In this document: positions 1 to 47,579 of the stretch, piece by piece
Layout: the number at the start of each line of letters is the position of its first letter
Numbering within the stretch: position 1 is the first letter of the stretch
Source: Patescibacteria group bacterium
GTDB taxonomy: Bacteria > Patescibacteriota > Minisyncoccia > Phycocordibacterales > Phycocordibacteraceae
DNA length: 47,579 nucleotides
Direction of reading: 5' to 3'
Assembly: GCA_018969385.1 (NCBI GenBank)
Contig: JAGWYL010000004.1
Location: forward strand, 1 to 47,579
Position numbers and translations under genes: made by a program
Notes under the pieces: model-generated
Databases searched by the model: none
What the model was told of the DNA's origin: nothing
What the model saw: the letters and a program-made list of their open reading frames with translations, nothing else

Positions 1-2
1 AC

Positions 3-74
3 GGCCCGGTGGCGAAGTGGTAACGCGACGGTCTGCAAAACCGTTATGCGCGGGTTCAATTCCCGCCCGGGCCT
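3..74 (+). tRNA. tRNA-Cys (GCA)
   Basis: Acceptor GGCCCGG/CCGGGCC, anticodon arm ACGGT-CT-GCA-AA-ACCGT, T-loop GGTTCAATTCC; CCA not encoded. Confidence 0.95.
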
Positions 75-92
75 CACGTATACTGAAGATAT

Positions 93-181
93 GCCAAGGT
101 GGCGGAATGGTAGACGCACAGGACTTAAAATCCTGAGAGGGCCTAAAAACCTTCATGTGGGTTCGAGTCCCACCCTTGGTA
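93..181 (+). tRNA. tRNA-Leu (TAA)
   Basis: Acceptor GCCAAGG/CCTTGGT, anticodon arm CAGGA-CT-TAA-AA-TCCTG, long variable arm, GGTTCGAGTCC. Confidence 0.95.
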
Positions 182-238
182 CAAATATAAAATGTGTTAG
201 ATTATGAAAGTTCCTTCGTTCGGTTCTTATCCTCACTT

Positions 239-311
239 GCACCTATAGCTCAGTTGGTAGAGCAGCTCCCTCTTAAGGAGACGGTCCCTGGTTCGAGCCC
301 AGGTAGGTGCA
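239..311 (+). tRNA. tRNA-Lys (CTT)
   Basis: Acceptor GCACCTA/TAGGTGC, D-arm GCTC/GAGC, anticodon arm CTCC-CT-CTT-AA-GGAG, GGTTCGAGCCC. Confidence 0.92.
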
Positions 312-333
312 CAACTTGGTATAGTGTTGGAAC

Positions 334-415
334 GCTGGGGTGGCGAAATTGGTAGACGCACTAGCCTTAGGAGCTAGCGCCGCAAGGCATGGAGGTTCGA
401 GTCCTCTCCCCAGCA
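334..415 (+). tRNA. tRNA-Leu (TAG)
   Basis: Acceptor GCTGGGG/CCCCAGC, anticodon arm CTAGC-CT-TAG-GA-GCTAG, variable arm, GGTTCGAGTCC. Confidence 0.95.
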
Positions 416-442
416 CAAGACGAGCGGAAAGGCACCGCCATT

Positions 443-464
443 CCACCGCGTAGCTACGCGGTGG
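443..464. repeat. Perfect 22-bp palindrome
   Basis: CCACCGCGTAG|CTACGCGGTGG; core CGCGTAGCTACGCG nearly identical to the core at 28709-28722. Confidence 0.9.
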
Positions 465-480
465 TACGCCGCTCCAGGCA

Positions 481-1422
481 CGTATTCTAATCAATAGCTT
501 GGAAACACTTTAAGTATTTAAGCGGCGTGGAAAGAGCGAGTCCGAAGTGATGCCGCTCGCTGTTGTACCAAGGAATATATGCCCCAAGAGCCTTGTTGAA
601 GGCTTCAGGCGTCCGCTCGACCTTGTCCAAGCACTCTTCCTGGAGCGTCCGGTTAAAGCGTTCGATATGGGCATTGTCGTTCGGTTTGCCGATACGGGAG
701 TGACGGTGCTTCTTCTGTGCTCGCTCGACGAACCACTTCCCAAACTCCGGCCCGTGGTCGGTTTGCAGCATCTCGAAATGGAACGGAGCCTGTGCTTGTG
801 CCTCTGCAAGGAAGCGCAGCGTGATGGCCGCATTCATGTGCGGGTATGTCTTGGCGTATGCCCAGCGGGAATATACGTCGATCAGGGTGAAGGTGTACAT
901 GCGCTTCTTGAGGTCGAGCATGGTATGGATGGTATCCAGTTGCACCAAGCTGCCAGGCCGCTCTGCGAGCGGCCTCTCCACATGCGGATGGAAGCGTTTC
1001 CAGGGACTGCGCTTCTTCAAGAGTCCCGTACGGTCGAGCGTGCGCTTCACTGTGGTGAGTGATACCAAGACCCCTTGCTCCTTCAGGATTTGATGGACCA
1101 CTTCAGCACTCCTCTTCACTCTCAATCGTGTACTGAAAATCTGCCAGACCAGTTCGTTCGAAATCTGCTTTGGGTGATGCCTGGGCTTCGATGATTTTGT
1201 GGGTATGGGATGCTCGCCAATGCGCATGGCCTTCCGCATCCGCTTCGTGATGGTGCCGGGCGAGACGCCAAAACGTCTCGCCGCTGTGCGCACGCCGTGC
1301 TTCTTGGCGAAGGCGGCGGCATCTCTCCTGACTCGGGGAGCACGGGGATTGTCGGTATATGCCATGAGACTTGGAAACGGCTGTTAAGGGCACAGGTGTT
1401 TCCAAGCTATTGAACCATTACG
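481..1422 (-). mobile_element. IS481-family insertion sequence (942 bp)
   Basis: Perfect 18-bp IR core TCAATAGCTTGGAAACAC (491-508) / GTGTTTCCAAGCTATTGA (1396-1413); ends CGTA...TACG; flanking direct repeat CAGGCA at 475-480 and 1423-1428; single DDE transposase. Confidence 0.9.
487..1365 (-). CDS. IS481-family DDE transposase (rve core)
   Basis: N-terminal HTH (AARRFGVSPGTI); catalytic motifs QLDT, QTDHGPEF, NAHIERFNRTL, YNSERHH; stop lies inside the IR. Confidence 0.92.
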   Translation of the reverse strand: MAYTDNPRAPRVRRDAAAFAKKHGVRTAARRFGVSPGTITKRMRKAMRIGEHPIPTKSSKPRHHPKQISNELVWQIFSTRLRVKRSAEVVHQILKEQGVLVSLTTVKRTLDRTGLLKKRSPWKRFHPHVERPLAERPGSLVQLDTIHTMLDLKKRMYTFTLIDVYSRWAYAKTYPHMNAAITLRFLAEAQAQAPFHFEMLQTDHGPEFGKWFVERAQKKHRHSRIGKPNDNAHIERFNRTLQEECLDKVERTPEAFNKALGAYIPWYNSERHHFGLALSTPLKYLKCFQAID

Positions 1423-1428
1423 CAGGCA

Positions 1429-1457
1429 TTGACTTTTCGTATTTATGTTGCTATACT
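1429..1457 (+). promoter_or_regulatory. sigma70-type promoter for 1548 operon
   Basis: TTGACT-N17-TATACT with extended TG, starting immediately after the IS target duplication. Confidence 0.65.
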
Positions 1458-1547
1458 TTCCTGCAGAGGGCGTAGTGTCTTTGACGTCCCGAAAACAACA
1501 GCATCAACCACTGTTCCGGCGCTGCCGGACAAACGACGGAGCAAGTC

Positions 1548-2939
1548 ATGTCAACAAAGCGCATCATCATCGCGATCGCCGTGCTGGCGGTCATCGGGTA
1601 CTTCTTCTACGCAGGCGCGGGCTGGGCTATCGCCGACTTCGTGCTCATCGCGCTCATTGCGGCATCCGTGCCGTTCATCCTCCCTGTTCTGGCGAAGATG
1701 AACGCCGTGGTGACGTCCACCAAGGAAGGGACAGGCAAGTTCATCATGATAGGCGGTCCTAAAGGACGCGTGCATCATATGATCGCGAACCTTCGCGGCT
1801 TTCATGTGAACGATCCCGCGGCACCCTGGTATGAGGAGGCGAAACAGGACTACCACATGCTTCCGAACCAACACGGCGACGAGTACTACGACTACCACGC
1901 CCCCCAGTTCCTCCGGCCGCTTCTGAAGCATCTGGGGCTCTACTGGGTCGGGTGGCCGTGGCAAAACTATGCGGTCTATGTCTACGACTTCGACTGGAAC
2001 GAGCTCGTCACCGACGAGCGAGGCCATCAGAAGTTGCGACACCGCGTGGAGAAGTCCGACTTCGGCTACCTCATCGACTTCCCCTATGTCATCGTCACCC
2101 CTGATATCGAAACGAAAGGCGGGGAAAGCGACAAGGAAAAAGGAGACGAGGTCGATTCCGACAAAGATGCGGACGGAATCGGTCCGACCGTCGATATGCT
2201 GGGGGTGTACCCCTTGCAGATCACGAACCTCTACCGGGCCTTCTTCGAGACCGAAGATTGGCTCACGTCGACTTCGGCCGCAATCATCCGCGCAAGCCGC
2301 AACTACGGCGGCGCACGGACGTATTCCGAGCTTAAGACGGAGGTCGGAACCGATACGCCGGAAGCGTACACCACGAAGATAAGCGACCTCAACAGACTTT
2401 TTCCGGGACAGGCCATCGCCCTTCCGGAAAATGAGCGCGGCCTGGGCGCATACGGCGTCAAGGTGAAAATCAGCAACATCCAGAACGTCGAGCTGTCCGC
2501 GGGAGCAAGCGCGGAACTCGGGGCTGCGGTGACGAGGAAGTACGTCGCGCGCCAAGAAGCGGGCGCGACGAGAATCGAAGCCGACGCCAAGGCGTATGCG
2601 ACCCGTGCAGTCGGTGCGGCGGATGCGGATGCTGAACGGTTGCGCGGGAAGGCGAAGGCCTTCTCGAACCTCCAGCAGCTCCGCGTCCTCCTTGCAGGCG
2701 GCAATCGCGCGGTATTCCTCGAGCAACTGAATGCGATGAGGAACCCGAGCGAAGGTGAGAAAATAATCTGGGCGAACAATCCGTTCGTCAAGATGATTCC
2801 CGGGCTTGGAGAAGCCCTCGAAGAATCGGGAGCGAAAACTCCGGAGGACGCGAAGGCAATCCTCTCCAACCTAGACGACTTGGAGCGCGGACTCGCGCAT
2901 AACCTGTCCGCGGCGGAAGCCGCCGCGGCAAACCCATAG
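1548..2939 (+). CDS. Membrane protein, probable SPFH/band-7 superfamily
   Basis: Two N-terminal TM segments; 'YGVKVKISNIQNVEL' followed by an Ala/Glu-rich coiled segment (EADAKAYATRAVGAADADAERLRG) as in SPFH proteins. Confidence 0.6.
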   Translation: MSTKRIIIAIAVLAVIGYFFYAGAGWAIADFVLIALIAASVPFILPVLAKMNAVVTSTKEGTGKFIMIGGPKGRVHHMIANLRGFHVNDPAAPWYEEAKQDYHMLPNQHGDEYYDYHAPQFLRPLLKHLGLYWVGWPWQNYAVYVYDFDWNELVTDERGHQKLRHRVEKSDFGYLIDFPYVIVTPDIETKGGESDKEKGDEVDSDKDADGIGPTVDMLGVYPLQITNLYRAFFETEDWLTSTSAAIIRASRNYGGARTYSELKTEVGTDTPEAYTTKISDLNRLFPGQAIALPENERGLGAYGVKVKISNIQNVELSAGASAELGAAVTRKYVARQEAGATRIEADAKAYATRAVGAADADAERLRGKAKAFSNLQQLRVLLAGGNRAVFLEQLNAMRNPSEGEKIIWANNPFVKMIPGLGEALEESGAKTPEDAKAILSNLDDLERGLAHNLSAAEAAAANP

Positions 2940-2948
2940 GGGGTAGTC

Positions 2949-3728
2949 ATGGCAACGTTCCTCTTAATCCTGTTCCTCGTCGGCGCATCCATCATCGCTG
3001 TCGGCATTTCCGTGTACAGGAACGGACGGCAACGCGGAACGGCACCGCCTGCGCCGCAAAACGGCGCAGGCGGTGCCCCCACCCTGTTCGGCATCGTCAC
3101 CGAACGCGCCGGGCGCTGGAACATGCTCTACTGGGCGCTCGGCGGCATCCTCGGCTTCGTGCTCCTCTTCGGACTCCTCGGTTGGATTCCGACGCCGTCG
3201 CCCGAGGGCGTGGTGGAGTGGTCGGGAGGCGCGTGGCTATTCGTCATCCTCGGGCTCGGTTTCGCCGTCGCAGCGACAAGCGGCGGAAAGACCGGTTCGG
3301 TGAGGGCGAAGCTGCACATCCTCTCCTGGGCTTTCGTGGCCCTCTTCCTGCTTGCGATGCTCGGCACCTTTGCCGAGTCGATGCAGATGCAGCAAGCTGC
3401 CGAGGCGGTGAAGACTCGGGCCGCGCTCGTTGCGGTCCAGGAGGCGAATGCCGACCTCGCGTGCGACGGACAGGAACGTAACGTATACGTTCCGCCGCAC
3501 GTGAAGCAGCATTCGCGCTTCATCTTCACCGGGAACACGGACATCGTGCCGACCATCCCGTTTACGAGCGGGCGGTACGCCGTCTGTACCGACTACGACG
3601 TGTGCTACACGTCGGACACGCCGGTCGACAAGATGCAACCCGCGCCGCGCTGGTACTTCAAGACCACGCACGCGGGTGACGGCTTCAGTATGGGATACCA
3701 CTGCATCAAGAAGGGTGATGCATCCTGA
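2949..3728 (+). CDS. Hypothetical membrane protein (about 4 TM, Cys-containing C-terminal domain)
   Basis: 9 nt after the upstream stop; hydrophobic segments; GC3-rich codon usage. Confidence 0.75.
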   Translation: MATFLLILFLVGASIIAVGISVYRNGRQRGTAPPAPQNGAGGAPTLFGIVTERAGRWNMLYWALGGILGFVLLFGLLGWIPTPSPEGVVEWSGGAWLFVILGLGFAVAATSGGKTGSVRAKLHILSWAFVALFLLAMLGTFAESMQMQQAAEAVKTRAALVAVQEANADLACDGQERNVYVPPHVKQHSRFIFTGNTDIVPTIPFTSGRYAVCTDYDVCYTSDTPVDKMQPAPRWYFKTTHAGDGFSMGYHCIKKGDAS

Positions 3729-3755
3729 GCCGGATGTTTTCGGGTCGATGAGAAA

Positions 3756-3820
3756 GTCCGCCGCGCCATAATGGCGCGGCGGACAAAGGGGACTGCCGCT
3801 TGCGGGGTCCCTTTTCTTTT
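3756..3820. terminator. Palindrome plus bidirectional terminator between convergent genes
   Basis: 14-1-14 palindrome GTCCGCCGCGCCAT-A-ATGGCGCGGCGGAC (3756-3784), then hairpin AAAGGGGAC..GTCCCTTTTCTTTT. Confidence 0.7.
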
Positions 3821-3831
3821 TATGCGAGAGC

Positions 3832-4098
3832 CTATGCCGGCGGCGTAATGCCGAAGGTCGCGAGCGCTATGGAGAGTATCGCTTTGGCGCCGAAGATGAC
3901 GACGAGGCCGACGAGGCCCCAGATGAGCTTCTTCTTCCCCTCTTCGCGCTTGCTCTCGTCGCCCGCGTTCATGATGAACTCGACGCCGCCCCACAGGAAT
4001 AGGACGAATGCGGCAAGCGCGATGAGCGTGATGAGCGGGTTCACTATCGCCCCTTCGACATTCGCGAGGAAGGTGGCGGGAGTCAGTGCTGCAGCCAT
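3832..4098 (-). CDS. VirB2/TrbC-like pilin 5
   Basis: TM-[AGDESKREEGKKKLIWGLVGL]-TM signature; start chosen 7 nt after TGCTATGAT. Confidence 0.8.
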   Translation of the reverse strand: MAAALTPATFLANVEGAIVNPLITLIALAAFVLFLWGGVEFIMNAGDESKREEGKKKLIWGLVGLVVIFGAKAILSIALATFGITPPA

Positions 4099-4111
4099 GC
4101 TGCCTATCATA

Positions 4112-4145
4112 GCAGAAGCCCCGCGAAATCTCGCGGGGCTTCTGC
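4112..4145. terminator. Hairpin downstream of pilin 4
   Basis: GCAGAAGCCCCGCGA-AATC-TCGCGGGGCTTCTGC, 15-bp perfect stem. Confidence 0.6.
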
Positions 4146-4172
4146 ACATCGGGGGGACGGAGGGTCCTCGGA

Positions 4173-4535
4173 CTAGTACGGACCGTTCGACGTGTACGGA
4201 GCCGTCGGGTACGTGGCGGCGGTGTTGTTCAGGTTGAAGGTTCCGCGGATGATGTTCACGAGTCCCCACACGGACACCATCACGAAGAAGCCGATGAGGC
4301 CCCAGAGCATGAGGGACTTGCCGTTCTCCTTCGCCTCTTCATCGGACGCGCCCTGGATGAAGTAGCGGAAGACGCCGAAGATGAAGACGATGAACGCGAT
4401 GGCGAACAGCACGGGAACGGCGACATTGTTGATGAGGCCGATGATGGTGTTGCCGAGGTCGGAAGCGTTGCTGATCTGGGCGAACGCGAGGAGCGGGAGG
4501 AAAAGTCCGGCACCGATGTAAGCGAGTTTCTTCAT
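4173..4535 (-). CDS. VirB2/TrbC-like pilin 4 (candidate major pilin)
   Basis: Signal peptide ending AFAQ; TM-[ASDEEAKENGKSLMLWGLIGFFV]-TM; own TTGACT-N16-TACCCT promoter candidate (4588-4561). Confidence 0.85.
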   Translation of the reverse strand: MKKLAYIGAGLFLPLLAFAQISNASDLGNTIIGLINNVAVPVLFAIAFIVFIFGVFRYFIQGASDEEAKENGKSLMLWGLIGFFVMVSVWGLVNIIRGTFNLNNTAATYPTAPYTSNGPY

Positions 4536-4630
4536 AGGATGATTTATTGCTAGTGACTTAAGGGTAACCGGTTTCGAGCGTTAGTCAATGCGGCGAGGAC
4601 GATAGTGTGGAAAACGATTTCCAGAGGAAA

Positions 4631-5107
4631 TCAGCCGCCCTGTGTCGTGTTGCAGTCGCTCGAATTGCCGAAACAGGGCAGGCTCGGCTTCGACTGGTCA
4701 TTGAAGCCGAACGTGTTGTTGACGACATTCACGATTCCCCAGATGCCGAACATGACGAAGAAGCCGATGACGGCATAGAGGATGAATTCGCGGCCCGTCT
4801 CGCGCTTCGACTCGTCATCGGCACCCTTGATGAAGTAAAGGAAGATGCCCCAGAGGAAGGCGATGAAGGCGATTGCGAATACGAGCGGTACGACGTCGTT
4901 GATGAGCGTGATGAGCGTCTGGAAGAGTTGGGAGAGATTCTGCGGCGTGGAGGGGGTGAGATTGCTGTAGCTCACGCACTGCCCGTTCAGGTTGCAGTCC
5001 TGGCCAGAAGGGCATTCGGCGTTCGTGGTACACGCGAAGGCGGCGGACGGGGCGAAACCGACAAGCAGTGAGAAGAATAGGATACCGATGACGACTGTCG
5101 TGCGCAT
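4631..5107 (-). CDS. VirB2/TrbC-like pilin 3 with Cys-rich extensions
   Basis: Signal peptide, CTTNAECPSGQDCNLNGQC module, TM-[ADDESKRETGREFILYAVIG]-TM, C-terminal Cys pair. Confidence 0.82.
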   Translation of the reverse strand: MRTTVVIGILFFSLLVGFAPSAAFACTTNAECPSGQDCNLNGQCVSYSNLTPSTPQNLSQLFQTLITLINDVVPLVFAIAFIAFLWGIFLYFIKGADDESKRETGREFILYAVIGFFVMFGIWGIVNVVNNTFGFNDQSKPSLPCFGNSSDCNTTQGG

Positions 5108-5191
5108 GGGCAATGAGGTAATGCTGGTACCGAGTAAGTGTAGCACCGTTAATAGGCCGAGAGTCCCTTCATGGGGACAACCGCGAAGCGC

Positions 5192-5527
5192 CTAGCCGGC
5201 GATGAAGAGCGTGTTGAGAAGCAGGTGCACCATGCCCCAGACGCCGAAGATGACGACGAGCCCGACGAGGCCCCACAGGATGAAGCCGCGCGCCTCTTCC
5301 CTGCCGCGTTCCTCGCCGGCCTTTATGATGAAGTAATTCAGCATGCCCCAGAGGAAGGCGAGGAAGGCGGCGGCGTAGAGGAGCGGGATGAGACCCTTGT
5401 CGACGACGCTGACGATGGCGCCCGTGAAGCCGGAGAAGGTCTGCGCCTGCGCCGCCGCCGCGGCAGCGGGTACCGCGCCAAGAATCGCGGCGACGGCATA
5501 GGCGGCACGCCGAGGAAGCCGAGTCAT
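5192..5527 (-). CDS. VirB2/TrbC-like pilin 2
   Basis: Signal peptide; TM-[AGEERGREEARGFILWGLVGL]-TM. Confidence 0.82.
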   Translation of the reverse strand: MTRLPRRAAYAVAAILGAVPAAAAAAQAQTFSGFTGAIVSVVDKGLIPLLYAAAFLAFLWGMLNYFIIKAGEERGREEARGFILWGLVGLVVIFGVWGMVHLLLNTLFIAG

Positions 5528-5528
5528 G

Positions 5529-5969
5529 CTATCCGCCGCTTATCGCGGTCACCGTTCCCTGTATGAGGAGATAGATGGCGTTCGCGCCGAGCAGGAGCAG
5601 CCCGCCGATGACGGTGTAGATGAGCGCCTGCCGCGCCTCGCGTATCTTTTCCTCCTTTCCCTGCGCGGCGACGAACAGGAAGCCGGTATACACGAGCGCC
5701 AGCACCACAAGGACGTAGCCCACGGTTCCGAGCGCCGTAAGCACGGTCGTGACGAGATTCGGAAGCGATGAGTTCGAGCCGAGCGGGTTCTGAAGCGTCG
5801 TGTTGCCGCCATTCGTGACCGGCTGGCTGTTCGGCGTGCCGCCGTTCGTGACGGGCTGCGCGTGCGCCGCCGCAAGAGGAAGGCTGCACATGATGACGCT
5901 CATGAATGCGAAAAGGAGGATGGCCGCCGCAAACGGGGAGACGGAGGTTTTGAAATGGGTTCCGTGCAT
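5529..5969 (-). CDS. VirB2/TrbC-like pilin 1
   Basis: Signal peptide ending AHA; LQNPL motif; TM-[AQGKEEKIREARQALIYTVIG]-TM; ATG 1 nt after the SBP stop. Confidence 0.82.
   Translation of the reverse strand: MHGTHFKTSVSPFAAAILLFAFMSVIMCSLPLAAAHAQPVTNGGTPNSQPVTNGGNTTLQNPLGSNSSLPNLVTTVLTALGTVGYVLVVLALVYTGFLFVAAQGKEEKIREARQALIYTVIGGLLLLGANAIYLLIQGTVTAISGG
5805..5858 (-). repeat. Internal duplication encoding QPVTNGG twice
   Basis: 21-bp copies at 5805-5825 and 5838-5858 (period 33) differing only at synonymous sites. Confidence 0.8.
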
Positions 5970-5970
5970 A

Positions 5971-7269
5971 TCAGAGGTTCTTGAGGGCGGCGTCGAGCGA
6001 AAGGCCCGCCGAAATGAGGGCATTGTCCGCCGTCTCTCTGCCGCTCGTCACGTCGTTAATCATAGCAGCGAAGATGGCGTCGGTCGTCGCGCTCGATGGG
6101 GACAACCAGGCCTTCGCGATGAGCGCCTCCGGATAGAACACCGCCTGGTACGGGTCGGCGGGGTCCGGGGCGAGGAGCGCCGTGCTCGCAGGCGCCGTGT
6201 GCGTCGCTTTCGCGATTGCCGACATGGATGCGCTCGCGGAAAGCGCCTCTGCAACCGTAAATGCGCCGCTGGGGTTCTTTGACGCGGACGGGAACATGAA
6301 GGCGTACGCGAGCGCGTAGTCGGCCTTCACGCCGCCTGCGGCCGCCTGCGGGATGGGCGCCATGTCGAAGTGCAGGTTCGGATTCGCCGCGGAGAGCGAC
6401 GGGACTTCCGACGCGAATCCGGGGTAGAACGCGAGGTTTCCCGCAAGGAAGAACTGCCGCGAGTTCGGCAGGGACGGGTTCCAGGAGTAAACGGACTTGG
6501 CGGCGTCCGCGAACTGCGTATAGAAGCGCACTGCGGCGGTCGCAGGCGCCGTCTGCGCCGAGCCGCCTGCAGGCACGAGTGCGGAGCGCATGCCGCCGCT
6601 CGCGGACATCATGGTCACGGGCGAACCCGCCTGGAGGATGAGGAGGGAGAGGATGGAAGCGGCGTGCTCGACATTGCCGTACCCGCCGAACGGGATGGTG
6701 CTCTGCTGTATCGACTGCGCGTTCGTCTGCTTCGTGAGGAGCGGGACGAGCCCGGCGAACTGCTCCCATGCCGAGGGCGGAGCGGCAACGCCCGCGTCCT
6801 GCAGCAGCGTCTTGTCGTAATAGAGCACCATGGGGTCGACGACGAGCGGCACGCCGTACGTGCCTGTCTGCGTGAGATAGATGCCGAAGACGCCTTCATA
6901 GGTATTGAGGAACGTGCGCTGCGGGAGCGACGCGTACGGGATGACGGCGAGCTTGTTCGCAAGCGGAAGCAGCAGGTCCTGCGAAGCAAGGACGAGGTCC
7001 GGGCCCTTCCCCGTGGCGATGGCCTGCGCGAGGTCGTCGTTAAGCGTCGCGGGGTCCTTCTCCACATACGTGACGTTCTTATACGCGGTATTCGTCTTCG
7101 CCTCGTCCGCGATGGCGGCCTGCATCGCCGCTTGCGGCAGCACGCCCCAGATGAGCACGGTGCCGATGCTCGAACCGCCGCTTCCGCCGGTGAAGTTCGC
7201 GAAGACATAGAGACCGGCGAGCGCGAGGAATCCGAAGATGGCGACGACGACGAGCTGGAAGGGTTTCAT
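5971..7269 (-). CDS. Extracellular solute-binding protein, family 1 (sugar-SBP-like), N-terminal TM anchor
   Basis: GKGPDLV, YGVPLVVDPMVLYYDKTLL, PPSAWEQF, FLAGNLAFY motifs. Confidence 0.85.
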   Translation of the reverse strand: MKPFQLVVVAIFGFLALAGLYVFANFTGGSGGSSIGTVLIWGVLPQAAMQAAIADEAKTNTAYKNVTYVEKDPATLNDDLAQAIATGKGPDLVLASQDLLLPLANKLAVIPYASLPQRTFLNTYEGVFGIYLTQTGTYGVPLVVDPMVLYYDKTLLQDAGVAAPPSAWEQFAGLVPLLTKQTNAQSIQQSTIPFGGYGNVEHAASILSLLILQAGSPVTMMSASGGMRSALVPAGGSAQTAPATAAVRFYTQFADAAKSVYSWNPSLPNSRQFFLAGNLAFYPGFASEVPSLSAANPNLHFDMAPIPQAAAGGVKADYALAYAFMFPSASKNPSGAFTVAEALSASASMSAIAKATHTAPASTALLAPDPADPYQAVFYPEALIAKAWLSPSSATTDAIFAAMINDVTSGRETADNALISAGLSLDAALKNL

Positions 7270-7288
7270 ATCCGCAGTTCGGGAATCC

Positions 7289-7819
7289 TTATGGCGCGGT
7301 AAAGACGATGCCGTAGTGATGCGGCCCCGCGCGGAAATCCTTCAGCTTATGGAATCCGCCGCCGATGAAGAGGTCTTCGGCGGCATACTCCGTTACGACG
7401 CGGTCGCCGGACGGTCCCATGCCGCCGTACGCGCCCGCCCAGTCGATGACGAGGAGCTTCCCTCCCGGACGCAGGATGCGGCGGATCTCCTTCACCGCCT
7501 CATCGCGCCGTTCGAGCTGGAAGAGCGTATTCGAGAGGATGACGGCGTCGGCGACATGGTCGCGCAGCGTCGTGCCGCCGACCTTCTCCGCGTCGCCCCA
7601 TATCGTCTCCACGTTATGGAGCCCGCGCTCCTTCGCGTGGTCGCGCACGTGCTTCAGGATGTCTTCCTGCACGTCGACGGCGTAAACCTTCCCGTCCTCG
7701 CCGACGATGTTCCCCGCCGCGACGGCGTAGTGGCCGGAACCCGCGCCGATGTCGCATACCCGCATGCCCTCGCGCAATCCGAGCTGGAGTATGTTCGCCT
7801 TCGGGTCGCTGAAATCCAT
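7289..7819 (-). CDS. Class I SAM-dependent methyltransferase
   Basis: VCDIGAGSG motif I, VYAVD, RILRPGGKLLVIDW; start 6 nt after TGCTATCGT. Confidence 0.9.
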   Translation of the reverse strand: MDFSDPKANILQLGLREGMRVCDIGAGSGHYAVAAGNIVGEDGKVYAVDVQEDILKHVRDHAKERGLHNVETIWGDAEKVGGTTLRDHVADAVILSNTLFQLERRDEAVKEIRRILRPGGKLLVIDWAGAYGGMGPSGDRVVTEYAAEDLFIGGGFHKLKDFRAGPHHYGIVFTAP

Positions 7820-7913
7820 ATCGATACGATAGCACGCGCAGGAACGCGGCGTCCGTGCAATCAACATCCCGCGCCGCTCCGCGGCGCGGGAACGGAAGTG
7901 GTATGCTCTCTCG

Positions 7914-8789
7914 ATGATTGTCGGCATTATCGGCCAAGGAGCGTTCGGCAAGGCCATCCGCGCCGAACTTTCGCGCGGCGGCGTCGAACCGGTCTGCGTG
8001 GACGCGGGCGAGACGCTCGCCGGCAAGGGGCCGTTCGACGTCGTCTTCCTCGCGGTGCCCGCCGCCGCGCTCCCGGAAGCCCTCGCGGATAATCAAAGCG
8101 CGTTTAGGGATGCGCTCGTCGTGAACACCGCGAAAGGCATGGACGAGCGCGGGCGCATGCCGCAGGCCGTCGTCATGGAGGCGCTTTCCGGAATCACCTT
8201 CCGGTATGCCGCCGTGTTCGGGCCGTCTCTTGCGGATGACCTTCTTGCCGGGAGACCCGTGGGCCTCACCATCGCCGCGAAGGACGCTGGAGACCGCGCG
8301 CTCCTTTCGACGCTCCTCGCGAAGGGCAACCTGCTCCTCGACGCGACGGACGACGTGCGCGGCGTCGAGCTTGCGGGCGTCATGAAGAACGTCTACGCGC
8401 TCCTCTTCGGCTACGCGGACGCCATCGAGCTCGGTCGCTCCGCGCGCGCGGCGCTCTTTTCCGCCGCCGTGCGCGAGTTCGAATCGTTCGCGAAGGCCGA
8501 GGGCGCCTCGCCGGACATCGTAAGCTTCGGCGCGCTCGGCGACTTCGCCCTCTCCGCGCTCTCGAACGCGAGCCGGAACCACGCCTTCGGCATGGAGCTT
8601 GCCGCGCTCGCTCCCGCGGACATCGAAAAGCGCGCGGCCGCGAAGACCGTGGAAGGCTACCGCACCGTGCGCATCCTCGCGGACCAGGGCCTCATCACTG
8701 ATGCGTTTCCGCTCCTCTCCGCCGCGCACGCTATCGCCGCCCGCGGCGCGGACGCCCAGCCCCTCGTACGCGGACTCTTCGCGTCGTAG
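7914..8789 (+). CDS. gpsA: NAD(P)H-dependent glycerol-3-phosphate dehydrogenase-like protein
   Basis: GQGAFG Rossmann motif, NTAKG, GPS, ELAGVMKNVYA, GD, SRN, VEG. Confidence 0.82.
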   Translation: MIVGIIGQGAFGKAIRAELSRGGVEPVCVDAGETLAGKGPFDVVFLAVPAAALPEALADNQSAFRDALVVNTAKGMDERGRMPQAVVMEALSGITFRYAAVFGPSLADDLLAGRPVGLTIAAKDAGDRALLSTLLAKGNLLLDATDDVRGVELAGVMKNVYALLFGYADAIELGRSARAALFSAAVREFESFAKAEGASPDIVSFGALGDFALSALSNASRNHAFGMELAALAPADIEKRAAAKTVEGYRTVRILADQGLITDAFPLLSAAHAIAARGADAQPLVRGLFAS

Positions 8790-8875
8790 CCGGCGAAGGC
8801 ATATTCACAAATCGGGCGCGGGCGTGCATAGTGCGGACGAACCCTTGAACCTTAACCCAACCGATGGAGGCCACG

Positions 8876-9250
8876 ATGGCTGCTGATGCCTTGCGGCAAT
8901 TCCTGCTTATCCTGAACGACACATACAAGGTCCGGCTTCTCACCTTGCCGCGGGACGGCGGGGACGAAGCGGCTCTCCTTATCCGCGAACGCCTGGACAC
9001 GATTCACGAGCTCTTGTCGACGCTCGAGAGGGACGGCGTCGGACCCGCGCGGACATTCCTCATCGAGCGCAAGCAGGAATGGCTGCGCGCCATCGAATCC
9101 TGGAACCGCGCTCGGGCGCATCCGGAACGCGGGGAGTTCGCCGATGGCGAGATAGCGTTCTACCGGCGGCTCGTCGAGCTTGCGGACGATGCGATTGCGA
9201 GTCTTCGTCCAGGCAAGATTCCGGGAGGCGGAAATGGATACGATGCGTGA
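8876..9250 (+). CDS. Hypothetical helical protein
   Basis: GGAGG 5 nt before ATG; upstream TTCACA-N17-CATAGT; coding-like codon usage. Confidence 0.65.
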   Translation: MAADALRQFLLILNDTYKVRLLTLPRDGGDEAALLIRERLDTIHELLSTLERDGVGPARTFLIERKQEWLRAIESWNRARAHPERGEFADGEIAFYRRLVELADDAIASLRPGKIPGGGNGYDA

Positions 9251-9581
9251 CCGCCTTCGCCAGCTGCTTGAGGGCGACCTCTACGTCGCCGCGGAGATCT
9301 GGCGCGTCGCGCGCGCCGAGTATGGGCCGAAGCACATCACCGCGGAGGCGTCCGTGCGCGCATACGGACGCGCCGAAGCCGCGCTCCGCGCGTTCCATGC
9401 GGGCGACGGCATCGCCGTACTCGCGTACTTCCGCGAGGAATACCGGACCGCGCTCCGGAACATCGCGTTCTGGGAGTCGAAGCCGCTTCACACAGACGGT
9501 CGCGCCATGCTCATCGCCGTCTCGCGGACGCGCAAAGCGCAGCTCGAGCTGTTCCTGCCGGGCGCGGAGCATGTCTCATGA
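9234..9581 (+). CDS. Hypothetical helical protein
   Basis: GGGAGG before ATG; 17-nt overlap with the upstream ORF; resembles 9698 ORF. Confidence 0.6.
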   Translation: MDTMRDRLRQLLEGDLYVAAEIWRVARAEYGPKHITAEASVRAYGRAEAALRAFHAGDGIAVLAYFREEYRTALRNIAFWESKPLHTDGRAMLIAVSRTRKAQLELFLPGAEHVS

Positions 9582-9697
9582 CGCTATTCGCCCGGACACG
9601 TCCCGTCTTCGCTTTGCCGAAGACGGGACGTTCGCTTTCACAAAATAGATTTTTGTCGTATAATCAGCGCAGAGACCGCAAACCGCGAGGAAGCGAC

Positions 9698-10129
9698 ATG
9701 ACCCACGAGAATCCGAACGCGGTCGAGCTCCTGCTCGCCACGCTCATGGAACGCGATTGGAGGGCGTTCAAGGTTGCATACTCGTTCGAGCATAGGACGA
9801 GCATCCCGTACGCGATCGCGAGAGCGAAAGTGGAGCGGCGGCAGAAGGCCATCGAGGCATACCATAGCGGAGACCTCGCGCGCGTCGTCCGCGAACTCGC
9901 GCTCACGAGGCGCGAGCTTTCGGAACCGGCGCGCATCGCCGACGAGACGCTCAAGCTCTTCTACGGAGAGAACCTCGAACGGCTCGACGAGCTCGCCGGA
10001 ACCGAAAGCGGCGAACTTCTCAAGCGACAGCTCGCGGACATGGAGGCCGAGTGCGTCTCGCTCCATACCATCCTTGCGCGCATCGCGGACATCCTTCCGG
10101 ACCTTGAGACCCGCTCGAAGACCGCATAA
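9698..10129 (+). CDS. Hypothetical helical protein
   Basis: TTCACA-N16-TATAAT (9637-9664), GAGG before ATG, terminator follows. Confidence 0.7.
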   Translation: MTHENPNAVELLLATLMERDWRAFKVAYSFEHRTSIPYAIARAKVERRQKAIEAYHSGDLARVVRELALTRRELSEPARIADETLKLFYGENLERLDELAGTESGELLKRQLADMEAECVSLHTILARIADILPDLETRSKTA

Positions 10130-10134
10130 GCACG

Positions 10135-10170
10135 TGCCCGCTGACATCCGTCGGCGGGCACCATTTTTTA
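10135..10170 (+). terminator. Rho-independent terminator
   Basis: GTGCCCGCTGAC-ATCC-GTCGGCGGGCAC then TTTTTT. Confidence 0.75.
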
Positions 10171-10232
10171 TCCGATCAGCCGAATCTCCCCGCTGAAACG
10201 AACCGCACCCGGACCTCCCCTCTCCGTCCGAC

Positions 10233-10268
10233 ATTCTTATCTTTGGACGGTCGGCGATGGATAAGAAT
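10233..10268. repeat. 36-bp dyad site, copy 1
   Basis: ATTCTTATC-TTTGGACGGTCGGCGATG-GATAAGAAT, 6 nt beyond the stop codon. Confidence 0.9.
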
Positions 10269-10274
10269 AGCTCG

Positions 10275-10856
10275 CTATCCTTTCGGCAGCATGAAATGGG
10301 CACGGAGCGGCGCATCGCCTTCAAGGCTGTCCACGATGGCGTAGAGCACGCTTCGCCCTATCTTGAGATCGGCCTTAAGCATCGCGACGAAGTCTTCGCA
10401 GTCGTAGGGATACACCCATACGCTGTCCTGAAGACGGAGGAATCCGATATCCGCCATGACGCTGCGCAACTGTGCGCGCACCCTTCGCTGGCGTTCAGGC
10501 ACGTCAAATGCCACCATGCGCCAGCGTCCGTCCCACTTGCGCGGCCGTATGCTTAGCGCAGCCTTCGCTTTTTCAAGCGCGAACGCTCTCTCGCCAGTAG
10601 CGGTGAGCCGCAGGAACTTCATTCCGTTACTCTTCACCCATTTCGCATACCCTTTCGTTACGAGTCGGCCGGCTGCCGTGCGTGCCCGGTACCCGAGCAA
10701 GGCGTCCTGTCCGGGAACGTATTTGAGCAGCTGTAACGTCTTGGGCGCGATTGCCGCCCAGGCAAGCAGTCCTGCGCCCGCAGTCGCCATGAGCACCGCC
10801 GTCTGTATGTTCTGCTTGCGCCGTCGCTTCCGTGCGCCTTCTTCCATCTTTCCCAT
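10275..10856 (-). CDS. PaaX-like winged-HTH plus Cas2-like domain protein (orphan)
   Basis: wHTH wing FLRLTATG; KWDGRWRMVAFDVPE...LR...GFLRLQDSVW of the PaaX central/Cas2-like domain; ATG 6 nt after TATGCT (GTG at 10862 is an alternative). Confidence 0.85.
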   Translation of the reverse strand: MGKMEEGARKRRRKQNIQTAVLMATAGAGLLAWAAIAPKTLQLLKYVPGQDALLGYRARTAAGRLVTKGYAKWVKSNGMKFLRLTATGERAFALEKAKAALSIRPRKWDGRWRMVAFDVPERQRRVRAQLRSVMADIGFLRLQDSVWVYPYDCEDFVAMLKADLKIGRSVLYAIVDSLEGDAPLRAHFMLPKG

Positions 10857-10874
10857 TCTCACAGCATACGCCGT

Positions 10875-10910
10875 ATTCTTATCTTTGGCCGACCGGCTGT
10901 TGATAAGAAT
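10875..10910. repeat. 36-bp dyad site, copy 2
   Basis: ATTCTTATC-TTTGGCCGACCGGCTGTT-GATAAGAAT; 30/36 identical to copy 1; covers the predicted -35 region. Confidence 0.9.
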
Positions 10911-10944
10911 ATGAGGACGCCGACGAACGCTTGTTTATCCGTGT

Positions 10945-11250
10945 TTATCCGAGCGTATAGATATCTATGACCGGCTCTTCGTACGGATGCGCGTCACGGA
11001 TGGCGCGGACGACCTCGCTGACTCGGTCGTCCGCGACCGCCACCTCTATGCGTTCTTCCTCCACTTCTTCCATCTTCCCCACTTCTCCGATTGCCGGGTG
11101 CGCGCCTTCTTCCGGCTTGAAGCGCCCCACGCCGCGCATGCTGAAACTCGCGAACGAGTAGTTCCCGATGCGCCCGCCGCCCGCATCCCCTATTGCCTCG
11201 CGAACTTTCTCCGCATCCGCGACCGGCGTAGTCGTGACAATCTTTTTCAT
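10945..11250 (-). CDS. YqfO/NIF3-type stand-alone PII-like domain protein
   Basis: AGGGRIGNYS, G.GRFKP.EGAHPAIGEVG, HPYEEPVIDIY. Confidence 0.85.
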   Translation of the reverse strand: MKKIVTTTPVADAEKVREAIGDAGGGRIGNYSFASFSMRGVGRFKPEEGAHPAIGEVGKMEEVEEERIEVAVADDRVSEVVRAIRDAHPYEEPVIDIYTLG

Positions 11251-11256
11251 AGTTGG

Positions 11257-11673
11257 CTATGCGGGGCGTATAAAGAACTTTTGACGATGCTTCTCGAATC
11301 TCACTTCGAATAAATCGAAAAAGCGCCGTTGGCCTAAGAGGCAAGCATAAGGCAAGGAAGGCACGAACGTCGCGTCAGTCATGAACGGCGTAAAGCCATC
11401 CACGGTCACGGAAACATCGTGCGTGAACGCATCCCGTCTTTCTCCTGTGACCCCTCCGACGGAAACTGAATTTGAAAACTGTTTGATACTTAGAGCTTCC
11501 GCTAGACTGGCCTCAAGCATCGTACAGTCACAACCTGAGTCAATAAGTGCGTTCACCCGTATCGAACCGCTGTCGCTGCGGAGCTCAACGGGAATTATCG
11601 GACGATAGCCGACCGTCGTGCCTTGAGCGTCCCACTGATATGAAAAGTCAAATTCTTTCCAACGTGCAGCCAT
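11257..11673 (-). CDS. Retropepsin-like aspartic protease
   Basis: RPIIPV, ALIDSG catalytic motif, LLGQ..FF. Confidence 0.8.
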   Translation of the reverse strand: MAARWKEFDFSYQWDAQGTTVGYRPIIPVELRSDSGSIRVNALIDSGCDCTMLEASLAEALSIKQFSNSVSVGGVTGERRDAFTHDVSVTVDGFTPFMTDATFVPSLPYACLLGQRRFFDLFEVRFEKHRQKFFIRPA

Positions 11674-11682
11674 TGCAGCGAA

Positions 11683-11877
11683 CTAAAACGCGAACGTGAC
11701 GTCGGTAGGCAGAACTTTCATGTAAGTGGCTTCATCGCGGCGGTCGCCAAGCCGGCTGCGCAGTACCGCAAGATCCTCCGCATAGTCAATCACTCGCGTC
11801 TGCTCCGGATTCAATGCAACCCACTTGCGTTCGTGCTCCTTTTTCAGAATTTTTCTGAAATCCACGTTCTGTCCCAT
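11683..11877 (-). CDS. Small DUF5678-like protein
   Basis: KWVAL..RVI pattern; 9 nt upstream of the protease; TATACT upstream; alternative ATG at 11883. Confidence 0.65.
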   Translation of the reverse strand: MGQNVDFRKILKKEHERKWVALNPEQTRVIDYAEDLAVLRSRLGDRRDEATYMKVLPTDVTFAF

Positions 11878-11932
11878 ACTCATATAGTATACCTCCTGAA
11901 ACGCCAGCTGCGCGTAAGCGGGTGCGCAGGCA

Positions 11933-14410
<2,478 letters not shown>

Positions 14411-14414
14411 GACG

Positions 14415-14750
14415 TCAGAACGGGATGACCGTCGGCCCGACCGTGCTCGGGGTGGCGGATGCGGAGGCTCCGGCGTTCACGACGGTGATGGCCGGCTGCG
14501 CGTTCGCGGCGTTCGAACCGTTCGCGCCCTGCACTGCCGCGTATCCCGCGGCCGCCTGGGAGACGCCCGCGCCGACCGCCGCCACGCCCTCCGCCACGGA
14601 AGACGCTTGGAGCGCGAAGAGTCCCGAAGAGGCGGCTGCGGCAAGCCAGCCGACGGCCACGACCGCCGTCACGCCGATAGCGGACATGAGCGCGATGCGC
14701 TCGCGCACGTGCTCCGGCTTTTCCCTGAGACGAGCGATGAATTGCTGCAT
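14415..14750 (-). CDS. Hypothetical single-TM protein
   Basis: [13 protein letters not shown] plus TM helix; tight spacing between MBL gene and gyrA. Confidence 0.7.
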
Positions 14751-14752
14751 GG

Positions 14753-15421
14753 CTAGGGGCTTATGACGATAATAGCACCGTCGCGGGAAGCCGCATCCTT
14801 CTTCTTGAGCGTAAGCTTCTCGACCTTCTCCGGCGTCTCCCCTTCCTCCTTGAGGAACGCCTCGAGCGACTTCGGAACGCCCATGCCTTGCGTTCCTCCG
14901 GACGTCCCGCTGCGGGACCAGTGCATCGGGATGATGATGTGCGGCTCGAGCGATACGGCGAGCTCATGCGCGTCTCCCGCGGAGAGGACGCCATCGCCGC
15001 CGACCGGCAGGAACAGCACGTCGATGTCATCGATGGCTTCGCGCGCCTCCTTCGAAAGCGTCGGTTCGGAAAGCGCGCCGAGGTGGACGAGCGTCATATC
15101 TTCAAGCTCGACCGCGTACACCGTATTCACGGCGCTCTCCTCGCCTTTCGCGAGCCCGTACTTGCTCTTCGTGAGGAACCCCTGGACCGTGACGCCCGCG
15201 CGCTCGTACTCTCCGGGACCGGTGATGGCGAAGGGAACCTTCTCTCCGTACGTCACCTCCGATACGCCGTTCATGTCGGGATGGTTGCGCGAGACGAGCG
15301 CGATGTCCGCGCCGAAGCGGACGCTCGGGAGCGTTCCTCCCTTGTTGATGGGGTCGAAGACGAGCGTGAGGTCTCCGAGCGTCACTTTGAAGCACTGGCC
15401 GCCGTGGTGGGTGATAACCAT
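14753..15421 (-). CDS. Metallo-beta-lactamase-fold protein with degenerate metal motif
   Basis: GQCF, FDP, ITGPGEYE, HLG, DVLFLPVGG, IIPMHW; HxHxDH reads SRNHPDM. Confidence 0.85.
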   Translation of the reverse strand: MVITHHGGQCFKVTLGDLTLVFDPINKGGTLPSVRFGADIALVSRNHPDMNGVSEVTYGEKVPFAITGPGEYERAGVTVQGFLTKSKYGLAKGEESAVNTVYAVELEDMTLVHLGALSEPTLSKEAREAIDDIDVLFLPVGGDGVLSAGDAHELAVSLEPHIIIPMHWSRSGTSGGTQGMGVPKSLEAFLKEEGETPEKVEKLTLKKKDAASRDGAIIVISP

Positions 15422-15465
15422 CGTGCGCCCATTATACCGCTTTTTTCGGCATTGTGGTAGGCTCA

Positions 15466-15627
15466 CCCGGCAATCTCGTTTGGGAGGTGTGCATGTACAA
15501 ACTGGGACCGTGAATCGCAAGGAACCCTGAAGCAATCCTGATTTGGCTTTGGCGTTTCTTTTCCGCGTTACGGTCCCGCTGATTCCTTATCGCCGCCGCG
15601 CCGGGGCGCTCCTTTCCCCGGCGCGGC
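15466..15627 (+). ncRNA. Candidate rod-shaped small RNA (6S-like architecture)
   Basis: TGGTAGGCT -10 candidate; helix GGGACCGTGA (15504-13)/TTACGGTCCC (15568-77); unpaired central bubble; 12-bp closing hairpin 15595-15627. Confidence 0.3.
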
Positions 15628-15672
15628 ACAAAACCCTACGGCCATGACTCGTTCATGGCTTGTATCGTATAC

Positions 15673-16158
15673 GGGGCCGTCCCCATGCCCCGCTTCACAA
15701 ATCGCGAGCAAGTGCTAGCCTTCCAGGGTCGCTCGGTTCCGTCTTCGAAGAAGCGGGATAGACGGGCGACACGTCGCAACACGGAGGAATCCATGACCGC
15801 GACAAAATCCGATGGCTCTCCGGCCCTTCACGGGCCCCCTGCCATCGCCACGAAGATGTCGTCGACGGACGCTGAACCGATCGAACGCGTCGCGACACCA
15901 AAGGCCAACAAGATACAACTCGCCTAACCGGCCAGCGCCGGCAAGAATGAAGCCTCGGCTTGGGAAGGGGTTCGCGTGGTAATTGAATCGAGCGGTTCGG
16001 GAATACCGCAGTAACAAAAATCCCAAGACTCCGCAACGGGGAGTCGGCTCCGGATCACTTCAACAGCCTTGTTGGGAGTGGCCCGTCCGGAGCCGACGAC
16101 CCCTTAGTCCTTACGGGTTACTTTGTCGAAGGCCTGCCTTTCCGGCGGGTCCTTTTTT
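15673..16158 (+). ncRNA. Candidate large structured non-coding RNA
   Basis: No credible ORF; nested helices including 5'/3' closing pair CTTCACAAA (15693-701)/TTTGT-C-GAAG (16122-31); -10 candidate upstream and terminator downstream. Confidence 0.6.
16129..16158 (+). terminator. Rho-independent terminator
   Basis: GGCCTGCC-TTTCC-GGCGGGTC followed by CTTTTTT. Confidence 0.7.
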
Positions 16159-16311
16159 ATCCCTGCCGTTTTACCGCGCGCCGCCGCGCTTCGTTGTGCC
16201 GCCCTATGAGCCGTGGTATAGTCCCGCCATCGCGTGCAAAGAAGTAGGTTCCGGCTAACCCTCGCGCCGAAAGGACGAGTACCGGCTCCGAAAATGCGCA
16301 CCGCTTTACGC

Positions 16312-17457
16312 ATGTCAGAAGATGCAGTTGCCGCTCCCGCAGGGAGCAAGGAGAAAGCCCCCGGAACGCTGTTCGTGGACCCGAGCCACCCGATGGCCGG
16401 CCTCGTCGATTCCATTCCGACACCGCCGTCTTCAGGCGACCTCGTGGAAGGAACCATAATCGCGCTCGGGCGCGGACGCCTCTACGTGAACCTGCCGCCG
16501 TTCGGCACCGGCCTCATCTACGGCCGCGAATACCTGAACGCCGCGGACGTGCTTCGCAAGGCGAACATGGGCGACACCATAACCGCGAAGGTCACCGACC
16601 CGGCAGGACGCGAGGGCTACATCGAGCTTTCCTTGAAGGAAGCGCGCCAGGCGGCCATCTGGAGCGAAGCCGAGCAGGCCATCGCCGCGCAGACCACGTA
16701 CAACCTCACCGTCGAGGACGCGAACAAGGGCGGACTCATCCTTTCCTGGCAGGGCATCCAGGGCTTCCTGCCCGCGTCGCAGCTTTCGGGCGAACACTAT
16801 CCGCGCGTCGCGGACGGCGATAAGGACAAGATACTTTCCGAGCTCCAGAAGCTCGTCGGGCAGCTGCTTCCCATCCGCATCATCACCGCGGACGCGAAGG
16901 AAGGAAAGCTCATCTTCTCCGAGCGCACGGGAAGCGAGGACGAAGAGAAGGCGTCCCTCATCGACAAGTACCAGGTCGGCGATGTCCTTGCGGGCGAAGT
17001 CACCGGCGTGGTGGACTTCGGCGTGTTCGTGAAGCTCGAGCAGGGACTCGAAGGGCTCGTGCACATCAGCGAGCTCGACTGGGGTCTCGTCGAAGACCCG
17101 CGCGCGCTCTTCTCGGTGGGCGACGAGGTGAAGGTGAAGATAATCGAGATAAAGGACGGCAAGGTCTCCCTCTCCATAAAGGCGCTCAAGGAGAATCCGT
17201 GGCACACCGCGGGCGAACGCTACAAGAAAGGCATGGAGGTGCCGGGCGTCGTCATCAAGTACAACAAGCACGGTGCGCTCGCGAGCATCGAAGAGGGCGT
17301 CGCGGGACTCGTGCACGTGTCCGAATTCGAGTCGCCCGCCGAACTGCGCGAGACGCTCGAGCTCGGCAAGAGCTATCCGTTCAAGATCTCGCTCTTCGAG
17401 CCGAAGGACCAGCGCATGACGCTTTCCTTCGCAGGCACGAAGAAGGAGAAGAAATAA
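16312..17457 (+). CDS. rpsA: 30S ribosomal protein S1 (four S1 domains)
   Basis: Repeated S1 motifs (ANKGGL, QGFLPASQL, DFGVFV, EGLVHISEL, GLVHVSE); start could be 16294; promoter TGGTATAGT near 16214. Confidence 0.92.
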   Translation: MSEDAVAAPAGSKEKAPGTLFVDPSHPMAGLVDSIPTPPSSGDLVEGTIIALGRGRLYVNLPPFGTGLIYGREYLNAADVLRKANMGDTITAKVTDPAGREGYIELSLKEARQAAIWSEAEQAIAAQTTYNLTVEDANKGGLILSWQGIQGFLPASQLSGEHYPRVADGDKDKILSELQKLVGQLLPIRIITADAKEGKLIFSERTGSEDEEKASLIDKYQVGDVLAGEVTGVVDFGVFVKLEQGLEGLVHISELDWGLVEDPRALFSVGDEVKVKIIEIKDGKVSLSIKALKENPWHTAGERYKKGMEVPGVVIKYNKHGALASIEEGVAGLVHVSEFESPAELRETLELGKSYPFKISLFEPKDQRMTLSFAGTKKEKK

Positions 17458-17475
17458 TCCGGAGGGAGGGATGTC

Positions 17476-17503
17476 AAAGGGCCGGCGCTTGCGCCGGCCC
17501 TTT
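17476..17503. terminator. Bidirectional terminator
   Basis: AAAGGGCCGGCGC-TT-GCGCCGGCCCTTT between convergent genes. Confidence 0.75.
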
Positions 17504-17520
17504 CCCTTTCGCACGAACGG

Positions 17521-18087
17521 TCAGGAGCAAAATCCCCCATGGACGATTCCGTGATAGATTTTCTCGTACCCGCCGTAGACGACGGTCTCGTCCGCTTCGA
17601 ATGAGCCTCCTTCCGCCGACTTTACGTACGTGAAGGAATACGCAAGCGGCGGCGCGAGTAGCGGACTGAACGCATGCGGGCCGCGCGGCATCGAACGTCC
17701 GCGAAGCGGCATGGCGTTGCTCGCGCTCAGTATCGCGCCGCCGATGCAGTTGAGCGCATCCTTCGTCCGGACGGACACGAGCGCGAGGCCGCACCAGAGG
17801 ACGACCCAGCGAGGTTTGAAATCGCCTTGGCGAAGAATCGTCTGCGCGCCGCGCAGATGTATGCCGGCCAGGGAGAACGTCTCCTCCGCCTTCCAATCCT
17901 GCGCGGCAGAGCCTTCCGCGCTGACGTGGTAGCGGGTTTCGCATTCGTGCCGGCCGTTCCATGCCTGATGATTGCTCTGGCCGAGCACGTCCTTCCAGAA
18001 GCGAGCGTTCGAGTCGTCGACTATCTTCGCGACGACGGATTCTGAAACGAGATTCTTAAGACGCATCGATACTATCGTTCCCGCCAT
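17521..18087 (-). CDS. Hypothetical protein, DUF5680-like
   Basis: GGGAGG RBS; PRGP and C-terminal F.ADE.V...IY...HGG pattern recalled for DUF5680. Confidence 0.55.
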   Translation of the reverse strand: MAGTIVSMRLKNLVSESVVAKIVDDSNARFWKDVLGQSNHQAWNGRHECETRYHVSAEGSAAQDWKAEETFSLAGIHLRGAQTILRQGDFKPRWVVLWCGLALVSVRTKDALNCIGGAILSASNAMPLRGRSMPRGPHAFSPLLAPPLAYSFTYVKSAEGGSFEADETVVYGGYEKIYHGIVHGGFCS

Positions 18088-18214
18088 GACTGCCTCCCAG
18101 CGTTGCGGTTGAAGTAGCTTCGATTATCGAGAGGAGCGTTCCCCGGGTACGCATGATAGAGAACTCTCGCAGACAGTATCCCCCGATACCCGTGCGCTTG
18201 TAAACCTGCCGGCG

Positions 18215-19021
18215 CTACTTCTTCTTGAGGAACGGGCCGACGCGCGCCCGGATGCGCGGCTTCACGAGCGCGCCGAGACCGAGGTGCCCTCCCTTCCGGA
18301 GCGCGACGAATGCCGCACCGGCGGCCTTCGCGAATTCCTGCGCAGGCGCGAACGGCACCACGCCATCGTCCTTCGCATGGATGATGAGGAGCTTCTTCCC
18401 GAAAACTAGGACATCCGATGTCCTAGTTTTCGGGCGGGCTTTCATTTTCGACAGTTCGCATGCGGGATTATAGAAATCGCCCTTCGCGAGCTTCTTCCAC
18501 ACGCCGGGATGCGCGCGATACGCCTCGCCGAACGTGAGCGGCACGAGTTCGGACATGAGCTCGAGCGGCTCGGCGGTCCCCTCCTGCTTCGTCCAGTCCG
18601 TGACCGGCGAGAGCGCCACCGCTTTCGAGACGCGGCGGTCGCGCGAAGCGAGGATGACCGCCGGTCCGCCGAATGAGCTCCCTATGAGGAAATACTTCGC
18701 ATGCGGGACGCGGAATTTCGCCCTGCTCGCGTAATCGACGAACCCCTTCGCGATACCGTCCATGACGGCAACGAGGTCCTCCGCCGGGGAGTGCTTCAGG
18801 AACACGCCGCCGCTCTCCCACGTGCCCCGATAGCGCGGAACGAAGACCCAGTAGCCCGCCTCCGCGAAGAAAGCCATGAGCTTCCCGTTCTTGCCCGGGT
18901 ATGCGGGCGCGCCCCCCGCGAGGATGACGACCTTGTCCGATTTCCTTGCGGGCGGCAGGAACTCGCAGACGATGTCCTGCGCGAAGCGCGTGCGCAGCGG
19001 GAACTTCACTTCGGTTTTCAT
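18215..19021 (-). CDS. Alpha/beta hydrolase (S9-like)
   Basis: PRYRGTWES, GSSFGG nucleophile elbow, HAKDDGVVP, GGH; start 6 nt after TGGTATCAT. Confidence 0.88.
   Translation of the reverse strand: MKTEVKFPLRTRFAQDIVCEFLPPARKSDKVVILAGGAPAYPGKNGKLMAFFAEAGYWVFVPRYRGTWESGGVFLKHSPAEDLVAVMDGIAKGFVDYASRAKFRVPHAKYFLIGSSFGGPAVILASRDRRVSKAVALSPVTDWTKQEGTAEPLELMSELVPLTFGEAYRAHPGVWKKLAKGDFYNPACELSKMKARPKTRTSDVLVFGKKLLIIHAKDDGVVPFAPAQEFAKAAGAAFVALRKGGHLGLGALVKPRIRARVGPFLKKK
18398..18434. repeat. 37-bp intragenic palindrome (18-1-18)
   Basis: CCCGAAAACTAGGACATC-C-GATGTCCTAGTTTTCGGG, translated in frame as PKTRTSDVLVFG. Confidence 0.92.
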
Positions 19022-19059
19022 GCAGCGATGATACCAGCAACCCGCGTCACAAGAAAAGA

Positions 19060-19117
19060 AAAGGCCCGGCAAAGCGCTGCCGGGCCTTTCGCACCCTTGC
19101 AGGCTTAGCCTGCAAGG
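19060..19117 (-). terminator. pth terminator plus adjacent 11-1-11 palindrome
   Basis: AAAGGCCCGGCA/TGCCGGGCCTTT (19060-89) with minus-strand T-run; CCTTGCAGGCT-T-AGCCTGCAAGG (19095-117). Confidence 0.7.
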
Positions 19118-19127
19118 CATAGGCGTT

Positions 19128-19724
19128 TCAGCGCGTGTTCGCGAACATGACGGCTGCATCCGCGCCGTCCGCCGCATAGATGCGCGCGGCCTCCGTGGCT
19201 TTCCTCAGAACCTTCGCGAGCACCGCCGCTTCCGCAGGCTTCCATTTTCCGATGACGTGCTTCACGACTTTCTCTTCGCCGGAAACTTTCTTCGCCTGAT
19301 TCTTCTTTCCCTTCCCGCTGATGCCGATGCGGATGCGCGCGAAGTCCTTCGTCTTCACGGCGCGCATGATGCTCTCCACGCCCTTATGTCCGCCGCTGCC
19401 GCGCCCGACGACCATCTTGATGACGCCAAGCGGCAGGTCGAGGTCGTCATGGATGACAAGCAGGTTCTTCGCCGCCTTCGGGCTCTTCACGAACGCGGCT
19501 ACCGCTTTCCCGGAAAGGTTCATCATCGTTTCCGGAAGGACGAGGACGGCGGGTTCGCCGCGAAGCGCACCCTTCGCGACGAGCGCCTTCGCCGTCTTGT
19601 TCAGGGCGAACGCTTCGAACCCCTCCTCTTCCGCAAGCAGTTCCACCGCCATGCGCCCCGCGTTGTGCCGCGTCTTCTCGTATTCCTTTCCCGGATTCCC
19701 GAGCCCCGCGATGATGATAGCCAT
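19128..19724 (-). CDS. pth: Peptidyl-tRNA hydrolase
   Basis: GLGNPG.EY..TRHNAG, MNLSG, HDDLD, GGHKG, RIRIGI. Confidence 0.96.
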   Translation of the reverse strand: MAIIIAGLGNPGKEYEKTRHNAGRMAVELLAEEEGFEAFALNKTAKALVAKGALRGEPAVLVLPETMMNLSGKAVAAFVKSPKAAKNLLVIHDDLDLPLGVIKMVVGRGSGGHKGVESIMRAVKTKDFARIRIGISGKGKKNQAKKVSGEEKVVKHVIGKWKPAEAAVLAKVLRKATEAARIYAADGADAAVMFANTR

Positions 19725-19809
19725 GGCGCAATCCTAGCACGCGATGCAACTTTACTTTCCTGGAAAATGTTTATACTGATGCGGCACCTATCTCAAAAGG
19801 AGGTTGGAG

Positions 19810-20076
19810 GTGGCTAGGATTCGCATCACGAAGGCGCCGGACTACGCGCCGCAGAAACTGAAGAAGTTCTTTGAGGGCATTGAGATTGTCACCGCTGTCG
19901 GGTCCCTTCATATCGGCGTCCCGGTGGACCTCGAAAAGCTCGCACTTGCACTGCAAGCGAACGGAGCAGCGGGAGCGGAGTGCATCTTCTACACGGACTC
20001 GAACTGCGTGTTTCCCAAAGAACGACTCGCGTACATTCCCAACGAGTGTTGCGAACTCCTGCCGGAGCACGCATGA
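19810..20076 (+). CDS. Small hypothetical protein
   Basis: AAGGAGG before GTG; protein-like composition; ends IPNECCELL. Confidence 0.55.
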   Translation: MARIRITKAPDYAPQKLKKFFEGIEIVTAVGSLHIGVPVDLEKLALALQANGAAGAECIFYTDSNCVFPKERLAYIPNECCELLPEHA

Positions 20077-20354
20077 CACCCCAGCACCAAGCGAAGGCAT
20101 CCCGACCTTTCGTTTTATGGACGGTCGTCCCTCTTCCTCGTACATGAACACGACTAGCGTAACCGTGGAAGCACGCGCGGGCGATGATGGCCGGAGGAAG
20201 CGAAGCGTGTCAGTCTTGAGACAGCCTAGCGGAGCTGCGCAAGACTGACACCGGCCTCGCGAGCGGACTCCGGACATCGCGCACGAGCGTGCGCAGGGGT
20301 CGTATCTGAGCGCAAAACTTGCGCGCCGGAACAGCGAGCGTACAATGACGCGCA

Positions 20355-20942
20355 ATGAAGCTTTTTGGACAGTTGGTGAAAGAGTTTTTCACCTTCATCG
20401 TTCTCGCTGTCGTCATCGTCCTCCCCATCCGCATCTTCATAGCCCAGCCGTTCATCGTAGAAGGCGAATCCATGCATCCCACGTTCGAGAACGGGGACTA
20501 CCTCATCGTCGACGAGCTCACCTACCGCTTCGAGAAGCCGCAGCGCGGCGACGTCATCACCTTCCGCTACCCCGGCGACCCTTCCATCTTCTACATAAAA
20601 CGCATCATCGGCCTCCCCGGCGAGACGGTGGCCATCAACCGCGGCGTCGTGAGCATCACGAAGCCCGACGGCACGACGCTCACGCTTACGGAACCGTACA
20701 TCGCCGCCGAGGACGCGACGTACACGAAGACGACGACGCTCGGTCCGGACCAGTATTTCATGATGGGCGATAACCGCCCGAACTCCTCCGATTCCCGCGT
20801 GTGGGGGCCGCTGCCCGAAAACGACATCATGGGGCGCGTCATCTTCCGCCTCCTGCCGATTCCCGAACTCGGGCTGTTCCCGGGCGCGACCACCTACGCT
20901 CCGGTGCACGCGACGACGAGCGCGGCGGCGCCGATGCCATGA
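20355..20942 (+). CDS. lepB: Signal peptidase I
   Basis: GESMHPT (Ser), YIKRIIGLPGE (Lys), GDNR.NS.DSR. Confidence 0.96.
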   Translation: MKLFGQLVKEFFTFIVLAVVIVLPIRIFIAQPFIVEGESMHPTFENGDYLIVDELTYRFEKPQRGDVITFRYPGDPSIFYIKRIIGLPGETVAINRGVVSITKPDGTTLTLTEPYIAAEDATYTKTTTLGPDQYFMMGDNRPNSSDSRVWGPLPENDIMGRVIFRLLPIPELGLFPGATTYAPVHATTSAAAPMP

Positions 20943-22084
20943 GCACGCTTCCGCTTCGTCCGGACGATGTGCTGCGCCGCGCGCACCTGGTCGGGAATTA
21001 CTACGGCTTCACCCCGTTCGCGCAGATAGCGGAGAGCCGCAAGGGCATGAAGACGCGCATGGCGTATCCGGAGGGACTTCCCTTCGAATCGCTCGACCCC
21101 GTCGCGCAGGATGTCGCCACGTTCCTGAAACAAGTACGCGAGCTCGGCCTCGCTCCCTCCGTGCATGAACCGCTCTTCGTCTGGCACACGAACGCCGCCG
21201 CCGGACGTCCCGCGCCGAAGAACCTCACCATCCAGTTCCACGCGCTCGGCGCGGAACGGCCCATCGCGGACGCCGTGCTCATCCGTGCCGTGCGCTCGCT
21301 CGTGACCGACCTCGCGAAGGAAGAACCCGTCATCCGCGTGAACTCGATGGGCGACAAGGAGACGCGCGCGCGTTTCTCGCGCGAACTCACCACGTTCTTC
21401 CGGAAGAACGGCGGCACGCTCCCCGAACGCTGCGTCACCTGCGCGAAGAAGGATCTCATGGAAGCCGCCGAGCTGCTCATCAGCGAAGCGTGCGCGGAAG
21501 ACCTTCCTTCCTCGACCGACCACCTCTCCGAGGCGAGCCGCAAGCATTTCGAGGAGCTCCTCGAATACCTCGAAGACACCGCGACGCCGTACGAGCTTTC
21601 TCCGCACCTCCTCTCGAGAGGCGGGGCGTGGTCCGACACCTGCTTCGAGATGCGCACGGACGGCGAGGTGCGCGCCTGGGGTTCGCGCTATAACGACCTT
21701 GCGCGGCAATTCTTCAAATCCTCTCTGCCGTCCGTAGGCGCGCTCATCCGCTTCCCCTCTTCCTCCCGCGACGTCGTGAAGCCGATGAAGGACAGCCGGA
21801 AGCCGCGGTTCGTCTTCGTGCACATCGGCATGGAAGCGAAGCGGGAGAGCATGCGGCTCGCGGACGAGCTCCGCCATGCGCGGCTGCCGCTCACGCAGTC
21901 CATCGGCGTCGAATCGCTCACGGAGCAGATGCGGCTCGCGGAAAAGATGAACCCGCCGTATCTCATCATCATGGGCCGCAAGGAGGCGCTCGAGCGCGCG
22001 GTCATCCTGCGCGAGCGCGCGACGCACACGGAGTCCGTCATCCCGCTTTCCGAACTCACCGCGCGTCTCGCCGCCGTCGGTTAG
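20939..22084 (+). CDS. Degenerate histidyl-tRNA synthetase-like protein with anticodon-binding domain
   Basis: YYGF, INS-like VNSMGD, CVTC, HFEELLEYLE, GSRYNDL, C-terminal QMRLAEK...IIMG..E; lacks RPE.T and ERPQ.GR; ATGA overlap with lepB. Confidence 0.75.
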   Translation: MSTLPLRPDDVLRRAHLVGNYYGFTPFAQIAESRKGMKTRMAYPEGLPFESLDPVAQDVATFLKQVRELGLAPSVHEPLFVWHTNAAAGRPAPKNLTIQFHALGAERPIADAVLIRAVRSLVTDLAKEEPVIRVNSMGDKETRARFSRELTTFFRKNGGTLPERCVTCAKKDLMEAAELLISEACAEDLPSSTDHLSEASRKHFEELLEYLEDTATPYELSPHLLSRGGAWSDTCFEMRTDGEVRAWGSRYNDLARQFFKSSLPSVGALIRFPSSSRDVVKPMKDSRKPRFVFVHIGMEAKRESMRLADELRHARLPLTQSIGVESLTEQMRLAEKMNPPYLIIMGRKEALERAVILRERATHTESVIPLSELTARLAAVG

Positions 22085-22117
22085 GGTCTCATGGCAAGAG
22101 CTGCGTTCACGGCGCGA

Positions 22118-22236
22118 CAGCGGCATGGCGCTTTGCATCCGTCCTCGCGGCGGCAGTGACGATTTTCCGTCGGACCCGCTAGACGCGGAAAATCGTCACG
22201 CGCCGTCTTCGTCCTGCGCAAAGCGTCACGCCGCTG
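22118..22236. repeat. Long bulged stem-loop element A
   Basis: Outer CAGCGGCATGGCGCTTTGC/GCAAAGCGTCACGCCGCTG; inner 14-bp GTGACGATTTTCCG/CGGAAAATCGTCAC. Confidence 0.75.
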
Positions 22237-22297
22237 CCATACCAACGAGCGACCTTCTGGACAACTTCATGCACCCCGTGCTATTCTCCACCGACAC

Positions 22298-22567
22298 ATG
22301 GAAGGAGCAGTCCAGGTAGAAGTCCGGAAAGGCAAGAACGAGAGTTCGGCGGCCCTCATCCGCCGTTTCTCGCGCCGCGCGCAAGGCGCGGGCGTCGTCC
22401 GCGGACTCCGGAACCGCCGCTACTTCCTGCGCACCAAGTCGAAGAACGTGGAGCGCCGCCGCGCCCTGGTGGGCATCGCCCGCAAGGAGAAATACGTCGA
22501 GCTCGTGAAGCTCGGCAAGATAGACCCGACGGCCAGGAAGACGCGCGGGAAGGGCGGAAGGCGATGA
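22298..22567 (+). CDS. rpsU: 30S ribosomal protein bS21-like
   Basis: VEVRK..NES...LIRRFSRR, R.RRYF..KS; small and basic. Confidence 0.75.
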   Translation: MEGAVQVEVRKGKNESSAALIRRFSRRAQGAGVVRGLRNRRYFLRTKSKNVERRRALVGIARKEKYVELVKLGKIDPTARKTRGKGGRR

Positions 22568-23061
22568 GCACCGGTTCCGTAAAGCGCCGCTCTCCCGTGG
22601 AGAGCGGCGCTTTCTCCGTATCCGGGCTGCCGAAGCGCCTCCGGCGCACGCCGTTTTCGCGCGCGGCGGCTCTTGCGCTTCCCGGGTGGGAACTCTCTCT
22701 CGCATTCATCCCGCCCGAGAAGGCGCGCGCGCTCAACATCCGCCTGCGCGGCAAGGACTACGTCCCGAATGTCCTCTCCTACCGCGTCGGCAAGATGCAC
22801 GGGGAAGTCCTCATCTGCCCCGCCATCGCGAAAAAGCAGGCGCCGGACTTCGGACTTCCAGCCGACCGTTTCCTGCTCCTTCTCTTTATCCACGGCTGTT
22901 TGCATTTGGAGGGTCTCCCTCACGGGGCTACAATGGAGCGCAAGGAGCGCGCTCTCGTAACGGAGAGTCTGGGTTCCGCAAACACTTCGAACACTCATGG
23001 CACGAAGAATCGCAACCGGCATCGACATCGGAACGCACCAGGTCAAGATCGTCGTCACTGA
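22564..23061 (+). CDS. ybeY: rRNA maturation endoribonuclease YbeY
   Basis: LN..RGKDY..NVLS, GEVLICP, HGCLHLEGLPH. Confidence 0.9.
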   Translation: MSTGSVKRRSPVESGAFSVSGLPKRLRRTPFSRAAALALPGWELSLAFIPPEKARALNIRLRGKDYVPNVLSYRVGKMHGEVLICPAIAKKQAPDFGLPADRFLLLLFIHGCLHLEGLPHGATMERKERALVTESLGSANTSNTHGTKNRNRHRHRNAPGQDRRH

Positions 23062-24169
23062 AGAAGTGCACGGTCCGGACGGCGCGCGCATGCCGCGCAT
23101 CATCGCCACCGGCCTTGCCGAGTCGAAAGGGTTGCGGCACGGCTACGTCGTGAACCGCACGGACGTCGCGGAAAGCATCATCGCCGCGAAGCGCGAAGCG
23201 GAGCGCGGCGCGGGATTCCCCGTGAAGAGCGCCTTTCTCGCTATCGGCGGCGCATCGCTCGACGAGCTGCGCGCCACGGGCGAAACGGTCATCGCGCGCG
23301 CGGACCAGGAAGTCACGGATATGGACCTCGCCGCCACGGAGAACGCCGCGCGGGAGACCATCGCGCCCGCGCTCATCAACCGCATCGTGCTCCACGTCAT
23401 CCCCGTCGCCTACCGCCTCGACGGCGCGCCCGTCCTCGGCGGGACGCCGCGCGGCATGAAGGGGACCCGCCTTTCCGTAGACTACGTATTCGTCACCGCC
23501 CTCTCCCAGCACGTCGAGGCGCTCGTCGGCGCGGTCGAGGACGCGGATATCGAGGTCGTCGACAAGATGGCTTCCCCGCTCGCGGGCTCGAACGTCCTCC
23601 TCACGAAGGACCAGAAGATGAAGGGCTGCGTGCTCGCGAATATCGGCGCGGAGACCGTTTCCATCGTCGTGTTCGATTACGGCATACCGCTCTCCGTGAA
23701 GATGTTCTCCATCGGCTCGACGAGCATCACGGACGACATCGCGCTCGGTTTGCGCATCCCGCTTGACGAAGCGGAGCGTCTCAAGCTCGGCAAGCTCGGC
23801 GGCGCCATGTATCCGCGCAAGAAGATAGAGGAAATCATCGCGGCGCGGCTTTCCGCGATGTTCGACCTCATCGACAAGCACCTCAAGGTCATCGGCAGGC
23901 GCGGTCTCCTGCCCGCGGGCATCGCCCTTTCGGGCGGCGGCGCGGGCGCGGGCTCCATAAGCGACATCGCGCGGCATTCGCTCGCGCTTCCCGCGCGCAT
24001 CGCCGAGCTCCGGCTCCCGCCCGATACCAAGCTGCGCGACTCGACCTGGGCGGTCGCCTACGGCCTCACCCTCTGGGGCCTCACCGGCGAGACGGACATC
24101 GAACGCAAGGGCGCATTCGCTTCCCTCGGCCATACCCTGCGCCGTTTCGTGCGCCAATTCCTTCCCTGA
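22997..24169 (+). CDS. ftsA: Cell division protein FtsA
   Basis: GIDIGT, SKGLRHG, NIGAET, GS..ITDDIA, AERLK, LSGGGA; upstream of ftsZ. Confidence 0.93.
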   Translation: MARRIATGIDIGTHQVKIVVTEEVHGPDGARMPRIIATGLAESKGLRHGYVVNRTDVAESIIAAKREAERGAGFPVKSAFLAIGGASLDELRATGETVIARADQEVTDMDLAATENAARETIAPALINRIVLHVIPVAYRLDGAPVLGGTPRGMKGTRLSVDYVFVTALSQHVEALVGAVEDADIEVVDKMASPLAGSNVLLTKDQKMKGCVLANIGAETVSIVVFDYGIPLSVKMFSIGSTSITDDIALGLRIPLDEAERLKLGKLGGAMYPRKKIEEIIAARLSAMFDLIDKHLKVIGRRGLLPAGIALSGGGAGAGSISDIARHSLALPARIAELRLPPDTKLRDSTWAVAYGLTLWGLTGETDIERKGAFASLGHTLRRFVRQFLP

Positions 24170-24299
24170 AGGGGCAGGAAGCCAGATTTCCGCTCCGGTC
24201 TTGCCTCTTGACGAGGACACGGAAGACTGGTGCGTCAATATTCCCCCCACCCTTGCCTTTTGCTATCATGCCTGGACTAATTTCAAGGCCACATCCCAT

Positions 24300-25520
24300 A
24301 TGTCCAAAAGAATCCAACCCGAGATAGAGACGTTCGCCCGCATCCGGGTCGTCGGCGTCGGTGGCTCCGGAGGCAACGCGATCAATCACATGATCAATTC
24401 GAAGGTGCGCGGCGTCGAATTCCTCGCCATCAACACGGACGCGCAGGACCTGCACCGCTCGCTCGCGAAACGGAAGATTCACATCGGGAAGAACCTCACG
24501 CGCGGACTCGGTGCCGGGATGAATCCGGACTTGGGACGGCGTGCGGGCGAAGAGACGCGCCAGGAAATCCAGGAAGCGCTCCAGGGTTCGGACATGGTGT
24601 TCATCACCTGCGGCATGGGCGGCGGCACGGGTACGGGCGCATCCGCCATCGTCGCGAAGATCGCGAAGGAGCTCGGCGCGCTCACCGTCGCCGTCGTCAC
24701 GAAGCCGTTCGGCTTCGAGGGCGCGCAGCGCGCGAAGATAGCGGACCACGGGCTCGCGGAACTCAAGAAGGAAGTGGACGCGTTCATCATCATCCCGAAC
24801 GACAAGCTCTTGACCGCGGTCGATGCGCAGACCTCCGCGAAGAGCGCCTTCGCCATGTGCGACGAGATACTGCGCCAGGCCGTCGAGGGCGTCTCGGACG
24901 TCATCGTGACCCCGGGCGAGATAAACACGGACTTTAACGACATCAAGGCCATCATGGAGGGCGCAGGTCCCGCGCTCATGGGCATCGGCGTCGCGGAGGG
25001 CGACAACCGCGCGAAGGAAGCGGCGCAGCACGCCATCAATTCCCCGCTCTTGGACATCTCCATCTCGGGAGCGAAGGGCGTCCTCTTCGTCGTGGCCGGT
25101 TCGGACGACCTCGGCATCCTCGAGATACAGGAAGCGGCGAGCATCATCAAGGAAGCCGTCGACAAGGACGCGAAGGTCATCTTCGGCATCATGAAGGACG
25201 AGAAGCTCAAGAAGGGACAGGTGCGCCTCATCGTCATCGCCACCGGGTTCCCGGACCACGCGTCCGGCGGCGTCCTCGTGAACGAACGTTCGCTCTTCTC
25301 CATGGCGCCCAAGGAGCAGATCGAAGAGAAGGGGAAGATATTCAATACGCTCATCCCGAAGCGCGAGGAAGCGGCGGCGGAAGAGAAACCCGTCGAGCCG
25401 GCTCCGGAACCGGTGACCGTACCCGAAGACAAGCCGCAGGAATCCGCGGGGAAGGACGCGGACGAAGAGACGGAGAATTGGGGCGCTATCCCTTCGTTCC
25501 TCCGCCGCAACAAGAAGTAG
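24300..25520 (+). CDS. ftsZ: Cell division protein FtsZ
   Basis: GVGGSGGNA, GMGGGTGTG, NTDFND, C-terminal IPSFLRR. Confidence 0.98.
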   Translation: MSKRIQPEIETFARIRVVGVGGSGGNAINHMINSKVRGVEFLAINTDAQDLHRSLAKRKIHIGKNLTRGLGAGMNPDLGRRAGEETRQEIQEALQGSDMVFITCGMGGGTGTGASAIVAKIAKELGALTVAVVTKPFGFEGAQRAKIADHGLAELKKEVDAFIIIPNDKLLTAVDAQTSAKSAFAMCDEILRQAVEGVSDVIVTPGEINTDFNDIKAIMEGAGPALMGIGVAEGDNRAKEAAQHAINSPLLDISISGAKGVLFVVAGSDDLGILEIQEAASIIKEAVDKDAKVIFGIMKDEKLKKGQVRLIVIATGFPDHASGGVLVNERSLFSMAPKEQIEEKGKIFNTLIPKREEAAAEEKPVEPAPEPVTVPEDKPQESAGKDADEETENWGAIPSFLRRNKK

Positions 25521-25529
25521 GCTCCGCTC

Positions 25530-25668
25530 GGGTTACAGAACGGAGCCGCGTCGACCCCTCCAGCGAGGGGTCGCGCTCTACCTCGCCCTCGCAAATTCCG
25601 GCGCAGCTGCCCTACGGCGCCGGAATTACCATGCTGCTTCGGGCTGCGGACGCTCCGTTTTGCAACCC
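25530..25668. repeat. Long bulged stem-loop element B
   Basis: Outer GGGTTACAGAACGGAGC/GCTCCGTTTTGCAACCC; inner AATTCCGGCGC/GCGCCGGAATT; side hairpin GACCCCTC/GAGGGGTC. Confidence 0.75.
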
Positions 25669-25734
25669 TCGCTCCGCTTCTGACAAATGCTATGCACATT
25701 TGTCTCTCACTTCGCTTGGCAGTAAGCTGTATTC

Positions 25735-26658
25735 ATGAACGACCTCATCATCATCGGCGGCGGGCCCGCCGGAGTTTCCGCAGCCGTATACGCCGCGCGC
25801 AAGCATCTTTCCACCGTCCTCATATCGGAGGATATCGGCGGTCAGAGCATCGTCTCGGAAGGCATCGAGAACTGGATCGGCTGGCCGAAGATATCCGGTT
25901 CCGAACTCGCCAAAGCGCTTCGCGAGCACATAGAAGCGCTCAAGGCGGAGCATGTCGACCTCGTCCTTAGCGACCGCGCCGCGGCGCTTTCGAAGGAAGG
26001 CGAGCGCTTCGTCGTGAAGACGAAGAACGGGAAGGAATTCGCCGCGCGCGCGGTGCTCATCGCCACGGGCGCGAGCCGCCGGAAGCTCGACATCCCCGGC
26101 GCGGACAAGTTCGAGAACAAAGGCGTCACGTACTGCGCGAGCTGCGACGGCCCCTTGTTCGCGGGCATGGACGTGGCCGTCGTCGGCGGCGGTAATGCGG
26201 GATTCGAAACCGCGCTCCAGCTGCTTGCCTACTGTAAGTCCGTGACGCTCTTCCACCGCCACCGCGAATTCAAGGCCGACCCCGTCACGGTGGAGAAGGC
26301 GCTCGCCCACCCGAACATGAAGGTCATGACGCACGCCGAGCCGACGGAAATCCTGGGCGAGCAGTTCGTCACGGGCATGCGGTACCTCGACAAGGACGCG
26401 AACGAGACGAAGGAAATCAAGGTCGCGGGCATCTTCGCGGAAATCGGCGTGCTGCCGAATACGGAATTCGCGGGCGGCCTGCTCGAGCTCGATGCCGTGG
26501 GACGCATCAAGGTGGACGCGCGCAATCAGCGCGCGAACGTGGACGGCATTTGGGCCGCCGGCGATTGCACCGACGAGCTCTATCACCAGAACAACATCGC
26601 CGCCGGCGATGGCGTGAAGGCGCTTGAGGATATCTACCTCTGGCTTAAGACGCGGTAG
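25735..26658 (+). CDS. trxB: Thioredoxin reductase / AhpF C-terminal-like flavoprotein
   Basis: GGGPAG, ATGA, YCASCDG, GGGNAG, WAAGD. Confidence 0.88.
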   Translation: MNDLIIIGGGPAGVSAAVYAARKHLSTVLISEDIGGQSIVSEGIENWIGWPKISGSELAKALREHIEALKAEHVDLVLSDRAAALSKEGERFVVKTKNGKEFAARAVLIATGASRRKLDIPGADKFENKGVTYCASCDGPLFAGMDVAVVGGGNAGFETALQLLAYCKSVTLFHRHREFKADPVTVEKALAHPNMKVMTHAEPTEILGEQFVTGMRYLDKDANETKEIKVAGIFAEIGVLPNTEFAGGLLELDAVGRIKVDARNQRANVDGIWAAGDCTDELYHQNNIAAGDGVKALEDIYLWLKTR

Positions 26659-26663
26659 TAGCC

Positions 26664-27239
26664 ATGCGGAACCGTTACGTACTGGTGCGTCACGGCGAAA
26701 GCAAGGCGAACGTAGAGGGCATAATCATAAGCGACCCGGTCGTTGGTCTTCAGGAAGCATACGGATTATCGTCTCACGGCAAACGTCAGGTACTTGAAGC
26801 GTCACATGCTGCAGCCACCGCGGGACTCGTAGACGCTGAAGCGCTCATACATACCTCGCCCTTCTCGCGAACGAAAGAGACGGCGGAAATCGCACGGGAA
26901 GCTGTCGGGGCGGCACCGGTTATAGAGGACGAGCGGCTACGCGAGCGATGGTTCGGCGTATGGGAGAGAACCTCGAATGCGAATTACTCGCGTGTGTGGC
27001 GCGATGATGAATCGGATATACGCCACACGAACGGGTTGGTCGAGAGTGTTGCGGCTGTCGCGGAACGCATACTGGCTCTCGTGGAAGAACTGGATGAAAA
27101 ACATCACGGCAAGACGCTCGTGCTCGTATCCCACGGCGACCCGCTCGATATTCTCCGGGCTACGTTACGGAACGACGCAGCGGACCACTGCGCTTTCCAG
27201 ATGAAGACTGCGGAATTCCGCGTGCTAGATAACGCATAA
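26664..27239 (+). CDS. Histidine phosphatase family protein
   Basis: RHGES, SPFSRTKET, LRER.FG, VSHGD. Confidence 0.9.
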   Translation: MRNRYVLVRHGESKANVEGIIISDPVVGLQEAYGLSSHGKRQVLEASHAAATAGLVDAEALIHTSPFSRTKETAEIAREAVGAAPVIEDERLRERWFGVWERTSNANYSRVWRDDESDIRHTNGLVESVAAVAERILALVEELDEKHHGKTLVLVSHGDPLDILRATLRNDAADHCAFQMKTAEFRVLDNA

Positions 27240-27293
27240 GCGGCCTCTCCATGAACGATTTCATCATGGCCGCGAAGATTGACGAACTCAGAT

Positions 27294-28259
27294 CTAAGGA
27301 ATCAACGCGGTAAGCGAGTCCCCTTTGTGTGTGCGCATGACGGCGTCGGCCAGAAGATCCGCGACGGTGAGGACGGTGAGCTTCGAGGACGCCGTAAGCT
27401 CCTCCGGAGAGTGCGCGACGCTGTCGGTGACGACGACGCGGCTGATGCCGCTTGTCTCGAACTTCTGGAGCGCGTTCTTCGAGAAGAGGCCGTGCGTGGC
27501 GAACGCCCAGACGTCGGCGGCGCCTTCGCGCAGCGCCGCTTCCGCATCCGCTATCATGGTGCCGCCCGTGTCTATCATGTCGTCCACGAGGACCACGACC
27601 TTTCCCTTCACGTCTCCGACAATCTTTATGGAATCCTTCTTCACTTCGCCCGGCGCGCTCCGGCTCTTCGAGAAGAAGACGAAATCGCGCTGACCGAGGA
27701 GCTGCGCATACTTTTCCGTGCGCGGGCCTCCGCCCTTGTCCGGCGAGGCGACGACGAAATCCGCGCCGCGAAGTTCACCCAAGAGGAACGGCACCGCGAC
27801 GGCGGAGCCGTAGAGATGGTCGAAGACGCCGTCTTCGATGCAGGCCAGGGTCTGCTCGGCGTGCACGTCGAGCATGAGGAATCGGTCCGGCTGCGCTATC
27901 TCGAGCATCTTGAAAGCGAGCTGCGCGCCGATGGGTTTCCTCGGCGCATCTTTCCGGTCCGAACGTCCGTAGCCCATGTAGGGAATCACGTACGTCACGC
28001 GTCCGGCGGAAGACACGCGCGCCGCTTCCGCGAGGTGTATGGCCTCCATGAGATTGTCGGCGGGCGCGTACGTAGGCGCGATGATGAAAACGTCGTGGTC
28101 GCGGACATTCTCGAGTATCTGTACGTCCACTTCCCCGTCGTTGAATCTTCCGACATGCGCTTTCCCGAGCTCGATGCCGAGCTTCGCGCATATCTTCTCC
28201 GCAAGCGGCTTCCCTTCCGTGGTGGTGAATACCTGCAGCACCGTATCTCCGTTTGACAT
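27294..28259 (-). CDS. prs: Ribose-phosphate pyrophosphokinase
   Basis: FNDGE, PYMGYGRSDRK, DVHA, SPDKGG, VDDMIDTGGT, ATHG. Confidence 0.96.
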   Translation of the reverse strand: MSNGDTVLQVFTTTEGKPLAEKICAKLGIELGKAHVGRFNDGEVDVQILENVRDHDVFIIAPTYAPADNLMEAIHLAEAARVSSAGRVTYVIPYMGYGRSDRKDAPRKPIGAQLAFKMLEIAQPDRFLMLDVHAEQTLACIEDGVFDHLYGSAVAVPFLLGELRGADFVVASPDKGGGPRTEKYAQLLGQRDFVFFSKSRSAPGEVKKDSIKIVGDVKGKVVVLVDDMIDTGGTMIADAEAALREGAADVWAFATHGLFSKNALQKFETSGISRVVVTDSVAHSPEELTASSKLTVLTVADLLADAVMRTHKGDSLTALIP

Positions 28260-28328
28260 GGACGTTCGTTTCGTATGAGAAATCGGGTAAGTGCCCCTAT
28301 CCTACCACGGTGGAGAGGCCGTATGCGG

Positions 28329-28360
28329 AACGCGCCCCACGATGAATCGTGGGGCGCGTT
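28329..28360. terminator. 15-bp hairpin upstream of the prs promoter
   Basis: AACGCGCCCCACGAT-GA-ATCGTGGGGCGCGTT. Confidence 0.55.
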
Positions 28361-28486
28361 TAGGAGAACGGAGGGGCTCGCTGTCGCGAGCCCGCTTGAG
28401 GCGGCTTACTACCAAGCGAGCCGAGTCACGAAGGCATGTCTGCATGCATTCGTGCGAGGCGAGCGCCGGGAGCAAGCCCGGAGGGC

Positions 28487-28558
28487 TTATGCAGCCGCCT
28501 CGCCTTCCGTCGTCGTGCCTTCCGTCGGCTCAGCCGGGGTCGTCGTCTCGTCGATCAT
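28487..28558 (-). CDS. Candidate 23-aa acidic micropeptide MIDETTTPAEPTEGTTTEGEAAA
   Basis: Translated by hand; host-like codons (ACG, GAG, GGC); downstream of TTGATT-N17-TAAGCT. Confidence 0.45.
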   Translation of the reverse strand: MIDETTTPAEPTEGTTTEGEAAA

Positions 28559-28647
28559 GTTGAATCGGAGAGTCAGTCTTCTTTCGTACCAAGTACAAAA
28601 GAAGACCCTCCAGGATTAGCGGGCAAAGGTGTTTCGACCTTGGGACC

Positions 28648-28676
28648 AGCTTAGCGCGGATAGAGCAAGAAATCAA
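28648..28676 (-). promoter_or_regulatory. sigma70-type promoter
   Basis: Minus strand TTGATT (28676-71), 17-nt spacer, TAAGCT (28653-48). Confidence 0.55.
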
Positions 28677-28691
28677 GGGTTCGGGAGGAAG

Positions 28692-28739
28692 CCTGTGCAT
28701 GAAAATAGCGCGTATCTACGCGCTATTTTCATGCACAGG
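28692..28739. repeat. 48-bp palindrome (23-2-23)
   Basis: CCTGTGCATGAAAATAGCGCGTA-TC-TACGCGCTATTTTCATGCACAGG, 8 nt past the fba stop. Confidence 0.92.
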
Positions 28740-28747
28740 TTTGAGTT

Positions 28748-29767
28748 CTACGCTTTCGCCTCCGCCTCCTTCGTGTAGCGCCCGAGCGCTGCGAGCCTAT
28801 TCATCTTCGCGCGGTGCAGGAACGCGGCCTGCGCCGCCGGAACGTTTTCCGGCATTCCACGCCAAGCCTCGAGCGCGCCCTTCTGGAGCGCGCGGCCGTA
28901 TGAGAAAGAAAGCTTCCACGGCAGCGGACCCCGCGCATGCATGGCCGCAAGGTTCTCCGTGGCCTCAAGCTCGCTCTGTCCGCCGGAAAGGAACATCTGT
29001 CCCGGAAGTCCGGGCGGCAGCACCTTCGTAAAGACGCGGAGCGTCGCCTCCGCGACCTCTTCGGGCGTCTTCGTTTCGCCGCTTTCCTTGCCCGGCACCA
29101 TCATGTTCGTCTTCAGTATCATCCCTTCGATGAGGACATCCGCGGCTCGAAGCGCCGCGAACACGTGCGTGAGATTGCGCTCGGAGACCGCCTCGCACTC
29201 CGCCTGGCCGTTACTCCAGTCCATGAGCACTTCCGGCTCGACGATCGGCACGATGCCGTTTTCCTGACAGATTTTCGCGTACGCGGCGAGCCGCCGCGCG
29301 TTCTCCGTGAGGTTCGCGTCCGTCGGTATGCCCTCCCCGATGGTGATGACCGCGCGCCACTTCGCGAACTTCGCGCCGAGCTCCGCGTATTCCGGCATGC
29401 GAGAGGAAAGGCTTTCGAGTCCCTTCGTGACTTTCTCTTCAGGCGAGCCGTCCATCGGCTCCGTGCCCTCGTCCACCTTGATGCCGGGAAGAACGTCCGC
29501 GGACTCAAGGAGCGAAACGAACGAGGCGCCCGTGGACGCGGTGTCGCGGAACGTCTCGTCGTACATGATGACGCCGGAAATCCCCTCCGCGATGTCCGGC
29601 GCCGTGAAGAGGAGCTCTCGGTACGCGCGCCGATTCTCGTGCGTATTCTCCACGCCCACCGCTTCGAAGCGCTTGCCGATAGTGCCGTTGCTCTCGTCGG
29701 CGGCAAGGAGTCCCTTGCCGTTTGCGACCATCCGGTTCGCCGTCGCTTTCAATTGTTCGTCATGCAT
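28748..29767 (-). CDS. fba: Fructose-bisphosphate aldolase class I
   Basis: KGLLAADES, GIKVD, FAKWR, PIVEPEV, ILKTNM Schiff-base Lys, FLSGGQ, SFSYGRALQ. Confidence 0.96.
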   Translation of the reverse strand: MHDEQLKATANRMVANGKGLLAADESNGTIGKRFEAVGVENTHENRRAYRELLFTAPDIAEGISGVIMYDETFRDTASTGASFVSLLESADVLPGIKVDEGTEPMDGSPEEKVTKGLESLSSRMPEYAELGAKFAKWRAVITIGEGIPTDANLTENARRLAAYAKICQENGIVPIVEPEVLMDWSNGQAECEAVSERNLTHVFAALRAADVLIEGMILKTNMMVPGKESGETKTPEEVAEATLRVFTKVLPPGLPGQMFLSGGQSELEATENLAAMHARGPLPWKLSFSYGRALQKGALEAWRGMPENVPAAQAAFLHRAKMNRLAALGRYTKEAEAKA

Positions 29768-29792
29768 GTGTCTCTATATTTAGTACTGAAAA

Positions 29793-30599
29793 TCACCCGC
29801 TCGCGCGCGGCGAAACCTTGTCCATTATCTCGATAAGCTGGTCGTGAATGAGGCCGTTACTGGCCAGAAAGCCTTCCATGTCCCTATCGTACCGTTCCGG
29901 AGTGCCGCCGAAGATGTCCGTCGCCTTGCCGCCCGCTTCCTCGACGAGGAGCGTGCCCGCGGTTATGTCATGCGCCGCGGTGCCGCCGAAGAACGCGGCG
30001 CTAAGCTCGCCTGCGGCGACGAGCGCCGCCATGAAGTGTATCGAGGTGCCGGCGAACACGTGCGCGCCGTATTCGTACAGTTCCTCCATCACGGGAAAGA
30101 ATTTCCGCACCGCGCGCATCTTGCCCATGCCTATCATCGTGTGCTTCAGGGTCGGATTCTCCGATACGCGCATCGGGTGGCCGTTGAGGCGAGCGCCCTT
30201 CCCTTTTTCCGCCGAGAACATGCGGTCCATGAACGGGTCGTAGACCACGCTTATGACCGGCTGGCCGTTACGGGTGAGCGCGAGCGCGAAGGTCGCCGTC
30301 GGTATGCCGTGAGAGAAATTATGCGTCCCGTCCACCGGGTCGCATATCCAGACGTATTCGCTCTCGCGGGAGAAGTGCTCGTTGTCCTCATCCTCTTCGG
30401 AGAGGATGCTGTGGCCGGGATACGCGTCCGCGAGCGCCTTAACGACGAACTCGTTGATGACCAGGTCCGTTTCCGTCACGGGCGTATTGTCCGACTTCCA
30501 CTCCTTCTTCATGTTGGCCGTGAAATTCTTCCTCATGACGACGCCCGCCCGTTTCGCCATGTCCTCGGCAAAATCAAGATATCCGGAATCCGCTTGCAT
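29793..30599 (-). CDS. Inositol monophosphatase family protein
   Basis: PVTETD, SEE, WICDPVDGTHNF, HDITAG.LLVEEAGG. Confidence 0.92.
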   Translation of the reverse strand: MQADSGYLDFAEDMAKRAGVVMRKNFTANMKKEWKSDNTPVTETDLVINEFVVKALADAYPGHSILSEEDEDNEHFSRESEYVWICDPVDGTHNFSHGIPTATFALALTRNGQPVISVVYDPFMDRMFSAEKGKGARLNGHPMRVSENPTLKHTMIGMGKMRAVRKFFPVMEELYEYGAHVFAGTSIHFMAALVAAGELSAAFFGGTAAHDITAGTLLVEEAGGKATDIFGGTPERYDRDMEGFLASNGLIHDQLIEIMDKVSPRASG

Positions 30600-30657
30600 G
30601 GTGCCCTCCAGTATACCAGGCCGTGCGGTGCCGCCACTCGTGAGAATATTTCCAAAT

Positions 30658-30735
30658 CCTCGCCGACAGAACGGAAAAAGAGGGCGCTCGGGCCGCTAGG
30701 CCGATTCTACCCTCTTTTTCCGTTCTGTCGGTTCG
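30658..30735. repeat. Long stem-loop element C
   Basis: 22-bp perfect arms CCGACAGAACGGAAAAAGAGGG (30663-84)/(30710-31) between divergent genes. Confidence 0.8.
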
Positions 30736-30813
30736 TATTTCCGGTTTTGGCATGTGTTCTAGTACAATACGCAAGGGTATCCGCATCCATTGACCACATC
30801 ACCACTTCAAGGC

Positions 30814-31824
30814 ATGAATCACTCTGACCGCAACGCGCACGCGAACAACGCCTTTACGGGCCCGGACGCCGTCCGCGATTTCTTGAATCCGGGCGCGAGC
30901 CTCCCCACGCCGCTCATCGAGCTTCCGGAGTCCGTGAACCCGTACGCCAAGGACAAGGTCCGCATCTATGCGAAGGCGTCATTCATGGGCCCGCTTTTCA
31001 ATATCAAGCAGCTCGGGGCGCTTAATCTCCTCCAGGATGCGCAAGCGTCCGGAAAGCTGAGGGGCGTCCACACGCTCGTGGAGAATTCTTCGGGCAACAT
31101 GATACTCGGCATCGCGGTCCTCGCCCGCTTCTTCGGCGTGAAGCGCGTCGTCGGCGTGGTCTCGCGCGACATCGCGCCGGGCAAGCTCGAGGTGCTGCGC
31201 CTCTTCGGCGTCGAACCGGAGTTCAATAACGAGACGCCGGGCGAACAAAGCGGCATCGCGCAGGCGAGGGAGCTCGGCAAGCAGCCCGGGTGGCTCAACC
31301 TCGCCCAGTACGAGAACGACGCGAACCCGCAGGCATCGGAAAAGTGGCTCGGCCCCGACATCTGGGAGCAGACCGGGGGCGCGCTCACCGTATTTTGCGC
31401 GGGCATCGGCACGAGCGGCACGCTCGTCGGCTCGGCGCGCTTCCTGAAGACACAAGCGCCGTCCATCGCCGTCGTCGGCGTCATCCCGCTGGTGGATACC
31501 GTTCCCGGCGTGCGTTCGCCGAAGCGTCTCAAGGAGGTGGAGATAGACTGGGCGTCGAAGCTCGACTACCGCGTGGATATGGAGACGAAGCGCTCGTTCA
31601 AGCTGAGCCTCGACCTCTGCCGTCTCGGCGTCCTCGCGGGACCGAGTTCCGGCATGGCGTTCGCGGGACTGCTCAAGTTCATCGAGGAGCGGAAGGCGGA
31701 GGGCGCACTCGACCGGTTCCGAAACAAGGACGGCGAGGTCGTGGCGACCTTCGTCTGCCCGGATTCGGCGCTCCTGTATCTCGAAAAATACTCGACGCAC
31801 CTGGACGCGGCGGACCTCGCCTAG
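30814..31824 (+). CDS. PLP-dependent cysteine synthase family protein
   Basis: TPLIEL, NIK (PLP Lys), ENSSGN, QYEN..NP, GIGTSGT, GPSSG, CPD..YL. Confidence 0.88.
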   Translation: MNHSDRNAHANNAFTGPDAVRDFLNPGASLPTPLIELPESVNPYAKDKVRIYAKASFMGPLFNIKQLGALNLLQDAQASGKLRGVHTLVENSSGNMILGIAVLARFFGVKRVVGVVSRDIAPGKLEVLRLFGVEPEFNNETPGEQSGIAQARELGKQPGWLNLAQYENDANPQASEKWLGPDIWEQTGGALTVFCAGIGTSGTLVGSARFLKTQAPSIAVVGVIPLVDTVPGVRSPKRLKEVEIDWASKLDYRVDMETKRSFKLSLDLCRLGVLAGPSSGMAFAGLLKFIEERKAEGALDRFRNKDGEVVATFVCPDSALLYLEKYSTHLDAADLA

Positions 31825-31830
31825 AAGACG

Positions 31831-34800
31831 TTACGCCGCGCGCGAGGCGCGCTCCCGGTCGCGCACCTGGGCGCGATAGAAGAGCGTGGGCACGAGCACG
31901 AGCGTGAGCACGATAGCGAACGTGAGTCCGAACATGATGGCGTCCGCCAAGGGTCCCCACATGGCGTTCGTGAGCGAGAGCGGAATCATGCCGATGACCG
32001 TGGCGACCGTGGTGAGGAAGATGGGGCGCAGGCGCGTCGCCGCGGCGTCCACGACCACGTCGAGCGGCGCGCGTTCCGGTTCCGCGCGAAGCCGATGGAT
32101 CATCGAATCCATGAGGATGATGGCGTGGTTGATGATGACGCCGCCGAGCGCGATGACGCCAAGAAGCGAAGAGAACGAGACCGGCTGGCCCGTGAGCGCG
32201 AGCCCGTCGAGGACGCCGATGAGCGAGAGCGGCACGATGACGAGCAGGTACCAGGTGTAGCGGAACGAGTTGAACGCGATGATGAGTATCATGAACATGA
32301 GCAGGAGGCCGGCGATGAGCGCCACGAACATGTCCGTGAAGGACTGGTTGATGTTCTGCGCTTCGCCGCCGTAGGAGACGGCGACGCTCGCGGGAAGATG
32401 CAGCTCCCCGATGCGCTTCTCGAATGCGGCGATGACGGCGGTCGTGGTTGTGTCGCTGTCCGGGTAGGCGGACACGGTCTCGATGCGCTTCTTATCCTTG
32501 TGCGAGATGCTCGCGTTGCTTTGTCCGAGCGAATCCGCGAGGATGGAGCCGAGGAGCACGGGGCCGTTCGCGCCGGGGACGGTGAGATTCTTGATGCTGT
32601 CGATGGTCGTCTTCGTGGTATCGGAAGGCGTCGCATACGCGGCGTTCAGGTTGAGCCGCACGACGACATCGATATTCTGCCCGGGCTCGGTGATGGTGGT
32701 CGCTTTCATGCCGTTCACGGAAGCGCGGAGCATCTGCGCGACCTCGGCGGTCGAGACGCCGTACGCCGCCGCCTTCGCGCGATCGATGGCGAGGTCGAAC
32801 TCCGTACCGTTGTTCTGCGTGCTCGACGTGATGTTCGTCACGTGCGGGATGGTGGAAAGAAGCTGCTTGCCGCTGTCCGCGGCCTGGATGAGCGCGGAGA
32901 GGTCGTCGCCTTCGAATTGGATCTGGATGGGCGAGCCGGACGGCGGCCCGTCCGATGCCTGAAGCACCTGGATGCTCGCGTCCGTCACCGCACTAAGCCG
33001 CTTCTCGAGGTCAGAGACGACCGCGGTACTCGTCTTGCGGTGCCCCGTCGGCAGGTTGACCGTGATGTTCGCCGTGTTTCCGGACGTTGAGCCCCCGCCC
33101 TGCGGACCGCCGCCGGTAAGCGCGGAACTCTGCCCCACCGTCGTCTGGAACGAAGAGATGTCCGGGTCCGCGTACAGGATTTCCTCCACTTCGCGCACGG
33201 CGAGGTCGGTCTTCGCGAGCGTCGTTCCCTCCGGCGTCTCGAGGTTCACGAACACGTAGTCCTGGTCGCTCTGCGGGAAGAACACCGACTGCACGAGCCC
33301 GGACATGGGCAGGAGGAGCGAGAGGACGAAGAGCGCGCCGAGCGAGCGCAGGAAGATGCGTTGGAAACGGCGGCTTTCGAGGATGATGCGCAGCGTCCGC
33401 TTGTACCAGAGCGTCACGCGGTCCGTCGTGCGTTCCTGGAACGCTTCGAGGCGGTTCTGATGCTTCTTCGTGAGCACGATGGCGATGAGCGGCACCACGC
33501 CGAGCGCGACGAATATGGACGCGAGGAGCACGAAGATGAGCGTGTACGGGATGCCGGCGATGAATTTCCCGACGATGCCGGATATGAAGAAGAGCGGCGC
33601 GAACACGGCGACGGTCGCCATGGTTCCCGCGATGAGGGGCCAGGCGTAATCATGGAGCGCCGCGCGCGCGGCGTCGAGCGGGTCCTCGTATATCTTCATG
33701 CGCGCATGGATGGCTTCGGTGACGACGATGCCGGAGTCGACGAGGATGCCGACGGCGAGGATGAGCGCGAACAGGCTGATGAAGTTGAGCGTATTCCCGG
33801 AGAGATAGAGCGCGAGGAAGGCGACGAGGAAGGAGATGGGTATGGAAAGCGCGGCGACGAGCGATTCGCGCCAGCCGATGGTAAGCAGGAGCACCGCGAT
33901 GACGAGCAAGACGGTGACGACTCCGGTGCTCGCAAGGTCGCCGAGCTGCTTGCCGACCTGCGCCCCCGCGTCGGTCGAAGGCGGGATGAAGACGTCGAGA
34001 CCCGCGAGGTCCGTCTTCTTGAGGTTCTCGAGTTCGGCGCGCACCGCGTCCGCCGTCCCCTGTATGCTCGCGCCGGACTGCTTGTAGACGGTGAGCGTGA
34101 TGGCTTCGCTGCTCGGCTTGCCGCCAAGCGAGAGCCTCGAATACGTGGTCGCGGGCGCGAGTCCGTCCGCGATGAGCGCGACATCGCGGAGGTAGATGGG
34201 CGCGCCGTTCACCTGCCCCACCGCGACGCTCTCTATCTGCGAGGAATCCGTGAGCCCGCCCTTGAAATTGACGTCGTAATTCACGCCGTTCATCTCGATG
34301 CTGCCGGCGGGAAGCGCGGAATTGCTCGCGGCTATGGCGGCTATGACTCCCGAAAGCGAGAGGCCGTACTGCGCGAGCTTTTCCTTGGAGACCACGACGT
34401 CCACTTCCCGCGCGGGAACGCCCGCGACATCGACGGACGAGACGCCCGTGATGCGCTTCAGGTCGTCTGACACCGTCTTGCCGAGCGCGGAGAACTGCGT
34501 CGGCGGCAAGCTGCCGGAGATGGAGGCGACCAGGATGGGCTGGTCGCTGAAATTTATCTTGAGCACCTGCGGCGCGGACGCGTCCGCGGGAAGGTCGGGA
34601 ACCGCCCTCGCGACCGCGTCGCGCAGGTCCTGTATGGACTGCGTGATATCCGCGCTCGCGACGAACTGCACGGTGACCTCGGAGACGCCGTCGCCGGACA
34701 TGGACGTCATCGTGTCGATGTTGCTGATGCCGGAAATCTGGTCTTCAAGCTTGTCCGTGACGAGCGTCTCCATGTCCGCCGAGGACGCGCCCGGCAGCGT

Positions 34801-34950
34801 CACGACGACGAAGCCGTCCGGAATCACGATGGCGGGATAATTCTCTTTCGGGATGCGCAGGAGCGCGAAAGAGCCCGCCACGAGAAGCGTGCCGATGAGC
34901 ACGTAGCTGAACTGACGCTTATTGAGGAAGAAGTTCCAGAGCCACAGCAT
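31831..34950 (-). CDS. RND efflux permease (AcrB/AcrD/AcrF family)
   Basis: LPGAS, GILVDSGIVVTE, TRLRPIFLTT, two TM bundles with large extracytoplasmic loops. Confidence 0.95.
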   Translation of the reverse strand: MLWLWNFFLNKRQFSYVLIGTLLVAGSFALLRIPKENYPAIVIPDGFVVVTLPGASSADMETLVTDKLEDQISGISNIDTMTSMSGDGVSEVTVQFVASADITQSIQDLRDAVARAVPDLPADASAPQVLKINFSDQPILVASISGSLPPTQFSALGKTVSDDLKRITGVSSVDVAGVPAREVDVVVSKEKLAQYGLSLSGVIAAIAASNSALPAGSIEMNGVNYDVNFKGGLTDSSQIESVAVGQVNGAPIYLRDVALIADGLAPATTYSRLSLGGKPSSEAITLTVYKQSGASIQGTADAVRAELENLKKTDLAGLDVFIPPSTDAGAQVGKQLGDLASTGVVTVLLVIAVLLLTIGWRESLVAALSIPISFLVAFLALYLSGNTLNFISLFALILAVGILVDSGIVVTEAIHARMKIYEDPLDAARAALHDYAWPLIAGTMATVAVFAPLFFISGIVGKFIAGIPYTLIFVLLASIFVALGVVPLIAIVLTKKHQNRLEAFQERTTDRVTLWYKRTLRIILESRRFQRIFLRSLGALFVLSLLLPMSGLVQSVFFPQSDQDYVFVNLETPEGTTLAKTDLAVREVEEILYADPDISSFQTTVGQSSALTGGGPQGGGSTSGNTANITVNLPTGHRKTSTAVVSDLEKRLSAVTDASIQVLQASDGPPSGSPIQIQFEGDDLSALIQAADSGKQLLSTIPHVTNITSSTQNNGTEFDLAIDRAKAAAYGVSTAEVAQMLRASVNGMKATTITEPGQNIDVVVRLNLNAAYATPSDTTKTTIDSIKNLTVPGANGPVLLGSILADSLGQSNASISHKDKKRIETVSAYPDSDTTTTAVIAAFEKRIGELHLPASVAVSYGGEAQNINQSFTDMFVALIAGLLLMFMILIIAFNSFRYTWYLLVIVPLSLIGVLDGLALTGQPVSFSSLLGVIALGGVIINHAIILMDSMIHRLRAEPERAPLDVVVDAAATRLRPIFLTTVATVIGMIPLSLTNAMWGPLADAIMFGLTFAIVLTLVLVPTLFYRAQVRDRERASRAA

Positions 34951-34959
34951 GCGCGTTTC

Positions 34960-36579
34960 CTATTGCCCGGGGTCGACGATGACGGCTTGTCCTTCGGAGA
35001 GGCCGCGCGCGTCCGTCACTATCTCAAGCGAAGGGGAAAGGCCGCTCGGGACGGCAACGCGGTCGCCGAGTATCGCGCCGAGCGTTATCGGGACGGCGGC
35101 GAGCGTCGAGCTCGCCGTGACGGTGAAGACGGCGGCGCCGTTCGGTTCCAGTTTCGCGGCATTGATGGGAATCGTGATTACGTCCGTTCCCGCGGCGCTT
35201 TTCGCAGACGTGCTTGCCGTGCGGTCAAGGGATGCCGATACCACTTCCCCGTCCGTGAGCGCGCCTGCTTCGCCCGTAACGCCGACCTTGACCTCTATCT
35301 TTCCGGTCGAGGGGTCGAGCGCGGGCGCGACGAACGTGATGACGCCCGGAACGGAGCCGGCGAGCGTCGCGGCATTCCCCACCGAAAGCGTCCGCGCATC
35401 ATCCGGCGTCACTTGCACGTCCGCATAGAGCGCGCCCGGATTCGACACGACGGCGACCTCGGTGTACGCGGAAACGTAGCCGCCCTGGGTGATGGGCAGC
35501 GAGACGATGGTGCCGGAAATCGGGCTTCTGACGATGGTCTTCTCCAGGTTCGCCTTCGCGGCATTCAAGGCGCCCTCGGCCGCCGTCACGTTCGCCTCGG
35601 CCGCCTTTATGTCGTTTTCGGTGCCGCCGGAAGCTGAATTGGCGGCCGTCGTCGCGCCCGCAACCGCCGCGTCGTACGCGTTCTTCGCGGCGCTCACGCT
35701 CGTGATGGCGGCTATGGCTTCCGCGCGCGCCGCGGCGAGCGAGGTCTGGTCTGCAGCGAGCGTCGCGGCAGTGGCGCTTGCGCCTGGCGGAGTCTCGGAA
35801 ACCGCCTTGATGAGGTCGTCGAGGAACGCCGCGACATCCTTCGCATGCGCGACCATGGCCGTGCTGTTCGCATCGATATCCGCATCGGAGGTATCGTTCG
35901 CGAGCTTGTTCGCGTCGGCGAGTCCGGACTCGAGCGTGGTGCGCTCATTCTGGAGCTTCGTGACGAGTATGCTGTCGGGAACCGTGAGGGAAAGCACGGG
36001 AGAGGCCGAGCGCGGATTGCTGAAGAGCAGGTCCGCGCGCGTATGTATCGCGTCGTCGAGCGCCGCATACGCGCTTGAGAGCGCGGCGAAGGCGCCGGTC
36101 TTCGCGTTCGCCGCGCTTACCGCGGCCTGGCCGGAGGTCACCGAAGAATTCGCGGCGGTCGTGTCGTTCAGTTTCGCGAGCGCGGCAAGCGAAGCGTCAT
36201 AGGCGCCCTGCGCCTGTTCGACCGCGGCCTGCTGGCTGCTGTTCTCGAAAGCGGCGATGACCGTGCCTGCGGCGACGCGGTCGCCGAGCGCATGCGCGAG
36301 CGTCACTATCTCGCCCGACGTCTCCGCGAGTATGGCCGCGCGGCTTACGGACGTTATCTTGCCCGTCACCGGCAGCGGACCCGCTGCGGCTGAAAGGCTC
36401 GCCACGGACGCCACGCGCACGTGCGAAGTGCCGGAGACGCTTGCGGTGTCGACGGCCGCGGGAGCGAGGAGGTGCACGCCGACGGCGACCGCCACGACTA
36501 CTACCGCCGCTCCGCCTATCGAATACCGCCGCGGCAGCGCGAGCACGACACGAACGAGTTTCTTGAAGATGGACGTCAT
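34960..36579 (-). CDS. RND membrane-fusion (adaptor) protein with extended coiled coil
   Basis: ETSGEI..LGDRV lipoyl half, long Ala-rich helical hairpin, IVRSPISG, GL..GQ.V end. Confidence 0.9.
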   Translation of the reverse strand: MTSIFKKLVRVVLALPRRYSIGGAAVVVVAVAVGVHLLAPAAVDTASVSGTSHVRVASVASLSAAAGPLPVTGKITSVSRAAILAETSGEIVTLAHALGDRVAAGTVIAAFENSSQQAAVEQAQGAYDASLAALAKLNDTTAANSSVTSGQAAVSAANAKTGAFAALSSAYAALDDAIHTRADLLFSNPRSASPVLSLTVPDSILVTKLQNERTTLESGLADANKLANDTSDADIDANSTAMVAHAKDVAAFLDDLIKAVSETPPGASATAATLAADQTSLAAARAEAIAAITSVSAAKNAYDAAVAGATTAANSASGGTENDIKAAEANVTAAEGALNAAKANLEKTIVRSPISGTIVSLPITQGGYVSAYTEVAVVSNPGALYADVQVTPDDARTLSVGNAATLAGSVPGVITFVAPALDPSTGKIEVKVGVTGEAGALTDGEVVSASLDRTASTSAKSAAGTDVITIPINAAKLEPNGAAVFTVTASSTLAAVPITLGAILGDRVAVPSGLSPSLEIVTDARGLSEGQAVIVDPGQ

Positions 36580-36592
36580 GAGAGGTGAATCA

Positions 36593-37027
36593 TTATTTTC
36601 CGCAACCGCGCGCCAGCTTCCTATGCAGGGTGATATACTGCGCGAACTCCTTATCCGAAAGCGCCGAAAAGAGCTTCCGCATGTTCGCGAGCGCCGCCTT
36701 GCGTACGGTAGACAAAGCCTTCTGCGTTTTCGATGAAAGCGAGACGCGCATCGTGCGCGCATCGTGCTCATCGGGCGCCTTCTTCGCGTGCCCGCTCTTC
36801 ACGAGCTCGTTCACCGACTGCGTGGCCGCGCTCCTCGAGATGCGCAGCGCGTCCGCAATCCCGCTCACCGGAATCGGCCCCTTGCGCGCGATGACGCCGA
36901 GCACGAGCCACTGGGACCACGTGAGCGGCAGTTTCCCTTCGAGAGGACGGTGCCTGGATGCGAGACAGGACTTCATGGCATGGAAGCCTTCGAGCATCTC
37001 CTCGAGCGCCTGCGTCCGGTCCGCCAT
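36593..37027 (-). CDS. MarR family transcriptional regulator
   Basis: LTWSQ, IADALRISRSAATQ.V..LV..G, D..DAR. Confidence 0.9.
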   Translation of the reverse strand: MADRTQALEEMLEGFHAMKSCLASRHRPLEGKLPLTWSQWLVLGVIARKGPIPVSGIADALRISRSAATQSVNELVKSGHAKKAPDEHDARTMRVSLSSKTQKALSTVRKAALANMRKLFSALSDKEFAQYITLHRKLARGCGK

Positions 37028-37176
37028 AGATAGTTAAGATACTTATCTATAGTGCCCGGCCTGTCAAGCGGCCGGGTGCGCAAACCCTTACTCAAGCGGG
37101 AACGGGGACGAACCGGCTTGCAGCGGCCATGGGTTCCTACGGTTATTTTTGAGACTGGTTCTAGTACAATGGGTCC

Positions 37177-39300
37177 GTGGAACAGACCTTGCGGCGCGCC
37201 TTTCGTCATGCGACACGGGCGCTCATGGATGCTTTCAAAGCGAAGCGTCGCCTTGCCACCTTCGGCTTTCTGGCGTTCGTGCTGCTCGCGCTTGCCTACG
37301 GAACGGACCGTATGCTGCTTGGCGCGTACGCCCGCCTCGAATCGCCCGCGACGCTCGACCGGAACGGCCTCGTCCTCGCGCTCGCGCCGAATCCCAAGCA
37401 GGAATACGGGCGCTACCTCGATTCCCTGCCGCCGCATGTCGCCGACCTCCTGGTCCGGAAGGAGGACCGCTTCTTCTATTTCCTTCCGGGAGTGAATCCG
37501 GTAAGCATGGCGCGCGCGACGTACGGCTACCTTTCGGGCGCAAGGACGGGCGGCGGCAGCACGATACCCGAGCAGCTGGCGAAGAATCTCCTCGGCGACG
37601 AACAGGACCGCACGGTCGCGAACAAGCTCGCGGAAACGTTCGACGCCCTCTGCCTGAGCCTCTTCAATTCGAAACAGGAGCTCCTCACCATGTACGCGAA
37701 CACGGTCTATATGGGCAACCAGGTGGAGGGGCTTGAAGCGGCGAGCGAACTCTATTTCGGTATGAAGCTCGCGGACCTAGACGATACGAAGCTCGCGATG
37801 CTGCTCGCGACGCTTTCGAGCCCGAGCACGCAGAACCCCTGGCAGGAAGCGAACGCGACGGCGGCGCGGAACCTTGCAGCGCGCCTCGGACTGCGGTTCG
37901 ACCCGCGGCTAGCCATCGTGACCGCCGCGCACGCGTACGCGCCGCCGCAAGATCTCGAACTCGCTTCCATGCACGAGACCTGCGCGTCCACCTGCACGAC
38001 GACGCTCGACGGCGACCTGACACGCCGCCTGCGCGCGATGCTCAAAGCACATGTGGAGAAAGCGTGGGACGCGGGCGCGAGGAGCGGCGCGATAGTGGTC
38101 ATCAAGCTTCCCGAGAACCAGCTGCTCGCCATCGTCGGCACGCCGGACGCGTCCGGAACGGCCGCAGGCCAGCAGATAAACATGGCGACCGAACCGCGCC
38201 CCATCGGTTCGACGGTGAAGCCGTTCATCTACCTCGACGGATTCTCGAAGGGGCTGCGCCCCTACACGCTCGTGGACGACCGCGAGTACAAGTTCCCGAT
38301 AGGAAGCGGCTTCCCGCTCTATCCGAAGAATTACGACGGCATGTACCGCGGCTGGATAACGCTGCATGAAGCGCTTTCGAACAGCCTCAACGTGCCGACG
38401 GTCAAGACCCTGGAGTACATCGGCCTGCCGAATTTCTACTCGTTCCTCGAGGACACGCTGCACTTCTCGCCGCTCCAGGACCTGGACCACTATCAGTACG
38501 GCATCGCGCTCGGCGCGCTCGAGATGGACCCGCTTACGCTCGCCGAGTACCTCACGCTCTTTCCGCGCTACGGGACGCTCGGTCCGCTCCGCCTCTTCCT
38601 CGACGGCACGACGACGCCGTACATCGAGACGCCCATGTCGGCCATCACCGCCACGAGGCGCATCGCCGATCCGGCGCTCACGGAACTCGTGACCAAGGTC
38701 CTGAACGACCGTCTCACGGGCGTCGAGCAGTTCGGGCTCGCGAGCAGCCTGAATCTTTCGGAATCGAATTACGCGGTGAAGACGGGAACCTCGGAGAATT
38801 TCCATGACAGCTGGACCGTCGGCTACACGCCGGACTTCCTGGTCGCCGTGTGGTTCGGCAGCCCGGACAACGCGCAGCTGAAGCAGGTGACCGGCCAGGA
38901 GGGCGCCGGGACCGTTTGGCATGACGCGATGGAGATGCTCATGAATTCGCCGTACAACCGGCATACGCCGTTCGACTTCTCGAAGGTCCAGGATTTCATG
39001 ATAGACGGGAGCGTCGACTTCGGACTTCCGGGCGACACGGTGTCGGCGCACCGGAACCTCCTGCCGGATAACGACCTCATCTTCTCGCCGGTCGACGGAG
39101 ACCGATTCCTCCTCGAACCGCATACGGCGATACCGCTCGTCTCGCCGCAAACGGTCGACTGGTATGCGAACGGCGTATCGCTCGGCACGGGAGAGCGCAT
39201 CATCTTCTCCCCGCACGCGGCGGGAAATTACCGCATCACGGCCGTCAGTTTGGACGGCGTGAGCGCGAGCATCACGGTTGACGTCACTGCGACACCGTAA
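37177..39300 (+). CDS. pbpC: Penicillin-binding protein 1C-like transglycosylase/transpeptidase
   Basis: EDRFF, GGSTI.EQL, GSTVK (SxxK), SLN, KTGT; C-terminal WY.NG beta domain; adjacent to A2M. Confidence 0.85.
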   Translation: MEQTLRRAFRHATRALMDAFKAKRRLATFGFLAFVLLALAYGTDRMLLGAYARLESPATLDRNGLVLALAPNPKQEYGRYLDSLPPHVADLLVRKEDRFFYFLPGVNPVSMARATYGYLSGARTGGGSTIPEQLAKNLLGDEQDRTVANKLAETFDALCLSLFNSKQELLTMYANTVYMGNQVEGLEAASELYFGMKLADLDDTKLAMLLATLSSPSTQNPWQEANATAARNLAARLGLRFDPRLAIVTAAHAYAPPQDLELASMHETCASTCTTTLDGDLTRRLRAMLKAHVEKAWDAGARSGAIVVIKLPENQLLAIVGTPDASGTAAGQQINMATEPRPIGSTVKPFIYLDGFSKGLRPYTLVDDREYKFPIGSGFPLYPKNYDGMYRGWITLHEALSNSLNVPTVKTLEYIGLPNFYSFLEDTLHFSPLQDLDHYQYGIALGALEMDPLTLAEYLTLFPRYGTLGPLRLFLDGTTTPYIETPMSAITATRRIADPALTELVTKVLNDRLTGVEQFGLASSLNLSESNYAVKTGTSENFHDSWTVGYTPDFLVAVWFGSPDNAQLKQVTGQEGAGTVWHDAMEMLMNSPYNRHTPFDFSKVQDFMIDGSVDFGLPGDTVSAHRNLLPDNDLIFSPVDGDRFLLEPHTAIPLVSPQTVDWYANGVSLGTGERIIFSPHAAGNYRITAVSLDGVSASITVDVTATP

Positions 39301-42300
39301 AGAGCGAACCGGCGGTGCGTCCGAAGTCTTCCGGATAGTAGAGGTCGCTCGCGAGCGCGGGCAGGTGCCGGAAGGTCCCGGCAGTCGTCGCGCGCACATA
39401 GTATTCGTACGAATAGGTCCCGGGCGCCACGTCTTCGGCGAAGAGGAAGAGCCGGTCGTCAAGGAGCTCCCGATAATCGGGGATGAACGGCTGATAGATG
39501 ACTCCCGGCGCGCTCGCCGTCGTCTCCGCCGTGCCGAATCCGAAGCCGCTGAAGATATTCCGCAGCAATCCGGAGAAGAAGCTTCCGGAAGCGGGTGCGG
39601 GAGCGCCCGGCGCGGACTGGTCCGCGCCGGCGCTTGCCGCGCCCGAAAGGGTCGTCTGGTCTTCCGTCGCGAGGTTGAAATCGACGAGCTCGAATCCTGC
39701 CGGGATGTAATCCTCCACGGAGAACAGGTGGTGCTCCTTCGGCAGGACGATGGTGAGCACGCCGCGCACGACGTCTCCCACCTTCACGCTCGCAAGCGGA
39801 TGCGCGTCCGCGGTATCCATGAGGCTGTAGAAGTTGCGCGTAATCGCCACCCCCTCGTCGCGCGGAGCAATCTGTTCCGCCGGAAGATAGTACTTGAGGC
39901 TGAGGTCGTAGTAGAACGTGTCCGGCGCGGACGTATGGTCGGCCTTCGTGAAAGTGAGCGGCTCGAGCGCGCCGATGACGAGCTTGGTTATCGGCAGGAA
40001 GGCCGTCACGGGCGTGAGGATGTTTTGCTTCGTGAAATCGGTCGACGATACCGTCGTACCGCCGAGCTTCGTCGTGAGCGTGAAATCGGACTTTGTCTCC
40101 TGCTTCCAGGCGACGTACCGGGAGAGCGCATCGAGCGCGGCCACCGACGCGTTCGTCGAACCCCACGACCCGTCGCTCGCGCGGCTCGCGATCAGCCAGC
40201 GTATGAGGTTGTCCGTCTCGGCGTATGCGCGGTGGTCCGCGGTAAGCGCCGCGATGAGGAGCGCCGTGTCCTTCTCGGACGTCTCGTAGTACTGCCAGTC
40301 GAAATGCGTCGGATCGGGCTTCACGTATGCGCCGCGCGAATCGATGTCCACGCGGTTGAGGAGCGCCGCGAACGCCGCATCCTTGAACGCCGAGGACGTG
40401 CCGCCGCCCGCGGAAAGGAGCGCGAGGTAGCCGAGCGTCTCGCTCGACGCGGTGTCGCTCAGGTAGGCGCCGTTCGCGCGTGCGGTCACGGCACTAAGGA
40501 GACCGGAGAAAGCGGCGGAGCCGGCGTCGGCGCGGGAGAGCACGTACGCCATGAGGATGAGCGTATCCGTATCGCCGCGATTCTCGTACACGGGCACCTG
40601 CCGGTACAGGTACCGGACCGCGGCGTCCATGACATCCTTCCGGACGGCGTATCCCGCGCTCTTCACGGTCACGAGCGAATCGAGTACCGCGATAGTAAGC
40701 GCTGGGTCGGCGCGCATGCCCTTGTAGTAGGAGAAGCCGCCGTCGACGGTCTGATTGTCGTACACGAGGGCGAGACCGGCGGCCACGGCCTGGTCGGGAG
40801 TGTAGCTCGTGCCGTTGAATATGACGGAGGGCGGGGTTTTCCAAACGCCCGCGGCAGCATACGTCTTCTCGGCTATCGCGATGGCGGAAAGCTTGCTCGC
40901 GAGCTGTTCGGAACAGCCGAGCGGATAGGCGAAGAGATACTGAAGCGCATCCGTGAGATACACGGCGAGCGTCGCGCTCGTGCGGACGGTGAGTCCGCCG
41001 CGGTCCGTGAGCACGTTGCCGGGCACGTAGAGGTATTCCGCGGTGCTCGTCGCGGATGTCGAACCCTCCGTGGCGACGGATTCGTACGTCGTGTTCTCGG
41101 TTATCGGAATCTTCTGCTCGACCGTATCGTCGTATGCGGCGTTCTTCGCCGAAAGCGTGAAATCATGCGTGCCGCTCGTCATCGCGAGCGGCGCGAGCAC
41201 CTTGAAGTAGACCGCAGTCGAACCGCCCGCCGGAATGGTCTTGCGGGTGCTCCAATCGCCTTCCTGCGTGAGCGTCGGGCTCGCGAGCGAGACGTCGAGC
41301 GTCTCTGGCTGCGCCGTCTGGTTGAAGATGGTCGCGCCGAGCCAGAACTCGTCTCCGGGCACCACGAAGCGCGGCGCGATGGGGACGGTCATGACATCCT
41401 TCTGCGCGACCACCTGCGTATAATCGACGCCGACTTTCGTATCCTTGGTGATGCCGACCGATTCGATCTGCCACTTGGTGAGGTTGTCGGGAAGCGTGAA
41501 CGACACGTGCGCCGTGCCCGAAGCGTCCGTGATGACGTCCGCCTGCCAGAACGCCGTATCCTTGAATTCGCCGCGCTTGTGCGTCGCAAGATCCGCGGGG
41601 TTCCCGCCGCCGCCGCCCTTCGTGCCGGTTGGAATCGGCATTTCCGCGAGGAGGTTCTTCACGTTGGTCTCCGCGGAAACCGTGAGCGGGAACCCGTCAT
41701 AGAAGAAGACGAGCGGGTCCTTCTTCGGATTGCCCGCGAGCGCGAGCACGGAAAGGTCCGCGACGGCGACCGAGACGTCGGCGGGAACGGCCCGTCCGAG
41801 CGCGTCCGTCGTCCGCACCGTGAGGTTCACCTGCTCTCCCGGGAGGTAGGTCTGCTTGTCCGTCGTCACATTCACGGTAAGCGCGTCCTGCGCGCGGTCG
41901 ACCGTGTATTCAAGCTGGCCGAACTTTACTCCCGGGTCCGGCGAAAGGAGCACGACGGATGCGTACACGTTCGGCGCGTACTCGGCGGTCACCGGGAAGC
42001 TGTATTCGTAGATGCTCTGCGTGAGGTCGACGACGTCATACGTGAAGATGCGCCCGCGTTCGATGGTGATGAGCGCCTTCGCGTGAGGATACGGATTCTG
42101 GATTACGAACTTCGCCGTATCGCCCACTTTCACGTTCGGATTCTCCGCGGTGAGGTTCAGCGTCGCGTTGTTCGTCTCGGCCACCGCAACATTGCCCGCG
42201 CCGTAGACGTACACTTCGGTCGTGCTCTTCACGGCGTTGCCGCGGCTGTCCTTCCCCATGGCGTCTATCTCGTACTCTCCGGACTTCGCGAGCGTAAGCG

Positions 42301-45300
42301 ATTCGCCCCCGTCTCCCGAGCCGTTCGTGGAATAGGTCTTCGTCGAGACCGGCGTGAGCGTGCGGTCCGGACGATTGTAATAGCCGCCGTCCACTTCCTG
42401 CCGCTTGGAGGAGAGCCAATCCACCTTGTTCACCGTGACGGTGATGTTCGATTCGGAGACCGGCTTGCCGGACGTATCGACCGTCTTGAGGCGCAGGTTG
42501 AACGGCTGGTTCACGCCGACGAACGACGGGTCCGCCGCTACGCCGAGGTAGTACTCGCCCCGATGCACGATGAACGACTTCTCGAAGCTGACGGATTTCC
42601 CCTGCGCGTCGTGAATGGTTCCGTGGAAGACGAATATCTTGCTCCGGTCGCCGTCCGTGCCCTGGTAGAGGCTCCCGAAATCGAGCGGGAGCGAGACCGA
42701 GGTCTGCCCGTTCGCGTCGAGCGTCGCCTTGCCGCTCTTGAGATACGTATCGCCGTAGCCGCATCCGTAGCAGGTGTACCAGCCGCTGCCGAAACTGAAG
42801 TAGCGGTCGGTATAGCGGTCGAAGTAGTAATCCTGGGACGTGACGGTGTAGTCGAGCGTGCCGCCGTTAAGCGGGACGCCGAAGTAGTACTTTCCGGAAA
42901 TGGAGATGTCCGCCGTGTCCCCCGCGACGTATTCGTCCTTGTTCGTCGTCGCCGCGGCCTCGAACGCCGCCGCGGAATAGTCCTCGACATTGAACTCGGC
43001 GTAGCCGTTCCTCGCGGATATGGAATACGTCCCGAGCGGCGCGTCCGCGGGAAGCGTGAGGTCCGTGGTGAAAGTCCCGTACTCGTTCATCGGAACGTTC
43101 TGGGTAAGGACGACGTTGCCGCGGCTGTCATCGACCTCGACCTTCACGTCGTTCTGCCGGAATATCTGGAAGAGGCCGTCGAAGTTCACGCGATAGAGGC
43201 CCTTGAGGTGCACCGTCTGGCCGGGACGGTATATGGGGCGGTCCGTATAGATATAGGTGCTTTCCGTCTGGTACGCGCTCTGCCAGCTTCCCTGCGAAAG
43301 CGTGTCCGCCCACGGCGAAATGATCGCCGTGTCGTTCCCGGACGTCACCGTTGCCCCCGCGACGTCCGCGATGAGCGGGAACTCGGCGAAGCCGTTCGCG
43401 TCGGTCGCGTTCGTGCCGGCGCGCACGATCGGAGCGTCCGTGCTGGTCGGGTCGGTCGAACGGTAGACGGAGACCGACGCGGCGGGTACGGCATCGAGCG
43501 TCGTCGCGTTCGTGACCCAGTACACCGAGCCGCGCGTATCGGCCGGCGTCAGATTCGGCACGTCCGGAAGATAGTCATACGAGGTCCACTTCACGCGGTT
43601 ATCGGTGACCGAGAGATTCGTGACGGAGAGGTACGTGCGCGCATAGAGCGGCTTTCCGCTGTCATCCGTGTAGCTCGGGTTGCTGAATGAGAGCACGTAC
43701 TGCCCGCGCGTATCCGCGAAATAATCGGAGAGGTTCACCTGGAAGAACTGGTTGACCCATTGGTCGTTCGTAAGCGGTATCCGCTTCGTCACGGTCGAAT
43801 CGCACGGCAGCGCACTGTCCGGCACCGTGCTCACCTCGGAAGGCTGCGCGGCGAGGAGGCGGACCATGGCTTCGGGACTCACCTTGCAGAGGTAGAGGTC
43901 CGCATAGCCGAAATTCTCCGTCGCGTACGTGAGCGTCGTGCGTCCCGGCGTCGTGACGTCGTATATCTTCTGCAGGTTCTGGAACCGCAGATAGAATTTC
44001 GGCGCGGGCCCCGTCTTGAGCGAAAACGCGAACGAAGCCGTCTGGCCGAACACGTCCGTGACGGTGCCGGTGAGCGAGTACGGGGTGAGCGGCAGGAGGC
44101 CGTAGTGGATGCGGTTCACGTACTGCCCCACCGCGCAGGGCGGGTTCTTCTCGTACTGGTTGGCGGTCTCTAGGTACGGGTTATCCCATCGCCCGAAGAC
44201 CATGTAGCGGTCCGCATGGAAATTCTTATGGAAGGTCGTCGCGTCCTCGCTCGCCAAGGGCGCGTTCGTGCAGAGCACGAGGTCGCTCACGCTCGCGTTT
44301 CCGTCTCCGGTCGCCGGTACGCTTTGCACTATGGCAAGCGCCGGGTACGCGGAAAGGTTCACCGTGAACGGCCTCGCGTTCACCTCAAAGCCCGCGGCGT
44401 TCACGAGCTTGGCGAACGTTATCGGCACCTGCTCGCCGCGCGTAAACGCGTTCGGGTCGAAGGTGAATATGAGCTGCGAAGCGTCGTCCACCTTGATGCA
44501 GTTGCTCGAGGAGAACCAGCTCGTGTCGCCGCCCACGCATTTCTGTCCGTATGCGACGCGCTTCAGTCCCTTCGCCTGTATGGAACTCTTGCCGAGGTCG
44601 ATATCCTCGTAGAAAGAGAGCGTGACCGTCCCCGACGGGTCGAAGAGCGCCGCCGATGCGAGGTCCGTCTTATCCGACTGCGCCGTGACGCCCTCGAGCA
44701 CCGGGCTCGCGGTCACGGTGGTGGTCACCGCGGGCGCGAGGAACGTTCCGGAAAGCGCGATGTCGCCGCCGACCGGGTACGCCGTGTTCACGGAAACGGC
44801 GTACGTCGCGGAGAAATCCCAGACGTTCGCATGGCCGCCGAGCGTGTTCTTCGGGAAGACGCGGAGTATCGAGCGGTCTTCGACGCTCTGGTACGCGTTC
44901 GCGGCGGCATTCCATACGGACTTCGTGCCATACGTCGCCGCAGCGGGAATCTTCCGGTTGGTCGCCGTGTCGGTGATGGTCACCTCCGGCGCCGTCTTCT
45001 GGAGGTCTATCGGCTGGTTGAAGGAGAAATCCACGGGCTGGTCGTACACGATGGTATCCGCGGTCGCGTGATCGAGCCGCAGCGCTTTCGTCGTGAACTC
45101 GTACGTCTTCGCAGGTATGGAGAGCCCGTCCATCGAGACGAGGCTCGAGGGTATCGAGACGCGGTAGTGCGCCGAACCGAAAAGCGAGCCGTGCGGAATG
45201 AACTGCAGCGTCCTCGTGCTTATCCACTTGAATTTCCCGGGCGTCGCGGGCGTGATGACGACGGGCACGTTCGCGGCGCCCGATTCGGATAACGTCGTGA

Positions 45301-45874
45301 GCGGAACCATCGGGCGGTTGAAGACTATCGTGATGGCGGAATCGAGGTCCGCCTCCGCCGAGGCGGACGGGAAGACGCTCTCCACGGCGGGGTCGGCGTC
45401 GACGACGAAATCCTTCGAGAGCGTGCCGCTCGCCGCGGCGAGCGTGACCTCGTAGTGCTGGCCGAGGTCGAGCGCGGCATCCGGCTTGAACACCACCGCG
45501 TCGGGAAGCGGAGAATCGACCCACTGCCCCTTGATGGCGGGCGCGAACGAGACGTCCGCCGCGGCGCCCGCTTTCAAAACTCCCGTCGGCAGGTTCACGA
45601 TGATCGCGCCGTGCTGCGATATCTTGTCGTTCACGAGCGTGTACACCTGCACGTAATTCGTCTTCGGGACGAAGAAGGAGATGCCGCCGGAGAAGGCGCC
45701 CGCGACGAGTACGATGAGGAGGACGGCGAGCAGGATGCCCCCGGCGAAAAACGCCGACCTGCGCGGATGCGCCCGGAACCGCGCCTTGAGGGCTTCGAAG
45801 CGGGACACAGGCGGCAGAGGCGCCGGGAGCGGTGCGGGGAGTGGCGGACGTGCAAGCGTATCCGGCTGGTCCAT
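39284..45874 (-). CDS. Bacterial alpha-2-macroglobulin, TM-anchored, with Ig-like N-terminal domains
   Basis: YTDRPIYRPG, LPDNLT.W, PRF..PGD, thioester motif GCSEQ, WGST, Y.VRA...G.F...A. Confidence 0.95.
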   Translation of the reverse strand: MDQPDTLARPPLPAPLPAPLPPVSRFEALKARFRAHPRRSAFFAGGILLAVLLIVLVAGAFSGGISFFVPKTNYVQVYTLVNDKISQHGAIIVNLPTGVLKAGAAADVSFAPAIKGQWVDSPLPDAVVFKPDAALDLGQHYEVTLAAASGTLSKDFVVDADPAVESVFPSASAEADLDSAITIVFNRPMVPLTTLSESGAANVPVVITPATPGKFKWISTRTLQFIPHGSLFGSAHYRVSIPSSLVSMDGLSIPAKTYEFTTKALRLDHATADTIVYDQPVDFSFNQPIDLQKTAPEVTITDTATNRKIPAAATYGTKSVWNAAANAYQSVEDRSILRVFPKNTLGGHANVWDFSATYAVSVNTAYPVGGDIALSGTFLAPAVTTTVTASPVLEGVTAQSDKTDLASAALFDPSGTVTLSFYEDIDLGKSSIQAKGLKRVAYGQKCVGGDTSWFSSSNCIKVDDASQLIFTFDPNAFTRGEQVPITFAKLVNAAGFEVNARPFTVNLSAYPALAIVQSVPATGDGNASVSDLVLCTNAPLASEDATTFHKNFHADRYMVFGRWDNPYLETANQYEKNPPCAVGQYVNRIHYGLLPLTPYSLTGTVTDVFGQTASFAFSLKTGPAPKFYLRFQNLQKIYDVTTPGRTTLTYATENFGYADLYLCKVSPEAMVRLLAAQPSEVSTVPDSALPCDSTVTKRIPLTNDQWVNQFFQVNLSDYFADTRGQYVLSFSNPSYTDDSGKPLYARTYLSVTNLSVTDNRVKWTSYDYLPDVPNLTPADTRGSVYWVTNATTLDAVPAASVSVYRSTDPTSTDAPIVRAGTNATDANGFAEFPLIADVAGATVTSGNDTAIISPWADTLSQGSWQSAYQTESTYIYTDRPIYRPGQTVHLKGLYRVNFDGLFQIFRQNDVKVEVDDSRGNVVLTQNVPMNEYGTFTTDLTLPADAPLGTYSISARNGYAEFNVEDYSAAAFEAAATTNKDEYVAGDTADISISGKYYFGVPLNGGTLDYTVTSQDYYFDRYTDRYFSFGSGWYTCYGCGYGDTYLKSGKATLDANGQTSVSLPLDFGSLYQGTDGDRSKIFVFHGTIHDAQGKSVSFEKSFIVHRGEYYLGVAADPSFVGVNQPFNLRLKTVDTSGKPVSESNITVTVNKVDWLSSKRQEVDGGYYNRPDRTLTPVSTKTYSTNGSGDGGESLTLAKSGEYEIDAMGKDSRGNAVKSTTEVYVYGAGNVAVAETNNATLNLTAENPNVKVGDTAKFVIQNPYPHAKALITIERGRIFTYDVVDLTQSIYEYSFPVTAEYAPNVYASVVLLSPDPGVKFGQLEYTVDRAQDALTVNVTTDKQTYLPGEQVNLTVRTTDALGRAVPADVSVAVADLSVLALAGNPKKDPLVFFYDGFPLTVSAETNVKNLLAEMPIPTGTKGGGGGNPADLATHKRGEFKDTAFWQADVITDASGTAHVSFTLPDNLTKWQIESVGITKDTKVGVDYTQVVAQKDVMTVPIAPRFVVPGDEFWLGATIFNQTAQPETLDVSLASPTLTQEGDWSTRKTIPAGGSTAVYFKVLAPLAMTSGTHDFTLSAKNAAYDDTVEQKIPITENTTYESVATEGSTSATSTAEYLYVPGNVLTDRGGLTVRTSATLAVYLTDALQYLFAYPLGCSEQLASKLSAIAIAEKTYAAAGVWKTPPSVIFNGTSYTPDQAVAAGLALVYDNQTVDGGFSYYKGMRADPALTIAVLDSLVTVKSAGYAVRKDVMDAAVRYLYRQVPVYENRGDTDTLILMAYVLSRADAGSAAFSGLLSAVTARANGAYLSDTASSETLGYLALLSAGGGTSSAFKDAAFAALLNRVDIDSRGAYVKPDPTHFDWQYYETSEKDTALLIAALTADHRAYAETDNLIRWLIASRASDGSWGSTNASVAALDALSRYVAWKQETKSDFTLTTKLGGTTVSSTDFTKQNILTPVTAFLPITKLVIGALEPLTFTKADHTSAPDTFYYDLSLKYYLPAEQIAPRDEGVAITRNFYSLMDTADAHPLASVKVGDVVRGVLTIVLPKEHHLFSVEDYIPAGFELVDFNLATEDQTTLSGAASAGADQSAPGAPAPASGSFFSGLLRNIFSGFGFGTAETTASAPGVIYQPFIPDYRELLDDRLFLFAEDVAPGTYSYEYYVRATTAGTFRHLPALASDLYYPEDFGRTAGSLFTVSQ

Positions 45875-45931
45875 GGACCTTCTCACTGTAGCAGTTGAAA
45901 GCGGAAGCGAGTAGGGTTATCAACCGCAGGA

Positions 45932-47398
45932 CTATTCGGGAATCTTTCGATACCCTGATTCCGCAGCGCACGAAGTGCACGCGGTGCCAAGGAGCGCGGC
46001 TCCCTTCTTCGCCGACTGCTCGAACCAGTCGGCGAGTTTCGTCGTATCGGCGCCGTAGTCTTCGGACTTGAGGACGATGATGGCCACGCGCCGCGTGACG
46101 CCGTTCACCGGCACGGAAAAGACGGAGGTCATCGTATCGCCCGCGGCGCCCGTCTTCCCCACCTTTCCGCCGATGAAGTCGGAGGAGCCGGAGAATATAT
46201 TGAAATTGTTGATGCGGAAGACGTCCCCGCTGTCCGCATAGAGCGTCTTCGACGGCGTGCGGGTGATGTTCCAGATGAATGACTTCTTATCCGCAAGATA
46301 CGTCGCGAGGCGGAAGAGGTCGTCCGGCGTGGAAACGTTTCCGGAAGAGACGCCGCTCGGGTCCGCATAGTGCGTCGACTGCATGCCGAGCGATTTCGCG
46401 GTCGCGTTCATCCAGGAGACGAAGTTCGCCGTGCCGTACTGCGCCGCCAGCCGGTCGGCGATGGCGTTGTTGGATTCCATAAGGAGCGGATAGAGCAGGT
46501 CGCCGACGACGAAGGTCTCCTGCGTCCTGTCGGCGCTCGCCGCTTCGTGGAGCATCTCGCCCTTGGTGACCGTGACGGGATTGTTGAACATGATGGTCTC
46601 GTTCGCGACGAGCGCCGTCATGAGTTTCGTGAGCGAAGCGATGGGACGCGGCTCTTCCGCGTTGCGGTCGAGGTACACGTCGCCGGTATCCACGTCCGCC
46701 ACGAGGTATGAGGCTGCCGTGACGTCCGGCGCCGGGACGGCGGCAAGCACGAGCGGCGTCGAAGACGCCGCCACGGACGGGTCGTACACGAAGATGCCGG
46801 TTCCCGTATCGGCGAACGCGTAGACCTTCCGCGCGTCATCCGTGCTCAAGCGGATGCAGCCGCCCGAATAATCCGGATTGACCGGCGAGCCGTCCGTGTA
46901 GTACGGCCATCCGTGGATGAAGTAGTTCCCGTAGAATTGCATGCTGTACGGCATGTGCACTTGCTCCTGCTTGTTGAAGTGGTCCGCCTGTTTCGCGAGC
47001 ACGCTGTAGAAACCGGACGGGGTCTCATAGGGCGAACCGGGTTTCCCTTTCGTGAGGATGGGATACTCGGCGACCTCGGCGCCATCCTGGTAGAGCGCGA
47101 GCGTCATATCCTGCAAGTCCGCGGCGACGAACTTCCCCGTCTGCGGAACGGCGTCCGCGATGGTGAGCGAGCCGATGATGCGCTCGGGCGTCGTCGTCGC
47201 GAGCGGGAGCGCGGGCCCGGACGGCGACGCCGCCGTTTCCCGCACCACGACGAGCGCAGGCGCGGGCGTATGGAGGGCGACGGCGTATGAAAGCGCCGCG
47301 CGGCCGAACAGCACGGCCACCGCGCAGGCGAGCAGGAGCTTCATAGCGAAACGGAATCCTTTCCAATCGAAAGAGTGGCCGAGACCCGACATATACAT
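45932..47398 (-). CDS. L,D-transpeptidase (YkuD) fused to D-Ala-D-Ala carboxypeptidase (S11)
   Basis: TPSG.Y, FIHG...SGGCIRL; IASLTK (SxxK), SNN, DPSG, GGKVG; start uncertain (47398, 47392 or 47344). Confidence 0.88.
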   Translation of the reverse strand: MYMSGLGHSFDWKGFRFAMKLLLACAVAVLFGRAALSYAVALHTPAPALVVVRETAASPSGPALPLATTTPERIIGSLTIADAVPQTGKFVAADLQDMTLALYQDGAEVAEYPILTKGKPGSPYETPSGFYSVLAKQADHFNKQEQVHMPYSMQFYGNYFIHGWPYYTDGSPVNPDYSGGCIRLSTDDARKVYAFADTGTGIFVYDPSVAASSTPLVLAAVPAPDVTAASYLVADVDTGDVYLDRNAEEPRPIASLTKLMTALVANETIMFNNPVTVTKGEMLHEAASADRTQETFVVGDLLYPLLMESNNAIADRLAAQYGTANFVSWMNATAKSLGMQSTHYADPSGVSSGNVSTPDDLFRLATYLADKKSFIWNITRTPSKTLYADSGDVFRINNFNIFSGSSDFIGGKVGKTGAAGDTMTSVFSVPVNGVTRRVAIIVLKSEDYGADTTKLADWFEQSAKKGAALLGTACTSCAAESGYRKIPE

Positions 47399-47541
47399 AT
47401 ATAGGTGCAGTATATCGCACCGACACGCCCGCGACGCTCGGAATCGCAGCGCGGGCGAAGCGTCCTTCGCGCTTCCCACGCGTCCTTTTGTCGTCGGGAA
47501 GCGCGCGAAGGAGTAGCCGGCGGGTGGAAGTCCATAGTTCT

Positions 47542-47579
47542 CCGAAGAAACATACCGATATATCGGTATGTTTCTTCGG
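47542..47579. repeat. Perfect 38-bp palindrome at window end
   Basis: CCGAAGAAACATACCGATA|TATCGGTATGTTTCTTCGG; may extend beyond the window. Confidence 0.85.

Follow-up and report, generated by a model that had tools for sequence, protein, structure and literature searches.

The Locus and Its Features

The stretch of DNA analysed here (the window, 47,579 bp) belongs to an ultra-small (Parcubacteria) bacterium, whose genome occurs in mine-drainage or soil samples. Positions 10233-10910 form a unit of 678 bp, in which one minus-strand gene lies between two palindromic sites. The gene (10275-10856, minus strand) encodes 193 amino acids plus the stop, and was delimited by its open reading frame, its PF20803 match and the start of the family alignment. 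Although the list of open reading frames gives a GTG start at 10862, the ATG at 10856-10854 was taken as the start, because 30 out of 30 aligned homologs begin with MGK or MG. The TAG stop codon occupies 10277-10275, which is 6 nt from the end of the nearer site at 10268.

A pattern search for the dyad ATTCTTATC-N18-GATAAGAAT, allowing up to three mismatches, hits the window only twice, at 10233-10268 and 10875-10910, and the arms of both hits are free of mismatches. The chance expectation is 0.01, and none of 100 shuffles holds two or more. The two 36-mers are identical at 30 positions and differ at six (84% over 37 nt in a repeat comparison, with a start-to-start spacing of 642). The downstream site (10233-10268, the putative operator 2) starts 6 nt past the stop and has the core CGGTCG on the plus strand; the upstream site (10875-10910, the putative operator 1) has the same arms, with CGACCG as its plus-strand core. 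Read in the orientation of the gene, the upstream site is followed by ACGGCG, the -10-like hexamer TATGCT (10863-10868, minus strand), GTGAGA and the ATG. The hexamer is thereby 6 nt from the upstream site as well as from the ATG, and the site itself spans about -19 to -54 from the ATG, where a -35 element would be expected. The paired dyads, both 6-nt distances (to the stop and to the -10 box) and a unit with nothing but promoter and gene inside were all described in the initial annotation of this DNA, and they are confirmed.

A strict sigma-70 scan for two hexamers found no promoter at the locus; the promoter is therefore inferred from the conservation of the -10 hexamer. Of 152 unique family loci, 137 have a TAnnnT hexamer whose end is 4-9 nt ahead of the ATG, whereas 18 of 152 have one in a control window shifted upstream by 60 nt. 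With the hexamer 6 nt from the ATG, the transcript would be leaderless. The gap between the upstream site and the ATG (16-27 nt) is conserved in orthologs, and the site always lies over the core promoter: over the -35 zone in the main group, and over the -10 box and the ATG in distant paralogs.

Eight flanking ORFs were scanned, comprising a P-II/CutA-like gene of 101 aa, an aspartyl protease-like, a GpsA-like and a methyltransferase gene, and four unknowns; paa catabolic genes were absent among the eight. Another neighbour is recognisable as gyrA from its translation. A ParB/parS-like idea was dropped, as a normal ParB gene is located elsewhere, on contig C18. The GC skew of the window was uninformative on an origin.

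Domain Architecture of the Protein

The profile PF20803 (PaaX_M) matches residues 108-182 with an E-value of 4.8e-21 and 75.1 bits against a cut-off of 24. The protein consists of an N-terminal basic and hydrophobic helix, a predicted winged helix, a linker helix and the Cas2-like ferredoxin-fold domain (108-182), which bears an invariant FD(V/I)PE. The recognition helix covers approximately residues 51-67 and the wing 71-84. The AF2 model (mean pLDDT 74) has its helix-helix-wing at residues 40-84, and the best Foldseek match in the PDB is E. coli PaaX (8a39; E 1.5e-4, 133 columns), followed by Rv0674 (3kfw) and then by Cas2/VapD. Taken together, profile, model and structural search support the initial assignment of a Cas2-like domain preceded by what is probably a PaaX-type winged helix.

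The PaaX family is covered by the profiles PF07848, PF20803 and PF08223, and by TIGR02277. TIGR02277, the PaaX equivalog, aligns with residues 57-162, scoring 36.7 bits, which is below its cut-off of 264.55; PF07848 gives no match at E <=1. The PaaX_C domain is also without a match, and the chain ends at residue 193, shortly past the Cas2-like domain. The protein is a mini-PaaX, that is, a winged helix joined to a Cas2-like PaaX_M domain, without the effector-binding C-terminal domain of PaaX. The N-terminal helix had been considered as a transmembrane segment, an idea dropped on our own reading of the sequence, by which the hydrophobic helix presumably corresponds to the opening helices of the winged helix in PaaX; the model has low confidence in this part (pLDDT 44-52), and the PF07848 match is lacking. 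Homodimer prediction scored 0.23 and 0.19 against a mark of 0.42, and was given weight neither way.

The cas2 profile TIGR01573 also matches, with 26.1 bits against 24.5, over 38 residues only. As this is just over the cut-off, annotation pipelines will call the family Cas2. In line with the earlier claim that neither Cas1 nor an array is present, the genome to which the window belongs (G000, 92.6% complete) has no match to Cas1 (PF01867), and TRF finds no CRISPR array in the window, though TRF may miss an array whose spacers are unrelated. Within the alignment, which is otherwise 68% identical, variation is greatest in the winged-helix part. D118 of the FDVPE motif is invariant in all 30 sequences, and the other invariant residues include E121, Q143, S145, D152, E154 and K161. 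Such conservation exceeds what a mere dimerisation module needs, and hints that the Cas2-like domain may have a further activity.

Conservation of the Site Pair across the Family

The family is present in Kaiserbacteria, Nomurabacteria, Adlerbacteria, Zambryskiibacteria and other Parcubacteria. Its confirmed loci number at least 588 in species-representative genomes and at least 559 in metagenome contigs. A cognate palindrome common to the stretches before the ATG and after the stop was found in 123 of 149 unique related loci when pooled. The shared pair occurs in 65 of 78 loci from species-representative genomes (2 of 152 displaced controls), and in 60 of 73 metagenome loci (2 of 119 displaced controls). 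Within the genus, 28 of 30 loci score 12 or more for a shared upstream and downstream segment; the remaining two, L025 and L034, also carry a dyad at either end, but the arms have diverged. At ten further paralog loci of 37-50% identity (six from G065, and one each from G016, G070, G078 and G023), the pair was seen by eye in every case. The site sequence varies from paralog to paralog, while both copies at one gene match each other. The displaced-window controls took the place of a best-partner test, in which the own downstream site was the single best partner in only 16 of 30 loci, since the site is nearly the same among orthologs. The two copies are spaced 613-695 bp apart (median 647, n=105), with no obvious helical phasing. 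No published description of a gene bracketed by its own sites was found.

It may be asked whether the palindromes act as RNA or single-strand hairpins, be it as a terminator, a stabiliser or a REP-like ssDNA hairpin, and not as duplex binding sites. Some paralogs (L043, L049, L099 and L103) do carry perfect palindromes of 34-44 bp, and the P2 copies in the window's genome are perfectly symmetric though their inner arms vary. However, the 5-nt spacers of the window and its orthologs are non-complementary, and the upstream copy precedes the transcription start. The downstream copy, taken as mRNA-sense RNA, folds weakly (-7.7 kcal/mol, z -0.97), 32 of 200 shuffles folding as well, and no T-run follows it; by these two checks, it is not an RNA hairpin terminator. 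The genome's only RAYT, its one PF01797 match, lies on another contig (C29:6246-6461) with a REP of its own, TTGCCGACACTAAGTGTCGGCAA. The hairpin reading is, therefore, very improbable. Terminator-like hairpins in the direction of the gene are, for their part, found at 5 of 123 loci with a downstream site and at 3 of 26 without.

Covariation of the Recognition Helix and the Arms

Among 56 unique main-group proteins, all 12 with YRMKSV in the recognition helix have ATCTC[ACT]CTATC arms, and all three with Q in place of R57 have TTGTTATC arms. A YRA[KR] helix pairs with TTCTTATC or TCCTTATC arms. Each of these classes is possibly a single clade, so that the number of independent events may be few. 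The comparison of homologs suggested by the initial annotation, for paired dyads that change with the recognition helix, thus came out positive, and its proposal that the protein recognises its own ends is now very probable: judging from pairing and covariation in sequence, the mini-PaaX very probably recognises both flanking sites. On the same grounds, an R57Q change should shift the preference from TTCTTATC to TTGTTATC, and A58M/A61V should shift it toward CTCNCTATC.

For the centre of the site, each alignment column was compared with the core class (57 CG-RY-CG against 28 C[TC]AT[AG]G). No single column was decisive, and the highest mutual information was 0.46 out of 0.91 bits. The top ten include positions 124, 128 and 132, which share one face of the first helix in the Cas2-like domain; this is a phylogeny-confounded lead.

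The Core of the Site

The form of the core is CG-RY-CG. The initial annotation had parsed each site as 14-8-14, with 8-bp cores that are near reverse complements, and had likened the geometry to that of loxP and FRT. Literally, the cores are reverse complements (ACGGTCGG vs CCGACCGG), but the site is not an inverted one, as only the central dinucleotide differs between the two copies (GT vs AC). The parse and the opposite-looking cores are what would favour an invertible or excisable cassette of the loxP/FRT type, with the 8 bp as an asymmetric crossover region. The comparative data contradict it. The downstream sites of orthologs keep the same spacer orientation and differ in the central dinucleotide only (CATCG-CCGACCGT-CCAAA in the window against AGTCG-ACGGTCGT-CCAAA in L031). 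Over 91 unique loci, the cores are CGGTCG, CGACCG, CGGCCG, CGATCG, CTATAG or CCATGG, so the core class itself varies, and the cores of a locus are often unlike at its two sites. A recombinase domain is absent from the protein, as are inversion joints from the contigs of four runs. On the sequence comparison, such a cassette is hardly credible, and the loxP/FRT analogy fails.

Solo Copies, Flanks and Movement

The motif is not limited to this gene, a fact beyond the reach of the initial annotation, which missed further copies: the window's genome holds six copies of the motif, two flanking and four solo (one at C18:40465). Solo sites are also present in relatives (two each in G008 and G016, one in G070 and three in G078), and the total is 3-6 sites per genome among those counted. 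They lie at non-orthologous intergenic spots, several of them between convergent genes and off promoters; one solo site is found 45 nt upstream of folA. Three of the solo copies in the window's genome share spacer and flank bases (ACTAA...ATCGGA) that a dyad does not need. As about 26 specified bases cannot recur by point mutation, the solo copies imply some copying process. A pattern search in relatives gave matches in 10 of 41 genomes, with the CG-RY-CG centre only in G000, G008, G022, G006 and G012; the matches in G016, G019, G031, G036 and G038 lack this centre, look like chance, and were set aside.

Every copy examined lies within about 0-40 nt of the stop codon or terminator of some gene. 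This would suit a boundary or roadblock factor, in which the protein, bound after gene ends, halts read-through, while its own pair of sites is a by-product serving autoregulation and self-termination. The rarity of an own intrinsic terminator (8 of 149 loci) and the lack of a ligand domain agree with such a role. Yet any intergenic site in these compact genomes is near a stop codon, and 3-6 sites per genome are too few for general termination. GC-rich hairpin terminators are, moreover, plentiful in the same genome, and 85 of 121 genomes of the genus are without a homolog at E <=1e-10. A boundary function is thus quite unlikely.

Another possibility is a selfish or recombinogenic module, the sites being the ends of an IS-like or REPtron-like element on which the protein acts. 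The winged helix would bind the ends, the acidic residues of the Cas2-like domain, which are invariant, would nick or cut, and the solo sites would be footprints or dispersed copies. In insertion sequences, one end covers the promoter while the other comes straight after the stop, and autorepression through the upstream end is a habit of many of them; the two sites here have the same geometry. The family is patchily spread, being present in 36 of the 121 genomes of the genus, and multi-copy, at 1-8 matches per genome (E <=1e-10), and the non-orthologous solo copies with their shared flank bases point the same way. In G008, a solo site lies between rplT and an MBL-fold gene, where five other genomes carry a whole paralog cassette. 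At L042, the cassette is flanked by a 58-bp direct repeat (57/59 identical) of the 3' end of that MBL-fold gene.

The flanks add to this. Between related cassettes, continuous homology mostly breaks off near the edges of the sites, some 58 nt ahead of the ATG and some 46 nt past the stop, and L024 and L142, though 96.6% identical, part company about 6 nt or less from the upstream site. In L023, L026, L032, L035 and L063, 5' fragments of the 101-aa neighbour, of varied lengths, lie about 5-35 nt from the upstream site, and likewise, by eye, in L024/L057 and L172. The cassette lies upstream of the 101-aa gene in L056 and downstream of it in G000 and G008. The halt of homology at the edges is, however, partly trivial, because the outer intergenic DNA is unconserved, and further collinear matches often follow. 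Likewise, the stop of the neighbour lies 6-34 nt from the site in compact genomes, so deletions of the neighbour must end there.

Against movement, near-identical copies within a genome are lacking: paralogs in one genome are at most 52% identical to the query, the two copies in the window's genome are 49% identical, and the paralog groups look old. A metagenome search for close strains gave 65% identity for the best among the matches listed, which is too distant for a strain-level comparison of presence and absence. No target-site duplication was seen by eye at the ends of the window's cassette. An empty site was sought at the syntenic locus in five genomes without the gene, two of which had the 101-aa neighbour in other surroundings, and none was comparable. 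In at least three species (G000, G008 and G022), gyrA is still the neighbour of the main ortholog, which speaks against frequent movement. Syntenic fixity, which the initial annotation had held to speak against a mobile unit, is therefore found in part, in that the gyrA neighbour is kept while the flanks change near the site edges.

The inversions and circles envisaged earlier were not seen either: no inversion, excision or circle joints at 10233-10268 or 10875-10910 occur in the Logan contigs of four public runs, a weak test as contigs hide rare variants. One contig (X3) covers 9530-11273 without differences, and X4 contigs break near both sites, where depth is low. In the window's genome, contig ends also fall on palindromes of three families, the present one and two more (9 of 12 P2-type copies). 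Perfect palindromes break short-read assemblies, and cassettes are thus probably under-counted in genome bins.

The protein has no known transposase or recombinase fold, and PaaX itself is a plain repressor. A selfish module is, on balance, unlikely. Its most specific form, in which the winged helix would direct a catalytically active nuclease of the Cas2 type to both ends of the gene that encodes it and so make a new minimal selfish element, analogous to insertion sequences and REPtrons, is decidedly unlikely. In that form, breaks or stalled forks at the sites would drive the copying, the excision to solo sites and the rearrangements at the edges.

Comparison with Known Systems

According to the review PMC9493321, E. 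coli PaaX binds TGATTC-N27-GAATCA and, by getting in the way of RNA polymerase, represses the promoter of its own gene. The mini-PaaX has a Cas2-like middle domain as PaaX does, after what is probably a winged helix of the same type, and its best structural match is the protein of E. coli W (8a39). In both cases the site is long, with inverted half-sites set far apart (TGATTC-N27-GAATCA in PaaX, 9-N18-9 here). PaaX is, however, about 305 aa long, with a phenylacetyl-CoA effector domain, against about 193 aa without such a domain. Further, the mini-PaaX differs in the missing paa genes among the scanned neighbours, the conserved site centre, the second cognate site past the stop and the many paralogs per genome, each with its own site.

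Looping repressors include lambda CI, at OL and OR around cI-rex, as well as Lac, Gal and DeoR. As is proposed for the mini-PaaX, these have two or more operators per protein, hundreds of base pairs apart, and those of lambda flank the repressor gene. Both lambda operators control outward promoters, whereas here the downstream site is without a conserved promoter and the loop would hold the gene alone.

In the REP/RAYT system (REPtron), a single-copy HUH tyrosine transposase gene lies between its own palindromic REPs, and further REPs are dispersed. A gene between cognate palindromes, extra intergenic 3' copies and a co-difference of protein and palindrome are common to both systems. The mini-PaaX is nevertheless not a Y1 transposase, its 1-4 solo copies are far below the number of typical REPs, and the site of the window's group does not form a full hairpin. 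Similarly, in the insertion sequences IS1, IS10, IS911 and IS30, the transposase binds terminal inverted repeats, with the promoter in the left end. The likeness lies in the placing of the two ends and, presumably, in a product whose binding to them leads to autorepression; the transposase fold, the target duplication and the identical copies are lacking here, and each 'end' is itself palindromic.

With Cas2 and VapD, the protein has in common the ferredoxin-like fold with an Asp in beta1 (FDVPE), with Foldseek probabilities of 0.9-0.99 for most Cas2 chains and 0.57-0.90 for VapD (E 0.04-0.3). It departs from Cas2 in the short cas2-profile match, the fusion of the domain to a winged helix, and the lack of a Cas1 match in the 92.6%-complete genome and of an array in the window.

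A Probable Two-Operator Autorepressor

The reading that we consider probable is that of a dimeric autorepressor with two operators, the downstream one of which would act by looping and/or as a roadblock. It is the better fit of the two alternatives in the initial annotation. A mini-PaaX dimer, joined through the Cas2-like domains, would sit on each 36-bp dyad. The 9-13-bp arms, with about 27 bp from centre to centre, would be read by its two recognition helices, and the basic first helix of the Cas2-like domain would probably be turned toward the CG-RY-CG centre. Once bound to the upstream site, 6 nt away from the -10 box in a promoter that would be leaderless, the protein would shut off its own synthesis. 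Most likely, the downstream site would pair with the upstream one, looping about 640 bp and thereby boosting the autorepression. It may also block RNA polymerase leaving or entering the gene, which would make the module self-regulating whatever its neighbours. The few solo copies would be extra binding places of the mini-PaaX.

Several points count against this autorepressor. Simple autorepression requires the upstream site only, and the spacing of the copies, with no obvious helical phasing, lends no support to a loop. A repressor with almost no targets besides itself, no ligand domain and no conserved regulon is odd. The copying process implied by the solo sites, the strong conservation of the Cas2-like domain and the possibly few independent events behind the covariation are further such points.

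Significance of the Family

The family is large and unstudied, and tends to be mislabelled as Cas2 in databases. As each paralog stands beside two copies of its own 34-44-bp site, it offers hundreds of natural protein-operator pairs, which are material for a recognition code of the PaaX-type winged helix and perhaps for the DNA contact of the Cas2 fold. A sensor-less regulator whose only conserved targets lie around its own gene has no textbook explanation. It is either an unusually insulated autoregulatory module in regulator-poor genomes or a new type of selfish element. If a selfish element with a Cas2 fold were true, it would bear on how Cas2 was recruited into CRISPR adaptation.

The Mini-PaaX Protein

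The minus-strand gene at 10275-10856 encodes a 193-aa protein, here called mini-PaaX. Its start was placed at the ATG at 10856-10854 because all the aligned homologs (30/30) start with MGK or MG; the ORF caller places it at a GTG at 10862. In Pfam, the protein matches PaaX_M, the Cas2-like middle domain of PaaX (E 4.8e-21), and its match to Cas2 stays under that family's cut-off. The NCBIfam PaaX model TIGR02277 scores it at 36.7 bits (cut-off 264.55), and the cas2 model TIGR01573 at 26.1 bits (cut-off 24.5), over 38 residues only. As the latter score exceeds its cut-off, annotation pipelines will tend to name the protein Cas2.

An AlphaFold2 model made with 30 homologs (mean pLDDT 74, and 44-52 over the first 50 residues) has helices at 40-46 and 51-67 and strands at 71-84, which form a helix-helix-wing, followed by a linker helix and a ferredoxin-like domain. 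The top Foldseek matches are E. coli PaaX (8a39, E 1.5e-4) and Rv0674 (3kfw), with Cas2 and VapD chains next. Unlike PaaX, mini-PaaX has no C-terminal effector domain. In the homolog alignment, the Cas2-like part, which makes up two-thirds of the protein, is strongly conserved, and variability is concentrated in the winged-helix part. The initial annotation had described a PaaX-type winged helix with a Cas2/VapD-like domain, and the PaaX_M match, the model and the Foldseek ranking are all in line with it. It had also noted that cas1 and a CRISPR array are missing; indeed, no Cas1 was found in the source genome (92.6% complete), and no array was detected by TRF within the window.

The Site-Gene-Site Layout

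A search of the window for ATTCTTATC-N18-GATAAGAAT returned exactly two matches with perfect arms, at 10233-10268 and 10875-10910, against 0.01 expected by chance; two or more were obtained in 0/100 shuffles of the window. The two 36-mers are identical at 30/36 positions, their starts are 642 bp apart, and a single minus-strand ORF sits between them. In gene sense, the order is upstream site, 6 nt, TATGCT, 6 nt, ATG to TAG, 6 nt and downstream site. Re-reading of the sequence thus confirmed the coordinates and spacings first reported for the sites, the -10 box and the stop.

In the same genus, 36/121 genomes carry a homolog at E ≤ 1e-10, with 1-8 matches per genome. Each of the 30 best loci has a 34-44-bp dyad right before the ATG and a matching dyad 0-40 nt past the stop. 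The dyad sequence varies between paralogs (TCTCCCTATC, TCTCACTATC, ATTGTTATC and CCACTAA arms are among the examples), and at L043 and L049 the sites are perfect palindromes of 34-42 bp. Pairing was scored automatically as an ungapped segment with a score of at least 12 common to -80..+6 of the ATG and -15..+80 of the stop. Such a segment was found in 28/30 same-genus loci, in 65/78 loci of species-representative genomes (2/80 excluded as too near a contig end) and in 60/73 loci of metagenome contigs (7/80 dropped), with displaced-window controls at 2/152 for the representative genomes and 2/119 for the metagenomes. The pooled count over all unique loci, 123/149, is an underestimate, as shown by L112, whose downstream copy is about 95 nt away and hence outside the scored window. 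The pair was also seen at 10/10 further paralog loci of 37-50% identity (one each in genomes G016, G070, G078 and G023, and six in G065).

The site-gene-site pattern is real, strong and family-wide, and the paired dyads that the initial annotation proposed to look for at homologs are present. At least 588 family loci were confirmed in species-representative genomes and at least 559 in metagenome contigs. By record titles, the family extends over Candidatus Kaiserbacteria, Nomurabacteria, Adlerbacteria, Zambryskiibacteria and other Paceibacteria/Parcubacteria. Among the best-ranked papers on PaaX, Cas2, winged helices and CPR bacteria, judged mainly by titles and abstracts, no published description of it was found, nor any paper combining PaaX with Cas2; no work naming PaaX together with Patescibacteria was found either. 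The papers found for 'PaaX-like' concern other organisms, judging from titles and abstract openings.

Probable Recognition of the Sites

Among 56 unique main-group proteins, the arms were found to follow the class of the recognition helix. YRMKSV goes with ATCTC[ACT]CTATC arms (12/12), Gln at window position 57 with TTGTTATC arms (3/3), and YRA[KR] with TTCTTATC or TCCTTATC arms. The upstream and downstream copies change together, as expected of two sites that are read by the encoded protein, although the independent events may be few, since each helix class may be a single clade. In a looser test, confounded by phylogeny, the class of the site centre (CG-RY-CG versus CTATAG/CCATGG) was associated with residues 124, 128 and 132, which lie on the same side of the first, arginine-rich helix in the Cas2-like domain. 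The covariation suggested at the outset between dyads and recognition helix is thus observed, and mini-PaaX very probably binds both flanking sites.

Solo Sites and Possible Recombination or Mobility

The source genome (757 kb, 32 contigs with the window as C28, 62% GC) holds six copies of the site, i.e., the flanking pair and four solo copies. The latter lie at C2:16202, with a DinB-like gene on one side and a convergent PurF-like gene on the other; at C6:26374, 45 nt ahead of a DHFR-like gene; at C18:21430, between convergent genes, the stop of a deformylase-like gene being 36 nt away; and at C18:40465, with one mismatch in an arm (the neighbouring genes were named by reading translations). 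The pattern read backwards gave no match in this genome. The centre CCG-AC/GT-CGG is common to 6/6 copies, and three solo copies share the spacer and flank bases ACTAA...ATCGGA. Solo copies were found in every genome checked (four in the source genome, two each in G008 and G016, one in G070 and three in G078), at intergenic, non-orthologous positions. They occur past stops or terminators, before the next promoter, between divergent genes and, in several cases, between convergent genes. It is unlikely that mini-PaaX is a boundary factor.

The loxP/FRT geometry proposed in the initial annotation did not survive comparison. The 8-bp cores do appear as near reverse complements in the window, but only the central dinucleotide differs between orthologous downstream sites (CATCG-CCGACCGT-CCAAA in the window versus AGTCG-ACGGTCGT-CCAAA at L031), the spacers being the same and in the same orientation. 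Over 91 unique loci, the centres are CGGTCG, CGACCG, CGGCCG, CGATCG, CTATAG or CCATGG, with mixed pairs within a single locus. The centre is thus a symmetrically read near-palindrome, not a directional crossover region. Together with the lack of any recombinase domain in the protein, the fixed spacer orientation and mixed centres rule out a loxP-like cassette. As for the suggested inversions or circles, the contigs of four public runs have the window arrangement and no joint at either site, a weak test because contigs lose rare variants.

Another reading, in which the cassette is a selfish or recombinogenic module, is unlikely, though several observations favour it. The solo copies need some copying process, because about 26 specified bases do not arise by chance. 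The G008 solo copy between rplT and a convergent MBL-fold gene marks the spot of a whole paralog cassette in five other genomes. In one of these five, L042 (G114:C1), the 3' end of the MBL-fold (RNase J-like) gene is repeated directly on both sides of the cassette (1361-1419 and 2170-2227; 58 bp, 57/59 identical). Decayed copies of the L042 repeat come after the cassette in L041 and L047.

The flanks speak both ways. The unbroken alignment of related cassettes begins about 58 nt ahead of the ATG and reaches about 46 nt past the stop, often no further, and L024 and L142, 96.6% identical, diverge at most about 6 nt from the upstream site; however, such an end of homology is largely expected for conserved sites in unconserved intergenic DNA, and collinear matches often resume beyond the sites. 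The neighbouring 101-aa gene (10945-11250, minus strand; weak P-II/CutA-like matches under Pfam cut-offs) survives at L023, L026, L032, L035 and L063, and by eye also at L024/L057 and L172, as 5' fragments of 10-24 codons, which are cut at varied codons and lie within about 5-35 nt of the upstream site. Yet the neighbour's stop is only 6-34 nt away from the site, and a deletion that removes the neighbour has to end there. At L056, the cassette is upstream of this gene instead of downstream. The acidic set D118, E121, D152 and E154 of the Cas2-like domain, invariant in the homolog alignment, also favours a module. Against it, within-genome paralogs are old (at most 52% identity to the query), target duplication is absent at the window's cassette, and the main ortholog keeps its place beside gyrA in three species. 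Thus, the fixed locus considered at the outset is found as regards gyrA, but the flanks are fluid near the site edges.

Other Palindromes and Neighbouring Genes

The source genome contains 89 near-palindromes of 38 bp, against 2-4 in shuffles, many of them being GC-rich terminators. Three AT-rich families stand out: P1 (17 copies; 38-54 bp, centre TATATATGCATATATA inside GTTAC...GTAAC arms), P2 (12 copies; centre GTCCTATAGGAC) and P3 (five copies of the ATACCGATATATCGGTAT type, one at the window end, 47550-47571). A P1 pair flanks a 136-aa TrpR/YerC-like gene (C15:11145-11555, minus strand; region C15:11049-11601), and another flanks a Maf-like gene on C29. The former may reflect the same self-bracketing logic with an unrelated DNA-binding fold, or chance from many copies. 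The second mini-PaaX of the genome (L006, C5:about 10016-10685), 49% identical, has two flanking P2-type sites that match in the inner part only (TTTGTCCTATAGGATA), the outer arms being TCTCACT and AAATTGTAAAT; its upstream site overlaps the ATG.

P2 copies lie exactly at contig ends in 9/12 cases, and a perfect P1 or P2 palindrome forms the exact start or end of C2, C4, C5, C6, C7, C9, C11, C18, C19, C20, C22 and C26. Perfect palindromes thus seem to break the assembly, so that cassettes of about 650 bp between two of them are probably absent from the bin. The only RAYT-type gene (PF01797; within C29:5600-7100) has around it three copies of a hairpin of its own, TTGCCGACACTAAGTGTCGGCAA, a classical REPtron with a REP distinct from the mini-PaaX sites, which are therefore not a substrate of that enzyme.

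Between gyrA and the 101-aa gene lies a 138-aa ORF (11257-11673, minus strand) with a retropepsin-like aspartyl protease match (PF13650, E 7.9e-8); a 90-aa ORF at 11683-11955 belongs to no known family. On the plus strand, candidate ORFs of 128 aa (8864-9250) and 133 aa (9180-9581) overlap each other, and a 183-aa ORF (9578-10129), convergent with the mini-PaaX gene, ends in a clear terminator (10134-10161); none has a Pfam family. These three ORFs (8864-10129) and a GpsA-like gene (7914-8789) separate the cassette from a methyltransferase gene in the source genome, not in G008.

Probable Autorepression and a Proposed Second Operator

In 137/152 unique loci, the ATG is preceded by a TAnnnT hexamer whose end is 4-9 nt away (mostly 6-7), against 18/152 in a control window 60 nt upstream, and the position of the hexamer points to leaderless transcripts. 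The promoter is deduced from this conservation because a strict two-hexamer scan found none here. In the window's group, the upstream site stops 6 nt ahead of the hexamer, over the -35 zone, and in distant paralogs it spans the hexamer and the ATG itself; in either arrangement, a protein on the site would hinder RNA polymerase. E. coli PaaX is described as binding TGATTC-N27-GAATCA and hindering RNA polymerase at its own Px promoter (PMC9493321), and the mini-PaaX site is likewise predicted to overlap its own promoter. It is likely that mini-PaaX represses its own, putatively leaderless promoter via the upstream site.

An intrinsic terminator was rejected for the downstream site, whose fold in the mRNA sense (-7.7 kcal/mol) is matched by 32/200 shuffles and which is not followed by a T-run. 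Terminator-like hairpins in gene direction occur at 5/123 loci with a downstream copy and 3/26 without. The downstream neighbour varies by species: in the window it is the convergent 183-aa gene, in G008 a methyltransferase and in G022 a Cys-rich gene. The site is therefore tied to mini-PaaX and not to a promoter further downstream. The two copies lie 613-695 bp apart (median 647, n=105) and show no clear helical phasing, which is compatible with a loop of this size but does not support one. The downstream site would be a second operator for the same protein, acting as a loop and/or a roadblock. Thus, the two-operator autorepressor, raised as an alternative in the initial annotation, is the best-supported mechanism and, on balance, a fairly probable one: dimeric mini-PaaX would shut off its own gene from the upstream site and add a loop, a roadblock or both from the downstream one.
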